A DNA stretch of 64,000 nt from the NCBI GenBank assembly GCA_965221165.1, contig CBDCRP010000003.1, positions 1,728,001 through 1,792,000 on the forward strand, written 5' to 3'. The position numbers and the translations under genes are program-made. Below, piece by piece: positions 1 to 64,000 of the stretch. Below the pieces are notes generated by a model. It made no database searches. It had not been told where the DNA came from and saw only the letters and a program-made list of their open reading frames with translations. Origin of the DNA: a bacterium (GTDB taxonomy: Bacteria > UBA8248). Every line of letters starts with the position of its first letter. The stretch's first letter is position 1.

Positions 1-369
1 GGGAATCACGGATGACCACGTCGCCGCCATCGGATCGGACGACTACATGGATTCGCCGCTCCTCAGTCTCCAGGAGAAAGCGACCGTCCTGTGGCCGAAC
101 ACGTGACGCGCAACACCGCCAAATCAAGAGACGACGTGGCCGGGGAGGTGCAAAGGCATTTCACGGACGCGGAGTTCGTCGAGCTCACCTTCGTCATCAG
201 CTACTTCAACATGCGAAACCGCTACCACGACTCCCTGAAGCTGCCGAACGATGAGGCGGAAATCGTCGAGGACGTGGGCCCCCTCCGGCCCGACCCGGAA
301 AAGCTTAAAAAATTCTTGCAGGAAATTCTCGATAACTGGCCGGACGCCTTCCCGCAGCCTAACGAATGA
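1..369 (+). CDS. Carboxymuconolactone decarboxylase/AhpD-like protein, 5' end outside window, apparent -1 frameshift near 92-94
   Basis: Frame 2 from base 2 reads GITDDHVAAIGSDDYMDSPLLSLQEKATVLW; frame 1 continues AEHVTRN...HFTDAEFVELTFVISYFNMRNR, typical of CMD-family C-termini. TGG and GCC share one G. Confidence 0.6.
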
Positions 370-407
370 AGGCGTCCATGAATCACTCCAAAGAGAGGAA
401 CCGATAG

Positions 408-1133
408 ATGGACCGAGGAATCTGGGCGGTATGGTACGACCTTCCCGAGGAAGGTGAGGATGAATATCTTTCCTGGCTTCATGAAGTCCATACCCCCGAG
501 GCGCTCGCGCGTCCGGGCTACCTGTGGGCGGCGCACGTGAAAAACGTGGTGACGCCCGAGCGTGAAGAGAGAATTCGCGGAGTCGTCCACCACACGGATG
601 ATGCGAGCGTTCCCACGGGGGTTCAGTATCTGATGCTCTTCGGCGCGCTTTCACCCACCGTTTTTCTGGACCCGAGTCCCGAGCAAATGGCGGAGAAGAT
701 GACGGCCGATGAACGCGAAATGCTTGCGCGGCGGCAGAACCCGCGCTCTTGCGTCTTCATGGAGCACAACCGGGTCGACGGCCCCGAGGTGAAAACCCGC
801 GCGCCGGGCATCGCGCCCGGACCCGGGGTCCAGTTCGGAACCTTCAACATCAACGCCGTCGAAAACGAGGACGAACTGGGGTGCTGGTACGCCCAGGTGC
901 GGATGCCGCGCCTGACGAGCATGGAGGGATGCGTCGGGGCGCGCAATCTGGTTTCGGTCTCGGGCTGGGCGAAGCACGGGATTCTCTATGAGTGGGTATC
1001 CTTGGAATCGCTTCAGAAAAATTTTACCACGGAGAAGATACCCCGCTCGCGCCGGGCGGTTGACACCCTGGTACACGCTCCCAGTTCGCCCAGCGTGGGA
1101 GAGCGCATCTGGCCGCCTGCGGGTGATGCGTGA
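408..1133 (+). CDS. Hypothetical protein, probably two EthD/Dabb-like domains
   Basis: 241-aa ORF with GAGGA RBS; two similar halves (EDEYLSWLHEVHTPE..RPG and EDELGCWYAQVRMPRL..MEG). Confidence 0.55.
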   Translation: MDRGIWAVWYDLPEEGEDEYLSWLHEVHTPEALARPGYLWAAHVKNVVTPEREERIRGVVHHTDDASVPTGVQYLMLFGALSPTVFLDPSPEQMAEKMTADEREMLARRQNPRSCVFMEHNRVDGPEVKTRAPGIAPGPGVQFGTFNINAVENEDELGCWYAQVRMPRLTSMEGCVGARNLVSVSGWAKHGILYEWVSLESLQKNFTTEKIPRSRRAVDTLVHAPSSPSVGERIWPPAGDA

Positions 1134-1214
1134 TTCCCCCGGATCCCGGAACTATCTCGCTTATCAGACCCCTTGCGAAAAGAGGCTCGGGACCTGGACG
1201 CATGGACGCTGGAA

Positions 1215-2600
1215 TCAATATGTGAGTTTCGAGAATCCCTCGAACAGGCGCGCGAGAAATTTCTCGGACTGGAGAATGCCCGACACCTGCGCGTATTCAT
1301 TCGCCGCATGTTTTCGCATGGCGTTGCACGGAAGCCCGCCGATCCAGGGCACGCCCAACTCTTCCGTCCACAAGGCCACGGGCATCCCCGCCGGGTGCAC
1401 GGGCCAGACCTCGGGGTCCGCGCCCATGTCCGCATGGGCCTGCAGGAAACACTGGATCAGAGGATGCTCCAGCGGCGTTCCGCCACCGGCGTAGTGGTTG
1501 TTCACGACGAATTCGACGTCGCCGTAGCCACCCTCGGCCAGAATGGCGCGCACGTTCTCGATGCGCTCATCGGGGTCTTCTCCCGGCTGAAAACGCATGT
1601 TCACCACGGCCTGCGCCTCTGAGGGAATACTGACCTTCACGGACTTCCCCTCGCCCACGAAGCCCGCCTGAAGGCCCGTGAGAGTGAATTCCGCCTTGAA
1701 CAGATGGGAGTGAACCGAGGCGTGGAAATCATCCTGCCGGAAACGCTTGACCCCCAGGCTTTGCTTCATCATCTCCGGGTCCATGCGATCGGCCAACCGG
1801 CGGCACAACTCTTCCTCGGCGTCGCTCGGCGTCCACCCCTCGCCGTTTTGATAAATCTCCTCCAGCCTTGCCTGCAGATAGGCGATCGCCTCGACGATGC
1901 GCTCCGCCGGATTGCCTATCCAGTTGCAATTGAGCGCATGAATCTCGTTGCCCACCGGCCCGCCCCATTCTCCGGGACGGCAGAACAGCCTGCCCATCAG
2001 GTTGCCCTTGAGACCCAGCGGGACGATCGGCGTGCCGTCGGTCTGCCCCATCGGACAAATCCAGTAGGCCGCGTTCGCCTTTTGCATCTTCTCCTTGTAG
2101 CGCGGGAAGAAATCCTTGATGCCGCCGCTGCCGAGTTCAGACGCCTCGTGAACGAACATCAAGTTGAGCGGGAGCTTCTCGCCTGCGGCGCGCGCCGCGT
2201 AGACCGTGTTCATCACGCAGGCGATGCCGGTCTTCATGTCCTCCGCTCCCCGGCCCACGACGCAACGCCCCAGGCCGGCGAGTTCCTGAATCTGAGGGTC
2301 GAAGGGAGGATTGATCCAGTTGGGTTCTTCCGCCGGCGTCACGTCGTAGAGGCCGTGGAAAAGAAGCGTCCGCTCCGCGCCAACGTCGATAAGGCCGTAG
2401 ACGACGGGAAATTCCGCCGTCTCCACCACCTCCGCTTCTCCGCCGACCTCGATGATCTCATCGGCCAGCATCCGCGCCATTTCCGTGTTCCCGAGGTTCA
2501 GGGCGGAAACGCTCGGCTGGCGTATGTATTTCAAAAGGCGCTCGATGTGGGAAGATTCGAAATCCGCTTCGATTTGCGCGATGACGCGTTCGACATCCAT
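1215..2600 (-). CDS. M20 family metallopeptidase/deacylase (ArgE/DapE-like)
   Basis: Motifs HGLYDVTP, GRGAEDMK, HEASELGS and C-terminal HAANEY; GAGG RBS. Confidence 0.85.
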   Translation of the reverse strand: MDVERVIAQIEADFESSHIERLLKYIRQPSVSALNLGNTEMARMLADEIIEVGGEAEVVETAEFPVVYGLIDVGAERTLLFHGLYDVTPAEEPNWINPPFDPQIQELAGLGRCVVGRGAEDMKTGIACVMNTVYAARAAGEKLPLNLMFVHEASELGSGGIKDFFPRYKEKMQKANAAYWICPMGQTDGTPIVPLGLKGNLMGRLFCRPGEWGGPVGNEIHALNCNWIGNPAERIVEAIAYLQARLEEIYQNGEGWTPSDAEEELCRRLADRMDPEMMKQSLGVKRFRQDDFHASVHSHLFKAEFTLTGLQAGFVGEGKSVKVSIPSEAQAVVNMRFQPGEDPDERIENVRAILAEGGYGDVEFVVNNHYAGGGTPLEHPLIQCFLQAHADMGADPEVWPVHPAGMPVALWTEELGVPWIGGLPCNAMRKHAANEYAQVSGILQSEKFLARLFEGFSKLTY

Positions 2601-2641
2601 CGGAAAACCTCCTCATCCCCGGCAGGGGAAAGCTTGAGATT

Positions 2642-2953
2642 TCAGGGAATCATGAGACCGAGCAGCGGGCCGTGCTGCTGCGCGCCGTACACGTCGCGAT
2701 CGCCCGGCGCGCCCGAGGTCGGCCCCTTTCTCGGCAGGGTGATCTTGATTGCGTTGGCCGCGTCGAAATGGACTATCTTCACGTCCTCGGGCGCCATCTC
2801 ATACAACTCGGAAACCACGCCCGGCGTGAGCGCCTCGCTGTCGGCGACCCGTTGATAGGTCGCCTCGTCTGCGAACAACAGATCCAGCGTAATGTGCAGG
2901 GGGCCTGCGTTCTTGCTCCGCAGCACTTCTGCGAGGTCGTAGAGTCGTTCCAT
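2642..2953 (-). CDS. DUF4387 family protein (small partner of AtuA-like proteins)
   Basis: LAEVLRSKNAGP..ITLDL and GDRDVYGAQQHGPLL motifs; directly downstream of the AtuA-like gene. Confidence 0.8.
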   Translation of the reverse strand: MERLYDLAEVLRSKNAGPLHITLDLLFADEATYQRVADSEALTPGVVSELYEMAPEDVKIVHFDAANAIKITLPRKGPTSGAPGDRDVYGAQQHGPLLGLMIP

Positions 2954-2955
2954 TC

Positions 2956-4362
2956 TCAGCCCACCTGTGCGAATTCGACCTCGAAGGGCGCGCTTGCGTC
3001 TTCGAGTTCCACGAGATGATAGATATGAAACTCATACACCGGACCTCCCTCGAAATCAGAGGGTGAAAACGGGAAGGCGAGGTTCCCCGCGGTGGCTTTC
3101 CGGCCATCGAACCCGCAGTGTAAAAACGTGCTCCGCGCGAGGGACAACACCGCGTTCGCCGTCTGCTGATCCTTCGCAACCGCTTCCATCACCACGCCGA
3201 CCTCTTGGGGTGCGCCCGGCCCGTCGGGCGCAGGGCGTGGGTCGGCCGGCGCCGGTTGTGGGCCGACCGGCATCGGTCGGCCCATTACGCCGTCACGTCC
3301 ATAGAAGATGAAGCGCAATTCGTAGTCCTCGGGCGACAACGTGCCCCGAACCATTTCCGCGACGGTGCTCTTTACGCTCGCCTCCACGTCGTCGAGGCTC
3401 GCGAGTAGGCGCGGGTCCGTCATTCCGGCGACGGCGATGGTGCGGTATCCCCTGAGGCGCACGCCCTCGATCTTGATGGTGGGGGTCTGCGCGGGCACGA
3501 AGCGGCTGCCGCTCACCCGCACGCGGCGCTCGCTTATTTGCTCGAACGCGGAATTTTTGAGATCGATCATCCCTTCCGGTTCGTAGAACAGATAGGGGTC
3601 CGGCTGTTCATACATCATGTGGGCCGCCACGGAGTTGGGCGTCACCCGCATTTTGTCGTTCATCGGCTCGAGTTCGAAGTGATCGCCTCGCAGCGTGCCC
3701 AGAATGCAGTCGTTCGCCCCGATGGGCATGGCGCACTGCGCGCCGCACTCGATGATCTTGGCCATGTGGAAGGCCAACCCCAAGTCGAATCCCCGCATCG
3801 CGGCGTAAGAGGTGTATATGGCCGTGTCGCAGGAGCGTCCGGCGAGAACGACGTCCGCACCACCCTCCAGGGCCGTCATGAAAGGCTCCAGCCCCATCTG
3901 CCCCACGATGCGGACACTCTCGTCCACCATCTCTTCGGTGAGTTCGGGGAGTTTCCCCAGGGTGCGCGTTCTTTTTTCCCGAACGGCGCGCTTCACGAAC
4001 TCCTTGTCCATTTCGGAGCGGATCACGGCGAGCTTGAAGCGGTGCCCGTCGCGCCGCGCCAGTTCGTGCATCACGTCGAGCACGCTGTCCACGTGGGGGT
4101 TCCCGCCCGCCGTCCCGGCGGAGCCGATGATGTAGGGAATCTTTTTCTTTCTGGCGGCGGCCAAGGAGAAGCCCAGGTCGCGAAGAATCTGCGCACGCTT
4201 GGTGAGTTGATCGCCGCTGCCGAGATAATAAGGCCCCGCGTCGGTCGAGCCGTTGTCCGCGCCCATGATGTGCGGGTCTTGCGCCAAGCCGTTTTCGAGA
4301 GAGGTTTTTGGAAACCCATAGCCGAGATTGCCACAAACGGATAAAACCCTGAGTTCATCCAT
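2956..4362 (-). CDS. Acyclic terpene utilization AtuA (DUF1446) family protein
   Basis: GNLGYGF, DNGSTDAGPYYLGSG, GRSCDTA, HMAKIIECGAQC and TAGNLAFPFSPSD motifs. Confidence 0.8.
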   Translation of the reverse strand: MDELRVLSVCGNLGYGFPKTSLENGLAQDPHIMGADNGSTDAGPYYLGSGDQLTKRAQILRDLGFSLAAARKKKIPYIIGSAGTAGGNPHVDSVLDVMHELARRDGHRFKLAVIRSEMDKEFVKRAVREKRTRTLGKLPELTEEMVDESVRIVGQMGLEPFMTALEGGADVVLAGRSCDTAIYTSYAAMRGFDLGLAFHMAKIIECGAQCAMPIGANDCILGTLRGDHFELEPMNDKMRVTPNSVAAHMMYEQPDPYLFYEPEGMIDLKNSAFEQISERRVRVSGSRFVPAQTPTIKIEGVRLRGYRTIAVAGMTDPRLLASLDDVEASVKSTVAEMVRGTLSPEDYELRFIFYGRDGVMGRPMPVGPQPAPADPRPAPDGPGAPQEVGVVMEAVAKDQQTANAVLSLARSTFLHCGFDGRKATAGNLAFPFSPSDFEGGPVYEFHIYHLVELEDASAPFEVEFAQVG

Positions 4363-4611
4363 GCGAGACTCCCGATATTTTTGGGATGGAAGATAACCGA
4401 AACTTACACGATCGCCCGCCCGGGGTAAACGCCGCCGGGTCTGAAACCGGTGTGTAAAACGCGGGATTTTCCCGGCTGCTATCGCCGGGCGTTTTCCGAT
4501 TTGCCACCGTCCCGGCGAGCGGGATATCCATCATGGACGCTTGAAGACGCGCTATCGACCCGATGGGCTTTACCAAGGCGCGGACTTACTCCCACGCCTA
4601 CCGGCGCGGCG

Positions 4612-5049
4612 CTAGGGCTGTACGCGCAGCCGCTCGGGCTCGATGATGGCTTCCACCGTTATCTCTACCATCGCGTCCGGGGGACCCAGCCGGGAGATTT
4701 CGATCAGCGTGCTGGCCGGGCGAACGTCCTTGAAGTATTTGAAGCGCTCATCAGAATGCTTGTAGTACTCCATGATGTCGGTCACATACGTCGTGGAACT
4801 GACGATGTCGTTGAAAGTCGCGCCCGCGTGGGCCAGACCCTTGCCGATGTTCTCACACGTAACCCGTATCTGGGTGCGCATGTCTCCCACGCCTTCCACC
4901 TCGCCGCTCGGCCTGCGGGGCACCTGGCCGGAAAGATAGATATGGGCGTGGTCCGCGCCATGAATCGTCACTACGGGCACGTAGAGCAACTCGCCGTTTT
5001 CCACGCGGGACCACATGTCGTCGGGCTGCATGAACTGTCTCTGGATCAT
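4612..5049 (-). CDS. RidA/YjgF family protein
   Basis: IYLSGQV, RPASTLIEISRL and MVEITVEA motifs. Confidence 0.85.
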   Translation of the reverse strand: MIQRQFMQPDDMWSRVENGELLYVPVVTIHGADHAHIYLSGQVPRRPSGEVEGVGDMRTQIRVTCENIGKGLAHAGATFNDIVSSTTYVTDIMEYYKHSDERFKYFKDVRPASTLIEISRLGPPDAMVEITVEAIIEPERLRVQP

Positions 5050-5076
5050 GTCGTAGGTTCCTCTTTAGGTTTTCAT

Positions 5077-5892
5077 TTAATCTGTCACCCAGGCGGGTCC
5101 GCCGTCGGACTGACCCGTGAGCCTGGCCAGCGTCTCGGCCACCTTTCTTTCACATTCGAGAAATTCCACCGATAGCGCATCGCGCGGGCGCGGCAGGTCG
5201 ATCTTGATCTCCTCCGCTATCCGGCCGGGACGAGGAGACATCAAAAGCACCCTGTCGGAGAGATAGGCCGCCTCGCGAACGCTATGGGTCACGAAGAGCA
5301 CGGTTTTGTGGGTTTCCATCCATACCTGCACGAGAAGCTGCTGAAGGCTCGAGCGGGTCTGGGCGTCGAGAGCGCCGAAGGGCTCATCCATGAGCATCAC
5401 CTCGGGGTCGAAAGCCAGCGCGCGCGCGATGCCCACCCGCTGCTTCATTCCGCCAGAGAGCCGGTAGGGATAGATGTTCTTGAAACCCTGGAGCTCCACC
5501 AGCCCCAGAAGGCGCTCGACGACGGGGTCGCGCTCGGTTTTCGGGATTCCTTTCATGCGCATGCCGAAGCGGACGTTTCCCGAGACCGTCAGCCAGGGGA
5601 AAACGGCGAACTCCTGGAACACGACTCCTCGGTCGAAACCCGTGCCGTCGATGTGGTGATCGTCCAAGACGACGTCGCCCGAGGTTTTCTCATACAGGCC
5701 CGCCACTATCATCAACAGCGTGCTCTTGCCGCATCCACTCGGCCCGATCAGGGTAACGAACTCACCCGCGCGGACGTCGAAGTTCACCCCTTCGAGAGCG
5801 GTGATGTCCGTGGTCCTCCCCCATCCCTCGTCGATGGTGAAGATTTTTCCCAAATCCTTGACCTGCAGTTTTACAGGGCCCTGAATCGCCAA
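5077..5892 (-). CDS. ABC transporter ATP-binding protein (NitT/TauT family)
   Basis: Walker [18 protein letters not shown] signature, DEPFGALD. Confidence 0.92.
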   Translation of the reverse strand: MAIQGPVKLQVKDLGKIFTIDEGWGRTTDITALEGVNFDVRAGEFVTLIGPSGCGKSTLLMIVAGLYEKTSGDVVLDDHHIDGTGFDRGVVFQEFAVFPWLTVSGNVRFGMRMKGIPKTERDPVVERLLGLVELQGFKNIYPYRLSGGMKQRVGIARALAFDPEVMLMDEPFGALDAQTRSSLQQLLVQVWMETHKTVLFVTHSVREAAYLSDRVLLMSPRPGRIAEEIKIDLPRPRDALSVEFLECERKVAETLARLTGQSDGGPAWVTD

Positions 5893-5912
5893 GACACTCT
5901 CCTATCTGCGCG

Positions 5913-6773
5913 TTATTCGCGCAGCGTTCCCCAACGCTGAACCGTGGTCAGCTCGATGCTCCGCAAGAAAACACGCTCTACGATCACGCCCAGGATGCCG
6001 ACGACCACCACGCCCCCGTACATCATATCCGCCGCCAGGAAATCCCGGGCCGCGAAAATCCGAAAACCCAATCCCGCCTCGAGAGCGACTATCATCTCGC
6101 CGGTCACGACGATGCGCCACGCGCGGCTGAACGCAATCCGGTAGCCCGCGATGAGGCTCGGCATCGCGCCCGGAACCATCACCTGAAAGAAAAGCGTCAT
6201 GCCCTTTGCGCCCATGGCCCTGCCCGCGCGGATGAGGGACGCATCCACGGTCTTCACCCCCGTCCAGGCGCTCACCATCACGGTGATCATTCCCTCGAAC
6301 CAGAGCACGGAGATGAGGGTGAAATCACTCAGTCCGAACCACAGGATGACGATGGGAAACAGCGCGAGACCCGGCACGGCCAGAAAAAAGTACATCGGCG
6401 GCGCGAGAGCCCGCTCCACCGTCTTGTTCATTCCCATCACCAGCCCGACCAGGGTTCCCGAAACGATGGCGAGGGCCGCCCCGACCAGGAGCCGGTAGAG
6501 TGAAACGTAGATGTCGAGCCAGAGGATGCCGGACTTCGCCTGCTTCACCATCGTGAACCAGATGACTTCCAGGGGAGGAAAAAGGACGGGATGAAGCGTT
6601 CCCGAATGCGCGAGCAACTCCCAGAAGATGAGCAATCCGATGAGAGGCGCAGTCATCTGAAAGAGCGCTTTACCGGAGTTTCGGAAAACCACGTTCCAGT
6701 TCGGAGGCCCGAGTTTTCTCTCTGTCCCCGGCGGCGCTCCGGGCTGTTCTTGCGCTTTATCGGCCGTCGCCAC
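5913..6773 (-). CDS. ABC transporter permease (NitT/TauT family)
   Basis: Hydrophobic; EAA-like loop LIRAGRAMGA; WRIVVTGEM..GLG. Confidence 0.9.
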   Translation of the reverse strand: MATADKAQEQPGAPPGTERKLGPPNWNVVFRNSGKALFQMTAPLIGLLIFWELLAHSGTLHPVLFPPLEVIWFTMVKQAKSGILWLDIYVSLYRLLVGAALAIVSGTLVGLVMGMNKTVERALAPPMYFFLAVPGLALFPIVILWFGLSDFTLISVLWFEGMITVMVSAWTGVKTVDASLIRAGRAMGAKGMTLFFQVMVPGAMPSLIAGYRIAFSRAWRIVVTGEMIVALEAGLGFRIFAARDFLAADMMYGGVVVVGILGVIVERVFLRSIELTTVQRWGTLRE

Positions 6774-6787
6774 GAAAATTTCCTTTC

Positions 6788-8137
6788 TCAGCTTCCGAGA
6801 GCCGTTATTCGTCCGCTTCCAAGAGCTTCTATTTGTCCGGGCTCGGGCAGGTTCGCGTAGGGGTCCTGCGCGATGGCGGAGGCGTTACGCTCCCGCGTGC
6901 ACAGATCCAGCGCTGCGAGGGCGAATATTTTTGTCGTGTCCACCAGCGCGTCGACGTGGATGTGCTCGCCCATGTCGGCGTTCCAGCCGTAACCCGCCGT
7001 CGCCGTTCGGCCCGCCAATCCGTAAGTGATGGTCTGAATGCCGTAGCGGTTCATGTGGGCGGCGTCGAGATAGGAAGTCTTCACGATGATGTTGGGCTTC
7101 TCCCCCATGATTTGCTCGTGCGCCCGGATCATCGCCTTGGAAGGCAGCGAATCGACGGGAATTCCGGAGGGTGGATGCGAGGAGAACACCTCGACCTTGG
7201 CCCCGATGTCGGGCTGCTCTTCGTTCACCTGCGCGATCATCGCCTTGAATTCCGCCTCCACGTCCTGGACCCTTTGTCCCGGAACCAGGCGAACGTCCAC
7301 GTAAAGACGGCACTCGATGGGCGAGCGCGCACAGCGGTAAGGCCACCCGCCCTCGATCGCAGCCATGTTCACGTGGGGGCGTTCCCCCAGGAATTCATTG
7401 CGTCCCCGGTACTCGGGAATCCATTTCCGAATGGCCGCCTGCACCCTTTCCATCCGCTCGATAGCGCTTGCCGTATAGTCGCCATAGCACGTATGGCCCA
7501 TCAGCCCCCGTGTCGTGAGCTTGAACCACACCGTGCCCCCGTGCCAGGGCGCGACCTGCATGCCGGTCGGCTCGCCGAGAATGCAAAAATCCGTCAGATA
7601 ACCGTGCGAGATGAGGTGCCGGGTGCCGACGCCGTAGCCGTCATAAAGCACGTCCTGGTATTGGTCGATCCGGTTTTTTTCAATCTCTCCCACGACGGAG
7701 GCCAGGACGATGTCGCCCTTGAGTTCCACGCCCGCGTCCGCGAGGGCCTTCGCCGCGCCTAAGTAGGAGACGTCGGCGCTTTTCATGTTGGCCGCGCCGT
7801 TTCCGAAAATCCAGTCCCCTTCGCGAATCGCCTTGTTCTTGTAACCCGGCTGGGTGAGTTCGGGCTCCTCGCCGGAATAGGAGGTATCCAGATGGCCGTT
7901 GAACATCAGGGAATAACCGCCGCCGGCGCCCGGCGAGATGCCGACCGCGTTGTAGCGGCCCTCGGCCACCGTTTGCAGATGCGCCTCGAAGCCGGCCTCC
8001 TCGTACTTCGCGTGCATGTAGCGGGCCGCCTCTTCCTCCGATCCGGTGGGGCTCGGTATATCCACGAGTTCCATGGTGGTTTTCACGAGGAACTCCTCAT
8101 CCACCGCGTCGACGACTTTCTTTTGAAGCTCATCCAT
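6788..8137 (-). CDS. M20 family hydrolase (acetylornithine deacetylase-like)
   Basis: IPSPTGSE, FNGHLDT, GNGAANMK, VVGEIE and GEPT motifs; GAGGAG RBS before MDELQ (alternative start 8161). Confidence 0.85.
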   Translation of the reverse strand: MDELQKKVVDAVDEEFLVKTTMELVDIPSPTGSEEEAARYMHAKYEEAGFEAHLQTVAEGRYNAVGISPGAGGGYSLMFNGHLDTSYSGEEPELTQPGYKNKAIREGDWIFGNGAANMKSADVSYLGAAKALADAGVELKGDIVLASVVGEIEKNRIDQYQDVLYDGYGVGTRHLISHGYLTDFCILGEPTGMQVAPWHGGTVWFKLTTRGLMGHTCYGDYTASAIERMERVQAAIRKWIPEYRGRNEFLGERPHVNMAAIEGGWPYRCARSPIECRLYVDVRLVPGQRVQDVEAEFKAMIAQVNEEQPDIGAKVEVFSSHPPSGIPVDSLPSKAMIRAHEQIMGEKPNIIVKTSYLDAAHMNRYGIQTITYGLAGRTATAGYGWNADMGEHIHVDALVDTTKIFALAALDLCTRERNASAIAQDPYANLPEPGQIEALGSGRITALGS

Positions 8138-8189
8138 GATTCTCGATTCTCCTCGACTCACCCGCGATGCGCGCGCAAAACTTCTTTCG

Positions 8190-8224
8190 CCCCTCCGGAG
8201 GGATGAATCGTCCTTCCGGAGGGG
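8190..8224 (-). terminator. Stem-loop downstream of the substrate-binding protein gene
   Basis: CCCTCCGGAGGGA-N7-TCCTTCCGGAGGG inverted repeat. Confidence 0.55.
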
Positions 8225-8257
8225 CAGGGGGAAAGGTGTTCCGGGTTATCTCTCGCC

Positions 8258-9253
8258 TTACTTCATCAAATTAAAGTAGGCGTTCTCCACCAACTGGGTG
8301 TCGATGTGGGCGGTGACGTCGATGCGCTTGGGCAGCTTGCCCTTCTTCACGCTGACTTCCACTCCGTCCTGCACTTCCTTGATGTCCCTGTGCGTGATCA
8401 TCGCGCGATCCCAGCGCATGAACCTGTAGAGATTGCTCTTCACCTTCTTGAGGTCGAAGTCGAAGCCCTGGCTCTTCCAGAACTCCTGCACTATCTTCGT
8501 GGACTCATCCCGGTTGCGGTTCAGGAAACGCATAGCCCGAACGTGGGCGTTCATGAAACGCTGCGCGCCGTCCGGGTTTTCCTTCTTGATGTAGGACCAC
8601 GAACTCGTCAGGAAGACGGGGGAAGTGTAGCCCAGCAGATCGTCATACTCCTTCGGCCCCATGACCATCCGGCCCAGGCCCTTGTCGACGATAATCGAAC
8701 CCCAGGGCTCCCAGGTCAGTCCCGCATCCAGCGCGCCGGTCTCGAAGGCGGCGGGCAGCGAACCGGTTTTCGTGTTGCGGATCTTGAAGTCCTTGTCCGA
8801 CAAGCCGATACGCGAGAGATACGTCATCCAGGTGGCCCAGGTGCCCGTACCCATCTGCGCGCCCACGGTCTTGCCCTTGAGGTCCATCACCGATTTCGTG
8901 GTCTTGTCCTTCACGGGGACGAGCACCATGTTCTGGTTCCCGTAGCGGTTCAGCGCGATGCCCACGACGTCCAGTCCGCGCGCCGCGATTTGGCCCACGC
9001 GGGAGCCGCGCGTGCTGATGATGTCGGCGGTGCCGCCGATGAGAGCGTCAATCAGCGCGCGGGGACTCGTGACCCTGCGCTTCACGTTGACCCCCTCGGC
9101 TTTGTAATACCCCTTCTTCTCCGCGATGTAGGGGATGGCCGCGTGCGAGGTGTTGTCGTGAATCAAGTTGATGACGCCTTTCGCCGCCAGCGCATTCGTG
9201 GTCATTCCGAATACAGCGATAGTTGCAATCAAAACCAGGCCGAACTTTTTCAT
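8258..9253 (-). CDS. ABC substrate-binding protein (SsuA/THI5/NMT1-like)
   Basis: Signal peptide MKKFGLVLIA..ALA, IAEKKGYY..EG, DLKGKTVG, WEPW; GGAGGA RBS. Confidence 0.88.
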   Translation of the reverse strand: MKKFGLVLIATIAVFGMTTNALAAKGVINLIHDNTSHAAIPYIAEKKGYYKAEGVNVKRRVTSPRALIDALIGGTADIISTRGSRVGQIAARGLDVVGIALNRYGNQNMVLVPVKDKTTKSVMDLKGKTVGAQMGTGTWATWMTYLSRIGLSDKDFKIRNTKTGSLPAAFETGALDAGLTWEPWGSIIVDKGLGRMVMGPKEYDDLLGYTSPVFLTSSWSYIKKENPDGAQRFMNAHVRAMRFLNRNRDESTKIVQEFWKSQGFDFDLKKVKSNLYRFMRWDRAMITHRDIKEVQDGVEVSVKKGKLPKRIDVTAHIDTQLVENAYFNLMK

Positions 9254-9335
9254 CTTACTCTCCTCCACGTTTGAGAACGCATTGCCTCTACGTCAACCAG
9301 AGATAAAACGACCAAAACCGACCAAGAGCTCCTTT

Positions 9336-9698
9336 TTACTCTCTCGCCGGGTGAAATACGGCCAGCAGCTTTACGTCCTTCTCTCCTCCCGTCATGCTCC
9401 GGTGCATGGTTTTCCGGGGAAGAAAAATGCAGTCTCCCCCTCGAAACTCGATGCTCTTATCCTCGAGTTCGTATCGGCCTTCGCCATCGATGATGTAGAT
9501 GAGTTCGTCTTCTTCGTGATCGTGCCATTCGTGGGTCTCGCCCGGACGAAAAACCGTCAGCCAGGCGTCGACGTTCCAGCCGTGGTCTTCTCGCGAAGTC
9601 ATCCGCCAGGCTTGCGCTCCACCGTCGAGCACTTTGTGCTTCCGGGTTTCCGGCCTTATCAGGCAGGCTTCGCGTTCGGCCAATCCGTCATCTCCCAA
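9336..9698 (-). CDS. Cupin domain protein
   Basis: HEWHDHEEDELIYIIDGEG and GDCIFLPRKTMH cupin motifs; start uncertain. Confidence 0.8.
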   Translation of the reverse strand: MGDDGLAEREACLIRPETRKHKVLDGGAQAWRMTSREDHGWNVDAWLTVFRPGETHEWHDHEEDELIYIIDGEGRYELEDKSIEFRGGDCIFLPRKTMHRSMTGGEKDVKLLAVFHPARE

Positions 9699-9814
9699 GC
9701 CGTTACTCGGCGAGCGCGATGAAACCGCCGCTCATGGTTTTTGGATGATATTCGAAGATGCTATCACTTGACCCGAAAATGTCAATCGCGCGGGCATACC
9801 CGGGCTCACCACCC

Positions 9815-11296
9815 TCAGGTCTTTTTCGCGCGCCCTCTGCGGAAGATACCGTCGTAGAAGGTGAACACGGAAACGGCCATCAGAAGGGTGGCGATGGGGC
9901 TCGAGAGGAAATACCAGAACGGCTTGTTCTCGAATGTGATCAGGGCGCGGCGCAGATTCTCATCGGCCAGGGAGCCGAGGATGATGGCCAGAACCATGGG
10001 CGCCAGCGGAAGGCCCAAGCTTCTGAGAGCATAGCCGACGAAGCCCGAGGCCAGCATCACGTAGACGTCGAACATGCTCAGGCGCACGGCGTACGCCCCC
10101 AGGATGCAGATGGGGATGATGATGGGCATCAACAGGGTGCGGGGCAGGCTGTAGAGCTTCACCGCCGGCTTCACCAGCAGGAGGCCGAACACGTACATCA
10201 GGAAGTTGGCCACGATGAGCGCCCCGTAGATGAAATACACCAAGCCGGGGTTTTCGATGTTGATCGTGGGGCCCATCACCACGTGCTTGAGTTCCAGAGC
10301 GGCCATGAAGGCGGCGGCGGGCGGACTGCCCGGAATCCCGAGCGTGAGCGTGGGGAGAATGGTTCCTCCGATACAAGCGTTATTCGCCACCTCCCCGCAC
10401 ACGATGCCCTCGTAACTCCCCTTGCCGAACTTCGCGCGTTCTTCGGGACTCGCCCGGCGCTTGCCCACGTCGTAGGCCACGAAGGCGGCTATGTTCCCGC
10501 CCGCACCGGGGATGGCGCCAATCACCGTGCCGATGATGCCCGAGCGCACCGATGAGCGGGCGTATCGCCAGAGCATGGAGAAGGGAGGCACCACACGGTC
10601 CACTTTTTCGGGAATCGTGGACGGCTCTTTCTGGGGAAGCACCCAGAGAACCTCGGTGAGGCCGAAAAAACCGATGATCACCGGAATATAGCTGATGCCG
10701 TCCTCTAAGAGCACGTTTCCGAAGGTGAAGCGCGGAAAGCCGTATATGTTGTCGAGCCCGACGAAGGCGATGAGGAGCCCCAGCCAGCCGGATATCCAGC
10801 CCTTGATGGGGGCCTCGCCCGAGGTGAGCGTTCCGCAAATGGCGATCCCCCAAAGTGCCAGGAGGAACATCTCCCAGGAGCGGAACTGCAGGGCGATGAG
10901 CAAAATGAGGGGGATGAACGCCACCAGAAGCAGGATGCCCACCCAGTTCCCGAGAAACGAAGCCACCAGGGCGGTGCCCAGCGCCAGTCCGCCCTCCCCC
11001 CTTTGGGCCAGGGGGTACCCCTCGATCATGGTGGGAACGGCGGCGGGCGTGCCGGGGATGTTGATCAATACAGCGGTGATCGAACCGCCGAAGACGCTCG
11101 CCGTATACACGCCCAGCAGGAACATGATGGCCACGTCCTGGCTCATCTGGGTGGAAAGCCCGATCAGGAGCACCATGGACATGGTCGTCGAGATGCCCGG
11201 CATCGACCCCCAGAGCAATCCCAGGATGGTGCCCAGCATGCAGATGAACACCAGATACGGGTTCAGCGCATGGATGAGTTGCTCGATAAAAAACAT
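9815..11296 (-). CDS. tctA: Tripartite tricarboxylate transporter large permease TctA
   Basis: GSMPGIS, LINIPGTPAA, ANNAC.GG..PTLTLGIPGS motifs. Confidence 0.9.
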   Translation of the reverse strand: MFFIEQLIHALNPYLVFICMLGTILGLLWGSMPGISTTMSMVLLIGLSTQMSQDVAIMFLLGVYTASVFGGSITAVLINIPGTPAAVPTMIEGYPLAQRGEGGLALGTALVASFLGNWVGILLLVAFIPLILLIALQFRSWEMFLLALWGIAICGTLTSGEAPIKGWISGWLGLLIAFVGLDNIYGFPRFTFGNVLLEDGISYIPVIIGFFGLTEVLWVLPQKEPSTIPEKVDRVVPPFSMLWRYARSSVRSGIIGTVIGAIPGAGGNIAAFVAYDVGKRRASPEERAKFGKGSYEGIVCGEVANNACIGGTILPTLTLGIPGSPPAAAFMAALELKHVVMGPTINIENPGLVYFIYGALIVANFLMYVFGLLLVKPAVKLYSLPRTLLMPIIIPICILGAYAVRLSMFDVYVMLASGFVGYALRSLGLPLAPMVLAIILGSLADENLRRALITFENKPFWYFLSSPIATLLMAVSVFTFYDGIFRRGRAKKT

Positions 11297-11299
11297 GGC

Positions 11300-11941
11300 C
11301 TACCCCGAGCCCGGCAGCGGAATCCTGAAACCGTAGCGAAACGCGGCGGCCAGAACCATAGTCGATACGAAAGAGACGACGAGACACCGCAGAAAGGTCT
11401 TCGGCCAGAAGATGCGAAGGACAATCGCCAGCATGGGGATGGTGACGGCCTCGAAGCTGCTGAAACCGAACCGCCATCCCGCAATCTCCAGCGGGATCGC
11501 GACCTCGAACGTCACCCAATCGATGAGAAATATATAGAAAACCACCACGCCCATCAGGATGAGCGCCCATTGGTTCTCATAATCGGAGAAATAACCGCGC
11601 AGCAACTCTCCAGGCGAGAAATCCATACTCTCCCAGGCGCCCTTTTTGCGGGCGCTCGCCGCGAGACCCACGGTCATGGCCAGCAGGCTCAAGCCCGTCA
11701 AGACGGGCATGAAGCCCGGTGCGGTGAAGATGTTGCTCTCCGGGTTGGGCATGAGCAGCCCGAGGATAATGGCGAGAACCGCCACGGCGCCCACGAAGAT
11801 CGCCACCACCAGATCCTTTCCCGGAGTGGCGCCGTCCGCTCCCTCTTCGGAGAGAAGGGGGGAGGCGACGGAACTTTCCGGCTCATCCGCAGCTTCTGCA
11901 GGCGGATAGGTCTTGCGGTCATCGTCGTTCGAAGAAACCAT
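11300..11941 (-). CDS. tctB: TctB family small membrane subunit
   Basis: Four hydrophobic segments, APGFMP motif, C-terminal F.IPLP; lies between tctC and tctA. Confidence 0.75.
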   Translation of the reverse strand: MVSSNDDDRKTYPPAEAADEPESSVASPLLSEEGADGATPGKDLVVAIFVGAVAVLAIILGLLMPNPESNIFTAPGFMPVLTGLSLLAMTVGLAASARKKGAWESMDFSPGELLRGYFSDYENQWALILMGVVVFYIFLIDWVTFEVAIPLEIAGWRFGFSSFEAVTIPMLAIVLRIFWPKTFLRCLVVSFVSTMVLAAAFRYGFRIPLPGSG

Positions 11942-11982
11942 GCAACTCTCTCGGCATAGAACAAATCAAGGAAAACGGCCTT

Positions 11983-12022
11983 CCCGATAGGGCCGCCTCG
12001 TCTCTGGGGCGGCCCTATCGGG
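11983..12022 (-). terminator. Stem-loop between tctC and tctB
   Basis: CCCGATAGGGCCGCC...GGCGGCCCTATCGGG perfect 15-bp stem. Confidence 0.6.
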
Positions 12023-12046
12023 GCAGGCATTGCGTGATAAGCCCCT

Positions 12047-13195
12047 CTAGCTCATGCGGGGCTTGTATCCCTTGGGTGGCCACCAGGCGTCGAAATCCTT
12101 CGGGTCGGGCAATCCGAGTTCCTTGGGTCCGCGCACCTTTTTGCCGATGTGCTTCTGCAGCTTGAGCAACGTCGCAGCGCTCAGGCACTCGAGCTGCGCG
12201 GCCCGGCGATCCGCGTCCGCCCCCACGCGGATGTCGATCTGGAAGTACTTGCGCGTGGCGATTTTCCCGAAGGCTTCGGAATTGGCGGCCGCGATCCAGA
12301 CCGGCTTGATCTTCTCGAGCACGTCGACGGGCGTCTGCCGCCTCAGGGCGATGCTGTACATCCCGCCCATCGGTAACAGGGCCTTGAGCGCGGGTATGTA
12401 GTTGGCGATGTTGTAAGCCTTCCCGTAATCGGGGATGTCCAGATCCTTCGGCCCCGTGTGCATGAGGTTTCTCAGTTTGCCCGCCCGCAGGAATTCGACG
12501 TGTTCGTGCACGCCTCCACCGGCGATGTCCACCTCGCCTTGTAAGCCCGCGACGGTTGCGGGTTTTCCGCCCTTGTAGGGCACGAAGCGCAATTCGATGC
12601 CCGCTGCGTCCGCGACGGTGGCGCCCACCTCGTGCCAGATGCTGCCCACGCCCGAAGTCGAGATGGTGAGCTTGCCGGATTTCTTCTTGGCCGCGGCGAC
12701 TACGTCGTTGAAGGTCTTGAAAGGCGAGTCGGGCCGCACCGACCAGCTCGCGAGCGAAGCAGCCGCCGCGAAGTGCTGCCAGTCCACCCACGCCGCCGAA
12801 TCCGCGTATCCCATCGGCCGGACGAATTTGTTGTAGTTCCCGGCGCCCAGCCAGGTGTAGCCGTCCGCCGCCTTGTTGAGCACGTACCGGGTGGCTATCC
12901 CTCCCACCGAGCCGGGACGGTTGATGACGTTGACGGGCCAGCCGGTAGAGCGGGCCATCTCGCCGCACAGGGTGCGGATGACGGTGTCCGTGCCGCCGCC
13001 CGCGGCGTACATCACCACCCCCGTGATGGGGCGCGCGGGCCAGTTCGCGGCGCTCGCCTTTCTGGTCGTGAACACCATGGGTGCCACCGCGGCGGCGCCG
13101 GCGACCCCAAGGGTCTGGATAAAGCTCCTGCGCGTGAGATCGGATGATTCGGGGATGATGATTTCGGGATGCTCATGAAACTCTTTGCTGGACAT
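12047..13195 (-). CDS. tctC: TctC/Bug family substrate-binding protein with Tat signal
   Basis: TRRSFIQ twin-arginine signal, WPARPIT..AAGGGTD, ADGYT, VPYKGG; GGAGGAG RBS before ATG at 13195. Confidence 0.88.
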   Translation of the reverse strand: MSSKEFHEHPEIIIPESSDLTRRSFIQTLGVAGAAAVAPMVFTTRKASAANWPARPITGVVMYAAGGGTDTVIRTLCGEMARSTGWPVNVINRPGSVGGIATRYVLNKAADGYTWLGAGNYNKFVRPMGYADSAAWVDWQHFAAAASLASWSVRPDSPFKTFNDVVAAAKKKSGKLTISTSGVGSIWHEVGATVADAAGIELRFVPYKGGKPATVAGLQGEVDIAGGGVHEHVEFLRAGKLRNLMHTGPKDLDIPDYGKAYNIANYIPALKALLPMGGMYSIALRRQTPVDVLEKIKPVWIAAANSEAFGKIATRKYFQIDIRVGADADRRAAQLECLSAATLLKLQKHIGKKVRGPKELGLPDPKDFDAWWPPKGYKPRMS

Positions 13196-13436
13196 GATGC
13201 TCTCCTCCGGTTGAGATGAAAGGGCCGCTTGAGATAAAACGGCGACCGGGCACAGAACGTCGTCTGGCGCACGAACTGTCCAGAATTTCCTATTCTGTTT
13301 TTCGACTGACTGGATTTTATCACAAAAGGCGCACGGCATTGCAAACCATAATTTTGGGGACGCGGGCGAGAACTCTCTTCCGGTCGCGTCGGTATTATTT
13401 ATAACCGCATTCTCTCGATAAAACCGGGGAATAGTT

Positions 13437-13491
13437 CTTCATCCAATCGTAACCCGCTCAACACCCAATCGTAATTTGGCTGTGATAAAAT
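13437..13491 (+). promoter_or_regulatory. Candidate Pho-box array and extended -10 upstream of pfk
   Basis: Hexamers at 11-bp spacing: CTTCAT 13437, CGTAAC 13448, CAACAC 13459, CGTAAT 13470; then TGaTAAAAT at 13483-13491. Confidence 0.5.
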
Positions 13492-13545
13492 AGGCCGAAT
13501 GCGAAAAAGAGATGAATTCCACCTCACCAGAAGGAAACGCGAGAT

Positions 13546-14574
13546 ATGAAGCTAGGCGTATTGACGGGGGGCGGAGACTGCCCCGGCCTGAACGCGGTCA
13601 TCCGCGCGGTGACGGCATCGAATTTTCATCGCGGGAGCCATACGTTGGGCATTCGCCGTGGCTGGCGCGGCCTGGTGGATGGGGATTTCGTCGAAATTAC
13701 GGGCCCGATGATCTCGGGTATCCTCGATAAGGGCGGAACCATTCTGGGCTCCTCGAGAACGAACCCCACAAAAGACCCGGCCATGCTCGAACAACTCAAG
13801 GAAAACTGGCGCGCCTCGCGCATCGACGGCCTCATCGCCATCGGGGGGGATGATACGCTGAGCGTCGCCGCCTTCCTGAACAAGGAGGGCATGAACGTCA
13901 TCAGCGTGCCCAAGACGATAGACAACGACATCGGCTTCACGGACTACTCGTTCGGCTTCCACACCGCCGTCGGCGTCATCACCGACGCCATCGACCGCCT
14001 GCGCACCACGGCGGAGGCGCACGACCGCGTCATCATTTTAGAAGTCATGGGACGCCACTCGGGCTGGCTCGCCACCTATGCGGGAATCGCCGGCGGCGCG
14101 GACCTCATCCTCGTGCCCGAGCGTCCCTTCGACATCGAGGAGGTTGTCTCTGTTCTCAAGGCGCGCTTCGCACGCAGGCGCAACTTCGCCAACGTGGTCG
14201 TGGCCGAGGGCGCAAAGCCCGAAGGGATAGATAACTACATCACGCGCAGCGAGGCGGTGGATGAGTTCGGGCACGTGCAGCTTGGCGGAGTCGGCGAATA
14301 CCTCGCCCAGCAAATCGGGGACAGGATGAACGTGGATACGCGCGCCGTCATCCTGGGACACATCCAGCGAGGCGGCTCCCCCGTGCCCTACGACAGGGTG
14401 CTGGCGACGCGCCTGGGCGTGCGGGCGAGCGAATTCGCGCACGAGGGAACCTGGGGCGTCATGGCCGCGCTGCAGGGCCGCGACATCAACCCGGTTCCAC
14501 TGGGAGAAGTGCTCGGAAAGGTGAACACGCTGCGCGAGGATTTCTTCGACACCTCGGCGCTGTTTTTCGGATAG
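13546..14574 (+). CDS. pfkA: 6-phosphofructokinase with PPi-dependent signature
   Basis: LTGGGDCPGLN, GGTILGSSR, IGGDDT, PKTIDNDI, EVMGRHSG, GHIQRGG. Confidence 0.92.
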   Translation: MKLGVLTGGGDCPGLNAVIRAVTASNFHRGSHTLGIRRGWRGLVDGDFVEITGPMISGILDKGGTILGSSRTNPTKDPAMLEQLKENWRASRIDGLIAIGGDDTLSVAAFLNKEGMNVISVPKTIDNDIGFTDYSFGFHTAVGVITDAIDRLRTTAEAHDRVIILEVMGRHSGWLATYAGIAGGADLILVPERPFDIEEVVSVLKARFARRRNFANVVVAEGAKPEGIDNYITRSEAVDEFGHVQLGGVGEYLAQQIGDRMNVDTRAVILGHIQRGGSPVPYDRVLATRLGVRASEFAHEGTWGVMAALQGRDINPVPLGEVLGKVNTLREDFFDTSALFFG

Positions 14575-14581
14575 CCCGCCG

Positions 14582-14745
14582 AGCATCTCCCCGCATTTCC
14601 GCGCATATGCCGGTGCGGCGTTTCGCCCGGACCCCCTAGACTCGGCAAAGTACCGAACGCGGGAGGGTGGTGCGCCCGCGCCGGGGGTGAATTCGGGAAA
14701 GTAATTTTCGGGAATTTGTCGAATTTTGTCGAAATTTTCAGATAT
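14582..14745. repeat. 10-bp-phased array (GCAT units, then AATTTT units)
   Basis: GCATCTCCCC/GCATTTCCGC/GCATATGCCG at 14583/14593/14603; AATTTTCGGG/AATTTGTCGA/ATTTTGTCGA/AATTTTCAGA at 14703-14742. Confidence 0.6.
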
Positions 14746-14747
14746 TC

Positions 14748-15098
14748 GGCGGCGACCGGCTGGTCGGCGGCGAGGGCAAAGACCGCATCTACGGCCGCTA
14801 GGGCAAAGACACCCTCACCGGCGGAACCGGGGACGACACGCTCACCGGCGTGGCCGGGGCCGACACCTTCGTGTTCAACCCCGATGACGGGAACGACACG
14901 ATCGCCGATTTCGAAAACGGCGCGGACAAGATCGATCTCTCCGCCGTCTCCTCGATAAGCGGGTATTCCGACCTCACGATCACGCAGGAGGGCGACGACA
15001 CGAAGATCGACTTGAGCGCCCACGGCGGGAGCGAGATAATACTCGATAATTTCACCTCGACCGATCTGGACGCGTCGGATTTCGAGTTTGGGATGTAG
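14748..15098 (+). pseudogene. 5'-truncated RTX (hemolysin-type Ca-binding repeat) gene with in-frame TAG
   Basis: Reads GGDRLVGGEGKDRIYGR*GKDTLTGGTGDDTLTGVAGADTFVF...DASDFEFGM; TAG at 14799-14801; no start codon between in-frame TGA 14688 and 14748. Confidence 0.75.
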
Positions 15099-15209
15099 CG
15101 CGCATCCGGGCCGCTTGCACGTGCCGGCTTGAAACATCAAAATCGCTGCAACCATGAAATCCCCGCCATCTCATAATGGAGACGACGGGAATGGAAAAGG
15201 AGATACCCC

Positions 15210-15620
15210 ATGACGGACGAAACCAAAATAGGCACTGAGTTTGGCGACGTATTATATGGCGGCGAAGGCGACGACGAATTGTATGGCGGCGCGGGCAAAG
15301 ACCAGCTGTTCGGTGGTGATGGGGACGACACCATCGAGGGCGGCGAGCGCGGCGACATACTCACCGGTGGGGCCGGGGCCGACACCTTTGTATATTCCAC
15401 CGGTGACGGAAGAGACACGATCACCGACTTCACCGACGGGGAAGACAAGATCGACCTCTCCGGGACCGGCATCACCAGTTTTGACGACCTGACGTTCAGG
15501 CAGGATGGGAACGACGCCGTGATCGACCTCGGCACCAGCGACAATCCCGACGACGTGATCCTGCTCGAGAACTTCGATATGAACAACTTCGATGCATCGG
15601 ATTTCGACTTTGGGATGTGA
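15210..15620 (+). CDS. Small RTX-repeat calcium-binding protein, likely T1SS substrate
   Basis: GGxGxDxL nonapeptides ([32 protein letters not shown]), [15 protein letters not shown]-terminal ASDFDF; AGGAG RBS. Confidence 0.85.
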
Positions 15621-15682
15621 TACGCATCCGGGCCGCTCGCCCGGGCCTGTCCGGTCCGGGAACGCAAAAGCCGACGACAACA

Positions 15683-15722
15683 TGATCCCCGCTGTCATGT
15701 CAGGAGACGGCGGGGATTTTTT
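15683..15722 (+). terminator. Rho-independent terminator after the RTX gene
   Basis: ATCCCCGCTGTC-loop-GACGGCGGGGAT followed by a T run. Confidence 0.7.
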
Positions 15723-15896
15723 GTGTCTCGGGATGAAAAATTCTCTACCCCTCACTTGCGCACAGAGACATCCATCCTCAGGCCATGAGAAGCAGAGTAA
15801 TACCGATTGACGAAGGGAGGGATTGGCGCGTCATTCCGGCGTAGGCCATTAAATGGCTACGAGAGATGAGATGGGCCGCCGGGTCTGCCATATCGA

Positions 15897-15991
<95 letters not shown>

Positions 15992-16088
15992 GCGTCATGT
16001 GGCTACTCGGACAATCGCGAATCGACCATGCGGGGATTTGTATATCACGGACAATGCTGAACTGTCAGTCCGGCATTCACTTTTCGCC

Positions 16089-16117
16089 TTGACTTTTCCT
16101 CTCACTTTTTCGATGAT
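16089..16117 (+). promoter_or_regulatory. Sigma70-like promoter divergent from tRNA-Ser
   Basis: TTGACT (16089) - 17 bp - GATGAT (16112). Confidence 0.55.
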
Positions 16118-16122
16118 CCCAA

Positions 16123-16297
16123 GTACGTCAGAAAGGAGGTGATCCTAATATGAAAATACACTGTAGGGACGAGGTGACCGGCGCCTAGGGGAGAGAGCCC
16201 TGAGGAGATTCCCCCGGGTTCATTCTTCGCCCAGGCGAATCCCCACCAGGTCACCGAACGATGTGAAACCCCGGTCCGAGAGGGCCGGGGTTTTTCA
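16123..16297 (+). ncRNA. Candidate structured small RNA / micro-ORF transcript
   Basis: Between promoter and terminator; AGAAAGGAGGTGATCC at 16130-16145; GGTGACC 16173 pairs with GGTCACC 16249 and encloses two hairpins. Confidence 0.5.
16150..16188 (+). CDS. 12-aa micro-ORF MKIHCRDEVTGA
   Basis: ATG directly downstream of an extended Shine-Dalgarno; TAG at 16186-16188. Confidence 0.4.
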   Translation: MKIHCRDEVTGA

Positions 16298-16302
16298 CGT
16301 CG
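16259..16302 (+). terminator. Rho-independent terminator
   Basis: AAACCCCGGTCC-GAGA-GGGCCGGGGTTTTT, extendable by CGATGTG/CACGTCG. Confidence 0.75.
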
Positions 16303-16363
16303 CGCCATTTGCGAAACTCTCACTTTTCACATCATCTGTTTTCAAGGATAAGGAGCGCGTTTC

Positions 16364-16822
16364 ATGTCTCAGACGAGTTGGACGGTCTATCTTTCAGGAG
16401 AAGTGCACACCGACTGGCGCGAGCGAATCACCGAGGGCGCGGAGAAGGCGGGGCTGCCGATCACCTTTCTCGCCCCCGTCACGGACCACGACGCGAGTGA
16501 CGATTGCGGCGTATCGATTCTCGGCGGTGAGGAAAAACCGTTCTGGAAAGACCGCAAGGGCGCGGGCGTGAACGCCATCAGAACGCGCACGCTGATTGAA
16601 AAGGCCGACGTGGTGGTCGTTCGCTTCGGGGAGAAATACAGGCAGTGGAACGCCGCGTTCGACGCGGGCTACGCGGCGGCTCTGGGAAAAGCCGTTATCA
16701 CCTTACACGACCCGGGCCACACCCATGCGCTCAAGGAAGTCGACGCCGCCGCCATGGCCGTGGCCGAAGAACCCGAGCAGGTGGTGCGGATTCTGGGCTA
16801 CGCCATCAACGGAACTTTATAG
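16364..16822 (+). CDS. YtoQ family protein (nucleoside 2-deoxyribosyltransferase-like fold)
   Basis: VYLSGEVHTDWRE, RFGEKYRQWNAAFDAGYAAALGK, HALKEVD; AAGGAG RBS. Confidence 0.85.
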   Translation: MSQTSWTVYLSGEVHTDWRERITEGAEKAGLPITFLAPVTDHDASDDCGVSILGGEEKPFWKDRKGAGVNAIRTRTLIEKADVVVVRFGEKYRQWNAAFDAGYAAALGKAVITLHDPGHTHALKEVDAAAMAVAEEPEQVVRILGYAINGTL

Positions 16823-16925
16823 AGGGCGTATATATTTGCCCCTCTCCGGGGTCTTCGCCTGCGCGCATTTATCCCGAATCAACGGCGCCACACCCTGAGC
16901 CACCTTGGGCGTGGGACGCATATCT

Positions 16926-17310
16926 GGGGCTGTTGAAAAAGCCCCCCCAAAAAAACAGGGAATGGATTTCTCAATCGACATACGCTTATAAAATGACTCC
17001 TCCCCTTGAGGGTCGGGCATCTCCTCTTCGGGATGCCCGACAGCAATACGTGCAGCAAGAAATTCACTCCCCCCTTGAGGGGGAGTCAGCAAGGCAAGGA
17101 CGAAGTCCGCAGCCGCGCTGGTGGGGGGTGAATTCCGACTGAGAAAGGAGGATTTGCGCCTTTTGTAGGGGCCGCCCCTCCTCGGGACTGCCCCACCGTT
17201 CGCGAACGGCCCCTACGGAGAGAGCCAAATAGAGCCGTCATTCCGGTGTCAAACCCGATCAATGAGGGAGGTCAAACCCGACCGAGGAGCGAGGGTTTGC
17301 GACCGGGGAG
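16926..17310. repeat. Cluster of REP-like palindromes plus an orphan IS/MITE terminal repeat
   Basis: GGGGCTGTTGAAAAAG (16926); ACTCCCCCCTTGAGGGGGAGT (17066); GTAGGGGCCG...CGGCCCCTAC (17165-17216); GTCATTCCGG..CAAACCCGA..AGGGTTTG (from 17237). Confidence 0.65.
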
Positions 17311-17663
17311 GCGTCGTGCTCCTTTTTAATACTCGAACACCGTGGGGCCGTCCACTTTTTAGGCCAACGCCTACGACGGCGGCGACCAGATAACGTGACG
17401 CTTTGCAGATCGGCGGCGCCGGCTTCGATGTCATGAAATCGGTGAGCGCATGAGCCGGGAATGAAACCGTAATGGGGGCGCTTGGGTCAGGTCCGAGTTT
17501 AGGTTCGAACCACCATCGGGAACGTGAGGCTGGTCGCCCGATCCGATTATTGCGAAAATAGTATGATTCTCCTAAAATTCCCCCCGGAATCATCGGGAGG
17601 AGAGGAAGGGTCGTTTTTTCGGGCCATTCGCAGTTATTTTGTCCGACCAGAGAGGAGGCTCCG

Positions 17664-18692
17664 ATGCGGGCCATGGTTCTGCATGAATGGGGAGGTCCCC
17701 TGACGCTCGAAACGGTGCCCGACCCGGCGCCGGGTATCGGAGAAGTCGTGCTGCGCGTGCGCGCCTGCGCGCCGGATCAGTTCGACGTGACCATCCGCGC
17801 GGGCCGGATCGGCGGAAAGCTGCCCCTCATCATGGGGCACGAGATCGCGGGCGAGGTGGCCGCGCGGGGGCCGGGCGTCGAGGGATGGGAGGAGGGCGCC
17901 CGCGCGGTCGTCCACGCCTATCTCACCTGCGGGCGGTGCCGGTTTTGCCTGCTCGGTCGGGTGACCCTCTGCGAGAATTTCCGGGGCTACTTCGGGGTGC
18001 ATCGAGACGGCGGCTACGCCGAGTACGTGCGGGTCCCGGCGGAGAACCTGTGCGCCATTCCCGAAGGAGTGGGGTACGCCGAGGCCACGACCATCGTGAG
18101 CCCGGTGGCGACCCCGCTCAAGGCCATCAAAACGCGCGCGGGCGTGCGCCCGGGGGATGACGTGGTCGTCGTCGGCGCCTGCGGCGGCGTGGGAATTCAC
18201 GCCGTCCAGATCGCCAAGGCCTTCGGCGCGCGCGTCATCGCGGTGGACATCGACGACGCCAAGCTCGCCCGGGCCCGGGAGTTGGGCGCGGACCACGCGG
18301 TGAACGGCCTGGAGGAGGACTTCGCCGCGGTCGTGAGGGAGGTCACGCACGGCAAGGGAGCCGAGGCCGTGCTGGAGTTCGTGGGCACGGAGCAGACGTT
18401 GCCGAAGAGCTTCGCTTCGCTGACGAGGACGGGCGTCCTCGTCGTCGTGGGCTTTCAACCGGGAACGGTCTTCGCGAGCGACCCCACCCGCTTCGTGGAC
18501 GATGAGATCACGGTGACCGGCTCGCGCTACGTGAATCGCGCGGAGTTGGCCGAGGCCGCCGCCTGGGTCGGGTCGGGCCGGGTGAAGCCGGTCGTTTCGG
18601 GGACGTACCCCCTGGCCGAGGTGGAGAAGGCGCTGGCCGACCTCTCGGAAAACCGGGTGGTCGGTCGAGCGCCGATTCTGATCGATTCGTGA
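17664..18692 (+). CDS. Zinc-binding alcohol dehydrogenase (MDR family)
   Basis: GHEIAG, CGRCRFC...C structural Zn site, GACGGVG Rossmann motif; GAGGAGG RBS. Confidence 0.9.
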   Translation: MRAMVLHEWGGPLTLETVPDPAPGIGEVVLRVRACAPDQFDVTIRAGRIGGKLPLIMGHEIAGEVAARGPGVEGWEEGARAVVHAYLTCGRCRFCLLGRVTLCENFRGYFGVHRDGGYAEYVRVPAENLCAIPEGVGYAEATTIVSPVATPLKAIKTRAGVRPGDDVVVVGACGGVGIHAVQIAKAFGARVIAVDIDDAKLARARELGADHAVNGLEEDFAAVVREVTHGKGAEAVLEFVGTEQTLPKSFASLTRTGVLVVVGFQPGTVFASDPTRFVDDEITVTGSRYVNRAELAEAAAWVGSGRVKPVVSGTYPLAEVEKALADLSENRVVGRAPILIDS

Positions 18693-18737
18693 GAGCGCGT
18701 CCCGCGCAGTTCTCTTGAGACGCTTTCATTTCAGAAT

Positions 18738-18861
18738 CACTCCCTTGAGGGTCAAACCCGACCGGTGAGGGAGGGTTTGCGTACCGTTGTTTTCCTCGTC
18801 CGTAGCAATCGCTCCTTCATCAGTCGCGTCAAACATTCATTCATCAATCGTGTTTGACCCC
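18738..18861. repeat. REP-like composite repeat
   Basis: CACTCCCTTGAGGGTCAAACCCGACCGGTGAGGGAGGGTTTGCG resembles 17268-17305; TCATCAGTCGCGTCAAACATTCATT...GTTTGA resembles 58227-58266. Confidence 0.6.
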
Positions 18862-18866
18862 ACCGA

Positions 18867-19709
18867 TTAGGTGATCGCCGGTGACCAGTCGTATATCCGC
18901 TGCAAGGCGCCTCCCATGAGATCCGCGCGCTCGTCATCGCTCAGGCGGTCCGTGAGGCGGAACGGCGTGACACCCTGCTCGTAGGTCAGCAGATTGACCG
19001 CGCGGGTCCAGTCGGTGCCCCACAGGCACCGATCGAAACCGAATGCGTCGAAGACCCGGCGGAGCGGGTCCCAGAGATCGTCGTAGGGGTAGGGCTCACA
19101 GGACAGCGTGCAGGCGCCGGTGATCTTCACGGCGACGTTGTCGTGATCCGCCAGATCCAGGAGCTTGGGGAGGTCGGCGAAGGGCGCAGGCGGCGCCGGC
19201 GGGTCGAAAGGCTGCTCCAGGCCCAGGTGATCGATGACCAGCATCGTGCTCGGGTGCTCGCGCGCATACCGCGCGGCATGCTCCAGCAAGCCCCAGCACA
19301 TGAGATTGACCGGCAGCGAGGCGCGGGCGGCGGCGGCGAGAACCCGGTCGATGCCCGGATGCTCCGGATCGAGGGGCAGGCCGGGGTTCAGCATGATCCG
19401 GACCCCCACCGCCCCCTCCTGCGCGGCCCAGTCGGCGATCGTTTCCGCGGCGGCGGGATCGGTCGGGTCGACCGGCTTGATCAAGGCGAACCGGCCCGGA
19501 TGCGCGGCATGAACCTCGAGCGCATAGCCGGCATCGTAGCGGTACAGGGCGAACGGCGAGATCAGCAGGGCGGCATCGACGCCGACCGTATCCATGGCCG
19601 CGACCATGCCGTCGCCGGTGACCTCGGGCGGTCCCGGCAGAACTCCGGCCCACGGCCGCCCCGGGCGGTCCCTTTCATAGGCGTGGACCTGAGCGTCGAT
19701 CGTCGGCAT
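18867..19709 (-). CDS. Amidohydrolase_2 family protein (LigI-like lactonase fold)
   Basis: IDAQVH, GAVGVR, VIDHLG, NVAVKITG, RCLWGTDW. Confidence 0.85.
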   Translation of the reverse strand: MPTIDAQVHAYERDRPGRPWAGVLPGPPEVTGDGMVAAMDTVGVDAALLISPFALYRYDAGYALEVHAAHPGRFALIKPVDPTDPAAAETIADWAAQEGAVGVRIMLNPGLPLDPEHPGIDRVLAAAARASLPVNLMCWGLLEHAARYAREHPSTMLVIDHLGLEQPFDPPAPPAPFADLPKLLDLADHDNVAVKITGACTLSCEPYPYDDLWDPLRRVFDAFGFDRCLWGTDWTRAVNLLTYEQGVTPFRLTDRLSDDERADLMGGALQRIYDWSPAIT

Positions 19710-19952
19710 GCCTTCTGTCCCCGTTCCCGGCGGGCAAGGGCGCAATGATTCCGTTTCGGTACGCTACCACATCGGCCACTCGAAGCGCACGGCTCGTCAC
19801 GGTCTCACACTCCCGGGTTCCGGCCGGGATAAAACCCTAAAGCGTTTTGGACCAGTACGGAGCTTGCCCCGACCTCCCGTGAGGAACTGCTTACGGAAGG
19901 GGTCGAGCGCCTTGTCGAGGCGCTCGGTGTAGCCGGAGAAAAATAATTGCAA

Positions 19953-20123
19953 AAGGGCCGGCAGGACGTGCTTCTCCGGCACGGAGCGGTACGCCGCGAC
20001 GGTGCCCGGCTGTAAGCGCGCGCCGGCGTGGACGCGCATGAAGCGCTCGGCCGGTCCGGCCACGGTGAGTTCCGCCTCGGGCGGCGCGGGCGCAGGGTCC
20101 GTGAGCGGCTCGCCTCGGCGCAG
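19953..20123 (-). pseudogene. Tyrosine integrase N-terminal fragment
   Basis: LRRGEPLTDPAPAPPEAELTVAGPAERFMRVHAGARLQPGTVAAYRSVPEKHVLPAL resembles the linker and SAM-like core-binding region of phage integrases; no catalytic domain follows. Confidence 0.6.
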
Positions 20124-20402
20124 GCATGTCTGGTGAAGATGGAAGTCAACGCTCCGGAGACGCCCCCTGCGCCGGAGTAGGAAAATTCCACTTTTTTCGC
20201 ATATTTTTTCTCTCGCGCATTTGCCCGCAGCACACCGCGCCTGCCCGCATTTGCGTGAGAAAGGGCGCTACTTTCGGATGGCGCCGAAGCTGAATCCCGT
20301 GATGAGGTGCTTCTGGATAAGGACGCCGAGGATGACCACGGGAACGGTGATGACGGTTCCTATCGCCGCCCGGGGACCGTAGAGCCTTCCCTCCGGCGCG
20401 CT
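20095..20402. repeat. Direct repeat copy 1: duplicated 3' end of the sugar permease gene plus downstream DNA
   Basis: Aligns with 24269-24579; encodes EGRLYGPRAAIGTVITVPVVILGVLIQKHLITGFSFGAIRK* on the minus strand. Confidence 0.92.
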
Positions 20403-23400
20403 AGGCGTCGCCGACGACGACCAGCAGATCCTTGGTGTTGACCGTGGTGCCGGCCGGCGCAACGACCTCCTGGACGACGCCGCTCCGCTCGGCGCAGATC
20501 ACGGTTTCCATCTTCATCGCCTCGATCGCCACCAACACGTCGCCCTCCTCGACCGCCTCGCCTTCGGCGAAGAACACCTTGACCACCATCCCCGGCATCG
20601 GCGCGCCGAGGTGGCCGGGGTCGCCTTCCTCGGCCTTGGGCAGCGCCGTGCTCGCGGCGGCGGCGCTGCGGTCGGCGACGCGCACCGTCCGGGGCTGTCC
20701 GTTCAACTCGAAGAAGACCGTGCATTCGCCCTTCCGGTCGGTCTCGCTGCGCGCGAGATAGCGGATGAACAGGGTGCGCCCGCGCTCGATGTCGACGGCG
20801 ATCTCCTCGCCCGGCTCCATGCCGTAGAAATAAACCGGGGTCGGCAGCACGCTGACGTCGCCGTATTTGCGCCGCGCGGCGGCGTAGTCGGCGAAAACCT
20901 GCGGGTACATCAGCCAGGACGCGAACTCGGCATCGCTGATCGGGCGCTGGGCCTTCCTTTCGGCTTCCTCGCGGCAGGCTTCGAGATCGGCGTCGGACAT
21001 CACCGAGCCGGGCCGCACGGTGATCGGCTCCCTTCCTTTGAGGATCTTCTCCTGCAGGGCGCGCGGGAATCCGCCGTGCGGCTGCCCCAGCTCGCCCGCG
21101 AACAGCGAGACCACCGATTCCGGAAAGGCAATCTCGCGCTCGGGGTCGGCCACGTCTTCCGGCGTCAGCCCGCCCGTCACCATCATCAGCGCCATGTCGC
21201 CGACCACCTTGGAGGAGGGCGTGACCTTCACGATGTCGCCGAACATGCGGTTGACCTCGGTATAGGTCCGCGAGACCTCCGGCCAGCGCTGGTTGTCGAT
21301 ACCCAGCGCCCGCGCCTGCTCGCGCAGATTGGTGTACTGGCCGCCCGGAATTTCGTGGTTGTAGACATCCGACGTGCCGGCGCGGAAATCGCTCTCGAAG
21401 GCGCGATAGAGGTTTCGCACCTGCTCCCAATAGGTGGACAGCGTCATCACCGTATCGGGGTCGATTCCGGGGTCGCGCGCGGAGTGGCGCAAAGCCGCGG
21501 TGATCGAGCCGAAGCTCGGCTGCGAGGTGAGCCCGCTCATCGAATCCATCGCCGCATCCACGGCATCCACCCCGGCCTCCACCGCGGCGAGCACGCTCGC
21601 GGCGGAAATCCCGCTGGTGTCGTGGGTGTGGAAGTGGATGGGGATGCCGATCTCCTGCCTCAGGGTTTCGACGAGGATCCGGGCCGCCGCCGGCTTGCAC
21701 AGACCCGCCATGTCCTTGAGGCCCAGGATATGGGCGCCCGCGGCCTCGAGCTCGCGGGCGAGCGCGACATAGTACCCGAGGTCGTACTTGGTGCGGTTGG
21801 GGTCGGTGATGTCGCCGGTGTAGCAGATCGCCGCCTCGCAGAGCTTGCCGGTCTCCAGCACCGCGTCCATCGCCGGGCGCATGTTCTCGACCCAGTTGAG
21901 CGAATCGAAGATGCGGAACAGGTCGACCCCGTTCTCGGCCGATTGGCGCACGAAATAGCGCACCACATTGTCGGGATAGGTGGTGTAGCCGACGCCGTTC
22001 GACGCGCGCAGCAGCATCTGGGTCAGGAGGTTGGGCATCGCGGCGCGCAGCCGTTCGAGCCACGTCCAGGGACATTCGTCGAGAAAGCGCATCGCCACGT
22101 CGAAGGTCGCGCCGCCCCAGCATTCGACCGAGAGAAGCTGGGGCAGCAGCCGCGCATAGGCCGGCGCGATGGCGAGAAGGTCATAGCTCCGGACCCGTGT
22201 CGCCAGCAGCGACTGATGCGCGTCCCGGAACGTGGTGTCGGTCATCAGCACCCGTTCCTGGTCGCGCATCCACCGGGCGAAACCCTCAGGGCCGAGGGCA
22301 TCGAGCAGCTGGCGCGAACCGTCCGGGACCTCGACGCCGGGGACCTCCGGCGCGCTCGGAGTCTGGCGCGTCGGCGGTTCGGGCCGGCCTTCGACGGCGC
22401 CGTTGCCGTTGACGATCACCTCCCCCAGATAGCGCAGCAGCCGGGTCGCGCGGTCCCGCCTGTAGACGAAGCTGAACAACTCCGGCGTCTCGTCGACGAA
22501 GCGCGTCGTGCAAGCGCCTTCCAGGAACTGCGGATGGCCGATGACGTTCTCGAGAAAGGCGAGGTTGGTGGCGACGCCGCGGATGCGGAATTCACGGAGC
22601 GCCCGGTCCATCCGCCGGATCGCCTCATCCAGCGTCGGCGCCCAGGCCGTCACCTTCTCCAGCAGCGAGTCGTAGAACGGCGTGATCCGCGCGCCCGAAT
22701 AGGCGGTGCCGCCGTCTAGGCGCACGCCGAACCCGGTAGCGCCGCGATAGGCGGTGAGCACCCCGTAATCCGGAATAAAGTTGTTCTCCGGGTCCTCGGT
22801 GGTCACCCGGCATTGCATGGCATGGCCGTTCACCCGGATGTCACCCTGGCTCGGGATTCCGCTCTCAGGCGCGCCGATCACGGCCCCGTCGGCGATGCGG
22901 ATCTGCGCCTTCACCAGGTCGACGCCGGTCACCACCTCGGTGACCGTGTGCTCGACCTGGATGCGCGGATTGACCTCGATGAAGTGGAACGCGCCGGTGT
23001 CGTCGTCGACCAGGAACTCGACGGTGCCGGCATTGTCGTAGCCCACCGCGCGGCCGATCTCGAGCGCGCTCTCGTGGATCGCCGCGCGGGTCGCCGCGTC
23101 GAGATAATGCGCCGGCGCGCGCTCGACGATCTTCTGGTTGCGCCGCTGCACCGAGCAGTCCCTCTCGTGGAGATGCACCAGGTTGCCGTGATTGTCGCCG
23201 AGGATCTGGACCTCGACGTGCCGCGCGCGGCGAATCAGTTTTTCGAGATAGACCTCGTCGTTCCCGAACGCCGCCAGGCACTCGCGCCGCGCGGCCTCGA
23301 CTCCGTCGGCGAGCTCGGCCTCGCTCTCGATCGCGCGCATGCCGCGCCCGCCGCCGCCCCAGCTCGCCTTGAGCATGACGGGAAAACCGACCTCCCGGGC

Positions 23401-23865
23401 GAGACGCGCGGCCTCCTCCGGGTCGCGGGGGAGCGGGCCGGTCGCCGGAACCACCGGAACGCCGGCCGATTGCGCGATCTCCCGCGCCGCCACCTTGTTG
23501 CCGAGTGCGCGCATGATCTCGGGCCGCGGGCCGACGAAGGCGACATCTGCGTTCGCACACGCCTCGGCAAAGTCCGGGTTCTCGGACAGGAAGCCATAGC
23601 CCGGGTGGATCGCATCGGCGGCGTTCTCGCGCGCAACGCGGATCACCTCGTCGATGCTGAGGTAGGCCTCGATCGGGCCCATTCCCCGGCCCACCGGATA
23701 GGCCTCGTCGGCCTTGAAGCGGTGCAGCGCGAAGCGGTCCTCTTGTGAGTAGATCGCGATCGTCATGATGCCGAGCTCGACCGCGGCGCGCAGCACGCGG
23801 ATGGCGATTTCGCTCCGGTTGGCGACCAGGATACGGCGGAAATTGGTCTGCGGCTTGCTAATCAT
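20401..23865 (-). CDS. pyc: Pyruvate carboxylase
   Basis: BC domain (ANRSEIAIR, HPGYGFLSEN, RDCSVQRR), CT domain (DTTFRDAHQSL, WGGATFD, HFHTHD, IVKVTPSSKVVGD), biotin site EAMKME. Confidence 0.97.
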   Translation of the reverse strand: MISKPQTNFRRILVANRSEIAIRVLRAAVELGIMTIAIYSQEDRFALHRFKADEAYPVGRGMGPIEAYLSIDEVIRVARENAADAIHPGYGFLSENPDFAEACANADVAFVGPRPEIMRALGNKVAAREIAQSAGVPVVPATGPLPRDPEEAARLAREVGFPVMLKASWGGGGRGMRAIESEAELADGVEAARRECLAAFGNDEVYLEKLIRRARHVEVQILGDNHGNLVHLHERDCSVQRRNQKIVERAPAHYLDAATRAAIHESALEIGRAVGYDNAGTVEFLVDDDTGAFHFIEVNPRIQVEHTVTEVVTGVDLVKAQIRIADGAVIGAPESGIPSQGDIRVNGHAMQCRVTTEDPENNFIPDYGVLTAYRGATGFGVRLDGGTAYSGARITPFYDSLLEKVTAWAPTLDEAIRRMDRALREFRIRGVATNLAFLENVIGHPQFLEGACTTRFVDETPELFSFVYRRDRATRLLRYLGEVIVNGNGAVEGRPEPPTRQTPSAPEVPGVEVPDGSRQLLDALGPEGFARWMRDQERVLMTDTTFRDAHQSLLATRVRSYDLLAIAPAYARLLPQLLSVECWGGATFDVAMRFLDECPWTWLERLRAAMPNLLTQMLLRASNGVGYTTYPDNVVRYFVRQSAENGVDLFRIFDSLNWVENMRPAMDAVLETGKLCEAAICYTGDITDPNRTKYDLGYYVALARELEAAGAHILGLKDMAGLCKPAAARILVETLRQEIGIPIHFHTHDTSGISAASVLAAVEAGVDAVDAAMDSMSGLTSQPSFGSITAALRHSARDPGIDPDTVMTLSTYWEQVRNLYRAFESDFRAGTSDVYNHEIPGGQYTNLREQARALGIDNQRWPEVSRTYTEVNRMFGDIVKVTPSSKVVGDMALMMVTGGLTPEDVADPEREIAFPESVVSLFAGELGQPHGGFPRALQEKILKGREPITVRPGSVMSDADLEACREEAERKAQRPISDAEFASWLMYPQVFADYAAARRKYGDVSVLPTPVYFYGMEPGEEIAVDIERGRTLFIRYLARSETDRKGECTVFFELNGQPRTVRVADRSAAAASTALPKAEEGDPGHLGAPMPGMVVKVFFAEGEAVEEGDVLVAIEAMKMETVICAERSGVVQEVVAPAGTTVNTKDLLVVVGDA

Positions 23866-24268
23866 ATCGCTCCCTGTGCGCCCACGCGGAGCCTCCGCCC
23901 GCCGGTCCGCGGTTCGGGCTCCGGTAACCGTCCGGACCGGTTGGCGTCTCGTGAATCATCCGGGTCGAAAACCTGTACCAAACCGGTGTCCGCCAAGGTT
24001 GGAGGCCGAGTCGTCGACCTGTCCCATCCTTCATGACATGGGCGCTCTCGCCCCTGATACCGAAGCCAGTCTGCGTCGGCTCTTCCCGGCAACTTCTTAG
24101 AACCCGCAGAGGACGGATTTTCGCATGTTGTTGCGTAACCGGCCAACGCCACCCGGACAAGTCCGCTCCGGTGAGGGTTCGGAGGGAGCGGGGCCGGCTC
24201 GAGGGAGGTGGAGAGGTCGAAGGAAGCGCTGGGATCGGGTGAAGGGCGAGCGCCAGAGGCCGAAAGCC

Positions 24269-24579
24269 GGGTCCGTGATCGGCTTGCCTCGGTGCAGGCA
24301 TATCTGGTGAAGATGGAAGTCAACGCTCCGGAGACGGCCCCCGCGCCGGAGTAGGAAAATTCCACTTTTTTCGCATATTTTTCTCTCGCGCATTTGCCCG
24401 CAGCACACCGCGCCTGCCCGCATTTGCGGGCCTGAGAAAGGGCGCTACTTTCGGATGGTGCCGAAACTGAATCCCGTGACGAGGTGTTTCTGGATAAGGA
24501 CGCCGAGAATGACCACGGGAAGGGTGATGACGGTTCCTATCGCAGCCTGCGGTCCGTAGAGTCTTCCCTCCATCGCGCT
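24269..24579. repeat. Direct repeat copy 2 (overlaps 3' end of the intact permease gene)
   Basis: Aligns with 20095-20402. Confidence 0.92.
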
Positions 24580-25413
24580 CTGGAACTTGTTGAGCAGGAT
24601 GGGCAGCGTGATGACGTTCGGCTGGGTCAGCGTCAGGGCGAGCAAAAACTCGCTCCAGTTCAGGATGAAGATGAACAGGAAGGTCACCACCATGCCCGGC
24701 GCAACCAGGGGCACGACCACGCGGCGCAGCGTGTAGATGCGGCCCGCGCCCATGATTTGCGCGGCGTGCTCGATGGTTTTGGGCACCTCCTCGATGAAGT
24801 TCAGCATCATCCAGATGACGAACGGCAACGTGGTCGCCGTGTAGAGGAGGCCCAGGCCGATGTAGGTGTCGATCATGCTGATTCTAATCCCGAGGACCGA
24901 TTGGGTGGTGAACGGAATCAGGATGGCGTAGTACATCACGACGGGAATCGCGATGATGATGGGCGGGACCATGCGGATGGTCAGAATCATATAGCGGAAA
25001 TACTTTCCGCCGACGCTGAACCTCGATATCGAATAGGCCAGAAACGTGCCCAGCAGGAGCGCGAACAGCGCGCTGATGGAGGAGATGAGCATCGAATCCC
25101 GCACCGCTCCCCAGATGGTGTAGGCCTGATCGGTGGCTTCGCGGCTGAGGCCTTCGCCGTGCCCGACCACGCTGAAAATCTGCCGGTAGTTCAGCAGAGT
25201 GGGTTCATACCCCCCGCCTAAGAAGGTCGGAAACCAGTTCGGCGGCCAGGCCACCCAGTCGCCCGAATCCTTGAAGGAGGTCGATATCATCCAGAAGATC
25301 GGGAACATGATCATGACCGCCCAGCCCAGCAGCGCGGCGTGGCGGAGCCAGAAGAAGAGGTTGTAGCGCTTGGCGAAGGACATTTCCTCGCGCATGCCTG
25401 CGTCGTTCGTCAT
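24445..25413 (-). CDS. Carbohydrate ABC transporter permease (MalG-like)
   Basis: FPIFWMISTSFK, EAA loop IEHAAQIMGA, WSEFLLAL. Confidence 0.9.
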   Translation of the reverse strand: MTNDAGMREEMSFAKRYNLFFWLRHAALLGWAVMIMFPIFWMISTSFKDSGDWVAWPPNWFPTFLGGGYEPTLLNYRQIFSVVGHGEGLSREATDQAYTIWGAVRDSMLISSISALFALLLGTFLAYSISRFSVGGKYFRYMILTIRMVPPIIIAIPVVMYYAILIPFTTQSVLGIRISMIDTYIGLGLLYTATTLPFVIWMMLNFIEEVPKTIEHAAQIMGAGRIYTLRRVVVPLVAPGMVVTFLFIFILNWSEFLLALTLTQPNVITLPILLNKFQSAMEGRLYGPQAAIGTVITLPVVILGVLIQKHLVTGFSFGTIRK

Positions 25414-26360
25414 CCCATTCGCTCCTCTTCGACGATGGAACGCTCACGGACGAGCAGATAAATGCCGTAGAAGATGAGTCCCCCGAACATGAAGAGCAGC
25501 AGCACCGAGGCGGCCGCGCCGAAGCTGTACTTGTTGAACTGCCACACCTGGCGCCAGAGGAAGAACGCGATGGTTTCAGTCGAAGTGCCCGGCCCGCCGA
25601 AGGTGAGCAGCACGGACAGATCGAAGAGTTTGAGCGCCTCCATCGATCGAATGATGACGGCGATCATGATCGCGGGCTTTAACAGCGGGAGGTGGACTTT
25701 CCAGAATATCTGCCACCTGCTCGCTCCCAGAACGCGCGCGGCGTTGGTGAGTTGCTGTGGAAGCGCGGCGAAGCCAGAGAGAAAAATCAGGAACGTCAAT
25801 GATGTCCACTGCCATACGTCGGCGAGGATGATCGCCCACTGCGCGGCGATGGGGTGAGAGAGCCAGCGGATGCGCGGGTTCACGCCCATGGCTTCGGTGA
25901 TCGGAGCCAAAAGCTGGTTGAGGGGCCCTGAGTCGATGTAGATCATCGAAAAGTTGTAGCCCCCCACGACCGGAACCACCATCATGGGAATCAGGAAAAT
26001 GGTGATGTAAATCCGCCTCCCCCGGAACTGTCTGTAGGCCAGCATGGCGAGAAGAAAACCGAAGAGCAACTCGAGGGTGACCGCCGTTCCCGCGAAATAA
26101 AAGGTTCGCCCGAGGGCCCACCAGAAATCTTCGGTGGTGAGGACGCGGACATAATTCAATAAGCCGTGAAAATAAGCCTGCTCAAACGGACGGTTGGCGC
26201 GCCATTTGAGGAGGCTGATGTAGATGGTGAGTATAAAAGGAACAGCGAGAAGCAGGAGGAAGGTCGCCTCCACCATGATAAACGGAATCAGGCGGAACAC
26301 CTTCTCCTGCGAGAGCCAGGCGGAGAGACTTTTTCGCTGCTTTATCGACGCTTGGGCCAT
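25410..26360 (-). CDS. Carbohydrate ABC transporter permease (MalF-like)
   Basis: GLLNY, DVWQWT, AARVLGAS, LTFGGPG. Confidence 0.9.
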   Translation of the reverse strand: MAQASIKQRKSLSAWLSQEKVFRLIPFIMVEATFLLLLAVPFILTIYISLLKWRANRPFEQAYFHGLLNYVRVLTTEDFWWALGRTFYFAGTAVTLELLFGFLLAMLAYRQFRGRRIYITIFLIPMMVVPVVGGYNFSMIYIDSGPLNQLLAPITEAMGVNPRIRWLSHPIAAQWAIILADVWQWTSLTFLIFLSGFAALPQQLTNAARVLGASRWQIFWKVHLPLLKPAIMIAVIIRSMEALKLFDLSVLLTFGGPGTSTETIAFFLWRQVWQFNKYSFGAAASVLLLFMFGGLIFYGIYLLVRERSIVEEERMG

Positions 26361-26444
26361 TTTTCCGTCTTTATCTCAACGTGTATCGCGCAAGGCGCCT
26401 GCCCCGGCTTGGTGCGCCGGAGCAGGCGCTCTTGAGCGCGGTGC

Positions 26445-27923
26445 TTAATTCGTCGGTGCGAACTTGTCGATATAGGCGCCGCTGGCGACGCTCGCTCTCC
26501 AAGCCGCGATCTGCTCTTTCCTGCCGATGTCGTCGGTTATCCGGTTCCAGCCTTTCTCGATGTTTTTCGCCGCCTGTGCAGCGGAGATGTTGCCCTGCAT
26601 GACCTGGGCCAAGTTCTTGTCGAGCACGTTGAAGTACTCGTAGTTACCCTCGATCATGAGAAGGGAAATGGCGTTTTTCGCATTTTTCAGCGTCATCTTG
26701 ACGAAAGGTTCGGTGTGCTTGGCGAGCACGGCCTTGTTCGTCAGGTTCGAGGCGCGCATCGGGTCCCAGAAGCCCGCGGGATCGGCGATGGCTATGTCGC
26801 CTTGGGTCGGGCCCGTGAACCACTGGATGAAGTAGTAGGCGAGCTCGGGGTGCTTGCTGTGCGCGTTCACCATGTAGCCGGTGCCGGCCGCCTGGGGAGC
26901 GCGACGAACCATCTTGCCGCTCGCTCCTTTCACGGCGGGAGCCGGGCAGGCGAGCTGATGGCCGCTGATCTTGCTCTTCGGGCTGCGGTTGGCGTAGCCC
27001 ATCGCCGAGGGGAAGGACATGAAGGAGAAGGCCCGTCCACTACCCCAGTGAGGATACAACTGCGGCGTTCCCCAACCCTGCACGTCGGGAGGCATGTACT
27101 TGACGAGGGAGGAGAATTCCTTGATGGCCCGGATGCCGTTCGGGCTGTTGACGGTGGGGTTCATGTTCTTGTCGAAGAGCAGTCCGCCCAGATATGCCGG
27201 GAAATGCCGGTAGGAGAAGTTGATGCTCCGGTAGGCCTGGGCGCCGTAGAGCGGCTGGTCGAACTTTTTGCCCCAGCGGGTCTGGCCCTTTTTCGTGTGG
27301 AAGAATTTGGCCATCTGTTCCCACTCGGCCATCGTGTCGGGACACCCGGGCGCCTTGCCGAACTTGGCCTTGTATTCGGCCGCGCCCAGCTTCATGATGT
27401 CCGAGCGCAGGAACAAGGCGAGGTGGTCGCCGTCGAGAATGAACCAGTAGGTTTTCTCCTTGTATTTCTGCTGCGCCAGCAGGCCGGAGTCGATGCCCGT
27501 AAAATCGGGTTTCCCCTTGGCCATGTAGGCGTCGAGCGGCTGAAGAGTGCCCGCGCCCACCGCGTCGGGGATGACGTAGGGGAAGTGGTTGATGACGTCG
27601 TAGTTCCCCGTCTTCGCCACGGCTTCCGCCATGATTTTGGCCGGGATGTCGGTGTAGCCGTACTGGATGGTCTTGATCTTGACGCCGGTGAGCTTCTCCC
27701 ATTCCCTGAGATATTTCGGTTGGGAGTTTTTGAAGAGCGAAATCAGAAGCATGGTCTGGGTCGGATTCTTCAGATTATGCTTCTTGACGTACGCTTTCGC
27801 TCCGTTGATGGCGCGCTCCTCGACCGTCTTTCCGGGGTGCACCATCATGGCGGCGATAGCCGTTGAGGCCACGAATGCCGTGAAGCCGATCAGAATCAGT
27901 GTTGCGAGAATGATTCTCTTCAT
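26445..27923 (-). CDS. Extracellular solute-binding protein (CUT1 sugar family)
   Basis: Signal peptide, WEKLTGVKI, LFLRSD, PDTMAEW; GGAGGAGG RBS before ATG 27923. Confidence 0.85.
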   Translation of the reverse strand: MKRIILATLILIGFTAFVASTAIAAMMVHPGKTVEERAINGAKAYVKKHNLKNPTQTMLLISLFKNSQPKYLREWEKLTGVKIKTIQYGYTDIPAKIMAEAVAKTGNYDVINHFPYVIPDAVGAGTLQPLDAYMAKGKPDFTGIDSGLLAQQKYKEKTYWFILDGDHLALFLRSDIMKLGAAEYKAKFGKAPGCPDTMAEWEQMAKFFHTKKGQTRWGKKFDQPLYGAQAYRSINFSYRHFPAYLGGLLFDKNMNPTVNSPNGIRAIKEFSSLVKYMPPDVQGWGTPQLYPHWGSGRAFSFMSFPSAMGYANRSPKSKISGHQLACPAPAVKGASGKMVRRAPQAAGTGYMVNAHSKHPELAYYFIQWFTGPTQGDIAIADPAGFWDPMRASNLTNKAVLAKHTEPFVKMTLKNAKNAISLLMIEGNYEYFNVLDKNLAQVMQGNISAAQAAKNIEKGWNRITDDIGRKEQIAAWRASVASGAYIDKFAPTN

Positions 27924-28090
27924 CTTGATTCCTCCTCCCTCCGTGTTTGGAAAGGCGATGACTTGCTTCCGAATCGCCGAGATCGAACACAAAAATTCGT
28001 GTAACAAGTTGTTTCCAGCTACGTTGCAACTTCCATGCTACGCTGAATTTTCCAAACCTTCGCTTTTTTCGTACTTTCCGGCGCGGGCTT

Positions 28091-29182
28091 TTACTCCAGC
28101 CGCGCCCCACTTTCCGCATCGAAAAAGTGTATCGCGCTCGATTGAAAACCAAAGCGGATTTGATCGCCGGGGCTGAACTCGCGCTCGGCGTCGACTTTGG
28201 CCACGAGAAACTCCTCATCCCCGCAGGAGAAGAAAACGAGCGTTTCGTCTCCCATCGGTTCGATGAGCCGCACCTCGCCGGGCGCTCCCTCATCCCCGAT
28301 GGTTACGTTCTCGGAGCGCACGCCGATATTGAGTGTTTTGTTTCCGGCGGATGCGGGCACGACATCCGGCGCGAGGTTCATCTCGAAATGCTCGGACAGG
28401 AACCTGGAAGAGCCGTTGTTTTCAATATGCCCCGAGATGACGTTCATCGTCGGTTGACCGAAGAACGTGGCGACGAACTGATTCTTGGGTTTCCTGTATA
28501 TTCCGAGAGGGGTATCGATCTGCTGCACATAGCCGCTTTCCATGACCATGATGCGGTCCGCCATCGTCATGGCTTCGGCCTGATCGTGGGTGACGTAGAC
28601 GAAGGTGGATTTCAAATTCTCGTGGAGGCGCTTGAGTTCGGTGCGCATCTCGATGCGCAGCTTGGCGTCCAGGCTGGAGAGCGGCTCGTCCATGAGCAGG
28701 ACTTGCGGCTGGGTCACGATCGTTCGCGCCAGGGCGACCCGCTGCGCCTCGCCGCCTGAGCACTGGGCTGGTTTTTTGGAAAGAATGTAGGAGATCTTCA
28801 TGGTTTGGGCGACTTTCGAAACCCGCTCCTTCACCTCCGCGTCAGGCCTCTTGTCCACCCGCAAACCGAAGGCGATGTTTTCAAAGACGCTCATGTGGGG
28901 AAACAGGGCGAGGTCCTGGAACACCATCCCAAGACCCCGGTCTCCCGGTTCGAGGTGATTCACCACGCGATCGCCTATCAGCATCGTGCCGCTCGTGGGT
29001 TCCTCGAATCCGGAAATCATGTTGAGCGTGGTGGTTTTTCCGCAGCCCGAAGGCCCGACCACCACCATGAACTCGCCGTCAATCACCTCGAGGTCGACAC
29101 CCGCGACCGCGGTGACGGTTTCACCAAATTTTTTGACAAGGTTTTTGAGCGTGATGGACGCCACCGCAATTTTCCCCTTCAA
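28091..29182 (-). CDS. Carbohydrate ABC transporter ATPase (MalK/UgpC-like)
   Basis: GPSGCGKTT, SGGEAQR, DEPLSSLD, VTHDQAEAMT, C-terminal TOBE region. Confidence 0.92.
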   Translation of the reverse strand: MKGKIAVASITLKNLVKKFGETVTAVAGVDLEVIDGEFMVVVGPSGCGKTTTLNMISGFEEPTSGTMLIGDRVVNHLEPGDRGLGMVFQDLALFPHMSVFENIAFGLRVDKRPDAEVKERVSKVAQTMKISYILSKKPAQCSGGEAQRVALARTIVTQPQVLLMDEPLSSLDAKLRIEMRTELKRLHENLKSTFVYVTHDQAEAMTMADRIMVMESGYVQQIDTPLGIYRKPKNQFVATFFGQPTMNVISGHIENNGSSRFLSEHFEMNLAPDVVPASAGNKTLNIGVRSENVTIGDEGAPGEVRLIEPMGDETLVFFSCGDEEFLVAKVDAEREFSPGDQIRFGFQSSAIHFFDAESGARLE

Positions 29183-29585
29183 ATTCGATGATCAACGAAC
29201 ATCGTCCCGAGCGTAATGGACGATGCGGTAGAAAGATTTTGCTCTGATAGTGGAATTATGCGCGGATTTATCTTTTTTTTCAACCACTTCTTTTAGCGCC
29301 TCGACCCCGACGCCTTGAGCCCGCGTGATGCGGGGGCGATTTTGGGCTTCAAATTTCTCTGATTTGTTTGGCCGAGAGATATGCAGGCATTCGGCCCCCA
29401 AGCGGTTCTGCTTTCGTTTCTCATTTGAGCGCTCGATAAAATTGCGCAGGCGCGAGAAGGCGTCGACACGAGGGAGCGTAGCGATTCGTTATTTTCCTCG
29501 TGTTGAATTTATTTGCATAATTGATTACTAGAACAAGGTTCCATACAAACCGGGTTGATGCCTTGATTGGTGGTGGGGGATAAAG

Positions 29586-30278
29586 TTGGCTCAAAAAATT
29601 CTCGTCATAGAAGACGAGTCCGATATTCGCGAACTTCTGACCTACAACCTCGACCTGGAAGGGTTCGAGGTGGTGGGCGTGGCCAACGGCGAGGATGCCT
29701 TGAAGGCGCTCAAGACCGAATCGGTTCAGTTGGTCGTTCTCGATCTGATGCTTCCCGATATTTCGGGTCTTGAGATTTGCCGCTACATCCGGCGCGATTC
29801 CGCCCTGAGCCGGCTTCCCGTCATCATGCTGACCGCCAAGGGCGAAGAGGTGGACCGGATCGTCGGCTTCGAGTTGGGCGCGGACGATTACGTGACCAAG
29901 CCCTTCAACATCCGGGAAATGATCCTGCGGGTGAAAGCGGTGCTCGCGCGATCGAAGATGACGCCGGTTGCGGGCAAAGCGCTCAAGCGCGGCGCGCTCA
30001 CCATCGATCCCGAGCAATACGAAGCGACGGTGGATGGGCGCCAGCTCTCCTTGACGGCGACGGAATTCCGCCTTTTGCATCATCTGGCGGCTCACCCGGG
30101 GCACGCCCGGAATCGTGACGAGTTGCTCGACATCATCTGGGGAGAAGACAAATTCGTCACTCCGCGCACCGTGGACACGTATATCCGCCGCCTCCGGGAG
30201 AAGCTCGGCCCGGCGGGGGACATGATCCAGACGCTTCGGGGCGTAGGCTACCGGTTCCGGAAAATGTCCGAAGAGTAA
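29586..30278 (+). CDS. phoB: Phosphate regulon response regulator PhoB/PhoP
   Basis: Receiver (VIEDE, LDLMLP, GADDYVTKPF) plus winged helix (RTVDTYIRRLREKL, RGVGY); upstream of phoR-pst. Confidence 0.9.
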   Translation: MAQKILVIEDESDIRELLTYNLDLEGFEVVGVANGEDALKALKTESVQLVVLDLMLPDISGLEICRYIRRDSALSRLPVIMLTAKGEEVDRIVGFELGADDYVTKPFNIREMILRVKAVLARSKMTPVAGKALKRGALTIDPEQYEATVDGRQLSLTATEFRLLHHLAAHPGHARNRDELLDIIWGEDKFVTPRTVDTYIRRLREKLGPAGDMIQTLRGVGYRFRKMSEE

Positions 30279-30308
30279 GCCTACCTGGCGCTTGGGGGAA
30301 ACCCGAAT

Positions 30309-32084
30309 ATGCGCAAGTCGTTCTACAAGAAGCTGATGGCGAGCTATCTGGTAGTCATCACCGTGGTGTTCGCGGCGGGGATGATCTATCTCCATTTCGG
30401 CCTCTCCGCCCAGTTGATGGAGCAGGCGAAAGAGAATCTCGCGCGCAATGCGCGCCTCGCCCGCCGCCAGTTGGTTTCATCGACTTCCCGGAACCCGCAG
30501 AGTTACCGGATGGATGAACTCGTCGATGAAATCGGCCGCGCGCTTGGAGTGCGGGTGACCGTCGTATCTCCCTCGGGGCGGTTGCTTGCGGATTCCGACC
30601 TCGCGCTCGATTCATCGAAGAAAGTCCAAAGTCGCGCCGACCGGCCCGAAGTCATCGCGGCGAGGAAGAAGGGAATGGGTTCGAGCGTCCGGCGCAGTCC
30701 GATGGGCGAGGGGGATTTGCTCTATCTGGCTCTTCCGATAGGCGCGGGCCCGGTTTCCGGCGGCGTGATTCGGCTGGCGATGAGCCTTCGGGAAATCGAG
30801 GAGACGATAGGCAAGATGCGGGGTCTTCTCCTCCTGGCCGGCGTTTTCGCGTTCTTGCTCGCCGTCGCGGTCAGCTTCGGGGCGGGGGTGATCGTGCGTC
30901 GGGGGTTTGACGAGGTCTACAATGCCGTGGAGAAGATTTCCCGCGGCGACTTCAGCTACCGCATCGCTTCCAGGCGCCGGGATGAGTTGGGCGAACTCGC
31001 CCGAACCATGGACAGGCTCGCCTCGGAAGTGGAGGCCCATCTCGATGAACTGCGTGACGAGCGCGACCGGCTGGAGGCGATTCTCGAAGGAATGACCGAG
31101 GGCGTCATGGTCACGAACGCCTCGGGCGACATCCTTCTCGTGAATTCCGCGATCAGGGATTTCTTTCCCTCGCTCCCGGGTTTCGAGGACGGCGCGCCGA
31201 TCCCCCTGGAGGCCGTGCGCTCCACCGAGGTGCAGGAAGCGGTGCGGGATATGCTCTCGCGCTCCGCCACCCGGATGGAGCGTGAGGTCGAAGTGCTGCC
31301 CGCCCGCACGTTGACCCTGCACGCCAAGCGGGCGAGGGCGGAAAAGGAATCGAACCTCGTTCTGGTGTTTCACGACATCACCGAGGTCAAACGGCTCGCG
31401 GGAATTCGGCGGGAGTTCACCGCCAACGTCTCCCATGAGTTGCGCACGCCCTTGACGGCGATACAGTGGGCGTCCCAGACGCTCGAAGCGACGGCGCACT
31501 CCGACCCCGAGGCGACGCGCCGGTTCGCCTCGACCATCAATCGGCACGCCCGGCGGCTCTCGGCCCTGGTGGAGGACCTGCTCGAGTTGGGCAGGATAGA
31601 ATCCAAGGAAGAACACGTCCGGCCCGAGGAAGTTTCCATACGAAGCGCGATGGACTCGGTCGCGCATACGCTGGCTCCCGCCGTCGAGAAAAGAGGCATT
31701 CGCCTGGTTATGGAAGTTCCCGAGGAGGCCGACCGTGTCTGGGCGGACCCGGCGGCCCTGGAGAGGATTCTGATCAATTTGGCCGAAAACGGGGTGAACT
31801 ACAGTTCGGAGGGAAGCCGAATCAGCGTTTCGGTAGAGTTGCGCGGAGATGGTTTCGTCGAGGTTGCCGTGGCCGATCAGGGAGAGGGAATTCCCCCCGA
31901 GCATCTTTCCCGCATATTCGAGCGGTTCTACCGGGTGGATTCGGCTCGCTCCCGGGAGAATGGGGGCACGGGCTTGGGGCTCTCCATCGTGAAGCATCTC
32001 GTCCAGGAAATGGGTGGAGACGTGTGGGTCGAGAGCGCTCCCGGCCGGGGTTCCACCTTCCGCTTCACCATTCCCACCCCCTGA
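30309..32084 (+). CDS. phoR: Sensor histidine kinase PhoR
   Basis: Two TM segments, HAMP, PAS-like region, ANVSHELRTPL, FERFYRVD..RSR..GGTGLGL. Confidence 0.9.
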   Translation: MRKSFYKKLMASYLVVITVVFAAGMIYLHFGLSAQLMEQAKENLARNARLARRQLVSSTSRNPQSYRMDELVDEIGRALGVRVTVVSPSGRLLADSDLALDSSKKVQSRADRPEVIAARKKGMGSSVRRSPMGEGDLLYLALPIGAGPVSGGVIRLAMSLREIEETIGKMRGLLLLAGVFAFLLAVAVSFGAGVIVRRGFDEVYNAVEKISRGDFSYRIASRRRDELGELARTMDRLASEVEAHLDELRDERDRLEAILEGMTEGVMVTNASGDILLVNSAIRDFFPSLPGFEDGAPIPLEAVRSTEVQEAVRDMLSRSATRMEREVEVLPARTLTLHAKRARAEKESNLVLVFHDITEVKRLAGIRREFTANVSHELRTPLTAIQWASQTLEATAHSDPEATRRFASTINRHARRLSALVEDLLELGRIESKEEHVRPEEVSIRSAMDSVAHTLAPAVEKRGIRLVMEVPEEADRVWADPAALERILINLAENGVNYSSEGSRISVSVELRGDGFVEVAVADQGEGIPPEHLSRIFERFYRVDSARSRENGGTGLGLSIVKHLVQEMGGDVWVESAPGRGSTFRFTIPTP

Positions 32085-32212
32085 GAGGGGAAATTCCCTC
32101 TTTTCTCCGTATTTTGGTTCAAGCGCGCCTCGTTTCAGGGCGATTCCGCGCGTTGCGCCTCCCGGATCGATTGGAAAGAAGCCGGCGTCCCGGTAAATTG
32201 ATTTGTCCGAAA

Positions 32213-32267
32213 AGTCACGCCATTTTCATCCTTTCGTAACATTTCCGGCCCCTTTTTTCTCTATAGT
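32213..32267 (+). promoter_or_regulatory. Distal Pho-box array with -10
   Basis: AGTCAC 32213, TTTCAT 32224, CGTAAC 32235 (11-bp spacing); TATAGT at 32262. Confidence 0.5.
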
Positions 32268-32423
32268 CCGTCTCGTTCGGGGAAATAATCGCGCCACTGA
32301 GTGTATCCACCCATGGCTGCCGACGCGCAGCCGCCGAAAGAGGCGATGAAATTCTCCGTGCGGCGATGTCCGCAGGTTGTAACGAATGGGTTCTGCTTGG
32401 TTCTCGAAGGTGAAAAATGTCCG

Positions 32424-32489
32424 TGTCGCGGTATGTTCACTGTTTTGTCGCACAAATGTAACAAAGTCTTTCCCTTTTTCCTGTAGCTT
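32424..32489 (+). promoter_or_regulatory. Proximal Pho-box array with -10 upstream of pstS
   Basis: TGTCGC 32424, GTTCAC 32435, TGTCGC 32446, TGTAAC 32457 (11-bp spacing); TAGCTT at 32484. Confidence 0.65.
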
Positions 32490-32515
32490 CAACCCGTCCA
32501 AAGGAGGCAGGTGGA

Positions 32516-33526
32516 ATGTCGGTAGCCAGCAGGTTTTTGAAAATTTTGGGATTGGCCGTTGCGGCTGCGATTTGCTTCGTGTTCGTTGCGCAGCCCGGCA
32601 ACGCCGCCCTGATGGTGGACCCGAAATTGCCCGTCTACAAGGCCACCAGCGGCGTTTCCGGGAACGTGAAATCCGTGGGTTCCGATACGCTGAACAACCT
32701 CATGACGCTTTGGGCCGAAGGCTTCAGGCGCTCCTACCCGGACGTGAAAATCGAGATCGAGGGCAAAGGCTCCTCCACGGCTCCTCCCGCGCTCATCGCC
32801 GGTACTTCGAACTTCGGCCCGATGTCGCGCGCCATGAAATCCAAGGAAATGGATGCTTTCGAGAAGAAGTTCGGTTACAAGCCGGGCCGCATCCGCGTCG
32901 CCGTGGACGCCCTGGCCGTTTTCACGAACAAGGACAACCCTCTCAAGTGCCTGAGCCTGCCGCAGGTCGACGCCATTTTCTCCAAGACCCGCAAGGGCGG
33001 CATGAGGTCGGACATCGGCACGTGGGGCGAGGTCGGCCTCAAGGGCATGTGGGCGAGCAAGCCGGTTTCCGTGTATGGCCGTAACTCGGCTTCGGGCACG
33101 TATGGCTACTTCAAGAAAGTGGCCCTCTACAAAGGCGACTACAAAGACTCCGTGAAAGAGCAGCCCGGCTCCTCGGCGGTCGTGCAGGGTGTGGCCTCCG
33201 ACAGGTTCGCCTTCGGCTACTCCGGCATCGGATACAAGACGGCGGACGTCATCGCGCTCCCGATTTCCAAAAAGACCGGCGGCAAATGCTATGGGCCCGA
33301 AGCCAGGAATGCCTATTCGGGCAACTACCCGATCGCGCGTTTCCTCTACATCTACGTCAACAAGAACCCGAACCGGTCGCTCGATCCCCTGAGGGCGCAG
33401 TTCATCAAATACATTTTCTCGAAAGCCGGTCAGCAGGCCGTCATCAAGGCCGGATTTTTCCCGGTGAACGCGGCCATCGCCAAGCAGGACCTGAGCGCCC
33501 TCGGCCTCGGGATGGGAAGCAGCTAG
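32516..33526 (+). CDS. pstS: Phosphate ABC transporter substrate-binding protein
   Basis: SVGSDTL, GKGSSTAPPAL, YGRNSASGTYGYFK, YPIARFLYIYVNK. Confidence 0.95.
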   Translation: MSVASRFLKILGLAVAAAICFVFVAQPGNAALMVDPKLPVYKATSGVSGNVKSVGSDTLNNLMTLWAEGFRRSYPDVKIEIEGKGSSTAPPALIAGTSNFGPMSRAMKSKEMDAFEKKFGYKPGRIRVAVDALAVFTNKDNPLKCLSLPQVDAIFSKTRKGGMRSDIGTWGEVGLKGMWASKPVSVYGRNSASGTYGYFKKVALYKGDYKDSVKEQPGSSAVVQGVASDRFAFGYSGIGYKTADVIALPISKKTGGKCYGPEARNAYSGNYPIARFLYIYVNKNPNRSLDPLRAQFIKYIFSKAGQQAVIKAGFFPVNAAIAKQDLSALGLGMGSS

Positions 33527-33549
33527 TTTTTCCGATTTAGTGCAGCGTC

Positions 33550-33579
33550 GGGGACGACGGAGCGGATTCGTCGTCCCCC
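33550..33579 (+). terminator. Stem-loop after pstS
   Basis: GGGGACGACGGA-loop-TTCGTCGTCCCC. Confidence 0.6.
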
Positions 33580-33604
33580 CGCTTTCATTTTGGAAAAGAG
33601 AGAT

Positions 33605-36241
33605 ATGAGCAACGGACAAGTTCCGGACGCAGACGATAAAGGGCGGAGGAAGCCGGGGCAGACGCGCGACCTGAGCGCGAGGCAATCCGTCCGGATAATC
33701 GACAAGATCGCCACGAAGGTGATTACCATCGGCGGACTTTTCGTCATTTTGGCCGTTCTCGGAATCATGGCGTTTCTCGTTGCGGTGGCCCTGCCGCTGT
33801 TTGCCGGAGAGACGATAACCGGCTCGGGCGTCTTCCGGGTCGCGAAGCCCCAAAGCCCTCTCCTCAGCGTCGAGGTGGACGATTACAACACCTTGGCCGT
33901 TTTGGTGCCGGATGACGGCGTTTTGACTCCCGTCCACGCATTGACCGGAAAACCGCTCAAGCAGCGGAAACTCGATTTCGGGAATGCGCGGGCGACCGCT
34001 TTTGCGCGAACGCTCAGCGGCGGAAACATCGCATTCGGCTTCGCGGATGGAACGGTCCGGTTCGGTAAAATCAACTTTCGGACACAAGTGTTGCCCGCCG
34101 ACAGGACGCCGAAGGGGCTCACCAGAATCAACGATCGCGATTTGAGCGACGGACGCTTTGTTTTTTCAAAAATTCCGGGTGAGCAGGTTCGGAAAATCTG
34201 GGTGGAAGCGGAGGTCGAGGAACCGCAACAGGTCGCGCCGAAAGGGACGGCCATCGTCAAACTCGATTACAAGGTGGGAGGAACGCCCGAACGACCGAGC
34301 ATCTCCTTCGCCTCGGTGGACGCCGGGGGTGTGGCGCGCCTGAGCCTGACGGAGACAAAGGTCAATCTTCTGACGGGGCAGACCACTTCGTCCGTGGAGA
34401 GCGTGGTTCTGCCCGATCTGCCCCGACAGGCGCGCGTCGTGGGCATACTCCTCACGGAAAAAGCCGATAAGGTGTATGTCGGCGTCGAAAAAGGGTTCCT
34501 CCTGCGCTACGATACCAGAAACTTCGACGCCGTATCCTTGGTGGAAAAGCGCGACCTCTTGTCCCCGGATGAAAAATTGACGGTGTTCAAAACGCTCATC
34601 GGCGAGGAAGCCATCGTTGCGGGGGGCTCCAAAGGGTCTTTGAGCGTCTTTTTCCAGGTGCGCAGGCCGGGTGCGGTGACGTCGGACGGGCTGGTGATGG
34701 TGCGCGCGCACGAACTCGAGAAACACGCTGCGGGCGTTTCGGGCTTTTCCGCTTCCCAGCGAAGCCGGATGTTCATCACGATGGATTCAGGCGGGGACGT
34801 TTGGCTCCGTCATTCCACGAGCGAGTCGACCCTGCTGCGCTTTCAGGTGAAAGACATGGCGAGTGGTTCCAGGCGCTTCGTCCGCCTTTCTCCCCGCGAT
34901 GACGCGGTCGTCGCTGCGGATCAGAACGGTGTGGTGAATTTCTGGAAATTCTCGGCCGAACACCCCGAGACGACTTTTCAGACCCTGTTCGGGAAGGTTT
35001 GGTACGAAAATTATCCCAAGCCCGAGTATACGTGGCAATCCTCTTCGGGAGACGACGCGTTCGAGGAGAAGATATCCCTCATCCCGCTGATATTCGGAAC
35101 CATCAAGGGAACGGTCTACTCCCTGATTTTCGCGATACCCATCGCGGTGCTGGGCGCTATTTTCACCTCCGAGTTCATTGGTCCGGAAGTCCGCTCCGTC
35201 GTGAAGCCCGCAATGGAGATGATGGCCTCGCTGCCTTCGGTGGTTCTCGGCTTCGTGGCCGCCCTGATTCTGGCGCCCGTCGTGGAAACATGGATCGCCG
35301 CGGTCCTTCTCACGTTCATGCTGATCCCGTTTCTCCTGCTGCTCTCGGCCTATCTATGGCAACTGATGCCGCCGCGCATCTCCCTCCCCTTGTCGGGATT
35401 TCCGAAAATCAGTCTGGTTTTCTTCGTGGTCATCCTGGGCATGCTGCTCGGCTACCGGGTCGGGCCGGTTTTCGAGGGGCTTTTCTTCGGCGGCGACTTC
35501 AAGGCCTGGGCGAACGGGAACATCGGAATGGCGACGCCGATGCTGTTCATTATTTTCTTTCCCGTGTCTTTCCTGCTCACCGCTTTCGGAGCCGAGCGGC
35601 TTTTCGGGTATGAATGGAAACAAAGACTCAGGCGGATGCCCCATTCGCGGAGCGCGTTCTTCGAACTTCTTCGCTGGTTCGGAATGCTGGTTGCCGCCGC
35701 GCTGCTGAGTTGGGTGACGGCCATGGTGCTCACGGCGCTCGGCCTGGATGCGCGCGGCGGGGTAATCGACACCTACGTCCAGCGCAACTCCCTCGTCGTG
35801 GGCTTCGCGATGGGCTTCGCCGTCATTCCGCTCATCTACACCATCGCCGAGGATGCGCTCAATTCGGTGCCGGGCCATCTCCGGGCGGCGAGCCTCGCTT
35901 GCGGCGCAACGCCTTGGCAGACGGCCCTTTGGGTCATCCTGCCCACAGCGGCCAGCGGAATTTTCGCCGCCGTGATGATCGGCATGGGCCGCGCGGTGGG
36001 TGAAACGATGATCGTCGTCATGGCGGCGGGGAATACCCCGGTTCTGGATTGGAACATTTTCTCGGGCCTCAGAGCGCTTTCGGCGAACATCGCGGTGGAG
36101 CTTCCAGAAGCCGTGAAGGACGGGACGCTCTACCGCGTGCTGTTCCTGGCGGCCCTCGTCCTCTTCGCGATGACGTTCATCGTCAATACGGTGGCGGAGG
36201 TGGTTCGCCTCCGCTTCCGCAAGCGCGCCGCGCAGTTGTGA
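33605..36241 (+). CDS. pstC: Phosphate ABC permease PstC with large extracytoplasmic domain
   Basis: C-terminal PLIFGTIK, EMMASLPSVV, GRAVGETMIV, SANIAVELPEA; long N-terminal beta-rich insertion. Confidence 0.9.
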   Translation: MSNGQVPDADDKGRRKPGQTRDLSARQSVRIIDKIATKVITIGGLFVILAVLGIMAFLVAVALPLFAGETITGSGVFRVAKPQSPLLSVEVDDYNTLAVLVPDDGVLTPVHALTGKPLKQRKLDFGNARATAFARTLSGGNIAFGFADGTVRFGKINFRTQVLPADRTPKGLTRINDRDLSDGRFVFSKIPGEQVRKIWVEAEVEEPQQVAPKGTAIVKLDYKVGGTPERPSISFASVDAGGVARLSLTETKVNLLTGQTTSSVESVVLPDLPRQARVVGILLTEKADKVYVGVEKGFLLRYDTRNFDAVSLVEKRDLLSPDEKLTVFKTLIGEEAIVAGGSKGSLSVFFQVRRPGAVTSDGLVMVRAHELEKHAAGVSGFSASQRSRMFITMDSGGDVWLRHSTSESTLLRFQVKDMASGSRRFVRLSPRDDAVVAADQNGVVNFWKFSAEHPETTFQTLFGKVWYENYPKPEYTWQSSSGDDAFEEKISLIPLIFGTIKGTVYSLIFAIPIAVLGAIFTSEFIGPEVRSVVKPAMEMMASLPSVVLGFVAALILAPVVETWIAAVLLTFMLIPFLLLLSAYLWQLMPPRISLPLSGFPKISLVFFVVILGMLLGYRVGPVFEGLFFGGDFKAWANGNIGMATPMLFIIFFPVSFLLTAFGAERLFGYEWKQRLRRMPHSRSAFFELLRWFGMLVAAALLSWVTAMVLTALGLDARGGVIDTYVQRNSLVVGFAMGFAVIPLIYTIAEDALNSVPGHLRAASLACGATPWQTALWVILPTAASGIFAAVMIGMGRAVGETMIVVMAAGNTPVLDWNIFSGLRALSANIAVELPEAVKDGTLYRVLFLAALVLFAMTFIVNTVAEVVRLRFRKRAAQL

Positions 36242-36248
36242 GGATAGG

Positions 36249-38075
36249 ATGAAGGCGAAAGATCCAAAACAACAAAAGGAAAAGCAAAAGGCGCAGATGC
36301 CGGTTCCGGGAGGCGACTCGGGCAACGACAAAGAGCCAACACCCGAAGCGGCGCAGACCGCCGAAGTGGGGGAAAGCCCGCCTGGCAGGACGGGTATTCG
36401 CGCCGCGATCGATTTCAGGGCCAGAGGCGAGCCCTTCATCTGGATAATGGGCGGAGCGCTCGCTCTCGGCGTATTGATGATCGTCGGTTTTCTCGCCCTC
36501 GTTCTATGGAACGGCATCGTGACGTTTTATCCGGGTCCGGTGGAAGTGGTGACGCTCAAAAATGGCCGGCGCATCGCCGGCGAGCCGTTTCGCTCGGAGA
36601 GCTTCCGCCCCTCCGAGGAGCAGTTGAAAGGGGTCGACCCGGAATCCCGGCGCGCCATCCGGGAGGCGGACGGATTTGCGAGTCGCACGCTCTACCGGAT
36701 CGGAAATTTCGACATCTACAACGAGGACTTCAAATGGGCGGTGGAGCATCAAGTCGCCAAGACCGAGACTCCGCCCGGCGTATTCTTCATCGAGCGTAGG
36801 GAATGGGGCCCGTTTGTCGGCTTCATCAAGACCCTGAGCATCGATGGCCGCCGCGTCCCGGGCGAAAAAATGTCCCTGGATGAGTTGTACGCGGCCCATG
36901 ACGGGGCGGTCGACCGGAGGAGCGCGATTCGCTCCATCGAGGCGGACGAGATAGGCGCCATTAACTACTACATCGAAGAAGATCGGCTCGCCTTGCGGCG
37001 CATCGCGCTGGACTACGGGAATAACAGCGATGCGTATCGCATCGAGAAAGAGAAGTTCGAGCGCCGGACGAAGGAGAGGCGGGCCGGATTCGCGGTGCTC
37101 AAGAAAAGAATCGCCGCGATCAACAAAGAGGATGAGAAATACAAGATCACCCTCCAGGAGATCGGCGGCCGCGAGAAAAACCTGAGGCTCTCCGATATCG
37201 TTCGCATCTACCCGGCCAATAATCTCTCGATCTTCGGGAAGATCGGCGTCTATTTCTCCCGGTGGGGAGAGTTTTTGACGGACGACCCGAGGGAGGCGAA
37301 TACCGAGGGCGGCGTCTTGCCGGCGATTTTCGGCACCGTCATGATGACGCTGCTCATGGTCGTCTTCGTCGCCCCCTTCGGCGTAATCACGGCCCTTTAC
37401 CTGCGTGAATACGCCAAACAGGGAACTCTGGTTTCCATCGTGCGCATCTGCGTGAACAACCTGGCGGGCGTTCCCTCCATCGTCTACGGCGTGTTCGGCC
37501 TCGGGTTTTTCGCCTACACCGTCGGGGTGAGAATCGACCAGTTGTTTTATCCAGAACGCCTCCCCAACCCGACGTTCGGGACGGGCGGTCTTTTGTGGGC
37601 CTCCCTCACGCTGGCGCTCCTCACCGTTCCCGTGGTGATCGTGGCGACAGAGGAGGCGCTCGCCGCCGTTCCCCGCTCCATGCGGGAGGGTTCTCTCGCC
37701 TGCGGCGCCTCGAAATGGCAGACCATCCGGAACATCGTTATGCCCCAGGCGATGCCGGGCATCATGACCGGCCTCATACTGGCGATGGCGCGCGGCGCGG
37801 GCGAAGTGGCGCCCCTCATGCTCGTGGGGGTGGTGAAGCTCGCTCCCGAGCTTCCCTTCGACAGCTTCTTTCCGTTCCTGCACCCCGAGAGAAGCTTCAT
37901 GCACCTGGGCTTCCATATCTACGACGTGGGCTTCCAGTCCCGAAACTCCGAAGCCGGGAAACCCATGGTTTTCGTCACGACGCTTCTTCTGATCGGGATC
38001 ATCGCCTTCATGAACGCTTTCGCCATCATGGTGCGCAACCGCCTTCGCCGGAAGTTCGTGGAAGGCCAATTTTAA
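36249..38075 (+). CDS. pstA: Phosphate ABC permease PstA (long form)
   Basis: PREANTEGGVLPAIFGT, NLAGVPSIVYG, ARGAGEVAPL. Confidence 0.93.
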   Translation: MKAKDPKQQKEKQKAQMPVPGGDSGNDKEPTPEAAQTAEVGESPPGRTGIRAAIDFRARGEPFIWIMGGALALGVLMIVGFLALVLWNGIVTFYPGPVEVVTLKNGRRIAGEPFRSESFRPSEEQLKGVDPESRRAIREADGFASRTLYRIGNFDIYNEDFKWAVEHQVAKTETPPGVFFIERREWGPFVGFIKTLSIDGRRVPGEKMSLDELYAAHDGAVDRRSAIRSIEADEIGAINYYIEEDRLALRRIALDYGNNSDAYRIEKEKFERRTKERRAGFAVLKKRIAAINKEDEKYKITLQEIGGREKNLRLSDIVRIYPANNLSIFGKIGVYFSRWGEFLTDDPREANTEGGVLPAIFGTVMMTLLMVVFVAPFGVITALYLREYAKQGTLVSIVRICVNNLAGVPSIVYGVFGLGFFAYTVGVRIDQLFYPERLPNPTFGTGGLLWASLTLALLTVPVVIVATEEALAAVPRSMREGSLACGASKWQTIRNIVMPQAMPGIMTGLILAMARGAGEVAPLMLVGVVKLAPELPFDSFFPFLHPERSFMHLGFHIYDVGFQSRNSEAGKPMVFVTTLLLIGIIAFMNAFAIMVRNRLRRKFVEGQF

Positions 38076-38090
38076 TGGAGACGTATTGAA

Positions 38091-38921
38091 ATGGTGTCCA
38101 ACGCGGCAATAACCGATCTGCAAAACGGGTTCGAAGCGACGGCCTACCATCCCGTTGAAAGCGAACTCGGGAGCGTTATCGACATCGAAAGCTTCAGCCT
38201 CTGGTATAGCGAAAAACAGGCCCTGTTCAACAACACCCTGAAAATCCAGAAAGAGCTCGTCACCGCCCTGATTGGCCCTTCGGGCTGCGGAAAATCCACG
38301 CTCCTTCGCTCGTTCAACCGCATGAACGACCTGATCGACGGCATCCACCGCGATGGAACCATATCGATTGACGGAAGCGAAATTCACGATCCGCGCGTCG
38401 AGGTCATCGAGCTTAGAAAGCGCCTCGGCATGGTTTTCCAAAAGCCCAATCCGTTTCCGATGTCCATATACGAAAACGTGGTCTATCCCCTGCGGGTGGA
38501 CGGAATCCGCAACAAGAGTCTCCTGGAGGAGACCTGCGAGCGCACCCTTCGGGACGCCGCGCTCTGGGACGAGGTGTCCGACCGCCTCCAGGACAACGCG
38601 CTTAGCCTCTCCGGCGGGCAGCAGCAGCGCCTGTGCATCGCCCGGGCGATTGCTTCGGAGCCCGAGATCATTCTGATGGACGAGCCCTGTTCGGCGCTCG
38701 ACCCGATCGCCACGGCGCGGATCGAGGATCTGATCGCGCAACTCAAGGAGCATTTCTCCATCGTCATCGTAACGCACAACATGCAGCAGGCGGCCCGCGT
38801 CTCGGACAACACGGCTTTCATGTTTCTGGGCCGATTGATTGAATACGGGGAGACGAAGAAGATTTTCATGAACCCCATGCACGTTCGGACATCCGATTAC
38901 ATCACCGGCCGGTTCGGCTAG
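38091..38921 (+). CDS. pstB: Phosphate ABC ATPase PstB
   Basis: [44 protein letters not shown]. Confidence 0.97.
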
Positions 38922-38941
38922 GTCGCTTGAGGAGGTTTGGC

Positions 38942-39625
38942 ATGGCACTGACGAGCGGAAGGGCGCACACGAGTTCGGAATTCGAAAGCGAACTCCAGGA
39001 ACTCCGCCGCCTTATTCTGGAATTGGGCGCCAAGGTGGAGGCGATGATGGCGAAAAGCATCGAAAGCCTCACCCGGCGGGATTCGGACATCGCCCAGACA
39101 GTCATCGAAAGCGATCAGGAAATCAATCAGCTCGAAGTCGACGTGAACGAGCTTTGCCTGCAGATGGTGGCGCTCAGGCAGCCGACGTCGGTGGACCTTC
39201 GCTTCATCACGACGGGCCTGAAAATCGCCTCCGACCTCGAGCGGGTGGGCGACCTGGCCGTCAACGTGTGCGAGCGGGCGCTGGAGCTGAACGAGGAGCC
39301 TCCCCTCAAGCCCTATATCGAACTGCCGCGAATGGCCGGCGCTTCGAGCCAGATGCTGCGCGAGAGCCTGGACAGCTTCATCAAGGAAGACGTGGTCCTG
39401 GCTCGCAAGGTGATGGCGAGCGACGACGAAGTGGACGACATGAACGAGGAACTGTTCCGCGAACTGCTGACCTATATGCTGGACAACCCGCGCAACATCA
39501 GCCGGGCGACCCGCCTGACGTTCATCTCGAAATATTTCGAGAGAATCGCCGATCATGCGACGAACATCGCAGAGGCCGTCCTCTTCATGGTGGAAGGCCA
39601 GAACCCGAGACGGAGCGCCGAGTAG
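38942..39625 (+). CDS. phoU: Phosphate signalling protein PhoU
   Basis: ALRQP..DLR, DLERVGDLAVN, FERIADHATNIAE; GAGGAGG RBS. Confidence 0.95.
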   Translation: MALTSGRAHTSSEFESELQELRRLILELGAKVEAMMAKSIESLTRRDSDIAQTVIESDQEINQLEVDVNELCLQMVALRQPTSVDLRFITTGLKIASDLERVGDLAVNVCERALELNEEPPLKPYIELPRMAGASSQMLRESLDSFIKEDVVLARKVMASDDEVDDMNEELFRELLTYMLDNPRNISRATRLTFISKYFERIADHATNIAEAVLFMVEGQNPRRSAE

Positions 39626-39897
39626 TCTTTTCCCTCACCTTGCGGTTTCTTGGAATCCATCCGGGTTTTGGGGGAAGTTCTCGTTATCTTTCCCGCAGTT
39701 TTTTCAAAATAGATTTGTCAATGCGCCATTCCCCATTCGTCCGCTGGGTCGGCGGAGCGGATTTCAAGGGGTTTCCCGGTTCGCTATTCCCGGCATGGAT
39801 TTCAGGCGGCCGTAGTTGGCGGGGTCCATTTCCAGCTCGTTCCGGTTGATCGCCCGCGCGAGTTCGCTCACGGCGAACCCTCATACGGTGGGGAGGG

Positions 39898-40386
39898 TTA
39901 TTTCCCCTCGAGGAGTCGCGGCCAGTTCTTATCGCCCAGTTTGATGTAGCCGGGGATGTCCTGCTCCCAGGTTTGCTGAACGCCCTTGCTGTAGTTCAGA
40001 TAGAGTTTCCCGTCCACGATCTTCCAGGCTTCGGGGACGATGCTCGCGGTGTAGCCCTGGCTCACGGCGTATGCGCAGTAGCCGCCGTACCGGGGGGCGT
40101 ATTTTTCAGGATTATCGCGGAACAAGTCCCGGTTTCGCGCGCTCGAAAAATACCAGGTGGCGCCTTTCCATTTGTGGGAGAAGGCCCTCTTCCCCTGGAC
40201 GGGTTTTTTCTCCGTGAAATAGGCCACCGGGTCGTATCCTCTGATGGCGCCTCCCAGATAAGTGGAATATACGGGCGCGATGGCTTCCGCCGGGATAGTA
40301 AGAGCGAAGAAAAAGACGGCGAGCCAGATGGCCGTCCATACCCGCCAGATGCGGAGGGTCCGGGGCGTTTTAATCGGTTTTCGCAT
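39898..40386 (-). CDS. Secreted YHS-domain protein
   Basis: Signal-like N-terminus, AIRGYDPVAYF, PEKYAPRYGGYCAYAV, WKIVDGKLYLN. Confidence 0.85.
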   Translation of the reverse strand: MRKPIKTPRTLRIWRVWTAIWLAVFFFALTIPAEAIAPVYSTYLGGAIRGYDPVAYFTEKKPVQGKRAFSHKWKGATWYFSSARNRDLFRDNPEKYAPRYGGYCAYAVSQGYTASIVPEAWKIVDGKLYLNYSKGVQQTWEQDIPGYIKLGDKNWPRLLEGK

Positions 40387-40507
40387 CTCTCGAATCGTCC
40401 TCTGAAAAAATAAAGCGGCGATATCCCGGGGCAGTGGGATGCCCCGCAGACGCATTATACTCTAAAAACCCGCCGAAATGCGTTTCGAAGCGGCGACGAA
40501 AAATCCC

Positions 40508-41185
40508 TCAACACTCGTAAAATTCAGGCAGGGTGAGGTAGCCCTCGCGCGGCAGTTCATTTTTTAGGGGTAGGCCTTGCCTTAGTTTCTGTCTTTGGAC
40601 GGTCCGCAAATGCGCGAGCACGTTCCAGTAGACGTGGCGCAGGACCACGCCGATTTCCAGGTGAAAAAGGCCGGGGCGCTCCGCGTCTTCATGATAACCG
40701 AAAGGATGAAGGCGGGTGGACATTCTGTGGTAGTCGACGGGTTTGTGGGGGTCTCCCGGGCGGGAGGCTTCGGGGTCCGTGTAGTAGGTGAACGACAAGG
40801 AGCGCAATCTCTCCGCGCTTTCACGGTCTATGATTTCACAGCAAAGCGCGGCCCAGGGCCGCATGAAGGCGACGACGGCGGCCCTGTCGCCGGCCGCTTC
40901 GGGCGGGACGTGCCGGATGCCTGCGCCGATGAGGTCGGCGATGAGCCCGGCGGTATCGGGAAACGCATAGCCTTCTCTCAGAAGCATCTCGCCTGCCCGC
41001 ATGGACAGCCACACCGGGGTCACGAGGGCGATGTGGCGCAGTTGTAAATCCATCGACCAACGCGCCCACGGCGGCTCCTCGTTGGCGTAGGACATCTGTT
41101 CGTGGGTCAGTCCATCGACCTCCCCGTAAACGAGATCGGGATAGTTTTGGAGACGGGTTTTTAGTTCGGGCCATTCCGTATTCAT
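40508..41185 (-). CDS. Hypothetical protein, possibly DinB-like
   Basis: GAGGTG RBS; WSMDLQLRHI and RHVYWNVLAHLRT His pattern resembles the DinB superfamily. Confidence 0.5.
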   Translation of the reverse strand: MNTEWPELKTRLQNYPDLVYGEVDGLTHEQMSYANEEPPWARWSMDLQLRHIALVTPVWLSMRAGEMLLREGYAFPDTAGLIADLIGAGIRHVPPEAAGDRAAVVAFMRPWAALCCEIIDRESAERLRSLSFTYYTDPEASRPGDPHKPVDYHRMSTRLHPFGYHEDAERPGLFHLEIGVVLRHVYWNVLAHLRTVQRQKLRQGLPLKNELPREGYLTLPEFYEC

Positions 41186-41375
41186 CTTTTTCACCTCTGG
41201 GTTCAGGTTTTCATGGGAGCAAGTGAAAAGATTATACCTTGTAAGCGGGAGAAAAGAAGAGTAGAATCTTCCCATCCATTTGAATCTTGCATATTTTCGC
41301 GCTTATACGCGTCTCGCACTTCGATATCCTCGCAAGGGGGATATTTTCCATTCCTGTTCAGGGAGGGTACTGACA

Positions 41376-42365
41376 ATGGCAAAAAGAATTATTCCCGTCG
41401 TTTTCGCCGCTGTAGCGTTTCTCCTCGCCCAGGGCGCAGCCCCTGCGCTGGGAGCCAAGAAGGTCGTCATCAAGGTCGGCCACATGTACAGCAACAAGAA
41501 CCCCACCCATTACGGAGCCATCGAGTTCGGAAAAATTCTCGACAAGCTCAGCAATGGAACCATGGAGGTCCAGGTATTCCTGAAGGGCCAGGTCGGCGAC
41601 GGCAAGACCCAGCTGCAGTCGGTTCAGTTGGGCGCCATTCAGGCGACGTTCCAGGGACTCACGCAGTTTCCCGCGTATGACAGCCTGAACCTTCCCTATT
41701 TCTGGAAGAGCACCAAGCACGTCCGCACCGTCGCCAACGGCCCCCTGTTCGAACGCTGGCGCAAGGAGTTTCTAAAAAAGCGCGGCACAATCATGGTGAG
41801 CGTCATCAACCGGGGCGCGCGGCACGTGCTCTCCCGCAAGAAGCCTCTTAAGACGCTCGCCGATTTCAAGGGTCTCAAAATCCGCGTCCCGCAGGCGCCT
41901 CCCTGGGTCCTGGCCTTCCGGGGGCTGGGCGCGAAGCCCACGCCGATGTCCTGGGCGGATGTCTACAACGCCATGTTGCTGGGCACGGTCGACGCCATGG
42001 AAAACACCCTGGAGACGATCTACACGAACAAGTTCTACGAAGTGGGCAAACACCTGACGCTCACCGCCCACCTCTCCTCGACGTCGTACTTCATGGTGAA
42101 CGACAAGTGGCGAAACGACTTGAACAAACAGCAGCGCAAGTGGTTCGACGACGCGCTGACCAAGGGAATCGCCCACGCGCAGAAAATCTACACGGATCTC
42201 GAGAACGCCTATCTGGACAAGTTCAAGAAAAAAGGCGTGAATATCTACAACATCAACGTGGACGAATTCGCCAAGAAAACCGCCTCGGCCGCGGAGACCA
42301 TCGGCACGAAGGGATGGGGCAAGGACTTCTTCGCGAAGGTCAAGGCGACGCGCTCGAAGTTCTAA
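41376..42365 (+). CDS. dctP: TRAP transporter substrate-binding protein DctP
   Basis: Signal peptide, GARHV, DFKGLKIRVP, GAKPTPM..VY.A...GTVDAMEN. Confidence 0.9.
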   Translation: MAKRIIPVVFAAVAFLLAQGAAPALGAKKVVIKVGHMYSNKNPTHYGAIEFGKILDKLSNGTMEVQVFLKGQVGDGKTQLQSVQLGAIQATFQGLTQFPAYDSLNLPYFWKSTKHVRTVANGPLFERWRKEFLKKRGTIMVSVINRGARHVLSRKKPLKTLADFKGLKIRVPQAPPWVLAFRGLGAKPTPMSWADVYNAMLLGTVDAMENTLETIYTNKFYEVGKHLTLTAHLSSTSYFMVNDKWRNDLNKQQRKWFDDALTKGIAHAQKIYTDLENAYLDKFKKKGVNIYNINVDEFAKKTASAAETIGTKGWGKDFFAKVKATRSKF

Positions 42366-42416
42366 AGGATGAGTTTATTGATGCGCGCAGGCTAGTCCGC
42401 ACGGCGCGCAGTCACG

Positions 42417-42458
42417 AAAAAGACACCGCCGGATATGGTGAGCCGGCGGTGTCTTTTT
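42417..42458. terminator. Bidirectional terminator between convergent dctP and dctM
   Basis: AAAAAGACACCGCCGG-loop-CCGGCGGTGTCTTTTT. Confidence 0.8.
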
Positions 42459-42466
42459 GTTTCGTT

Positions 42467-43753
42467 CTACTCGACGGGCAGCAGCAGGTTCGGGAGCCAC
42501 ATGACGAGCGGCGAGTAGTAGACGATGGCGAACAGCGTGATGATGAGCGGAATATAAAACGGCGCAGTCGCCCTGACGATGATCCAGAAGGGGACTTTCG
42601 TGATGTCCGAAACGACGTAGAGCGCAAGGGCGAATGGCGGCGTAAGGTTTCCGATAACGAGATTCAGCACCATGAACACGCCCAGGTGCACGAGGTCGAT
42701 GTCCAGCGCCTGGGCGATGGGCAGCATGACCGGCGTCACGATGAGAAGCAGGGGGGTGGGTTCCATCACCATGCCGCCGATGAGCAAAAAGATGTTCAGC
42801 ACGAAGAGGATGAGCCACTTCTCCTCTAAGGCGGTCATGAGGAAGTGGGCGAAGATGAAGGGAATGCGCTCGATGGTGATGAGGCGGGTGAAGACCGAGG
42901 CGGCGGAGAATATGAACAAAACCACGGCCGTATAAATAATGACCGTCGAGAGGATACGGGGAATGTCCGCCAGGCGGACCTCCTTGTAAACCACCATTCC
43001 GAGAAAGAGCGACCACGCCACGGCGAGCACGGCCGCCTCGGTGGGCGTCGTGGCGCCCGAGCCGATTCCGCCTAAAATGATCGCAGGCGTCAGCAGAGCC
43101 AGAAAAGCGGAGCGGAAGCTCTTCCATATCTGGGCGAGCGAGGCCCGTGGATACTTCTTGTATCCCCGTTTTCGGGAGATGAAATAGACGATCACCATCA
43201 TCGCGCCGCCCATGAAGAATCCCGGAATCACGCCGCCCAAGAATACGCGTCCCGCCGATTCTTCGGCGATGCTCGCGTATATCACCATGATGATGCTGGG
43301 GGGGATGATGGGTCCGATGCACGAACTCGCGGCCGTAACGGCCGCGGAGAAAGGCTTGTCGTAGCCCTCCTTGGTCATCCCCTCGATTTCCACGCGGCCC
43401 AGGCCCGCCGCGTCGGCCAGTGCGGAGCCGGACATGCCGGCGAAAATGATGCTGGCGACGATGTTGGCGTGTCCCAGACTTCCGGTGAAATGACCGACCA
43501 GCGTTTTTGCGAAGTCGAAAATCCGGTCCGTGACCTTCGCGATGTTCATGATCTGGGCGGCGAAAATGAACAGCGGAATGGCGATGAGCGAGTAATGCTC
43601 CAGAGAGCCGATCATGATGCTCGCCAGGAAGGTGACCGGCATCTCGGAGAGGAACGTCAGATAAAACAGACAGGTGAATACCAGAGCCATGGCTATCGGG
43701 GTGTTGAAGGCGAGGAAGAAGAAAAACAGGATAACGAGTATCATGGCGTTCAT
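42467..43753 (-). CDS. dctM: TRAP transporter large permease DctM
   Basis: AIPLFI, GMSGSALADA, GPIIPPS, TPTEAA, GNLTPP. Confidence 0.93.
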   Translation of the reverse strand: MNAMILVILFFFFLAFNTPIAMALVFTCLFYLTFLSEMPVTFLASIMIGSLEHYSLIAIPLFIFAAQIMNIAKVTDRIFDFAKTLVGHFTGSLGHANIVASIIFAGMSGSALADAAGLGRVEIEGMTKEGYDKPFSAAVTAASSCIGPIIPPSIIMVIYASIAEESAGRVFLGGVIPGFFMGGAMMVIVYFISRKRGYKKYPRASLAQIWKSFRSAFLALLTPAIILGGIGSGATTPTEAAVLAVAWSLFLGMVVYKEVRLADIPRILSTVIIYTAVVLFIFSAASVFTRLITIERIPFIFAHFLMTALEEKWLILFVLNIFLLIGGMVMEPTPLLLIVTPVMLPIAQALDIDLVHLGVFMVLNLVIGNLTPPFALALYVVSDITKVPFWIIVRATAPFYIPLIITLFAIVYYSPLVMWLPNLLLPVE

Positions 43754-43769
43754 GCCGACTCCTTCGCGC

Positions 43770-44438
43770 TCACACCGCCGGGGAACTCCGGTGGCCCAGT
43801 TCCGCTTTCCCTATCGTCAGGGCCCATAGCTGTCGTCCCGAGTGGATGACCATCAGGGTCATTCCTATGGGAAACGATGCGCTTTGATAGGTTTGCGGGA
43901 ACTCGAGTGCCGAGGAGGGGTAGGTCCACTCCAGGATGGCCACCAAGGTGCCGTGATAAATGAGGAGCAAGAGGGTGAAGAAGATGAGAATCTCGATGGT
44001 GACGTGAATTTTTCGCTGCAACCGCAGCGGAAGCTGGCCGACGAAAGTCTCCATGGTCAGTTTTTCGCCATGCTTGTATGCGAGCGCCATGCCGAGAAAA
44101 ACGCCCCAATGAAAGCACAACAGCGTAATCTCCTCGGCCCATACGATGGGGTCGTCCAGAATGTATCTGAAATACACCTGCATGAAGACGAGATACCCGA
44201 TGGCCGCCAGGAAGGGAAAGGCCAGAATTTCTTCTAAATTACGCAGCAAAAAGATGCCGCCGCTCGTCTTTATCTGGCGGACGACGTATATGACGAGGCC
44301 CGCGAGCAGGATGACGGGGACGATGTAATGAAAAACGGGGATGCTGATCAGGATGAGCGGCGGCTGGACCAGGGTGTAGAACACCCACGAGGATATCTTG
44401 AATATCAGTACGAAAGGTAAAGCTATCCACTCCGACAC
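43770..44438 (-). CDS. dctQ: TRAP transporter small permease DctQ with extra N-terminal TM segments
   Basis: QVYFRY...WAEEI..W.VFLG motif; directly upstream of dctM. Confidence 0.8.
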   Translation of the reverse strand: MSEWIALPFVLIFKISSWVFYTLVQPPLILISIPVFHYIVPVILLAGLVIYVVRQIKTSGGIFLLRNLEEILAFPFLAAIGYLVFMQVYFRYILDDPIVWAEEITLLCFHWGVFLGMALAYKHGEKLTMETFVGQLPLRLQRKIHVTIEILIFFTLLLLIYHGTLVAILEWTYPSSALEFPQTYQSASFPIGMTLMVIHSGRQLWALTIGKAELGHRSSPAV

Positions 44439-44533
44439 GAAATAACCCCCTTATGGGGAAGCGAGTGTCCAATGCCCGGGATTTCGCTTTTTCAGCATGT
44501 ATCCCTTGTACAGAAGCGCGTGCGGGAGGTCAA

Positions 44534-45634
44534 CTAGAGGTCTCGCCACGGCTGAAGCACGGTCTTCACCTGTTCTTCTTCGGGAAACTCTCCGCCCGTG
44601 ATGCGCACGGCGCGCTCCGCTTGGGCGAGAGGGAAGCGGTGGGTCACCATCTCCGTGAAGGGATAGGGCGAGTTCGCCGCGAAGTCGAGCGCGCCCCGCA
44701 CGGCGTCGCTCGTGTGGCTGTATGCGCCCTGGATGCGTATTTCGCCCCACACCAGGGGGTCCAGATCCAGAGAGGCCTCCTTGCCGCCGGTGAGTCCGGC
44801 CAGCACCACCGTGCCCAGCCTGCGGACGAGCCTGGGCGAGAGGCTCGCCGCGGCGGGGCTTCCCGTCACGTCGACGACTACGTCCGCCATCCGGTCGCCC
44901 GTGAGTTTGCGGACTTCCTCGGCGGGGTCTGTGGCCTCGATGTCGATGAGGTGGTCCGCGCCGAAGCGTTTCGCCGTTTCCAGCCGCTTCGCGTCGCGCG
45001 CAAGGCCGGTGAGGATGACCTTTCCCGCTCCGGTGTGTTTCGCCACCGCGCACGCGCAAAGACCCTGCGGACCCGGGCCTTGAACCACCACGGTATCGCC
45101 GACCGATATTCCGCCCAAATCGTGCGCCCACCGCACGCCGTTCGCCAGGACGGCCGTGATGAGCACGGCGCATTCGTCGGGGAGCCCCTCGGGCGCCTTG
45201 TGGATTCCAGCGCCCGGCGGCAGGTAGACGTATTGCCCGTAAGCGCCCCAGAGGTGGGGAGGCGCTTCGCAGGAGCGCCCGCTGCCGTACACCATCGCCT
45301 CCTTACACAGGCGGCGGTTGCCCGTGTGGCAATACCAGCACTGGTTGCACCCCACCTGGCCTTCCACCACGAGGCGGTCGCCCTCCTTGACGCCCAGGCG
45401 CTTTTGGACGTTTTTCCCCACCCTGGCGAGACGGCCCACCATCTCGTGGCCCATGATGATGGGATAGTTCCACCTGTGGGCTACCTTGCCGCCAAAGTAT
45501 TTGTAATCAGACGAGCAAACGCCCACCATGTCGACGTGGAGCAGGCCGTCCTCATCGCCGATATCGGGCAGGGGAAATTCTTGTAAGCTGATTGTACCGG
45601 GCGTTTCTACGACGGCTGAAACCTCGTGCGTCAT
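44534..45634 (-). CDS. Zinc-binding dehydrogenase (MDR family)
   Basis: GVCSSD, GHEMVG, CNQCWYC...C, GPGPQG. Confidence 0.9.
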   Translation of the reverse strand: MTHEVSAVVETPGTISLQEFPLPDIGDEDGLLHVDMVGVCSSDYKYFGGKVAHRWNYPIIMGHEMVGRLARVGKNVQKRLGVKEGDRLVVEGQVGCNQCWYCHTGNRRLCKEAMVYGSGRSCEAPPHLWGAYGQYVYLPPGAGIHKAPEGLPDECAVLITAVLANGVRWAHDLGGISVGDTVVVQGPGPQGLCACAVAKHTGAGKVILTGLARDAKRLETAKRFGADHLIDIEATDPAEEVRKLTGDRMADVVVDVTGSPAAASLSPRLVRRLGTVVLAGLTGGKEASLDLDPLVWGEIRIQGAYSHTSDAVRGALDFAANSPYPFTEMVTHRFPLAQAERAVRITGGEFPEEEQVKTVLQPWRDL

Positions 45635-45664
45635 GGTCGTCTCCTGCAATTCGTCTACGCCGCG

Positions 45665-46321
45665 TCAATCGGTGTCGAACTTCTGCGCGAGGCGGGGGAA
45701 TAGGTCGCGCATCGATTCGCCCTCGGCTATGCGCCCTTTGACTTCCTTTTCGATCTCCCGAATCCGGGTGACCTGCCGCTTCACCTGTGCGAGAGAGCTT
45801 TGCGGAACGACGGCCACGCCGTCGATATCCGCGACGATGATGTCGCCGGGTTCGACGCGCACCCCGCAGCAGGTGACGGGAGCGTCTTTCGCCACGACTT
45901 CCAGGCGCTTCGGGAAGGCCAGGCTCCACACCGATTTGCTGAACACGGGAAAATCGAGATCGCGGAGGGTTTCCAGGTCCCGCGTCGCACCGTCGATAAC
46001 GCAGCCGAGCGCGCCGCGCCGTTTGCAGACGCTGCTCGCGCCCCCGCCCCAGACGGCCAGAGGAGAACTTGCCGCGTCGACGACGACCACCGAGCCTGCG
46101 GGTACTTCTTCCACCGCGTCGTAGAGGCTGAAGAGAGCCTTGGCTCCCGGGTCTCGCACCGGCGCGAACACCATGGTGGCGGCCGGCCCTGCGAATCTTG
46201 GATAGCTCTCGGGGGCGGTGGGCCGTGGGCCTTCCATGATGAGGTTCAGCCCCAGGGCCGTGGAGGCGTCGCCGAGCGTCGCCGTTTCGATATCCGAGAA
46301 AAACGCTGCGTCCGAATCCAT
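45665..46321 (-). CDS. RraA family / HMG aldolase-like protein
   Basis: TATLGDA, FAGPAAT, AVWGG, VIDGATRD, PGDIIVADIDGVAVVP. Confidence 0.85.
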   Translation of the reverse strand: MDSDAAFFSDIETATLGDASTALGLNLIMEGPRPTAPESYPRFAGPAATMVFAPVRDPGAKALFSLYDAVEEVPAGSVVVVDAASSPLAVWGGGASSVCKRRGALGCVIDGATRDLETLRDLDFPVFSKSVWSLAFPKRLEVVAKDAPVTCCGVRVEPGDIIVADIDGVAVVPQSSLAQVKRQVTRIREIEKEVKGRIAEGESMRDLFPRLAQKFDTD

Positions 46322-46653
46322 CCGTATCTCCTTTTCATGACGCGCCGTCGCTCCCAGGCGCGCATCGCTTCATGTACAGGGTAGGCCAGTATAGTCATTT
46401 CAGGAGAAAAATACATGGGAATCCCGCTGCTCGACTCCACTTTCATCTAACCGGGGATGGAACAGGTGCGCGGGTCCGGGTGGAGATATCCCCCTGTAGT
46501 CGAATCCGCCCCGAACGCCCGCTCCCATAATCCACCTATCGGTTTTCTCTCCAAACGCTCGAACCTCCGAGGTCCGGGGGCCGGGTGAACAAACCCCCCA
46601 ATTCGGGCTAAGATGCCCCCATCGGTCACGCTTTTTTATGGAACAGGGAATCC

Positions 46654-48678
46654 ATGAGCCAGGAATCATTTGTTGGGGAAATCGACCCCATATCCTTAGA
46701 AGTCATCAACGAATCCTTCGTGGCCGTCGTCCGGGAGATGCGGGCGAACATGGTGCGGACGGCGTATTCGTCCATCATCTACGAGGGACACGATTTCTCC
46801 TGCGTGCTCGTGGACGGCGCGGGGCAGCTCGTCGCCATGGCGGAGGACAACCCCGTCCACATTTTCCCCGTGCCGATGGAAGTCGGAGAAATGCTCGATC
46901 GCTTCGGGGGAGACGTCCATCCGGGCGACGTATTCATCCACAACGACCCCTATACGGGCGGAACGCACTTGAACGACGTGGCGATGATCTCCCCTTTGTT
47001 CCATGGCGCGAAAATGGCGGTCTACCCCGTCGTCCGCGCGCACTGGGGGGACGTGGGCGGCACGACTCCGGGGAGCATTTCCGGGAAAAACACCGAGATT
47101 CTCCACGACGGGGTGCGCATCCCCATATTGCGGATCATCGAGAAGGGAAAGATAAACGATGGTGTTCTCGACTTGCTTCTCCACAACATGCGGGTTCCCG
47201 AGGAGAGGCGCGGAGATTTCTTCGCCATGCTCGCCACCTGCCACACGGCCCACAAGCGGCTGGAGGAGTTGGCGGCGAAATACGATTGGGGCGTCATACT
47301 CGCCGCGAAGGATCGCCTGCTCGATCGCGCCGAAGCCTCCATGCGGCGCAGGATCGCCGCCTTGCCCGAGGGAGAATCCACCTACGAGCATTTCATGGAT
47401 CACGACGGGCACTCGCTCGAACCGATACGCATCCGCGTGCGGGTCCAGAAAACCGGCGATGAGTTGATAGTTGATTTTCGCGGAACCGACCCGCAGACCA
47501 AGGGAGCCTACAACGTAGGTCCCGCCATGGCCCCATCCGCCGCCTTCAGCGTCATCAAGGCGTTCTTCGACCCCAAGGGCGCGATCAACCACGGGGCCTT
47601 TCGCCCGCTCACCATCCGGGTCGAGCCGGGCTCCTTGCTTTCGGCCCGCTATCCGGCGAGTTGCGCGGGCTCGATGGAGGTGAGCCACGCCGTGGTGTCC
47701 GCTCTTATCGGCGCGACCGCGCCCTTTGCGTCGGGCGTCGTTACGGGTGATTTGAAGGGCACCTCGAACCACGTCTACATCGGCGGGAACGACCCGGGGA
47801 GCGGCCGGCCTTTCCTGTTCTACGAGTTTCCGGCGGGCGGCACGGGAGGTTTTGAAGAAAGCGACGGCAACAACGCGGCGCGGAATTTTACGGAAGGCGA
47901 TTTCGCTTCTATCCAGTCGATTGAAGTCATCGAACAGGGACAGCCGCTGCGCATCAGGGAACTCTCCTTGCGCGCGGATTCGGGCGGGGCCGGAACCCGG
48001 AGAGGCGGCCTGGGTCTGCACCGCGAGGTGGAAGTCCTGGCGGATAGCGCGCTCTTGTCGATTTCCTCGGACAAGAACATCATCCCCCCCTTCGGGGTGC
48101 TCGGAGGCGGACCGGGAAGGCCCAATCGCTTCGTGGTCGTAAGGGGAGTAGAGACTCTGCCGCCCACAGAAACGCCCGGCAAGGCGGCGGGTTTTCCGCT
48201 CGGGAGGGGAGACGTGCTCATCATGCAGACCGCAGGCGGAGGAGGCTATGGCGATCCGTTCAAGCGGGAGCCAAAGTCGGTTCTCGCCGACGTGGGCGCG
48301 GGCTACGTCACCGAAGAGGGAGCGAGGCGAGAATACGCCGTGATTGTGCGGGGGGGGGTCGTGGACGAGGAGGCTACGCGCGCCCGCAGGCAGGCCGCCC
48401 GCGCGACAAGGCGCGCCCTGACGCTCGTTCTAAAAGATGAAAAGGCCCATGAGGATTCCCGCCGCAGGTGTTATATGAGCCCGGCGACGCTCGCGGGGCG
48501 TGAGCTTAACAAAGGGGATTTGGTCGAGTTGCGCGGAAAGTGGGGGGTTCCGCTGCGCGCTTGGATGGAAGAAGACGCGGGTGTGCCCGAGAACGCGGCC
48601 GGTCTGGACGCGGATGGAATCGGCATACTCGACGCCGTAGAGGGAGAGGGAATCTTCCTGTCTCCCGTGAGCGTATGA
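46654..48678 (+). CDS. Hydantoinase B / oxoprolinase family protein
   Basis: RTAYSSIIYEGHDFS, NDPYTGGTHLND, HWGDVGG, DSGGAG..RGGLG, GGGGYGDP; extra C-terminal ~80-aa domain. Confidence 0.92.
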   Translation: MSQESFVGEIDPISLEVINESFVAVVREMRANMVRTAYSSIIYEGHDFSCVLVDGAGQLVAMAEDNPVHIFPVPMEVGEMLDRFGGDVHPGDVFIHNDPYTGGTHLNDVAMISPLFHGAKMAVYPVVRAHWGDVGGTTPGSISGKNTEILHDGVRIPILRIIEKGKINDGVLDLLLHNMRVPEERRGDFFAMLATCHTAHKRLEELAAKYDWGVILAAKDRLLDRAEASMRRRIAALPEGESTYEHFMDHDGHSLEPIRIRVRVQKTGDELIVDFRGTDPQTKGAYNVGPAMAPSAAFSVIKAFFDPKGAINHGAFRPLTIRVEPGSLLSARYPASCAGSMEVSHAVVSALIGATAPFASGVVTGDLKGTSNHVYIGGNDPGSGRPFLFYEFPAGGTGGFEESDGNNAARNFTEGDFASIQSIEVIEQGQPLRIRELSLRADSGGAGTRRGGLGLHREVEVLADSALLSISSDKNIIPPFGVLGGGPGRPNRFVVVRGVETLPPTETPGKAAGFPLGRGDVLIMQTAGGGGYGDPFKREPKSVLADVGAGYVTEEGARREYAVIVRGGVVDEEATRARRQAARATRRALTLVLKDEKAHEDSRRRCYMSPATLAGRELNKGDLVELRGKWGVPLRAWMEEDAGVPENAAGLDADGIGILDAVEGEGIFLSPVSV

Positions 48679-48729
48679 GCGGGTTTGTTGACTTTGGGAA
48701 TTTTACGCCAAACTGGCGAAGATGATTTT

Positions 48730-49647
48730 TTATCTTGCGAGTAGGACTCGCAAGGCTTCCGTCGATTCCCTGCCTTGCGCCATGGTTTCCCGTAGCGCTT
48801 CTCTTGACTCCCTGCCCTGTTCGATGAGTTCTGTCAGGGTTCCCCTGGACTCTCTGCCCTGTTCGATGAATTCTCTGAAAGCCGCTCTTGATTCCCTGTT
48901 TTCTTCGATGAACTCTCTAAATGCCGCTCTTGATTCCCTGCCTTCTTCGATGAGTTCTCCGAGATTTGCCCTTGATTCCCTGCCCTCTTCGATGAGTACT
49001 CTGAGAGCTTCGCTGGATTCTCTGCCTTGCTCCCTGCCCTGTTCGATGAATTCTCTGAAAGCCGCCCTTGATTCTTTGTTTTCTTCGATGAGTACTCTGA
49101 GAGCTTCGCTGGATTCTCTGCCTTGCTCCCTGCCCTGTTCGATGAATTCTCTGAAAGCCGCCCTTGATTCTTTGTTTTCTTCGATGAGTTCTCTGAGAGC
49201 TTCACTGGATTCTCTGCTTTGCTCTCTGCCTTGTTCGATGAATTCTCTGAGAGCTTCACTGGATTCTCTGCCTTGCTCTCTGCCCTGTTCGATGAATTCT
49301 CTGAAAGCTTCACTGGATTCTCTGCCTTGCTCTCTGCCCTGTTCGATGAATTCTCTGAAAGCTACCCTTGATTCTTTGTTTTCTTCGATGAACTCTCTAA
49401 ATGCCGCTCTTGATTCCCTGCCCTCTTCGATGAGTTCTCCGAGATTTGCCCTTGATTCCCTGCCCTCTTCGATGAGTTCTTTCAATGCCGCGGAATTTTC
49501 GTCCTGTTGTCTCGAGCGGACTCTGTTCCCCCAGAGCATCGCGCCGATTCCACTACCTATCAGGAGGCATTGCAACCCTCCGACAGTGGCTACGACCCAG
49601 ATATTCAATTCCCTTAACGCCAAAATCGCTGCTTGAAATTCCGTCAT
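48730..49647 (-). CDS. Membrane-anchored tandem-repeat coiled-coil protein
   Basis: N-terminal hydrophobic segment, then 16 units ending in ES (eleven 14-aa, five 18-aa); all units keep the frame. Confidence 0.7.
   Translation of the reverse strand: MTEFQAAILALRELNIWVVATVGGLQCLLIGSGIGAMLWGNRVRSRQQDENSAALKELIEEGRESRANLGELIEEGRESRAAFREFIEENKESRVAFREFIEQGREQGRESSEAFREFIEQGREQGRESSEALREFIEQGREQSRESSEALRELIEENKESRAAFREFIEQGREQGRESSEALRVLIEENKESRAAFREFIEQGREQGRESSEALRVLIEEGRESRANLGELIEEGRESRAAFREFIEENRESRAAFREFIEQGRESRGTLTELIEQGRESREALRETMAQGRESTEALRVLLAR
48763..49494. repeat. 42/54-bp tandem repeat array
   Basis: Recurrent TTCGATGAATTCTCTGAAAGC...GATTC units. Confidence 0.92.
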
Positions 49648-49930
49648 TTCCCTACGCACTCCTTATGGACTTGGATTGATGTTTCGGGTCCTCTGGAACG
49701 CTCGTACTTTAAAATCATATAGTTTTATTGTGAGTTCCTCAACTTGATTCAGGTGCATTTTAGCATCATATTCCACCGAAGAATTTGGGCTAGAGCGCGA
49801 GTAATTCTGAAGAACCTTTGGGGGATTCACGAACCAATGTATCATCGCTCTTTGTGTTTTCTGGAATGGGTGCGAGAGTTGCCGGGAATGCGATTTTCCC
49901 TGGCATGATGATGAAAGGGCGGCTGGTTCA

Positions 49931-51955
49931 TTGAGTCTCGTCGGAATAGACACCGGAGGAACCTTCACCGATCTCGTTTTCTACGATGAGGACGAGAGGC
50001 GGATAGAGGTTTCCAAGATTCCCACGCTTCGCGGGAGAGAAGACGCGGTCTTTCTCGAAGGAATCGAGAGTCTCGACCTCTCCGCCATCGAGCGGATCAC
50101 GCACGGCACCACCGTGGGCACCAACGCGATACTGGAGGGCGCGGGCGCGCGCGCCGCGATTTTGACGACGCGCGGCTTTCGCGACGTGCTGGAGATCGGC
50201 CGAACGCAGCGCCTCGTGCCCCAGAGCCTCTTCGACCCAAAATTCGTTCGGCCCAGGCCGGTCGTCCCCAGAGAGATACGGCTCGAAATCGAAGAGCGCG
50301 CCCTGGCCGATGGCCGCATAGTAGTCCATGTGGAGGAGGCGGAGGTCGAAGAGTTGGCCGAGCGGCTGAAGGGGCTGGGCGCGGAAGCCGTAGCCATCTG
50401 CTATCTGCACGCCTACGCCAACGGGGAGAACGAAAAGCGTACGGCGGAGTATCTGGGGAAAATGCTGCCGGGCGTATATCTCTCCCTATCGCATGAGGTC
50501 GTGCCCGAATACCGTGAGTTCGAGCGTTTCTCCACGGCCGCCTTGAACGCCTATCTCGGGCCCAAGCTGAAGAACTACGTGGGCCGTCTGGAGGAGGCGC
50601 TTGGGGAGAAGGAATGCCGCGCGCCCCTTTTCATCATGGCTTCGAACGGCGGAATGCTCGACGCCGGGCGGGCGGCGCAATTCCCCGTGCGGACGATACT
50701 CTCGGGCCCTGCGGGCGGCGTCGTGGGCGGTGTTTCGCTCGCCGGGTCGCTGGGTCTCGAACACCTCATCACCTACGACATGGGCGGCACCAGCACGGAC
50801 GTGTGCCTCATCCGGGATCGCCGGCCCGTCGTCAGCACGAACAACGTAATCGGCGCCTATCCGCTCAAGACATCCCAGCTCCAGATCAACACAGTCGGCG
50901 CGGGCGGGGGGAGCATCGCGTGGCGCGATGAGGACGGCGCGCTGCACGTGGGTCCAAAGAGCGCGGGCGCGCGTCCGGGACCTGCGTGTTACGGGTTCGG
51001 CGGCGAGGAGCCGACGGTGACGGATGCGAACGTGGTCTTATCCCGCATCGGGCCGCGCACCCTCCTGGCCGGGGGGATGAAGCTCCATCCCGAAAAGGCG
51101 GAGAGCGCCCTCGCGTATTTGGCCGAGGAACTGGGCGTCGCAGATGCGGTTTCGATGGCGCGCGGGGTGGTCGACATCGCCGTAATGAGGATGGTGAGTT
51201 CGATTCGGGAGATTTCCATCGAGCGCGGCTTCGACCCCAGGGAGCACACCCTGCTCGCCTACGGCGGGGCCGGGCCTCTGCACGCGGCCCTGATAGCCGG
51301 GGAACTCTCCATGTCGAGCGTCGTCGTGCCGCGCTTTCCGGGGAATTTCTCGGCCGTCGGCCTCCTCATGGCGGACGTGGTGCAAGAGAGCGTCGAGACT
51401 TGTTTCGTCTCACTCGAAGACGCGGAAGAGCGCGCGCTCGAGCGCATCTACGAGAAGCTGACGACCCCTTACGCCGACCAGTTGCGCGCCGCCGGATTGA
51501 GTGAGGTGCAAAGCCTCCGCCATGTGGACGTTCGCTACGTCGGTCAGGCGTTCGAGTTGACGATTCCGGTTCCAGAAACCCCCGGCTGGCTCGAAGCCTT
51601 GGGCGGTGAGTTCCACGCCCGCTACGAGGCGCGCTATGGGCATTGCCATCCCGGCGATCCTCTCGAGATCGTGAACCTGCGGGTGCGCGTCTCGGGGCTG
51701 GTGGACAAATTACACTGGGTGAAAATAGAGAAACGGGCCGGTGGACTGGATGACGCGCTGGTGGAGAGGAGAAGCGTCGTTTTTGAGAATAATGTTCCCG
51801 ATTGTCCCGTCTACCGGCGCGATTCCCTTCCTATCGACCTGGAAATACACGGGCCTGCGGTCATCGAGGAATACGGCTCGAACACCCTGGTTCCTCCCGG
51901 CTGGCTCGTGCGCCTGGACGCCCGGGGCCACCTTCACCTGAGCGTATCGGGCTGA
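49931..51955 (+). CDS. Hydantoinase A / oxoprolinase family protein
   Basis: GIDTGGTFTD, HGTTVGTNA, EYREFER, SGPAGG, DMGGTSTD, GAGGGSIA, PGPACYG. Confidence 0.93.
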   Translation: MSLVGIDTGGTFTDLVFYDEDERRIEVSKIPTLRGREDAVFLEGIESLDLSAIERITHGTTVGTNAILEGAGARAAILTTRGFRDVLEIGRTQRLVPQSLFDPKFVRPRPVVPREIRLEIEERALADGRIVVHVEEAEVEELAERLKGLGAEAVAICYLHAYANGENEKRTAEYLGKMLPGVYLSLSHEVVPEYREFERFSTAALNAYLGPKLKNYVGRLEEALGEKECRAPLFIMASNGGMLDAGRAAQFPVRTILSGPAGGVVGGVSLAGSLGLEHLITYDMGGTSTDVCLIRDRRPVVSTNNVIGAYPLKTSQLQINTVGAGGGSIAWRDEDGALHVGPKSAGARPGPACYGFGGEEPTVTDANVVLSRIGPRTLLAGGMKLHPEKAESALAYLAEELGVADAVSMARGVVDIAVMRMVSSIREISIERGFDPREHTLLAYGGAGPLHAALIAGELSMSSVVVPRFPGNFSAVGLLMADVVQESVETCFVSLEDAEERALERIYEKLTTPYADQLRAAGLSEVQSLRHVDVRYVGQAFELTIPVPETPGWLEALGGEFHARYEARYGHCHPGDPLEIVNLRVRVSGLVDKLHWVKIEKRAGGLDDALVERRSVVFENNVPDCPVYRRDSLPIDLEIHGPAVIEEYGSNTLVPPGWLVRLDARGHLHLSVSG

Positions 51956-51970
51956 TTTTTAGGGATATCC

Positions 51971-52936
51971 ATGAGCGAAACGATACAGTACGGATACGGC
52001 TACGGGATGCAGCCGGGCGCGCCTCCCGGCCACCTGGATTTTTTGGGCTTCATCGAAAAGGTGGAACGGGCGGGCTTCGATTCTTTCTGGCTCGATGATC
52101 ACATCGCCTTTCGCGGCAATTTTTTAGAAAGCCTCGCCGCTTTGGCCGCCGCCGCAGCCCGGACCGAGCGCATCACCCTGGGCAGTCTCGTCTATCTCCT
52201 TCCCCTGAGACGGCCGGCCATCGCCGCGCAGGCGGCGGCCACGGTGGATTACCTGAGCGGAGGCGGGCGCTTCATCTTCGGTGTCGGAATCGGCGGCGAG
52301 GAGGCACGGGAGTTCGAGGTTTGCGGCGTGCCCAAGATCGAGCGCGGCGCGCGCACGGATGAGGCCATCGCGGTGTTGCGCAAGTTGTGGTCGGGGGAGC
52401 GGGTGAGTCACGACGGGCGATTCTTCCGGTTTTCCAATGCAAGGCAAATCCCTCCGCCACCGAGCGCGGGCGGCCCGCCGATTTGGGTGGGCGGCAGGAG
52501 CGAGGCCGCGCAAAGGCGCGCCGCTTTGCTCGCGGATGGCTATGCGCCTTATCTCTTTTCCCCGTCGCGCTACGAAAGGGGCATGGAGTTCATTCGCCGC
52601 TGCGCCGCCGAAGGGGGCAGGGCGCTCGATGATCCCCAAAAGCCGTGGACGCCCGCGCTTCATCTGTTCGTGAACTTAAGCGAAAACGAAGATGAAGCCC
52701 TCGATGGTGGTGCGAGGAATCTCTCGATGCGCTATGGGATGGATATGCGCGAAGCGGCGAAAAGATATCTGCTCCACGGTCCGGTCGAGCGTTGCGCGGA
52801 GACGATTCAGGGGTTCTGGAAGGCGGGGGTTAGGCATTTCATCTTCAAGGTGGCGGCGTCCGCGGAAGAGGAGGCGGAACAGATGACGAGGCTGGCCGAA
52901 GAACTCCTGCCCGAGATGAAGCGCCATGCCGGCTGA
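51971..52936 (+). CDS. LLM class flavin-dependent oxidoreductase
   Basis: GFDSFWLDDH, ARTERITLG, DYLSGGGRF.FGVG.G, PPIWVGG. Confidence 0.9.
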   Translation: MSETIQYGYGYGMQPGAPPGHLDFLGFIEKVERAGFDSFWLDDHIAFRGNFLESLAALAAAAARTERITLGSLVYLLPLRRPAIAAQAAATVDYLSGGGRFIFGVGIGGEEAREFEVCGVPKIERGARTDEAIAVLRKLWSGERVSHDGRFFRFSNARQIPPPPSAGGPPIWVGGRSEAAQRRAALLADGYAPYLFSPSRYERGMEFIRRCAAEGGRALDDPQKPWTPALHLFVNLSENEDEALDGGARNLSMRYGMDMREAAKRYLLHGPVERCAETIQGFWKAGVRHFIFKVAASAEEEAEQMTRLAEELLPEMKRHAG

Positions 52937-54587
52937 GGCGAGCGGACACGTCGATACGTTCGCGCGGGACAATCTTCCGCCTGCGTCCCTGTGGCCGGAG
53001 ATGGATTATGGCGTCCTGCCCGAACTGGCGGCCTATCCCTCCCGCATCAACGCGGGCGCTGAGTTGATAGACAAGATGGCCCAAGGCGCGCAGGCCGAGC
53101 GGCCCGCGATTTATTATGGCGGGGTTCTTTGGAGCTACCGCGCTCTTTTGGAAAACGCCAACCGGGTCGCCTCGGTGCTGTGCGATCGATTCGGCCTCGT
53201 GCCCGGAGGGCGCGTGCTCCTTCGCTCATCGAACCACCCGACCCTCGTGGCCGCGTGTCTGGGTGTTCTGAAGGCGGGCGGCGTCGTGATTCCCACGATG
53301 CCGGTGATGCGCGAGCGCGAACTGGCCTACGTGATCGAAAAAGCCAGGGTCGGGTTCGCGATTTGCGACGCCCGGTTGAGCGCCGATTTGCTCGTCGCCG
53401 CAAAGGCCTCGAAATCCCTTGAAAACGTCGTTCTATTCGGCTCGGACGAGGCGGACTGCTTGGAAGCGCTGATGGCCGAAGCCTCACCAGAATTCCGAAA
53501 CGCCGATACGGCGGCGGACGACGTGGCCCTCATAGGCTTCACCTCGGGCTCTACCGGCACGCCCAAGGGCACGGTGCATTTTCACCGCGATTTGCTCGCC
53601 GTTGCGGATACGTTTCCCAAATACCTCTTCGGCCCGGCTCCTGATGACGTCGTTTGCGGCAGCCCGCAGATAGCTTTTTTGTACGGGTTTTGCGCCTTCA
53701 TCACGGACGCCTTGCGGTTCGGCGCCTCCTCGGTTCTGCTCGAGCGGGGTACGCCGCGCGATCTTCTGGAGGCCATCGAGGGGTACAAGGCGACGGTGTG
53801 CTTCAGCACGCCTTCGGGCTACAAGCAGATGCTCGACATGGCGGAGGGGCACGAGTTAGGGAGCCTGCGCGCCTGTATTGCGGGGGGAGAGCCCCTGGAG
53901 CCTGCCGTGTTCAGGGGGTGGCGCGAGCGCACGGGGGTTTCGATCATCAACGGCCTGGGTATTTCGGAGCTTTTGCATATATTCATCTCGGCGAGCGGCG
54001 AGGCCATCCGCCCCGGAAAGATTGGCCGGGCGGTGCCGGGCTACCAAGTGCGCGTCGTGGATGAGGAGATGCGCGATACGCCCCCGGGCGAGGTGGGGCA
54101 GATGATCGTCAAGGGACCGACCGGATGCCGGTATCTCGACGACCTGGAGCGCCAGCGGAACTACGTGCGAGACGGCTGGAACATGACGGGAGACCTTTGC
54201 CGCGTCGATGCGGAGGGATACATCTCCTTCGAGGCGCGAACCGACGACATGATCAACACCGGGGGATACAACGTGTCGGGCCTGGAGGTGGAGGCCGTGT
54301 TGCTCGAACACCCCAGGGTACGCGAGTGCGCGGTGGTCGGCTCGCCGAACTTAGAACGCGGAGAAATCGTAAAGGCCTTCGTCGTTCTCTCTGGAGACGC
54401 CAGCGCAGACTCCCCGCAGGCGCAGGGTGCGCTTGTCCGGGAGCTTCAGGATTTCGTAAAATCACAACTCGCACCCTATAAATACCCCAGAGCCGTGGAG
54501 TTCCTCGAAAGCCTGCCCCTCACGGCCACGGGCAAGATACAAAGGGGCGCTTTGCGGAAACTCGAAAAAGAACGCGCCGGAGGCTGA
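52926..54587 (+). CDS. Aryl-CoA ligase, 2-aminobenzoate-CoA ligase-like
   Basis: N-terminal HVDTFARDNLPP, AMP-binding FTSGSTGTPKG..HFHRD, GPTGCRYL, APYKYPR. Confidence 0.8.
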   Translation: MPAEASGHVDTFARDNLPPASLWPEMDYGVLPELAAYPSRINAGAELIDKMAQGAQAERPAIYYGGVLWSYRALLENANRVASVLCDRFGLVPGGRVLLRSSNHPTLVAACLGVLKAGGVVIPTMPVMRERELAYVIEKARVGFAICDARLSADLLVAAKASKSLENVVLFGSDEADCLEALMAEASPEFRNADTAADDVALIGFTSGSTGTPKGTVHFHRDLLAVADTFPKYLFGPAPDDVVCGSPQIAFLYGFCAFITDALRFGASSVLLERGTPRDLLEAIEGYKATVCFSTPSGYKQMLDMAEGHELGSLRACIAGGEPLEPAVFRGWRERTGVSIINGLGISELLHIFISASGEAIRPGKIGRAVPGYQVRVVDEEMRDTPPGEVGQMIVKGPTGCRYLDDLERQRNYVRDGWNMTGDLCRVDAEGYISFEARTDDMINTGGYNVSGLEVEAVLLEHPRVRECAVVGSPNLERGEIVKAFVVLSGDASADSPQAQGALVRELQDFVKSQLAPYKYPRAVEFLESLPLTATGKIQRGALRKLEKERAGG

Positions 54588-54836
54588 GTCGGATGGATGG
54601 TTCCCATCTTCTCGGTGGAATGGCGCTCTCGCCATGAGGGGCTTTTCGCTCATGCAGGAAATGCTGCATGAAGTTTCCGAACCTTGCGGCGGTTTTGATA
54701 AACATGGTATTCTTTCATCATTATAAAATCATACATTTTCTTTCGGTATTGTCTTGTTCCGAGCAGGAGGAATCGAAGGAAAACCATATCTTCCCGATAC
54801 ACTGAGTGCGCCCCGCCTCGGGGCGTTGATGAGTCC

Positions 54837-55928
54837 ATGAAGCAAGCCGCGAATCCTGCGGCCAGAGTGGAGGCTGAAATCGTGGATAAAAGAACGAATT
54901 CAAGGGATATTCTCTTCAAATCGGCTTTGGCGGTTCTGCTGGGAGTGGCGCTCGTCTTCACGTCCGCCACGCCTTCCGAGTCGGCCGTCAAGCGAGTCAT
55001 CATCACCCAGGCGGTCGAGAGTCTCGCCTTCGTCGGCAACTACGTGGCGCGCGCGAACGGCTACTTCGCCGACGAGGATCTGGCCGTCGAGGTCATCTCC
55101 ACGCGGGGCGGCGGGCCGGACATCAAGGCCAACCTCGCGGGCAAGGCGGAATTCTCCGTCGCGGCGGGCACCTACCAGATCAACGCCGTCAAGGCGGGCG
55201 GACGCCTCATCGCGGTGATGAGCTGCCTGAACCGCAGCATCGTCAACTCCGCCATCCGCAAGGACGTCGCCAAGAAACTCGGCATCACCGCCAAAACGCC
55301 CTACATGGAAAAAATCAAGAAGATGAAGGGCTTGACCGTCGGGGCCACGCGGCCGGGCGCGCTCACTTATAACCAGGGTGAATACTGGATCCGCCAGGCC
55401 GGCTACACGCCCCAGAAAGAAGTGAAGCTCATCGGCGCGGGCGCGGGCCCCGTGCTCATCGCGGCGCTCGAGCGCAACAAGATTCAGATAGCGATCCAGA
55501 CCATCCCCGTACCGGAGACGGCGATATTCCGGGGCAACGCCATTCCCTTCGTCACGAACTCGGCGGGCGAGGACCCGAAGATGGACCAGTTCATGATGGA
55601 GGTCCTGCTCGTGCGGCCCGATTACGCCAAGAAGAACCCCGAGACCGTCCGCAAGGTGGTGCGGGCGCTTCTCAAGGCCAACAACTGGATTTCCAAGCAC
55701 ACCGCCGAGGAGATTCGCGAGAAAATCCAGATTTACTTCGCCAAGACCGACAAGCGGCTGCTGCGCACCAGCATCGCGGCGGTGAAGAAGGCCGTCTCGC
55801 TGGACGGAAAAGTCACCCAGCGCGCGGTGGACATTACCCAGAACCTGCTCATCGCGGCGGGCAAGCTCAAAAAAGCGTTCCCCAGGAGCGTCCTGGTGTC
55901 GGACGAGTATCTGCCCGGTAAGATGTGA
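54837..55928 (+). CDS. ABC substrate-binding protein (NMT1/SsuA-like)
   Basis: Hydrophobic signal, YVARANGYFADEDL, KGLTVG; start uncertain. Confidence 0.85.
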   Translation: MKQAANPAARVEAEIVDKRTNSRDILFKSALAVLLGVALVFTSATPSESAVKRVIITQAVESLAFVGNYVARANGYFADEDLAVEVISTRGGGPDIKANLAGKAEFSVAAGTYQINAVKAGGRLIAVMSCLNRSIVNSAIRKDVAKKLGITAKTPYMEKIKKMKGLTVGATRPGALTYNQGEYWIRQAGYTPQKEVKLIGAGAGPVLIAALERNKIQIAIQTIPVPETAIFRGNAIPFVTNSAGEDPKMDQFMMEVLLVRPDYAKKNPETVRKVVRALLKANNWISKHTAEEIREKIQIYFAKTDKRLLRTSIAAVKKAVSLDGKVTQRAVDITQNLLIAAGKLKKAFPRSVLVSDEYLPGKM

Positions 55929-55972
55929 GCAATAACTTCTGACTCTGAAAACCGCCGGGGAAGGGCCGTTGA

Positions 55973-56809
55973 GTGCTCATCCCCGGCGGTGGAGATTCAT
56001 GCCTCGTGCCACCTATTCTCTCGATACGGAATCTGCATAAGGAATTCTTCTCGCGGGGAAACCGCGTCGTCGCCATCGAGGATTTGAGCCTCGACATCGA
56101 AAAAGGCGAATTTCTCACCATCGTGGGGCCAAGCGGCTGCGGGAAGTCGACGCTGTTGAACTGCATCATCGGGCTGGTGCACCCCACCTCGGGAACCATC
56201 ACCTACCGAGACAGGAAGCTGCGCGGCATCAACACCGAGATCGGCTACGTGCCGCAGTCGGACTATCTCTACGCCTGGCGCACGCTCATCAACAACGTCG
56301 CCTTTCCCCTGGAGATGCGCGGGGTCGACCTGAAAACCAGACTCGAGAAGGCGCGCGAGTTAATCCAGCGCGTGGGCCTTGCGGGGTTTGAGGATCACTA
56401 CCCGCACGAACTCTCGGGCGGAATGCGCCAGCGGGCGAACATCATCCGCACTCTTATCTACGACCCCGAGGTAATCCTCATGGACGAGCCCTTCGGGCCT
56501 CTCGACGCCCAGACGCGGATTATCCTTCAGGATCAGCTTTTGAAACTCTGGCGCGAAGCGCGCAAGACCGTCATCTTCATCACGCACGATCTCGTCGAGG
56601 CCATCGCCCTGGCCGACAGGGTCGTCGTCATGACGAGCCGGCCCGGCATGCTCAGGAGCGTCGCGGAAGTGAACATCCCGCGCCCGCGCGACGTGTTCAC
56701 CATCCACAGCGAGGAAGTTTTTCGCAAGACCTACGATCAGCTGTGGCAGGAGTTGCGCGAGGAGGTCCAGCGCAGCGAGGATTGGATGAAAAACGGGTCC
56801 GCGGGATAA
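55973..56809 (+). CDS. ABC ATP-binding protein (NitT/TauT family)
   Basis: [25 protein letters not shown]; may start at GTG 56006. Confidence 0.92.
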   Translation: MLIPGGGDSCLVPPILSIRNLHKEFFSRGNRVVAIEDLSLDIEKGEFLTIVGPSGCGKSTLLNCIIGLVHPTSGTITYRDRKLRGINTEIGYVPQSDYLYAWRTLINNVAFPLEMRGVDLKTRLEKARELIQRVGLAGFEDHYPHELSGGMRQRANIIRTLIYDPEVILMDEPFGPLDAQTRIILQDQLLKLWREARKTVIFITHDLVEAIALADRVVVMTSRPGMLRSVAEVNIPRPRDVFTIHSEEVFRKTYDQLWQELREEVQRSEDWMKNGSAG

Positions 56810-56835
56810 AATACGCGGATGAGGAGGGGATTGCC

Positions 56836-57933
56836 ATGGTCGACATGATCGATAAACCAGTGAGCGAGGACAAAGGAGCGAGCGAGCCGGTGCAGAGCGT
56901 CCAAGAGGTTCTCGCCCGGATCAAGCTGCCCAAGTGGGGTGCGTTTCTCCTGACGCTCCCCCTGCCGGGCGTTCCGCAACTCTGGCGAGGAGACTACCTG
57001 AGGGGGGCCCTCCTGCTGGGTCTCACCGTGGGCGGCTACATGGCCTGTTCGGTCACTGGCATGTTCTTTCACGCCATCGCGTTCGTGGACGTCTCCATCA
57101 CGCGCACCGGGCGCATCATCAAGAACTCGCGCATACGCATGTTCGCTTACCGGGCCTTTTTCGCGGGCGGTTTTCTGGCCATGTGGGAGCTCAGCGCCTA
57201 TGAGCTCGGCCCCAAGCAATGGCTCTGCGTGGACCCGTTCTGGTTCGGCTCGCCCGTGCGCGTCTTAAGCTATCTGGTGGAGATAACGCTTTCGGGCAGC
57301 GTTTTCATCGATACGTGGACGACGATGTACGAGGCGTTCCTGGGCTACATTCTGGGCGCGGCTTTGGGCATCGCCCTGGGCTTCGTGCTGGCGCGGCTGG
57401 AAACCCTGGCCGAGATACTCGACCCCTTCATCGTCGCGGTGAACGGCATTCCGCGCGTGGCGATGGCGCCGATTCTCATCATCTGGTTCGGCATCGGGGT
57501 GGAATCGAAAATCGTGCTGGCGGTGAGCCTCGTGCTGTTCCTCACCTTCATGAACACCTACTCGGGCCTGAGGGGCGTGGACCCCAACCTCAAGAATCTC
57601 GCCCAGGTGATGGGCGCGAACGAGATGCAGGTTCTCTGGAAGGTCACGCTGCCCGCAGCGATGCCCTGGATACTGACGGGCCTCAAGATAGGCGTTCCGT
57701 TCGCCATCATCGGGGCCATCCTGGGTGAATTCATGGCGGCGAGCCAGGGCCTGGGCTTCATGATTCAGCATACGAGCAACCTGTTCAACATCGCGGGTTC
57801 GTTCGCGGGCCTCATCCTGCTCATGTTCATCGTGCTCATCGCCAACACGGCGGTGAACTGGCTGGAGCGCTATCTGCTGCGCTGGCGTCCCAAACAGCAA
57901 GCCGCAGGCGAAGGCGCGACGGAGGTGTATTAG
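56836..57933 (+). CDS. ABC permease (NitT/TauT family) with N-terminal extension
   Basis: IPRVAMAP...WFGIG, AQVMGA, GAILGEF...GLG; GAGGAGG RBS. Confidence 0.88.
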   Translation: MVDMIDKPVSEDKGASEPVQSVQEVLARIKLPKWGAFLLTLPLPGVPQLWRGDYLRGALLLGLTVGGYMACSVTGMFFHAIAFVDVSITRTGRIIKNSRIRMFAYRAFFAGGFLAMWELSAYELGPKQWLCVDPFWFGSPVRVLSYLVEITLSGSVFIDTWTTMYEAFLGYILGAALGIALGFVLARLETLAEILDPFIVAVNGIPRVAMAPILIIWFGIGVESKIVLAVSLVLFLTFMNTYSGLRGVDPNLKNLAQVMGANEMQVLWKVTLPAAMPWILTGLKIGVPFAIIGAILGEFMAASQGLGFMIQHTSNLFNIAGSFAGLILLMFIVLIANTAVNWLERYLLRWRPKQQAAGEGATEVY

Positions 57934-57968
57934 GGTTCAAGGGTTCGGCTAGCGCCCTTTCTCGGCTT

Positions 57969-57999
57969 CGCAGGGGGTGGTTCACGAACCACCCCTACA
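57969..57999. repeat. REP-like palindrome (GTAG type)
   Basis: GGGGTGGTTC-AC-GAACCACCCC followed by TAC, i.e. GTAGGGG.. on the minus strand. Confidence 0.65.
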
Positions 58000-58077
58000 G
58001 GTCCAAAGCCTGAAAAATTTCTTCCCGATCGGTCGGGAGAATCTCTCCTCCTCCGGTTCGGCTTGTTCCCGAACGCC

Positions 58078-58452
58078 GTCATTCCGGCGCCAAACCCGAC
58101 CAATGCGGGGTTGTTGAAAAAGTCCCTTAAGGGAAAAATGCCTGCGGCGCATTCGTCGCCCTTGCGCGTAATACCTCCCTCGTCGGTCGGCAAACAAATC
58201 CTCGCTCCTCACCTCGGATTTGACATTCATCACTCGCGTCAAACACTCATTTCTCACTCGCGTTTGATCCGCGACGTATTCGCCGCCCTGGCGGCGAATA
58301 CCTCCCTCATCCCGAGTAGGCGCGCTCGCTCCCAGGACCGGGTTTTTCAACAGCCCCAATGCGGGAGGGATTGCGGAATCGAGAACCGGCGTGTTTCTCA
58401 TCCGCCTGGTCAATCTATCGATTGCACCGGCGTTCAAGCACTGCGGAATGAC
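58078..58452. repeat. GTCATTCC-type REP-like element interrupted by a MITE
   Basis: Ends GTCATTCCG (58078) and CGGAATGAC (58452); left part matches 17237-17271. Confidence 0.6.
58107..58357. mobile_element. Non-autonomous MITE (251 bp)
   Basis: TIRs GGGGTTGTTGAAAAA / TTTTTCAACAGCCCC (14/15 match) with flanking duplication AATGC; no transposase. Confidence 0.75.
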
Positions 58453-58499
58453 GATCAAAAACGAAAATACAATTCTTCCCCGTCGCTCGGGATGGAGGC

Positions 58500-58797
58500 C
58501 GCATCTCCCCGCATTTGCGATGCCGGAGAGATTTCGGGGTTTCGGTATCGTGCGGCCGCGCGTGATGTCGCTGCGCGCAAGTGGATATCTGAAAATAAGT
58601 GAAAAAAGGTGAAAATATCTGAAAAAAGGGAAAAATAAACGGAGCGGATGTAGCCTTGTAAGGTATTGAAATAAAATGCTTTTTGATAAAAATTTGAGTG
58701 CATGTCGCTCAGATAAGGCACCAAAAAAAAATTTCAGCCTCCGCATTTGCCCGCAAATTCGATGAAACAGGCGCAAGGCGGCGCATTTCCCCGCAGG
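58500..58797. repeat. 10-bp-phased arrays (CGCA units and A-tracts) with an IHF-like site
   Basis: CGCA at 58500, 58510, 58742, 58752, 58772, 58782, 58792; TGAAAA at 58590, 58600, 58610, 58620; TAAGGTATTGAAA at 58659. Confidence 0.65.
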
Positions 58798-58972
58798 TCC
58801 TCCACCTCCCGTATCCCCCCGAACGGCCCGCCGCCCCAGCCCCTCAAAAACCGGGATGGATTCTCGAGCCGAAATGGGTGATAATGCGGGCTTCCAACAC
58901 CAGGAACAGTATTCAAGTTTCTCGGTTCGCATGAAGCGAGGGGCGTATCTTTTCCAACCAGGAGGTAAGCAG

Positions 58973-59944
58973 ATGAAAATGTATCGTACCTTGTGTCTTG
59001 TTCTGATAGCCGTTTTCGCCGTCGCATTCCCGCTGCAGTCCGCTTCGGCCGCTTATCCCGATAAGCCGATTCAGTTCATCATTCCCTTCGGCGCGGGCGG
59101 TGGCGCGGACATCGAGGGCCGACTGCTCGCCAAGGGGATGGCGAAAGAGCTCGGCGTTCCCGTTGTGGCCATCAACAAACCGGGCGCGGGCGGCGCCGTT
59201 ACCTATACCTTCGTGAAGAATTCCAAGCCCGACGGCTATACCGTGGCCTGGAACTCCACCTCCGTCCTCACCTCCACGAACATCGGAAACGTGCCTTGGG
59301 ACTACACGGCGCTCGATCACATCGGGCGGGTCCACTTCCAGCCCCTGGTGGTGGCGGTGAACGCCAAGTCGAAGTGGAAGACGGCCAAGGATTTCGTGGC
59401 CGACTGCAAGAAAAAGCCCAACACGCTCAAGATCGGCCACGCGGGCACCGGCAGCACCACGCATCTCACGGCCGTCGTGTTCACGAGCATGACGGGATGT
59501 AAGGCCATTCTCGTTCCCCTGGGCGTCAAGCGCCGCAACGCAGCGCTTCTGAGCGGCGAGGTGGACGCCATGGGAGCGCCTCTCACGGGGGCGATTCGTC
59601 TGGCGAAAGCGAACAAGTTCCGCATCATCACCCACATAACGGGCAAGCGGAACCCGGCGATCGTGGACGTGCCCACCATGAAGGAAATGGGCTACGACAT
59701 CTCCTTCGACCATTTCCGCGGCCTCAGCGTGCCCAAAGGAACGCCCGCCGCCGTGAAGGCGAAACTCGTCGACGCCATGACCAAGGCCGCCAACTCGGCG
59801 GCTTTCATGAAGCTTGCCAAGACGAAAGGCTTCACGATCGACCCGAGCGGGCCGAAAGAGTTCGGCAAAATGCTCGCCAAGCGCGACAAGATTGTCGCCG
59901 ACATCATGAAGGCGACGGGTATCTACAAGTCCAAGAAGAAATAA
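58973..59944 (+). CDS. tctC: TctC/Bug family substrate-binding protein
   Basis: Signal peptide, YPDKPIQFIIPFGAGGGAD, NKPGAGG, KPDGYT, DVPTMKEMG; AGGAGG RBS. Confidence 0.92.
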   Translation: MKMYRTLCLVLIAVFAVAFPLQSASAAYPDKPIQFIIPFGAGGGADIEGRLLAKGMAKELGVPVVAINKPGAGGAVTYTFVKNSKPDGYTVAWNSTSVLTSTNIGNVPWDYTALDHIGRVHFQPLVVAVNAKSKWKTAKDFVADCKKKPNTLKIGHAGTGSTTHLTAVVFTSMTGCKAILVPLGVKRRNAALLSGEVDAMGAPLTGAIRLAKANKFRIITHITGKRNPAIVDVPTMKEMGYDISFDHFRGLSVPKGTPAAVKAKLVDAMTKAANSAAFMKLAKTKGFTIDPSGPKEFGKMLAKRDKIVADIMKATGIYKSKKK

Positions 59945-60042
59945 TGGCGCCAATCGTGTGAAACATGGGGGCCGCCTCCCTCTGAAGCGAGGGGGCGGCC
60001 TTCATTTTCGGGGTTTTTTTCTCTTCGTGGGGCAGATTCGCG

Positions 60043-60525
60043 ATGGGTCTGAGAAATATCATAGGCGGGGTATTCATTCTCGGTTTTACGCTCTACTACG
60101 GCGGTCTCGCCACCCTGCTTCCAAAGCGCACCACGACCGACGCGCCTGGGCCCCATTTTTTCCCCTACCTGATCACCGTCTCGATACTCTTCCTCACCGG
60201 GGTGCTCCTCCTCCAGGGAGTGAGGGGACTGAAAGGATCCTCAGGCCTCGCCGATCTGATGCCTGAGAAATCCTCTTCGAATGAAAATTACAGCATCACG
60301 CGCGCAGTGGCCGGGTTGCTGCTCACGGGCCTTTATTTTTTTGCGCTTTCCATGTTCGGGTTTTTCTGGGCCACTCCCGTTTTCTTCGCCGCCCTCATGT
60401 GGGTGACGGGGGAGCGCCGCCCGCATATTCTTCTCGGTCTGGCGATTATCGTTCCCATGTTCTTGTTCTTTTTGTTCCGCGACCTTTTTCAGCTTCCCCT
60501 CCCGAGGGGAAGTTTTTTTGGATGA
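60043..60525 (+). CDS. tctB: TctB family protein
   Basis: PGPHFFP, four TM segments, FQLPLPRG. Confidence 0.85.
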   Translation: MGLRNIIGGVFILGFTLYYGGLATLLPKRTTTDAPGPHFFPYLITVSILFLTGVLLLQGVRGLKGSSGLADLMPEKSSSNENYSITRAVAGLLLTGLYFFALSMFGFFWATPVFFAALMWVTGERRPHILLGLAIIVPMFLFFLFRDLFQLPLPRGSFFG

Positions 60526-60531
60526 TGCAAG

Positions 60532-62040
60532 ATGAACGGTGACATGCTTCAGGGCTTCTACCTCGCTCTCGCGCCGACGAGCATCCTGGCCACCGCCCTG
60601 GGCGCGCTGCATGGCCTCATATGCGGGATGATGCCGGGCCTGACGACGAGTGCGGGCATCATCATCCTGTTTCCGGTCACCTTCATCCTGGAGCCGACCA
60701 CCGCCGTGGCGCTGCTGCTCGGCGTATTCGCGGGCGGAATGACGGGGGGAAGCTTCGCCGCCATCCTCATCAACATCCCGGGTTCGCCGTCTGCTTCGGC
60801 CACCACGATGGATGGGTTCCCCCTGACCCAGAAGGGAGAGGCCGGCCGGGCGCTGGGAATTTCCATCGTCTCGAGCTTCACCGGCGGTCTTTTCAGCTTT
60901 TTCTGCCTGGTGTTGATCGCTCCCCAACTCACGAAAGTGGCCCTTCAGTTCCGTGCGGCCGATCTGTTCGGGCTGGTCTTTTTCGGTATGTCCGTCATAT
61001 CCGCCTTCGCGGCGAAATCGCTCGTGAAGGGACTCTTGTCCACTTTTCTCGGCCTCATGATCGTGACGGTGGGGATGGATCCGCTCGTGGGGACGGCTCG
61101 TTTCACCTTCGGCGACGTGAACATGCTCGCGGGCATCCACTTCATCCCCGCTCTCGTGGGCCTCTTCGCCATTCCGGAGATAGTGGCGAACCTGGCGGAG
61201 GGGAACATTCGCTCGGTCGCCTCGAGATTCGGCCGCGTGTTTCCCAGTTGGGAAGATATCAAAAAGATTCGTATTCCGGTGGCCATCGGCTCCATCGTGG
61301 GCACGTTCGTCGGCATCCTGCCGGGAGCGGGCGGCCCGATAGCCGTTTTCGTGAGCTACGACTACGCCCAGAAAGCCAGCAAGGAGCCCGAAAAATTCGG
61401 CAAGGGTTGCATAGAAGGGGTGGCCGCTCCCGAATCGGCGAACAGTTCCATCGCAGGCGGGGCGCTCATTCCCATGATGACGCTGGGTATTCCGGGCGAT
61501 CCGATAACCGCCATCCTCATCGGCGCCTTGCTGGTTCACGGGATGGCGCCGGGGCCGCTGCTTTTCGTGGAGCAGGGCCCTTTTGCGTTTTCCGTGCTTT
61601 TCTCGTATTTCATCGCGATTTGCAGTACGGCGCTGGTCGCGTTCCTGGGGTTGCGGCTCATCGTGAAACTGCTCTCCATCCCCCGCTCGCTCCTTCTTCC
61701 GATCATCGTCGCCTTGTGCGTTCTGGGGACGTATGCGCTGAGAAATTCTTTTTTCGACATCTACGTCATGTTCTTTTTCGGCCTCGTGGCGCTCTCGTTC
61801 AAGTGGCTCGATATTCCGGTCGTCCCCATGTTGCTTGCGCTCGTGCTGGGCAGGCAGTTGGAAGAGCACTTGCGGGTCGCCCTCGCCGCATCGAAAGGCG
61901 ATGTCTCGATTTTCTTCACTTCTCCGTGGTGTCTGGTTTTCCTCTGCCTCTCGTTGGTCTCTTTCGCCTGGCCGTTCCTGCTCGAGTGGAGAATCAGGAA
62001 CAGAGCGCGCAAGAACGCATCCATCCCTTCCTCCGCATAG
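60532..62040 (+). CDS. tctA: TctA family permease
   Basis: GMMPGL, ILINIPGSP, APESANSS..GGALIPMMTLGIPGD. Confidence 0.92.
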   Translation: MNGDMLQGFYLALAPTSILATALGALHGLICGMMPGLTTSAGIIILFPVTFILEPTTAVALLLGVFAGGMTGGSFAAILINIPGSPSASATTMDGFPLTQKGEAGRALGISIVSSFTGGLFSFFCLVLIAPQLTKVALQFRAADLFGLVFFGMSVISAFAAKSLVKGLLSTFLGLMIVTVGMDPLVGTARFTFGDVNMLAGIHFIPALVGLFAIPEIVANLAEGNIRSVASRFGRVFPSWEDIKKIRIPVAIGSIVGTFVGILPGAGGPIAVFVSYDYAQKASKEPEKFGKGCIEGVAAPESANSSIAGGALIPMMTLGIPGDPITAILIGALLVHGMAPGPLLFVEQGPFAFSVLFSYFIAICSTALVAFLGLRLIVKLLSIPRSLLLPIIVALCVLGTYALRNSFFDIYVMFFFGLVALSFKWLDIPVVPMLLALVLGRQLEEHLRVALAASKGDVSIFFTSPWCLVFLCLSLVSFAWPFLLEWRIRNRARKNASIPSSA

Positions 62041-62280
62041 AAAGCGCATCGGTTGGTTCCTTTGCGCTTGAACCGGAGAAAGATTCTCGCGGCGTTTCAG
62101 TCGCAGCCGCTCTGATGAGAACTAAAACGAAAAACGCGGCTCTTGACCCTGAATCGAGGCTCATCTAACCTTCTCTTCACGGTGAAAACAAATTTCCTCT
62201 AACTTCCAGTTTTCGGTCTCGAACGGGTCTGATTCCGGCAATTTGGATTCGTAAGTTTCCATTTTCAAAGGGGGCTTCTC

Positions 62281-63501
62281 ATGTCTGGCTTTTGGAAAAA
62301 AGTGTTTATCGCCGCAGTAATGTCACTGGCGATAGTTTCACTCGGCGCGTCCGCCTCGTTTGCGGCGAAAACCATCAAGATCGGCGCTCTCTCTCCGCTG
62401 ACGGGTCTTTATTCCATCGTGGGGAAAAGAACGAGCCAGGGCATCAACCTGGCCGTCAAGGAAATCAACGACGGGGGCGGCGTTCTGGGCCATAAGGTCG
62501 AGGCGCTGATCCGCGACTCGGAAACCAACCCGGCGAGTTCGGTGCGCACCGCGAGACGTTTGATTCTGCGCGATAAAGTTTTCGCCCTGCTCGGTCCGCT
62601 GCACGGCGGAGCGGCCATCGCCGTCTTGCAGGAATCGAAAAAGCTCAAGACGATGAATTTCCCCTGGGCGGCGACCGAGGAGATCAACACGAAATTCTGC
62701 AGCCGCTACACCTGGCGCGTGGGAAGCAGCGCGCAGCAGACCTCCCGCGCGGGCGCCGTCATCGCCCACCGGCTGGGCTATAAGACCTGGGCGACGATAT
62801 CTTCTGATTTTTCATACGGCCGCTCCGTCGTTCGGCAGTTCTGGAACTATCTCAAGGAGCGCGATCCGGGTGCGAAACGCCCCTATGCGGCTTGGCCAAA
62901 GCTGGGTGAGAACGATTACTCCGCCTACATCAACAAGATGCAGAAGGCGAAGCCGGATGCCATCTACGTCGGCCTGTTCGGTGCGGACCTCATCAAGTTC
63001 ATGAAGCAGGCCCGCTCCTTCGGGATGTACGAGAAGGTGAAGATTTTCACCGATTTCGGCGGCAACCACGTGTTGCTCAAGGCGCTGGGCGATCAGGCGC
63101 CTTTCGGGCATTGGGCGAGTTCGCGCTATCTGCACAACTATCCGGTTTCCGCGGGCAACAAGCGCTTTGTGGACAATTTCCGCAAGGCGTACAACGTATA
63201 TCCGGACATGATGGCCGGCGAGGCTTACTCGACCGTCCACGTGATTGCGGAATCCATCCGCCGCGCCGGCGCCGTGGACAAGGAGAAGGCGATTGACGCC
63301 ATGGGCGGCGTCGCTTTCAACGCGCCAGAGGGATGGATCATCATGCGCCCATCCGATCACCAAGGGTGGCAGTCGAGCTTCTGGGGCGTGATTTCAAAGA
63401 GTAAGAAATATCCTTTCCCGATTCTCTCGAACATTCAGGTGATATCTCCCGTCGAGGGTTCTCACCCCGACGAGAACACGGGCCAGGGTTGCCGGAAATA
63501 A
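62281..63501 (+). CDS. Branched-chain amino acid-type ABC substrate-binding protein
   Basis: Signal peptide, IKIGALSPLTG, AVKEINDGGGVLG, DFSYG, KPDAI. Confidence 0.9.
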   Translation: MSGFWKKVFIAAVMSLAIVSLGASASFAAKTIKIGALSPLTGLYSIVGKRTSQGINLAVKEINDGGGVLGHKVEALIRDSETNPASSVRTARRLILRDKVFALLGPLHGGAAIAVLQESKKLKTMNFPWAATEEINTKFCSRYTWRVGSSAQQTSRAGAVIAHRLGYKTWATISSDFSYGRSVVRQFWNYLKERDPGAKRPYAAWPKLGENDYSAYINKMQKAKPDAIYVGLFGADLIKFMKQARSFGMYEKVKIFTDFGGNHVLLKALGDQAPFGHWASSRYLHNYPVSAGNKRFVDNFRKAYNVYPDMMAGEAYSTVHVIAESIRRAGAVDKEKAIDAMGGVAFNAPEGWIIMRPSDHQGWQSSFWGVISKSKKYPFPILSNIQVISPVEGSHPDENTGQGCRK

Positions 63502-63577
63502 TCATCACGCGTGAAGCCATAGACGCCCCGGGGAGTTTCCGGGGCGTTGCTTCACCTTTTTCTGGAGGCCCGGGCGC

Positions 63578-64000
63578 ATGGAATTGGACGTCAGTTTTTG
63601 GTTGACCCAGTTTTTGAACGGGTTGGCCAACGCGATGGTTCTCTTCCTGATCGCCTCGGGCCTGACGATTCTCCTGGGCGTCCTGGGCGTCCTGAATCTG
63701 GCCCATGGTTCGTTTTACATGCTGGGCGCTTTTCTGATTTTCTCGAGTTCGCTCATCAAGAATCCAAGCTGGTTCTGGGTGGGTCTGCTCCTGGCGCCCC
63801 TCGTGGTGGCGGGGTTTGGAACCATCATCGAAGCCTTTTTCCTGCGCCCTCTCTATCATCGCGAAAGACTCTACACCCTGCTTTTAACCTATGGCTTCAC
63901 ACTTATTCTCGATGACCTGGTTTTGCTGATTTGGGGCCGGGATTACAAGTCCGTTCCCATTCCCGCGCTGTTCGAGGGCCGGATCTCCATCGGGGATTTC
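63578..64000 (+). CDS. LivH-like ABC permease, runs off the window
   Basis: MELDVSFWLTQFLNGLANAMVLFLIASGLTILLGVLGVLNLAHGSFYMLGA; GGAGG RBS; open to the window end. Confidence 0.9.
   Translation, partial: MELDVSFWLTQFLNGLANAMVLFLIASGLTILLGVLGVLNLAHGSFYMLGAFLIFSSSLIKNPSWFWVGLLLAPLVVAGFGTIIEAFFLRPLYHRERLYTLLLTYGFTLILDDLVLLIWGRDYKSVPIPALFEGRISIGDF

Follow-up and report, generated by a model that had tools for sequence, protein, structure and literature searches.

The window, a 64,000-nt stretch of bacterial DNA, carries at 16125–16295 of its plus strand an RNA gene of about 171 nt, part of which complements the 3′ tail of 16S rRNA. The gene is independently transcribed and present in single copy, a search of the host genome for a second copy having found none. 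Its parts (Table 1) are a sigma-70-type promoter, a 16-nt extended Shine-Dalgarno (SD) sequence, a short ORF, the helices P0 to P3 with a tentative helix Psd, an unpaired C-rich loop and an intrinsic terminator. A ytoQ-like gene (16364–16822; PF11071 match at 2e-65) follows on the same strand, 68 nt further on.

Table 1. Features of the RNA gene (window positions; RNA letters are given for the helices, loop and internal SD-like site).
Feature	Position	Strand	Details
Sigma-70-type promoter	16089–16117	+	TTGACT 16089–16094, 17-nt spacer, GATGAT 16112–16117
Predicted RNA	16125–16295	+	From A16125 (putative start, 8 nt 3′ of the −10 hexamer) through the U-tract
P0, 5′ strand	16126–16129	+	CGUC; transcript positions 2–5; partner 16168–16171
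16-nt complement of the 16S 3′ tail (extended SD)	16130–16145	+	AGAAAGGAGGTGATCC
Psd (tentative), 5′ strand	16144–16147	+	CCUA (SD tail); would pair with UAGG 16164–16167, enclosing the start codon
Short ORF	16150–16188	+	ATG at 16150, MKIHCRDEVTGA, TAG 16186–16188; 12 codons
P0, 3′ strand	16168–16171	+	GACG; codon 7 and first base of codon 8
Internal SD-like site	16171–16177	+	GAGGUGA; 6 nt lie between the hexamer GAGGUG and the last sense codon
P1, 5′ strand	16173–16181	+	GGTGACCGG in DNA, GGUGACCGG in RNA
P2, 5′ strand	16183–16189	+	GCCUAGG; contains the stop codon UAG
P3 hairpin	16192–16226	+	Stems 16192–16199/16217–16226, variable apical loop 16200–16216
P2, 3′ strand	16230–16236	+	CCCAGGC; pairs with 16183–16189
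Unpaired C-rich internal loop	16237–16245	+	GAAUCCCCA; family consensus GCGAAUYCC, conserved
P1, 3′ strand (anti-SD-like)	16246–16255	+	CC-A-GGUCACC; pairs with 16173–16181
Intrinsic terminator	16266–16295	+	12-bp stem 16266–16277/16282–16293, GAGA loop, five-U tract

Taken alone, the promoter scores 9/12, no better than chance predicts (1 found, 0.8 expected). Among relatives, the arrangement of TTGAC, a spacer of 16–18 nt and a −10-like hexamer is kept in 28 of the 29 copies from family f1. The distance between the end of the −10 hexamer and the 16-mer is also held, at 11–12 nt in 28/28 f1 copies and in 104/112 copies from other phyla. In the window the 16-mer begins 12 nt past the −10 hexamer and about 5 nt from the RNA start, which was placed at A16125 by promoter geometry. 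The GNRA-capped terminator stem is 99.2% paired in f1, with five pairs changed on both sides; it is absent from the list returned by a simple terminator scan of the window.

Assembled contigs from four RNA runs (three studies) cover the element alone. They measure 162–186 nt and run from 16137, 16144 or 16167 to 16308, 16318 or 16330, so that their 5′ ends lie partly inside the SD (16137–16144) and their 3′ ends 13–35 nt beyond the U-tract; the data being contigs only, the transcript ends are unverified. Contigs from these runs leave 15994–16136 and 16354–16454 uncovered, which is no proof of silence there, and their depths of 2–6 are similar to those on the adjacent gene where both were seen, contig depth being a poor measure. 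This coverage is a faint indication that the transcript is discrete.

Neighbouring genes vary between lineages. A shared neighbour was sought by Pfam at nine other loci and none was found, and in three of the nine (L114, L075 and L031) the first gene recognised downstream is in convergent orientation. Clustering of neighbourhood ORFs called from stop to stop was too noisy in this high-GC DNA. With its own conserved promoter and terminator, in single copy and without conserved neighbours, the element is a stand-alone gene, as the initial annotation had proposed.

The 16-mer AGAAAGGAGGTGATCC is the exact complement of the 16S end of the host genome itself (...GGATCACCTCCTTTCT), so the match first noticed against the common 16S end holds for the organism's own rRNA. 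It occurs twice in 3.69 Mb, both strands counted: once in the element and once antisense to the 16S gene. It is the longest SD match of the genome by 3 nt, the next-longest GGAGG-anchored matches being 13, 12 and 11 nt (seen 1, 1 and 9 times). A duplex between the 16-mer and the 16S tail has a predicted energy of −28.4 kcal/mol, against −8.7 kcal/mol for GGAGG alone. The element could be taken for a minus-strand fragment of a 16S gene, a candidate that was dismissed on a by-eye comparison, since the flanks beyond the 16 nt are unlike the 16S end. The exact 16S tail word was also found in genomes G068, G069 (six copies), G070 and G108.

Conservation of the 16-mer was followed in 137 sequences, and it was not imposed by the homologue search, from whose pattern the SD was absent. 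Positions 2–15 are compatible with pairing in 136–137 of the 137, and all substitutions at these positions but one preserve the pairing. At positions 3, 4, 5, 8, 13 and 15 together, 228 substitutions preserve it and one does not, and 16 contiguous compatible pairs are retained in 120/137 sequences. The substitution pattern demonstrates selection on the predicted pairing with the 16S tail, an observation that appears to be new. As the aligned sequences are kin, these and the following counts overstate independence.

The ORF proposed earlier, opening with the ATG 4 nt after the 16-mer, is in place and its frame is widely kept. In 145 of the 148 loci found by pattern or by BLAST, the start codon that comes first downstream of the SD shares its frame with the stop, and in 142 of the 148 the ORF is 12 codons long. 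The start codons counted, in a search for ATG, TTG and GTG with CTG outside it, are ATG (70), TTG (68) and GTG (8), and the in-frame start lies 8–10 nt past GGUG in most copies. At the loci found by covariance model the frame is retained in 17/17, with lengths of 11–19 aa and with TAG (10), TGA (6) or TAA (1) as the stop; a sensor specific for stops read by RF1 was ruled out by this use of all three codons.

The encoded peptide behaves differently. ORF residues 2–7 vary freely (for instance W/R/C at position 5 and C/R/G/S/D at position 7), and nucleotides are kept where amino acids change, NGGAC being retained while W is replaced by R. Glu-Val at positions 8–9 is invariant, and its codons, which the search pattern partly imposed, form the 5′ strand of P1. 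A peptide test detected no amino-acid conservation beyond what the RNA constraints explain. Comparison of the loci thus shows a mini-ORF with a conserved reading frame and a peptide sequence that is not conserved, which also appears to be new; the shared length of 142 ORFs means that frame conservation could stem in part from length constraints on the RNA. The second SD-like site inside the ORF, likewise noticed at the outset, is invariant (GAGGUGA) in alignment A1. GAGGTG is found in all 17 model-found loci, where the check itself required it, and its constancy in the 118 pattern-found loci is not independent, because the pattern required GAGGTG. That pattern also demanded TAG and loop words of the form GCNAATYCC, so the constancy of these in the same 118 loci is partly by construction.

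The predicted fold is a rod in which the end of the ORF is enclosed. A fold model for f1 reaches 97.3% pairing and includes 12 pairs that have changed on both sides. P0, which has just 4 bp, is 96.1% paired, with counts of AU 103, GC 32 and UA 1 at one pair, CG 112 and UA 25 at another, and AU 54, GC 26, CG 25, GU 3 and UA 1 at a further one; the U-A version of the helix was seen in copies from the phylum of genome G067. A leader helix with the SD core GUG was considered in place of P0. It is 99.8% compatible, yet it shows one-sided wobble changes only, and P0 was preferred. P1, which the initial annotation had drawn between GGTGACCGG and CC-A-GGTCACC, is 95.5–96.4% paired with compensatory changes, including AU 22/GC 6 at one pair and GC 23/UA 3 at another in f1. 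P2 is 98.9% paired in f1, where two pairs are changed on both sides, and is found in other phyla as well (CG 134; UG 102/UA 29; GC 127; CG 89/GC 27), the stop codon lying within it in both phyla compared. The two parts of P3 are 94.3% and 94.1% paired in f1, with three pairs changed on both sides. Psd is 88.2% paired in f1 and has no compensatory change there; its Actinomycetota counterpart, GUCC/GGAC, has counts of GC 104 and AU 4. Scored as a set on alignment A2, P0, Psd and P1 are 94.8% paired, compared with 27–44% when the partners are slid, and 0/500 shuffles scored as high.

Other pairings were weighed against this rod. The two inner hairpins that had been suggested to form a junction do have complementary words, and these are 85.8% and 86.0% paired across genera, below the values of P2 and P3 (98.9%, 94.3% and 94.1%); the three-way junction was set aside in favour of the rod. 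GGTCACC could instead pair with the SD; the sole informative position fits the two options about equally often, the SD in 122/137 sequences and P1 in 128/137. The C-rich loop is nearly invariant in alignments A1 and A2. Words of at least 6 nt complementary to it occur inside P3 in 34% of sequences and in 5% of shuffles; this complementarity, which would allow a pseudoknot, is enriched, its registers vary, and it is absent in Streptomyces.

The alignments therefore show covarying helices P0, P1 and P2 locking codons 7–12 together with the stop codon, an arrangement that appears to be new. Because these codons and the stop lie in covarying helices, translation would have to open the fold, and the translation-coupled switch envisaged in the initial annotation gains support from this placement of the ORF end.

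The homologue search with covariation analysis called for in the initial annotation places the element in several phyla. It was found by BLAST in 33 of 36 other f1 genomes. A joint covariance model (R1) detects it in 43 of 51 genomes of the host's own small phylum, in 72 of 150 sampled Actinomycetota and in 12 of 121 genomes of the phylum of G067 (a Terriglobales record included); it had no match in 15 genomes of other phyla, an empty result that is uninformative.

The element had been said to belong to no recognised family. An Rfam scan at gathering thresholds indeed returned a neighbouring tRNA as the sole match. Below threshold, the element matches RF02471 (Ms_IGR-5), an actinobacterial sRNA found in Mycobacterium smegmatis, at 23.5 bits (curated cut-off, 45 bits; E-value 0.0017 on 411 bases and 0.0035 against the whole genome). 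This is the best match of that family in the genome and it is full-length, model positions 1–184 aligning collinearly to 16125–16310. Scores against RF02471 form a series of 43.8 (L176), 42.0 (L036), 33.8 (L180), 29.9 (L031), 29.1 (L157) and 23.5 bits (window). All seven Actinomycetota loci recovered with the SD-free pattern score 68–179 bits and align with the f1 copies. The leader, SD, 12-codon ORF, P0/P1/P2 and GCGAAUYCC loop are present as in RF02471 members. Taken together, score and architecture establish the element as a diverged homologue of Ms_IGR-5 that lies below the Rfam cut-off.

Both RNAs share an order of parts consisting of a short leader, a 15–16-nt anti-16S SD and a 12-codon ORF ending in xEVxxx-stop, followed by P1 with a YCACC 3′ strand, the GCGAAUYCC loop and a 3′ hairpin. 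Joint covariation of P0, P1 and P2, the distance from promoter to SD and the stand-alone gene are also common to them. The window element differs in belonging to another phylum, in its leader and P0 (CGUC/GACG, against CACA/UGUG in Ms_IGR-5), in having a single hairpin as P3, and in ending in a plain U-tract terminator, where Actinomycetota have a long branched hairpin with a GUCC loop. In the consensus structure printed for RF02471, the SD has the ORF end as its pairing partner. The lineage thus reaches well beyond Actinomycetota, and comparison across phyla would let Rfam build a broader model whose consensus structure is corrected.

For over a decade Ms_IGR-5 has been catalogued as an actinobacterial sRNA. 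In the accessible parts of the literature searched, no function, ORF or link to the ribosome is stated for it, and a search for names of M. tuberculosis sRNAs at the syntenic site found none. One published study reports that Ribo-seq reads fall on homologues of Ms_IGR-5 in two mycobacteria (PMC4974804).

The explanation we favour, and to which we give an even chance, is that the element represents a diverged branch of the Ms_IGR-5 lineage and encodes a translated, ribosome-gated regulatory sRNA of about 171 nt. The RNA would begin about 5 nt upstream of a 16-mer able to pair with the entire single-stranded 16S tail, and the 30S subunit would therefore dock very tightly at the extreme 5′ end. 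The start codon 4 nt past the 16-mer would then open the 12-codon frame. Codons 7–12 and the stop would be buried in three stacked helices, of which P0 joins the 5′ end to codon 7, P1 joins GGUGACCGG to the anti-SD-like strand and P2 holds the stop, and each ribosome reading the frame would have to unzip them. When a ribosome reaches the stop, the internal GAGGUG would lie 6 nt upstream of the P-site codon, a spacing like that of initiation, and could make a second SD-type contact. The RNA would therefore switch between two states, a closed rod and a form opened by the ribosome. Opening would free the 3′ strands (YCACC) and may change how the C-rich GAAUYCCC loop is presented. We suggest that the RNA works through this ribosome-gated change: it would sense translational capacity, or be under the control of that capacity, and its 3′ domain, freed or closed, would act on another RNA or a protein. 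We infer 30S docking, translation in the host organism and gating. The proposal turns an anonymous sRNA, whose carriers include well-studied laboratory actinomycetes such as Mycolicibacterium smegmatis and Streptomyces coelicolor, into a testable hypothesis on ribosome-coupled RNA function.

A bolder version, which we regard as unlikely, sees an ancient RNA dedicated to the ribosome in at least three phyla, one that would pair with the whole free 16S tail and serve to gauge or park free ribosomes. One ribosome would be held on a closed track of fixed length that begins at a start codon within a hairpin and ends at a stop within a helix, with the second SD-like contact at termination. To our knowledge, this role has until now been assigned to proteins alone, hibernation factors being an example. 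Closely allied, and in our judgement also unlikely, is an RNA that occupies the anti-SD tail and holds the 30S subunit or the 70S ribosome on a dead-end track, thereby buffering or storing ribosomes or protecting the 16S 3′ end; the strong SD, structured start and stable downstream helices would slow escape and the short ORF would be no more than an exit for the ribosome. Retention of the full 16-nt complement through pairing-preserving changes, the predicted stability of the duplex, the 3-nt lead over any other SD match and helices that start at codon 7, near the edge of an initiating ribosome, are consistent with such parking. The gene is single-copy, however, the contig depths (for what this poor measure is worth) give no sign of abundance near that of ribosomes, and the conserved C-rich loop and P2/P3 domain would be superfluous. 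In another reading, the element is a base-pairing sRNA whose C-rich loop would act on target mRNAs independently of translation, with the SD and mini-ORF serving only to protect against 5′-end-dependent decay. The conserved unpaired loop agrees with this, as does an SD that in all lineages sits about 5 nt from where the RNA is predicted to begin, and the STAB-SD principle, by which a 30S subunit blocks RNase J1, is documented (PMC4113751). We nevertheless consider it quite improbable, as STAB-SD directs no initiation and yet the family conserves an in-frame start and stop, and the end of the ORF is woven into conserved helices that a pure stabiliser does not need; a search of the host genome (G000, 96.3% complete) for RNase J (TIGR00649) gave no match at E ≤ 0.001.

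The initial annotation had also offered a micropeptide gene and an attenuator for the ytoQ-like gene. That the 12-residue product is itself the functional molecule would suit the strong SD, the conserved frame with its 142 ORFs of exactly 12 residues and the invariant Glu-Val, but residues 2–7 drift, other lineages encode 11–19 residues, the Glu-Val codons double as the partly search-imposed P1 strand and NGGAC outlasts the residues it encodes, which makes this reading very unlikely. A leader peptide controlling the ytoQ-like gene in cis was suggested by the short ORF and terminator upstream of it on the same strand, and RNA contigs do run past the U-tract. It is rejected here as exceedingly improbable: neighbours differ at all nine other loci, with the downstream gene convergent in three, neither inspection by eye nor computed folds revealed an antiterminator alternative, the RNA-run contigs leave 16354–16454, between element and gene, uncovered, and no regulatory codon is repeated in a run within the ORF.

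Several known systems resemble the ribosome-gated sRNA proposed here in part of their design. CC2171 is an alphaproteobacterial stand-alone sRNA, validated by Northern blot, whose regulating condition is given as unknown in its description (bioRxiv 10.1101/2022.01.24.477521). Its 5′ end consists of GAAAGGAGGUGAUCC and then a start codon, and it ends in a terminator, whereas its printed consensus lacks the GAGGUG/YCACC helix. Against its Rfam model (RF01867, cut-off 75) the window element scores 18.6 bits, with only the SD and terminator aligned and the middle of the model skipped; in the host genome two other sites score higher and one slightly lower. CC2171 may be an analogue with a like 5′ design. 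In the STAB-SD of the Bacillus thuringiensis cry3A mRNA, a bound 30S subunit blocks RNase J1 and so shields the RNA (PMC4113751); the window element shares an SD-like complement of the 16S end about 5 nt from the putative RNA 5′ end, and differs in that STAB-SD starts no translation, whereas this family has a conserved in-frame start and stop. Dual-function or translated sRNAs and liberated attenuator sRNAs, such as rnTrpL of Sinorhizobium meliloti (PMC6614838), likewise combine a short ORF and a terminator in a small transcript and can act in trans; the window element differs from them in lacking a linked operon, regulatory codons and a conserved peptide. In Staphylococcus aureus, pairing beyond the core SD close to the start codon is reported to have been seen by cryo-EM at extended SD sites (PMC13009471). 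Those sites are ordinary mRNA starts, whereas the family described here carries a complement of the whole 16-nt tail on an RNA of non-coding size and conserves it across phyla.

The element at 16125–16295 is an autonomous gene: it is present in a single copy in its own genome, its promoter and terminator are conserved while its neighbours are not, and the stand-alone transcript proposed in the initial annotation is therefore upheld. All of the sequence features listed there were found in place on a reading of 15700–16700.

Features of the element, its flanks and the RNA contigs that map to it (window positions)
Feature	Position	Strand	Remarks
ORF, 82 aa	14850–15098	+	adjacent to the following ORF
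ORF, 136 aa	15210–15620	+	adjacent to the preceding ORF
tRNA	15902–15991	-	long variable arm; upstream flank, divergent
Promoter	16089–16094, 16112–16117	+	TTGACT, 17-nt spacer, GATGAT
P0	16126–16129 / 16168–16171		
16-mer (extended Shine-Dalgarno, SD)	16130–16145	+	AGAAAGGAGGTGATCC
Short ORF	16150–16188	+	ATG at 16150; MKIHCRDEVTGA; stop TAG 16186–16188
P1	16173–16181 / 16246–16255	+	GGTGACCGG complementary to CC-A-GGTCACC; A16248 bulged
P2	16183–16189 / 16230–16236		
P3	16192–16199 / 16217–16226		
Unpaired loop	16237–16245		GAAUCCCCA
Terminator	16266–16293, 16291–16295	+	GC-rich hairpin, GAGA loop; then U-run, five U in all
ytoQ-type gene	16364–16822	+	PF11071, 2e-65; flanks the element
Contig, run X1	16144–16308		177 nt
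Contig, run X2	16144–16330		186 nt
Contig, run X4	16137–16318		184 nt
Contig, run X5	16167–16308		162 nt

By BLAST, the element was found in all 22 genomes of the genus and in 33 of 36 further family members, but in none of the 24 genomes searched beyond the family. Thirty family copies align over the full length. TTGAC, a spacer of 16–18 nt and a −10-like hexamer are kept in 28 of 29 family copies, and the end of the hexamer lies 11–12 nt from the 16-mer in all 28 of these. The terminator stem is 99.2% paired in the family, and in five of its pairs both partners have changed. Both calls rest on conservation, since the promoter match by itself is at chance level (one found, 0.8 expected) and a simple terminator scan did not list the hairpin and U-tract at 16266–16295, which is supported by folding and covariation.

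Pfam scans of nine other loci (six in Actinomycetota or Terriglobales records, three in further genera of the family) showed no conserved gene neighbourhood; the neighbours were Aminotran_4/GCV_T, PNPOx/PAS, THAP4_heme-bd/ABC, purK/purE, SLT, AA_kinase, Sel1/HTH-cupin and URO-D. At three of the nine (L114, L075 and L031), the first gene recognised downstream runs convergently. Because the neighbours vary and three downstream genes are convergent, a general role as attenuator of the downstream gene, considered initially, is excluded.

Within the family only, the divergent tRNA gene (Ser(GGA) by reading of the aligned anticodon loop) is the sole conserved neighbour, and a divergent tRNA gene also lies just upstream in other genera, at loci L031 (1238–1326), L033 (2037–2127) and L036 (1233–1303). 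Locus L033 also carries an SRP RNA gene (3080–3155), about 1.4 kb from the element. The two adjacent ORFs in the window have many GGxGxD-like glycine/aspartate repeats, both terminate in ...DASDFxFGM, and their products resemble small calcium-binding repeat proteins.

Six runs recorded as RNA, and a seventh guessed to be RNA, contained a small fraction of the sampled words. Four of these runs, from sponge and marine metatranscriptomes of three studies (X1 and X5 share one; X2 and X4 each come from another), were mapped to 15850–16900. Each yielded a single short contig that derives from a close relative and has 4–11 differences. Positions 15994–16136 and 16354–16454 were uncovered in all four, and the ytoQ-type gene formed a separate contig in X4 and X5. 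The assembled contigs have low depth, strand, start and end cannot be read from them, and DNA carry-over is possible; they hint weakly at a discrete RNA no shorter than about 165–185 nt. The RNA ends at 16125 and 16295 are inferences, because the contigs start within the SD and extend 13–35 nt past the U-tract.

The single 16S rRNA gene of the genome ends ...GGATCACCTCCTTTCT, followed by AAGGAG, so that every base of the 16-mer is complementary to the presumed mature 16S tail, as had been claimed from the common 16S end. The complement starts about 5 nt from the predicted 5′ end of the RNA. In the 3.69-Mb assembly, both strands considered, the 16-mer occurs twice, in the element and antisense to the rRNA gene, and the next-longest GGAGG-anchored matches are of 13, 12 and 11 nt (1, 1 and 9 occurrences). 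Pairing with 16S has a predicted energy of −28.4 kcal/mol for the full duplex and of −8.7 for the GGAGG core. Ribosomes are slow to escape from very long SD duplexes.

Homologous loci were collected with a pattern of shared words 3′ of the SD (GAGGTGRC, N7, TAG, gap, GCNAATYCC, gap, CACC), and the state of the SD in them is an independent observation because the pattern does not include it. Positions 2–15 of the 16-mer are pairing-compatible with GGAUCACCUCCUUUCU in 136 or 137 of 137 sequences, and runs of contiguous compatible pairs are 16 long in 120 sequences, 15 in 16 and 11 in one. At positions 3, 4, 5, 8, 13 and 15 there are 228 substitutions, A to G opposite U or C to U opposite G; a single change disrupts pairing. 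An RNA strand with an invariant partner would be expected to vary in this way, and the sequences point firmly to selection on the 16S complement. There is no 16-nt partner for the 16-mer inside the RNA. As word matches, and so candidate 16S ends, the exact tail word occurs in four other genomes (once in G068, a Mycobacterium record, G070 and G108, six times in G069); it was not found in G067, a genome from the phylum of a record titled Terriglobales. Three loci of that phylum (L183, L184 and L185) have one extra base between GGAGG and UGAUCC (GGAGG-U/A-UGAUCC), so a full duplex with the 16S tail requires a one-base bulge.

The 12-codon ORF noted initially proved to be conserved as a frame and, judging by its variability, not as a peptide. 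In 148 loci (30 family copies and 118 pattern matches; 145 distinct sequences), the first ATG, GTG or TTG 3′ of the SD is in frame with TAG in 145, GAGGUG, TAG and the loop words being imposed on the 118 by the pattern. The frame has 12 codons in 142 loci (both phyla), 13 in one and 19 in two, with ATG (70), TTG (68) or GTG (8) as start codons. Three loci depart from this rule: L037 (contig start), L142 (5′ part replaced) and L154 (TTC where the start codon should be). L142 and L154 are mycobacterial-type copies, apparently damaged, and the promoter, leader and SD of L142 are replaced by unrelated sequence. At all 17 further loci found only with a frame-blind covariance model, in a check for which GAGGTG, 9 nt and a stop were preconditions, the first start is in frame with a stop exactly three codons 3′ of GAGGUG. 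Their ORFs encode 11, 14, 16, 17, 18 or 19 residues and end in TAG (10), TGA (6) or TAA (1), so the stop is not release-factor-specific. Residues 2–7 are highly variable (W/R/C at position 5, C/R/G/S/D at position 7), some nucleotides (NGGAC, for example) are kept where the encoded amino acid changes, and the Glu-Val codons, which do not vary, form the 5′ strand of P1 (GAGGUG).

A mutual-information screen of anchored columns identified P0, which joins transcript positions 2–5 to codon 7 and the first base of codon 8. In the cross-phylum alignment P0 is 96.1% paired, with variable pairs AU 103/GC 32/UA 1, CG 112/UA 25 and AU 54/GC 26/CG 25/GU 3/UA 1; copies from the phylum of G067 have the U-A version CACUG/CAGUG, and CGCG/CGCG is seen in a second family within the window's phylum. 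P1 is 96.4% paired (last pair CG 82/GC 19/UG 18/UA 11). The set of P0, P1 and the tentative SD-tail helix described below is 94.8% paired, compared with 27–44% with slid partners, and none of 500 shuffles was as high. P2 holds the stop codon in both phyla (CG 134; UG 102/UA 29; GC 127; CG 89/GC 27). Codons 7–12 and the stop are buried in the predicted helices. Of the switchable fold first described, the covarying P1 stands and the three-way junction does not fare as well: a rod of stacked helices is preferred because the family model P0-P1-P2-P3-terminator reaches 97.3% pairing and both partners have changed in 12 of its pairs, whereas the two inner hairpins of the junction are 85.8% and 86.0% paired and broken in other genera.

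Further pairings are less certain. The SD tail and codons 5–6 may tentatively form a helix that encloses the start codon, GUCC/GGAC in Actinomycetota with four GAUCC/GGAU compensations, and CCUA/UAGG in the family, 88.2% paired with zero compensation. The P1 3′ strand could possibly pair with the SD instead; at the sole informative position the SD fits 122 of 137 sequences and P1 128. In many Actinomycetota copies (L046–L163), the apical loop of a long 3′ hairpin reads GUCC by eye, the SD-tail word, complementary to GGAC in codons 5–6, of which it could be a second partner; the window's family has no such hairpin. Words in P3 are complementary to the C-rich loop at 16237–16245, namely GAUUC (16207–16211) and GGGUUC (16216–16221) in the window and GGAAUC or GAUUCGC in Mycobacterium and Nocardia copies. 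Such matches of at least 6 nt occur in 34% of 123 sequences and 5% of shuffles, and could represent a pseudoknot or an alternative fold.

A ribosome-gated regulatory RNA is the likeliest reading, held with middling confidence. A 30S subunit would dock very tightly at the 16-mer and initiate in a region bounded by P0, which starts 18 nt 3′ of the start-codon A, and elongation would unzip P0, P1 and P2. At termination GAGGUG would lie 6 nt 5′ of the P-site codon, an initiation-like spacing, and may make a second anti-SD contact. With the ribosome on the frame, the 3′ strands (YCACC) would be freed and presentation of the GAAUYCCC loop may change. Pure ribosome parking is unlikely, and a base-pairing sRNA stabilised by the ribosome is less likely again, an RNase J homologue not having been found in the window genome. 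A micropeptide gene is improbable given the variable residues, its conserved frame notwithstanding, and attenuation highly improbable.

The absence of a recognised family, as first reported, holds at Rfam gathering thresholds, where the element has no match, but not below them. In a permissive search the best match was RF02471 (Ms_IGR-5), at full length (model 1–184, 16125–16310) and 23.5 bits against a cut-off of 45, and the element is the top RF02471 match in the whole genome. The printed consensus shares with it the opening GGAAGGAGGUGGUCC, a short frame that ends in ...GAGGUGGCUGCCCGCUAG, and GCGAAUUCCCCGCAGUCACC. All seven Actinomycetota loci tested score 68–179 bits, and scores outside that phylum descend through 43.8, 42.0, 33.8, 29.9 and 29.1 to the 23.5 bits of the element. 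Because of the full-length match and this descending series, the element is assigned on sequence as a diverged RF02471 homologue, narrowly missed by Rfam's actinobacterial model.

The pattern scan, with one genome per species, gave at least 118 stretches, including a second Terriglobales-type copy (L157, in G067). Among the 80 matches listed by title, nearly all are from Actinomycetota (Mycobacterium, Streptomyces, Nocardia, Rhodococcus, Pseudonocardia, Kitasatospora, Nocardiopsis and others), one record is titled Terriglobales and three are family-type copies, one titled 'uncultured Nitrospinaceae bacterium'. A joint covariance model of P0, P1 and P2 from 137 distinct core sequences matched 43 of all 51 available genomes of the window's phylum, 72 of 150 in an even sample of Actinomycetota (66 of 144 without six positives from genomes flagged unpublished) and 12 of 121 in the phylum of G067, figures that are lower bounds because larger searches use stricter Infernal filters; none of 15 genomes of other phyla matched, an empty answer that is no evidence of absence. 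Without the window genome, its phylum divides into 37 of 41 for the family, 5 of 7 for a second family and 0 of 1 for each of two others. All positive genomes but one in the Actinomycetota sample have one copy; G211 is the sole genome seen with two, on two contigs. Because the sequences counted are related to one another, the counts overstate independence; one row of the cross-phylum alignment and model (L058) is from a genome flagged unpublished, and the Terriglobales-type claims also rest on L157 and L176–L185.

The RNA family is already known as an sRNA. One study reports 'significant ribosomal reads' by Ribo-seq for Ms_IGR-5 homologues in two mycobacteria (PMC4974804), and two others give RNA-seq or transcription-unit support for Streptomyces homologues (PMC8079986, PMC8780764). 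The literature searched did not mention the ORF, the full-length 16S complement, the P0–P2 architecture or occurrence outside Actinomycetota; some of these may be in print elsewhere, for instance in the original description (PMC3527728). With RF01867 (CC2171), only the SD and terminator of the element align, at 18.6 bits against 75, and CC2171 is possibly an analogue, not a relative.
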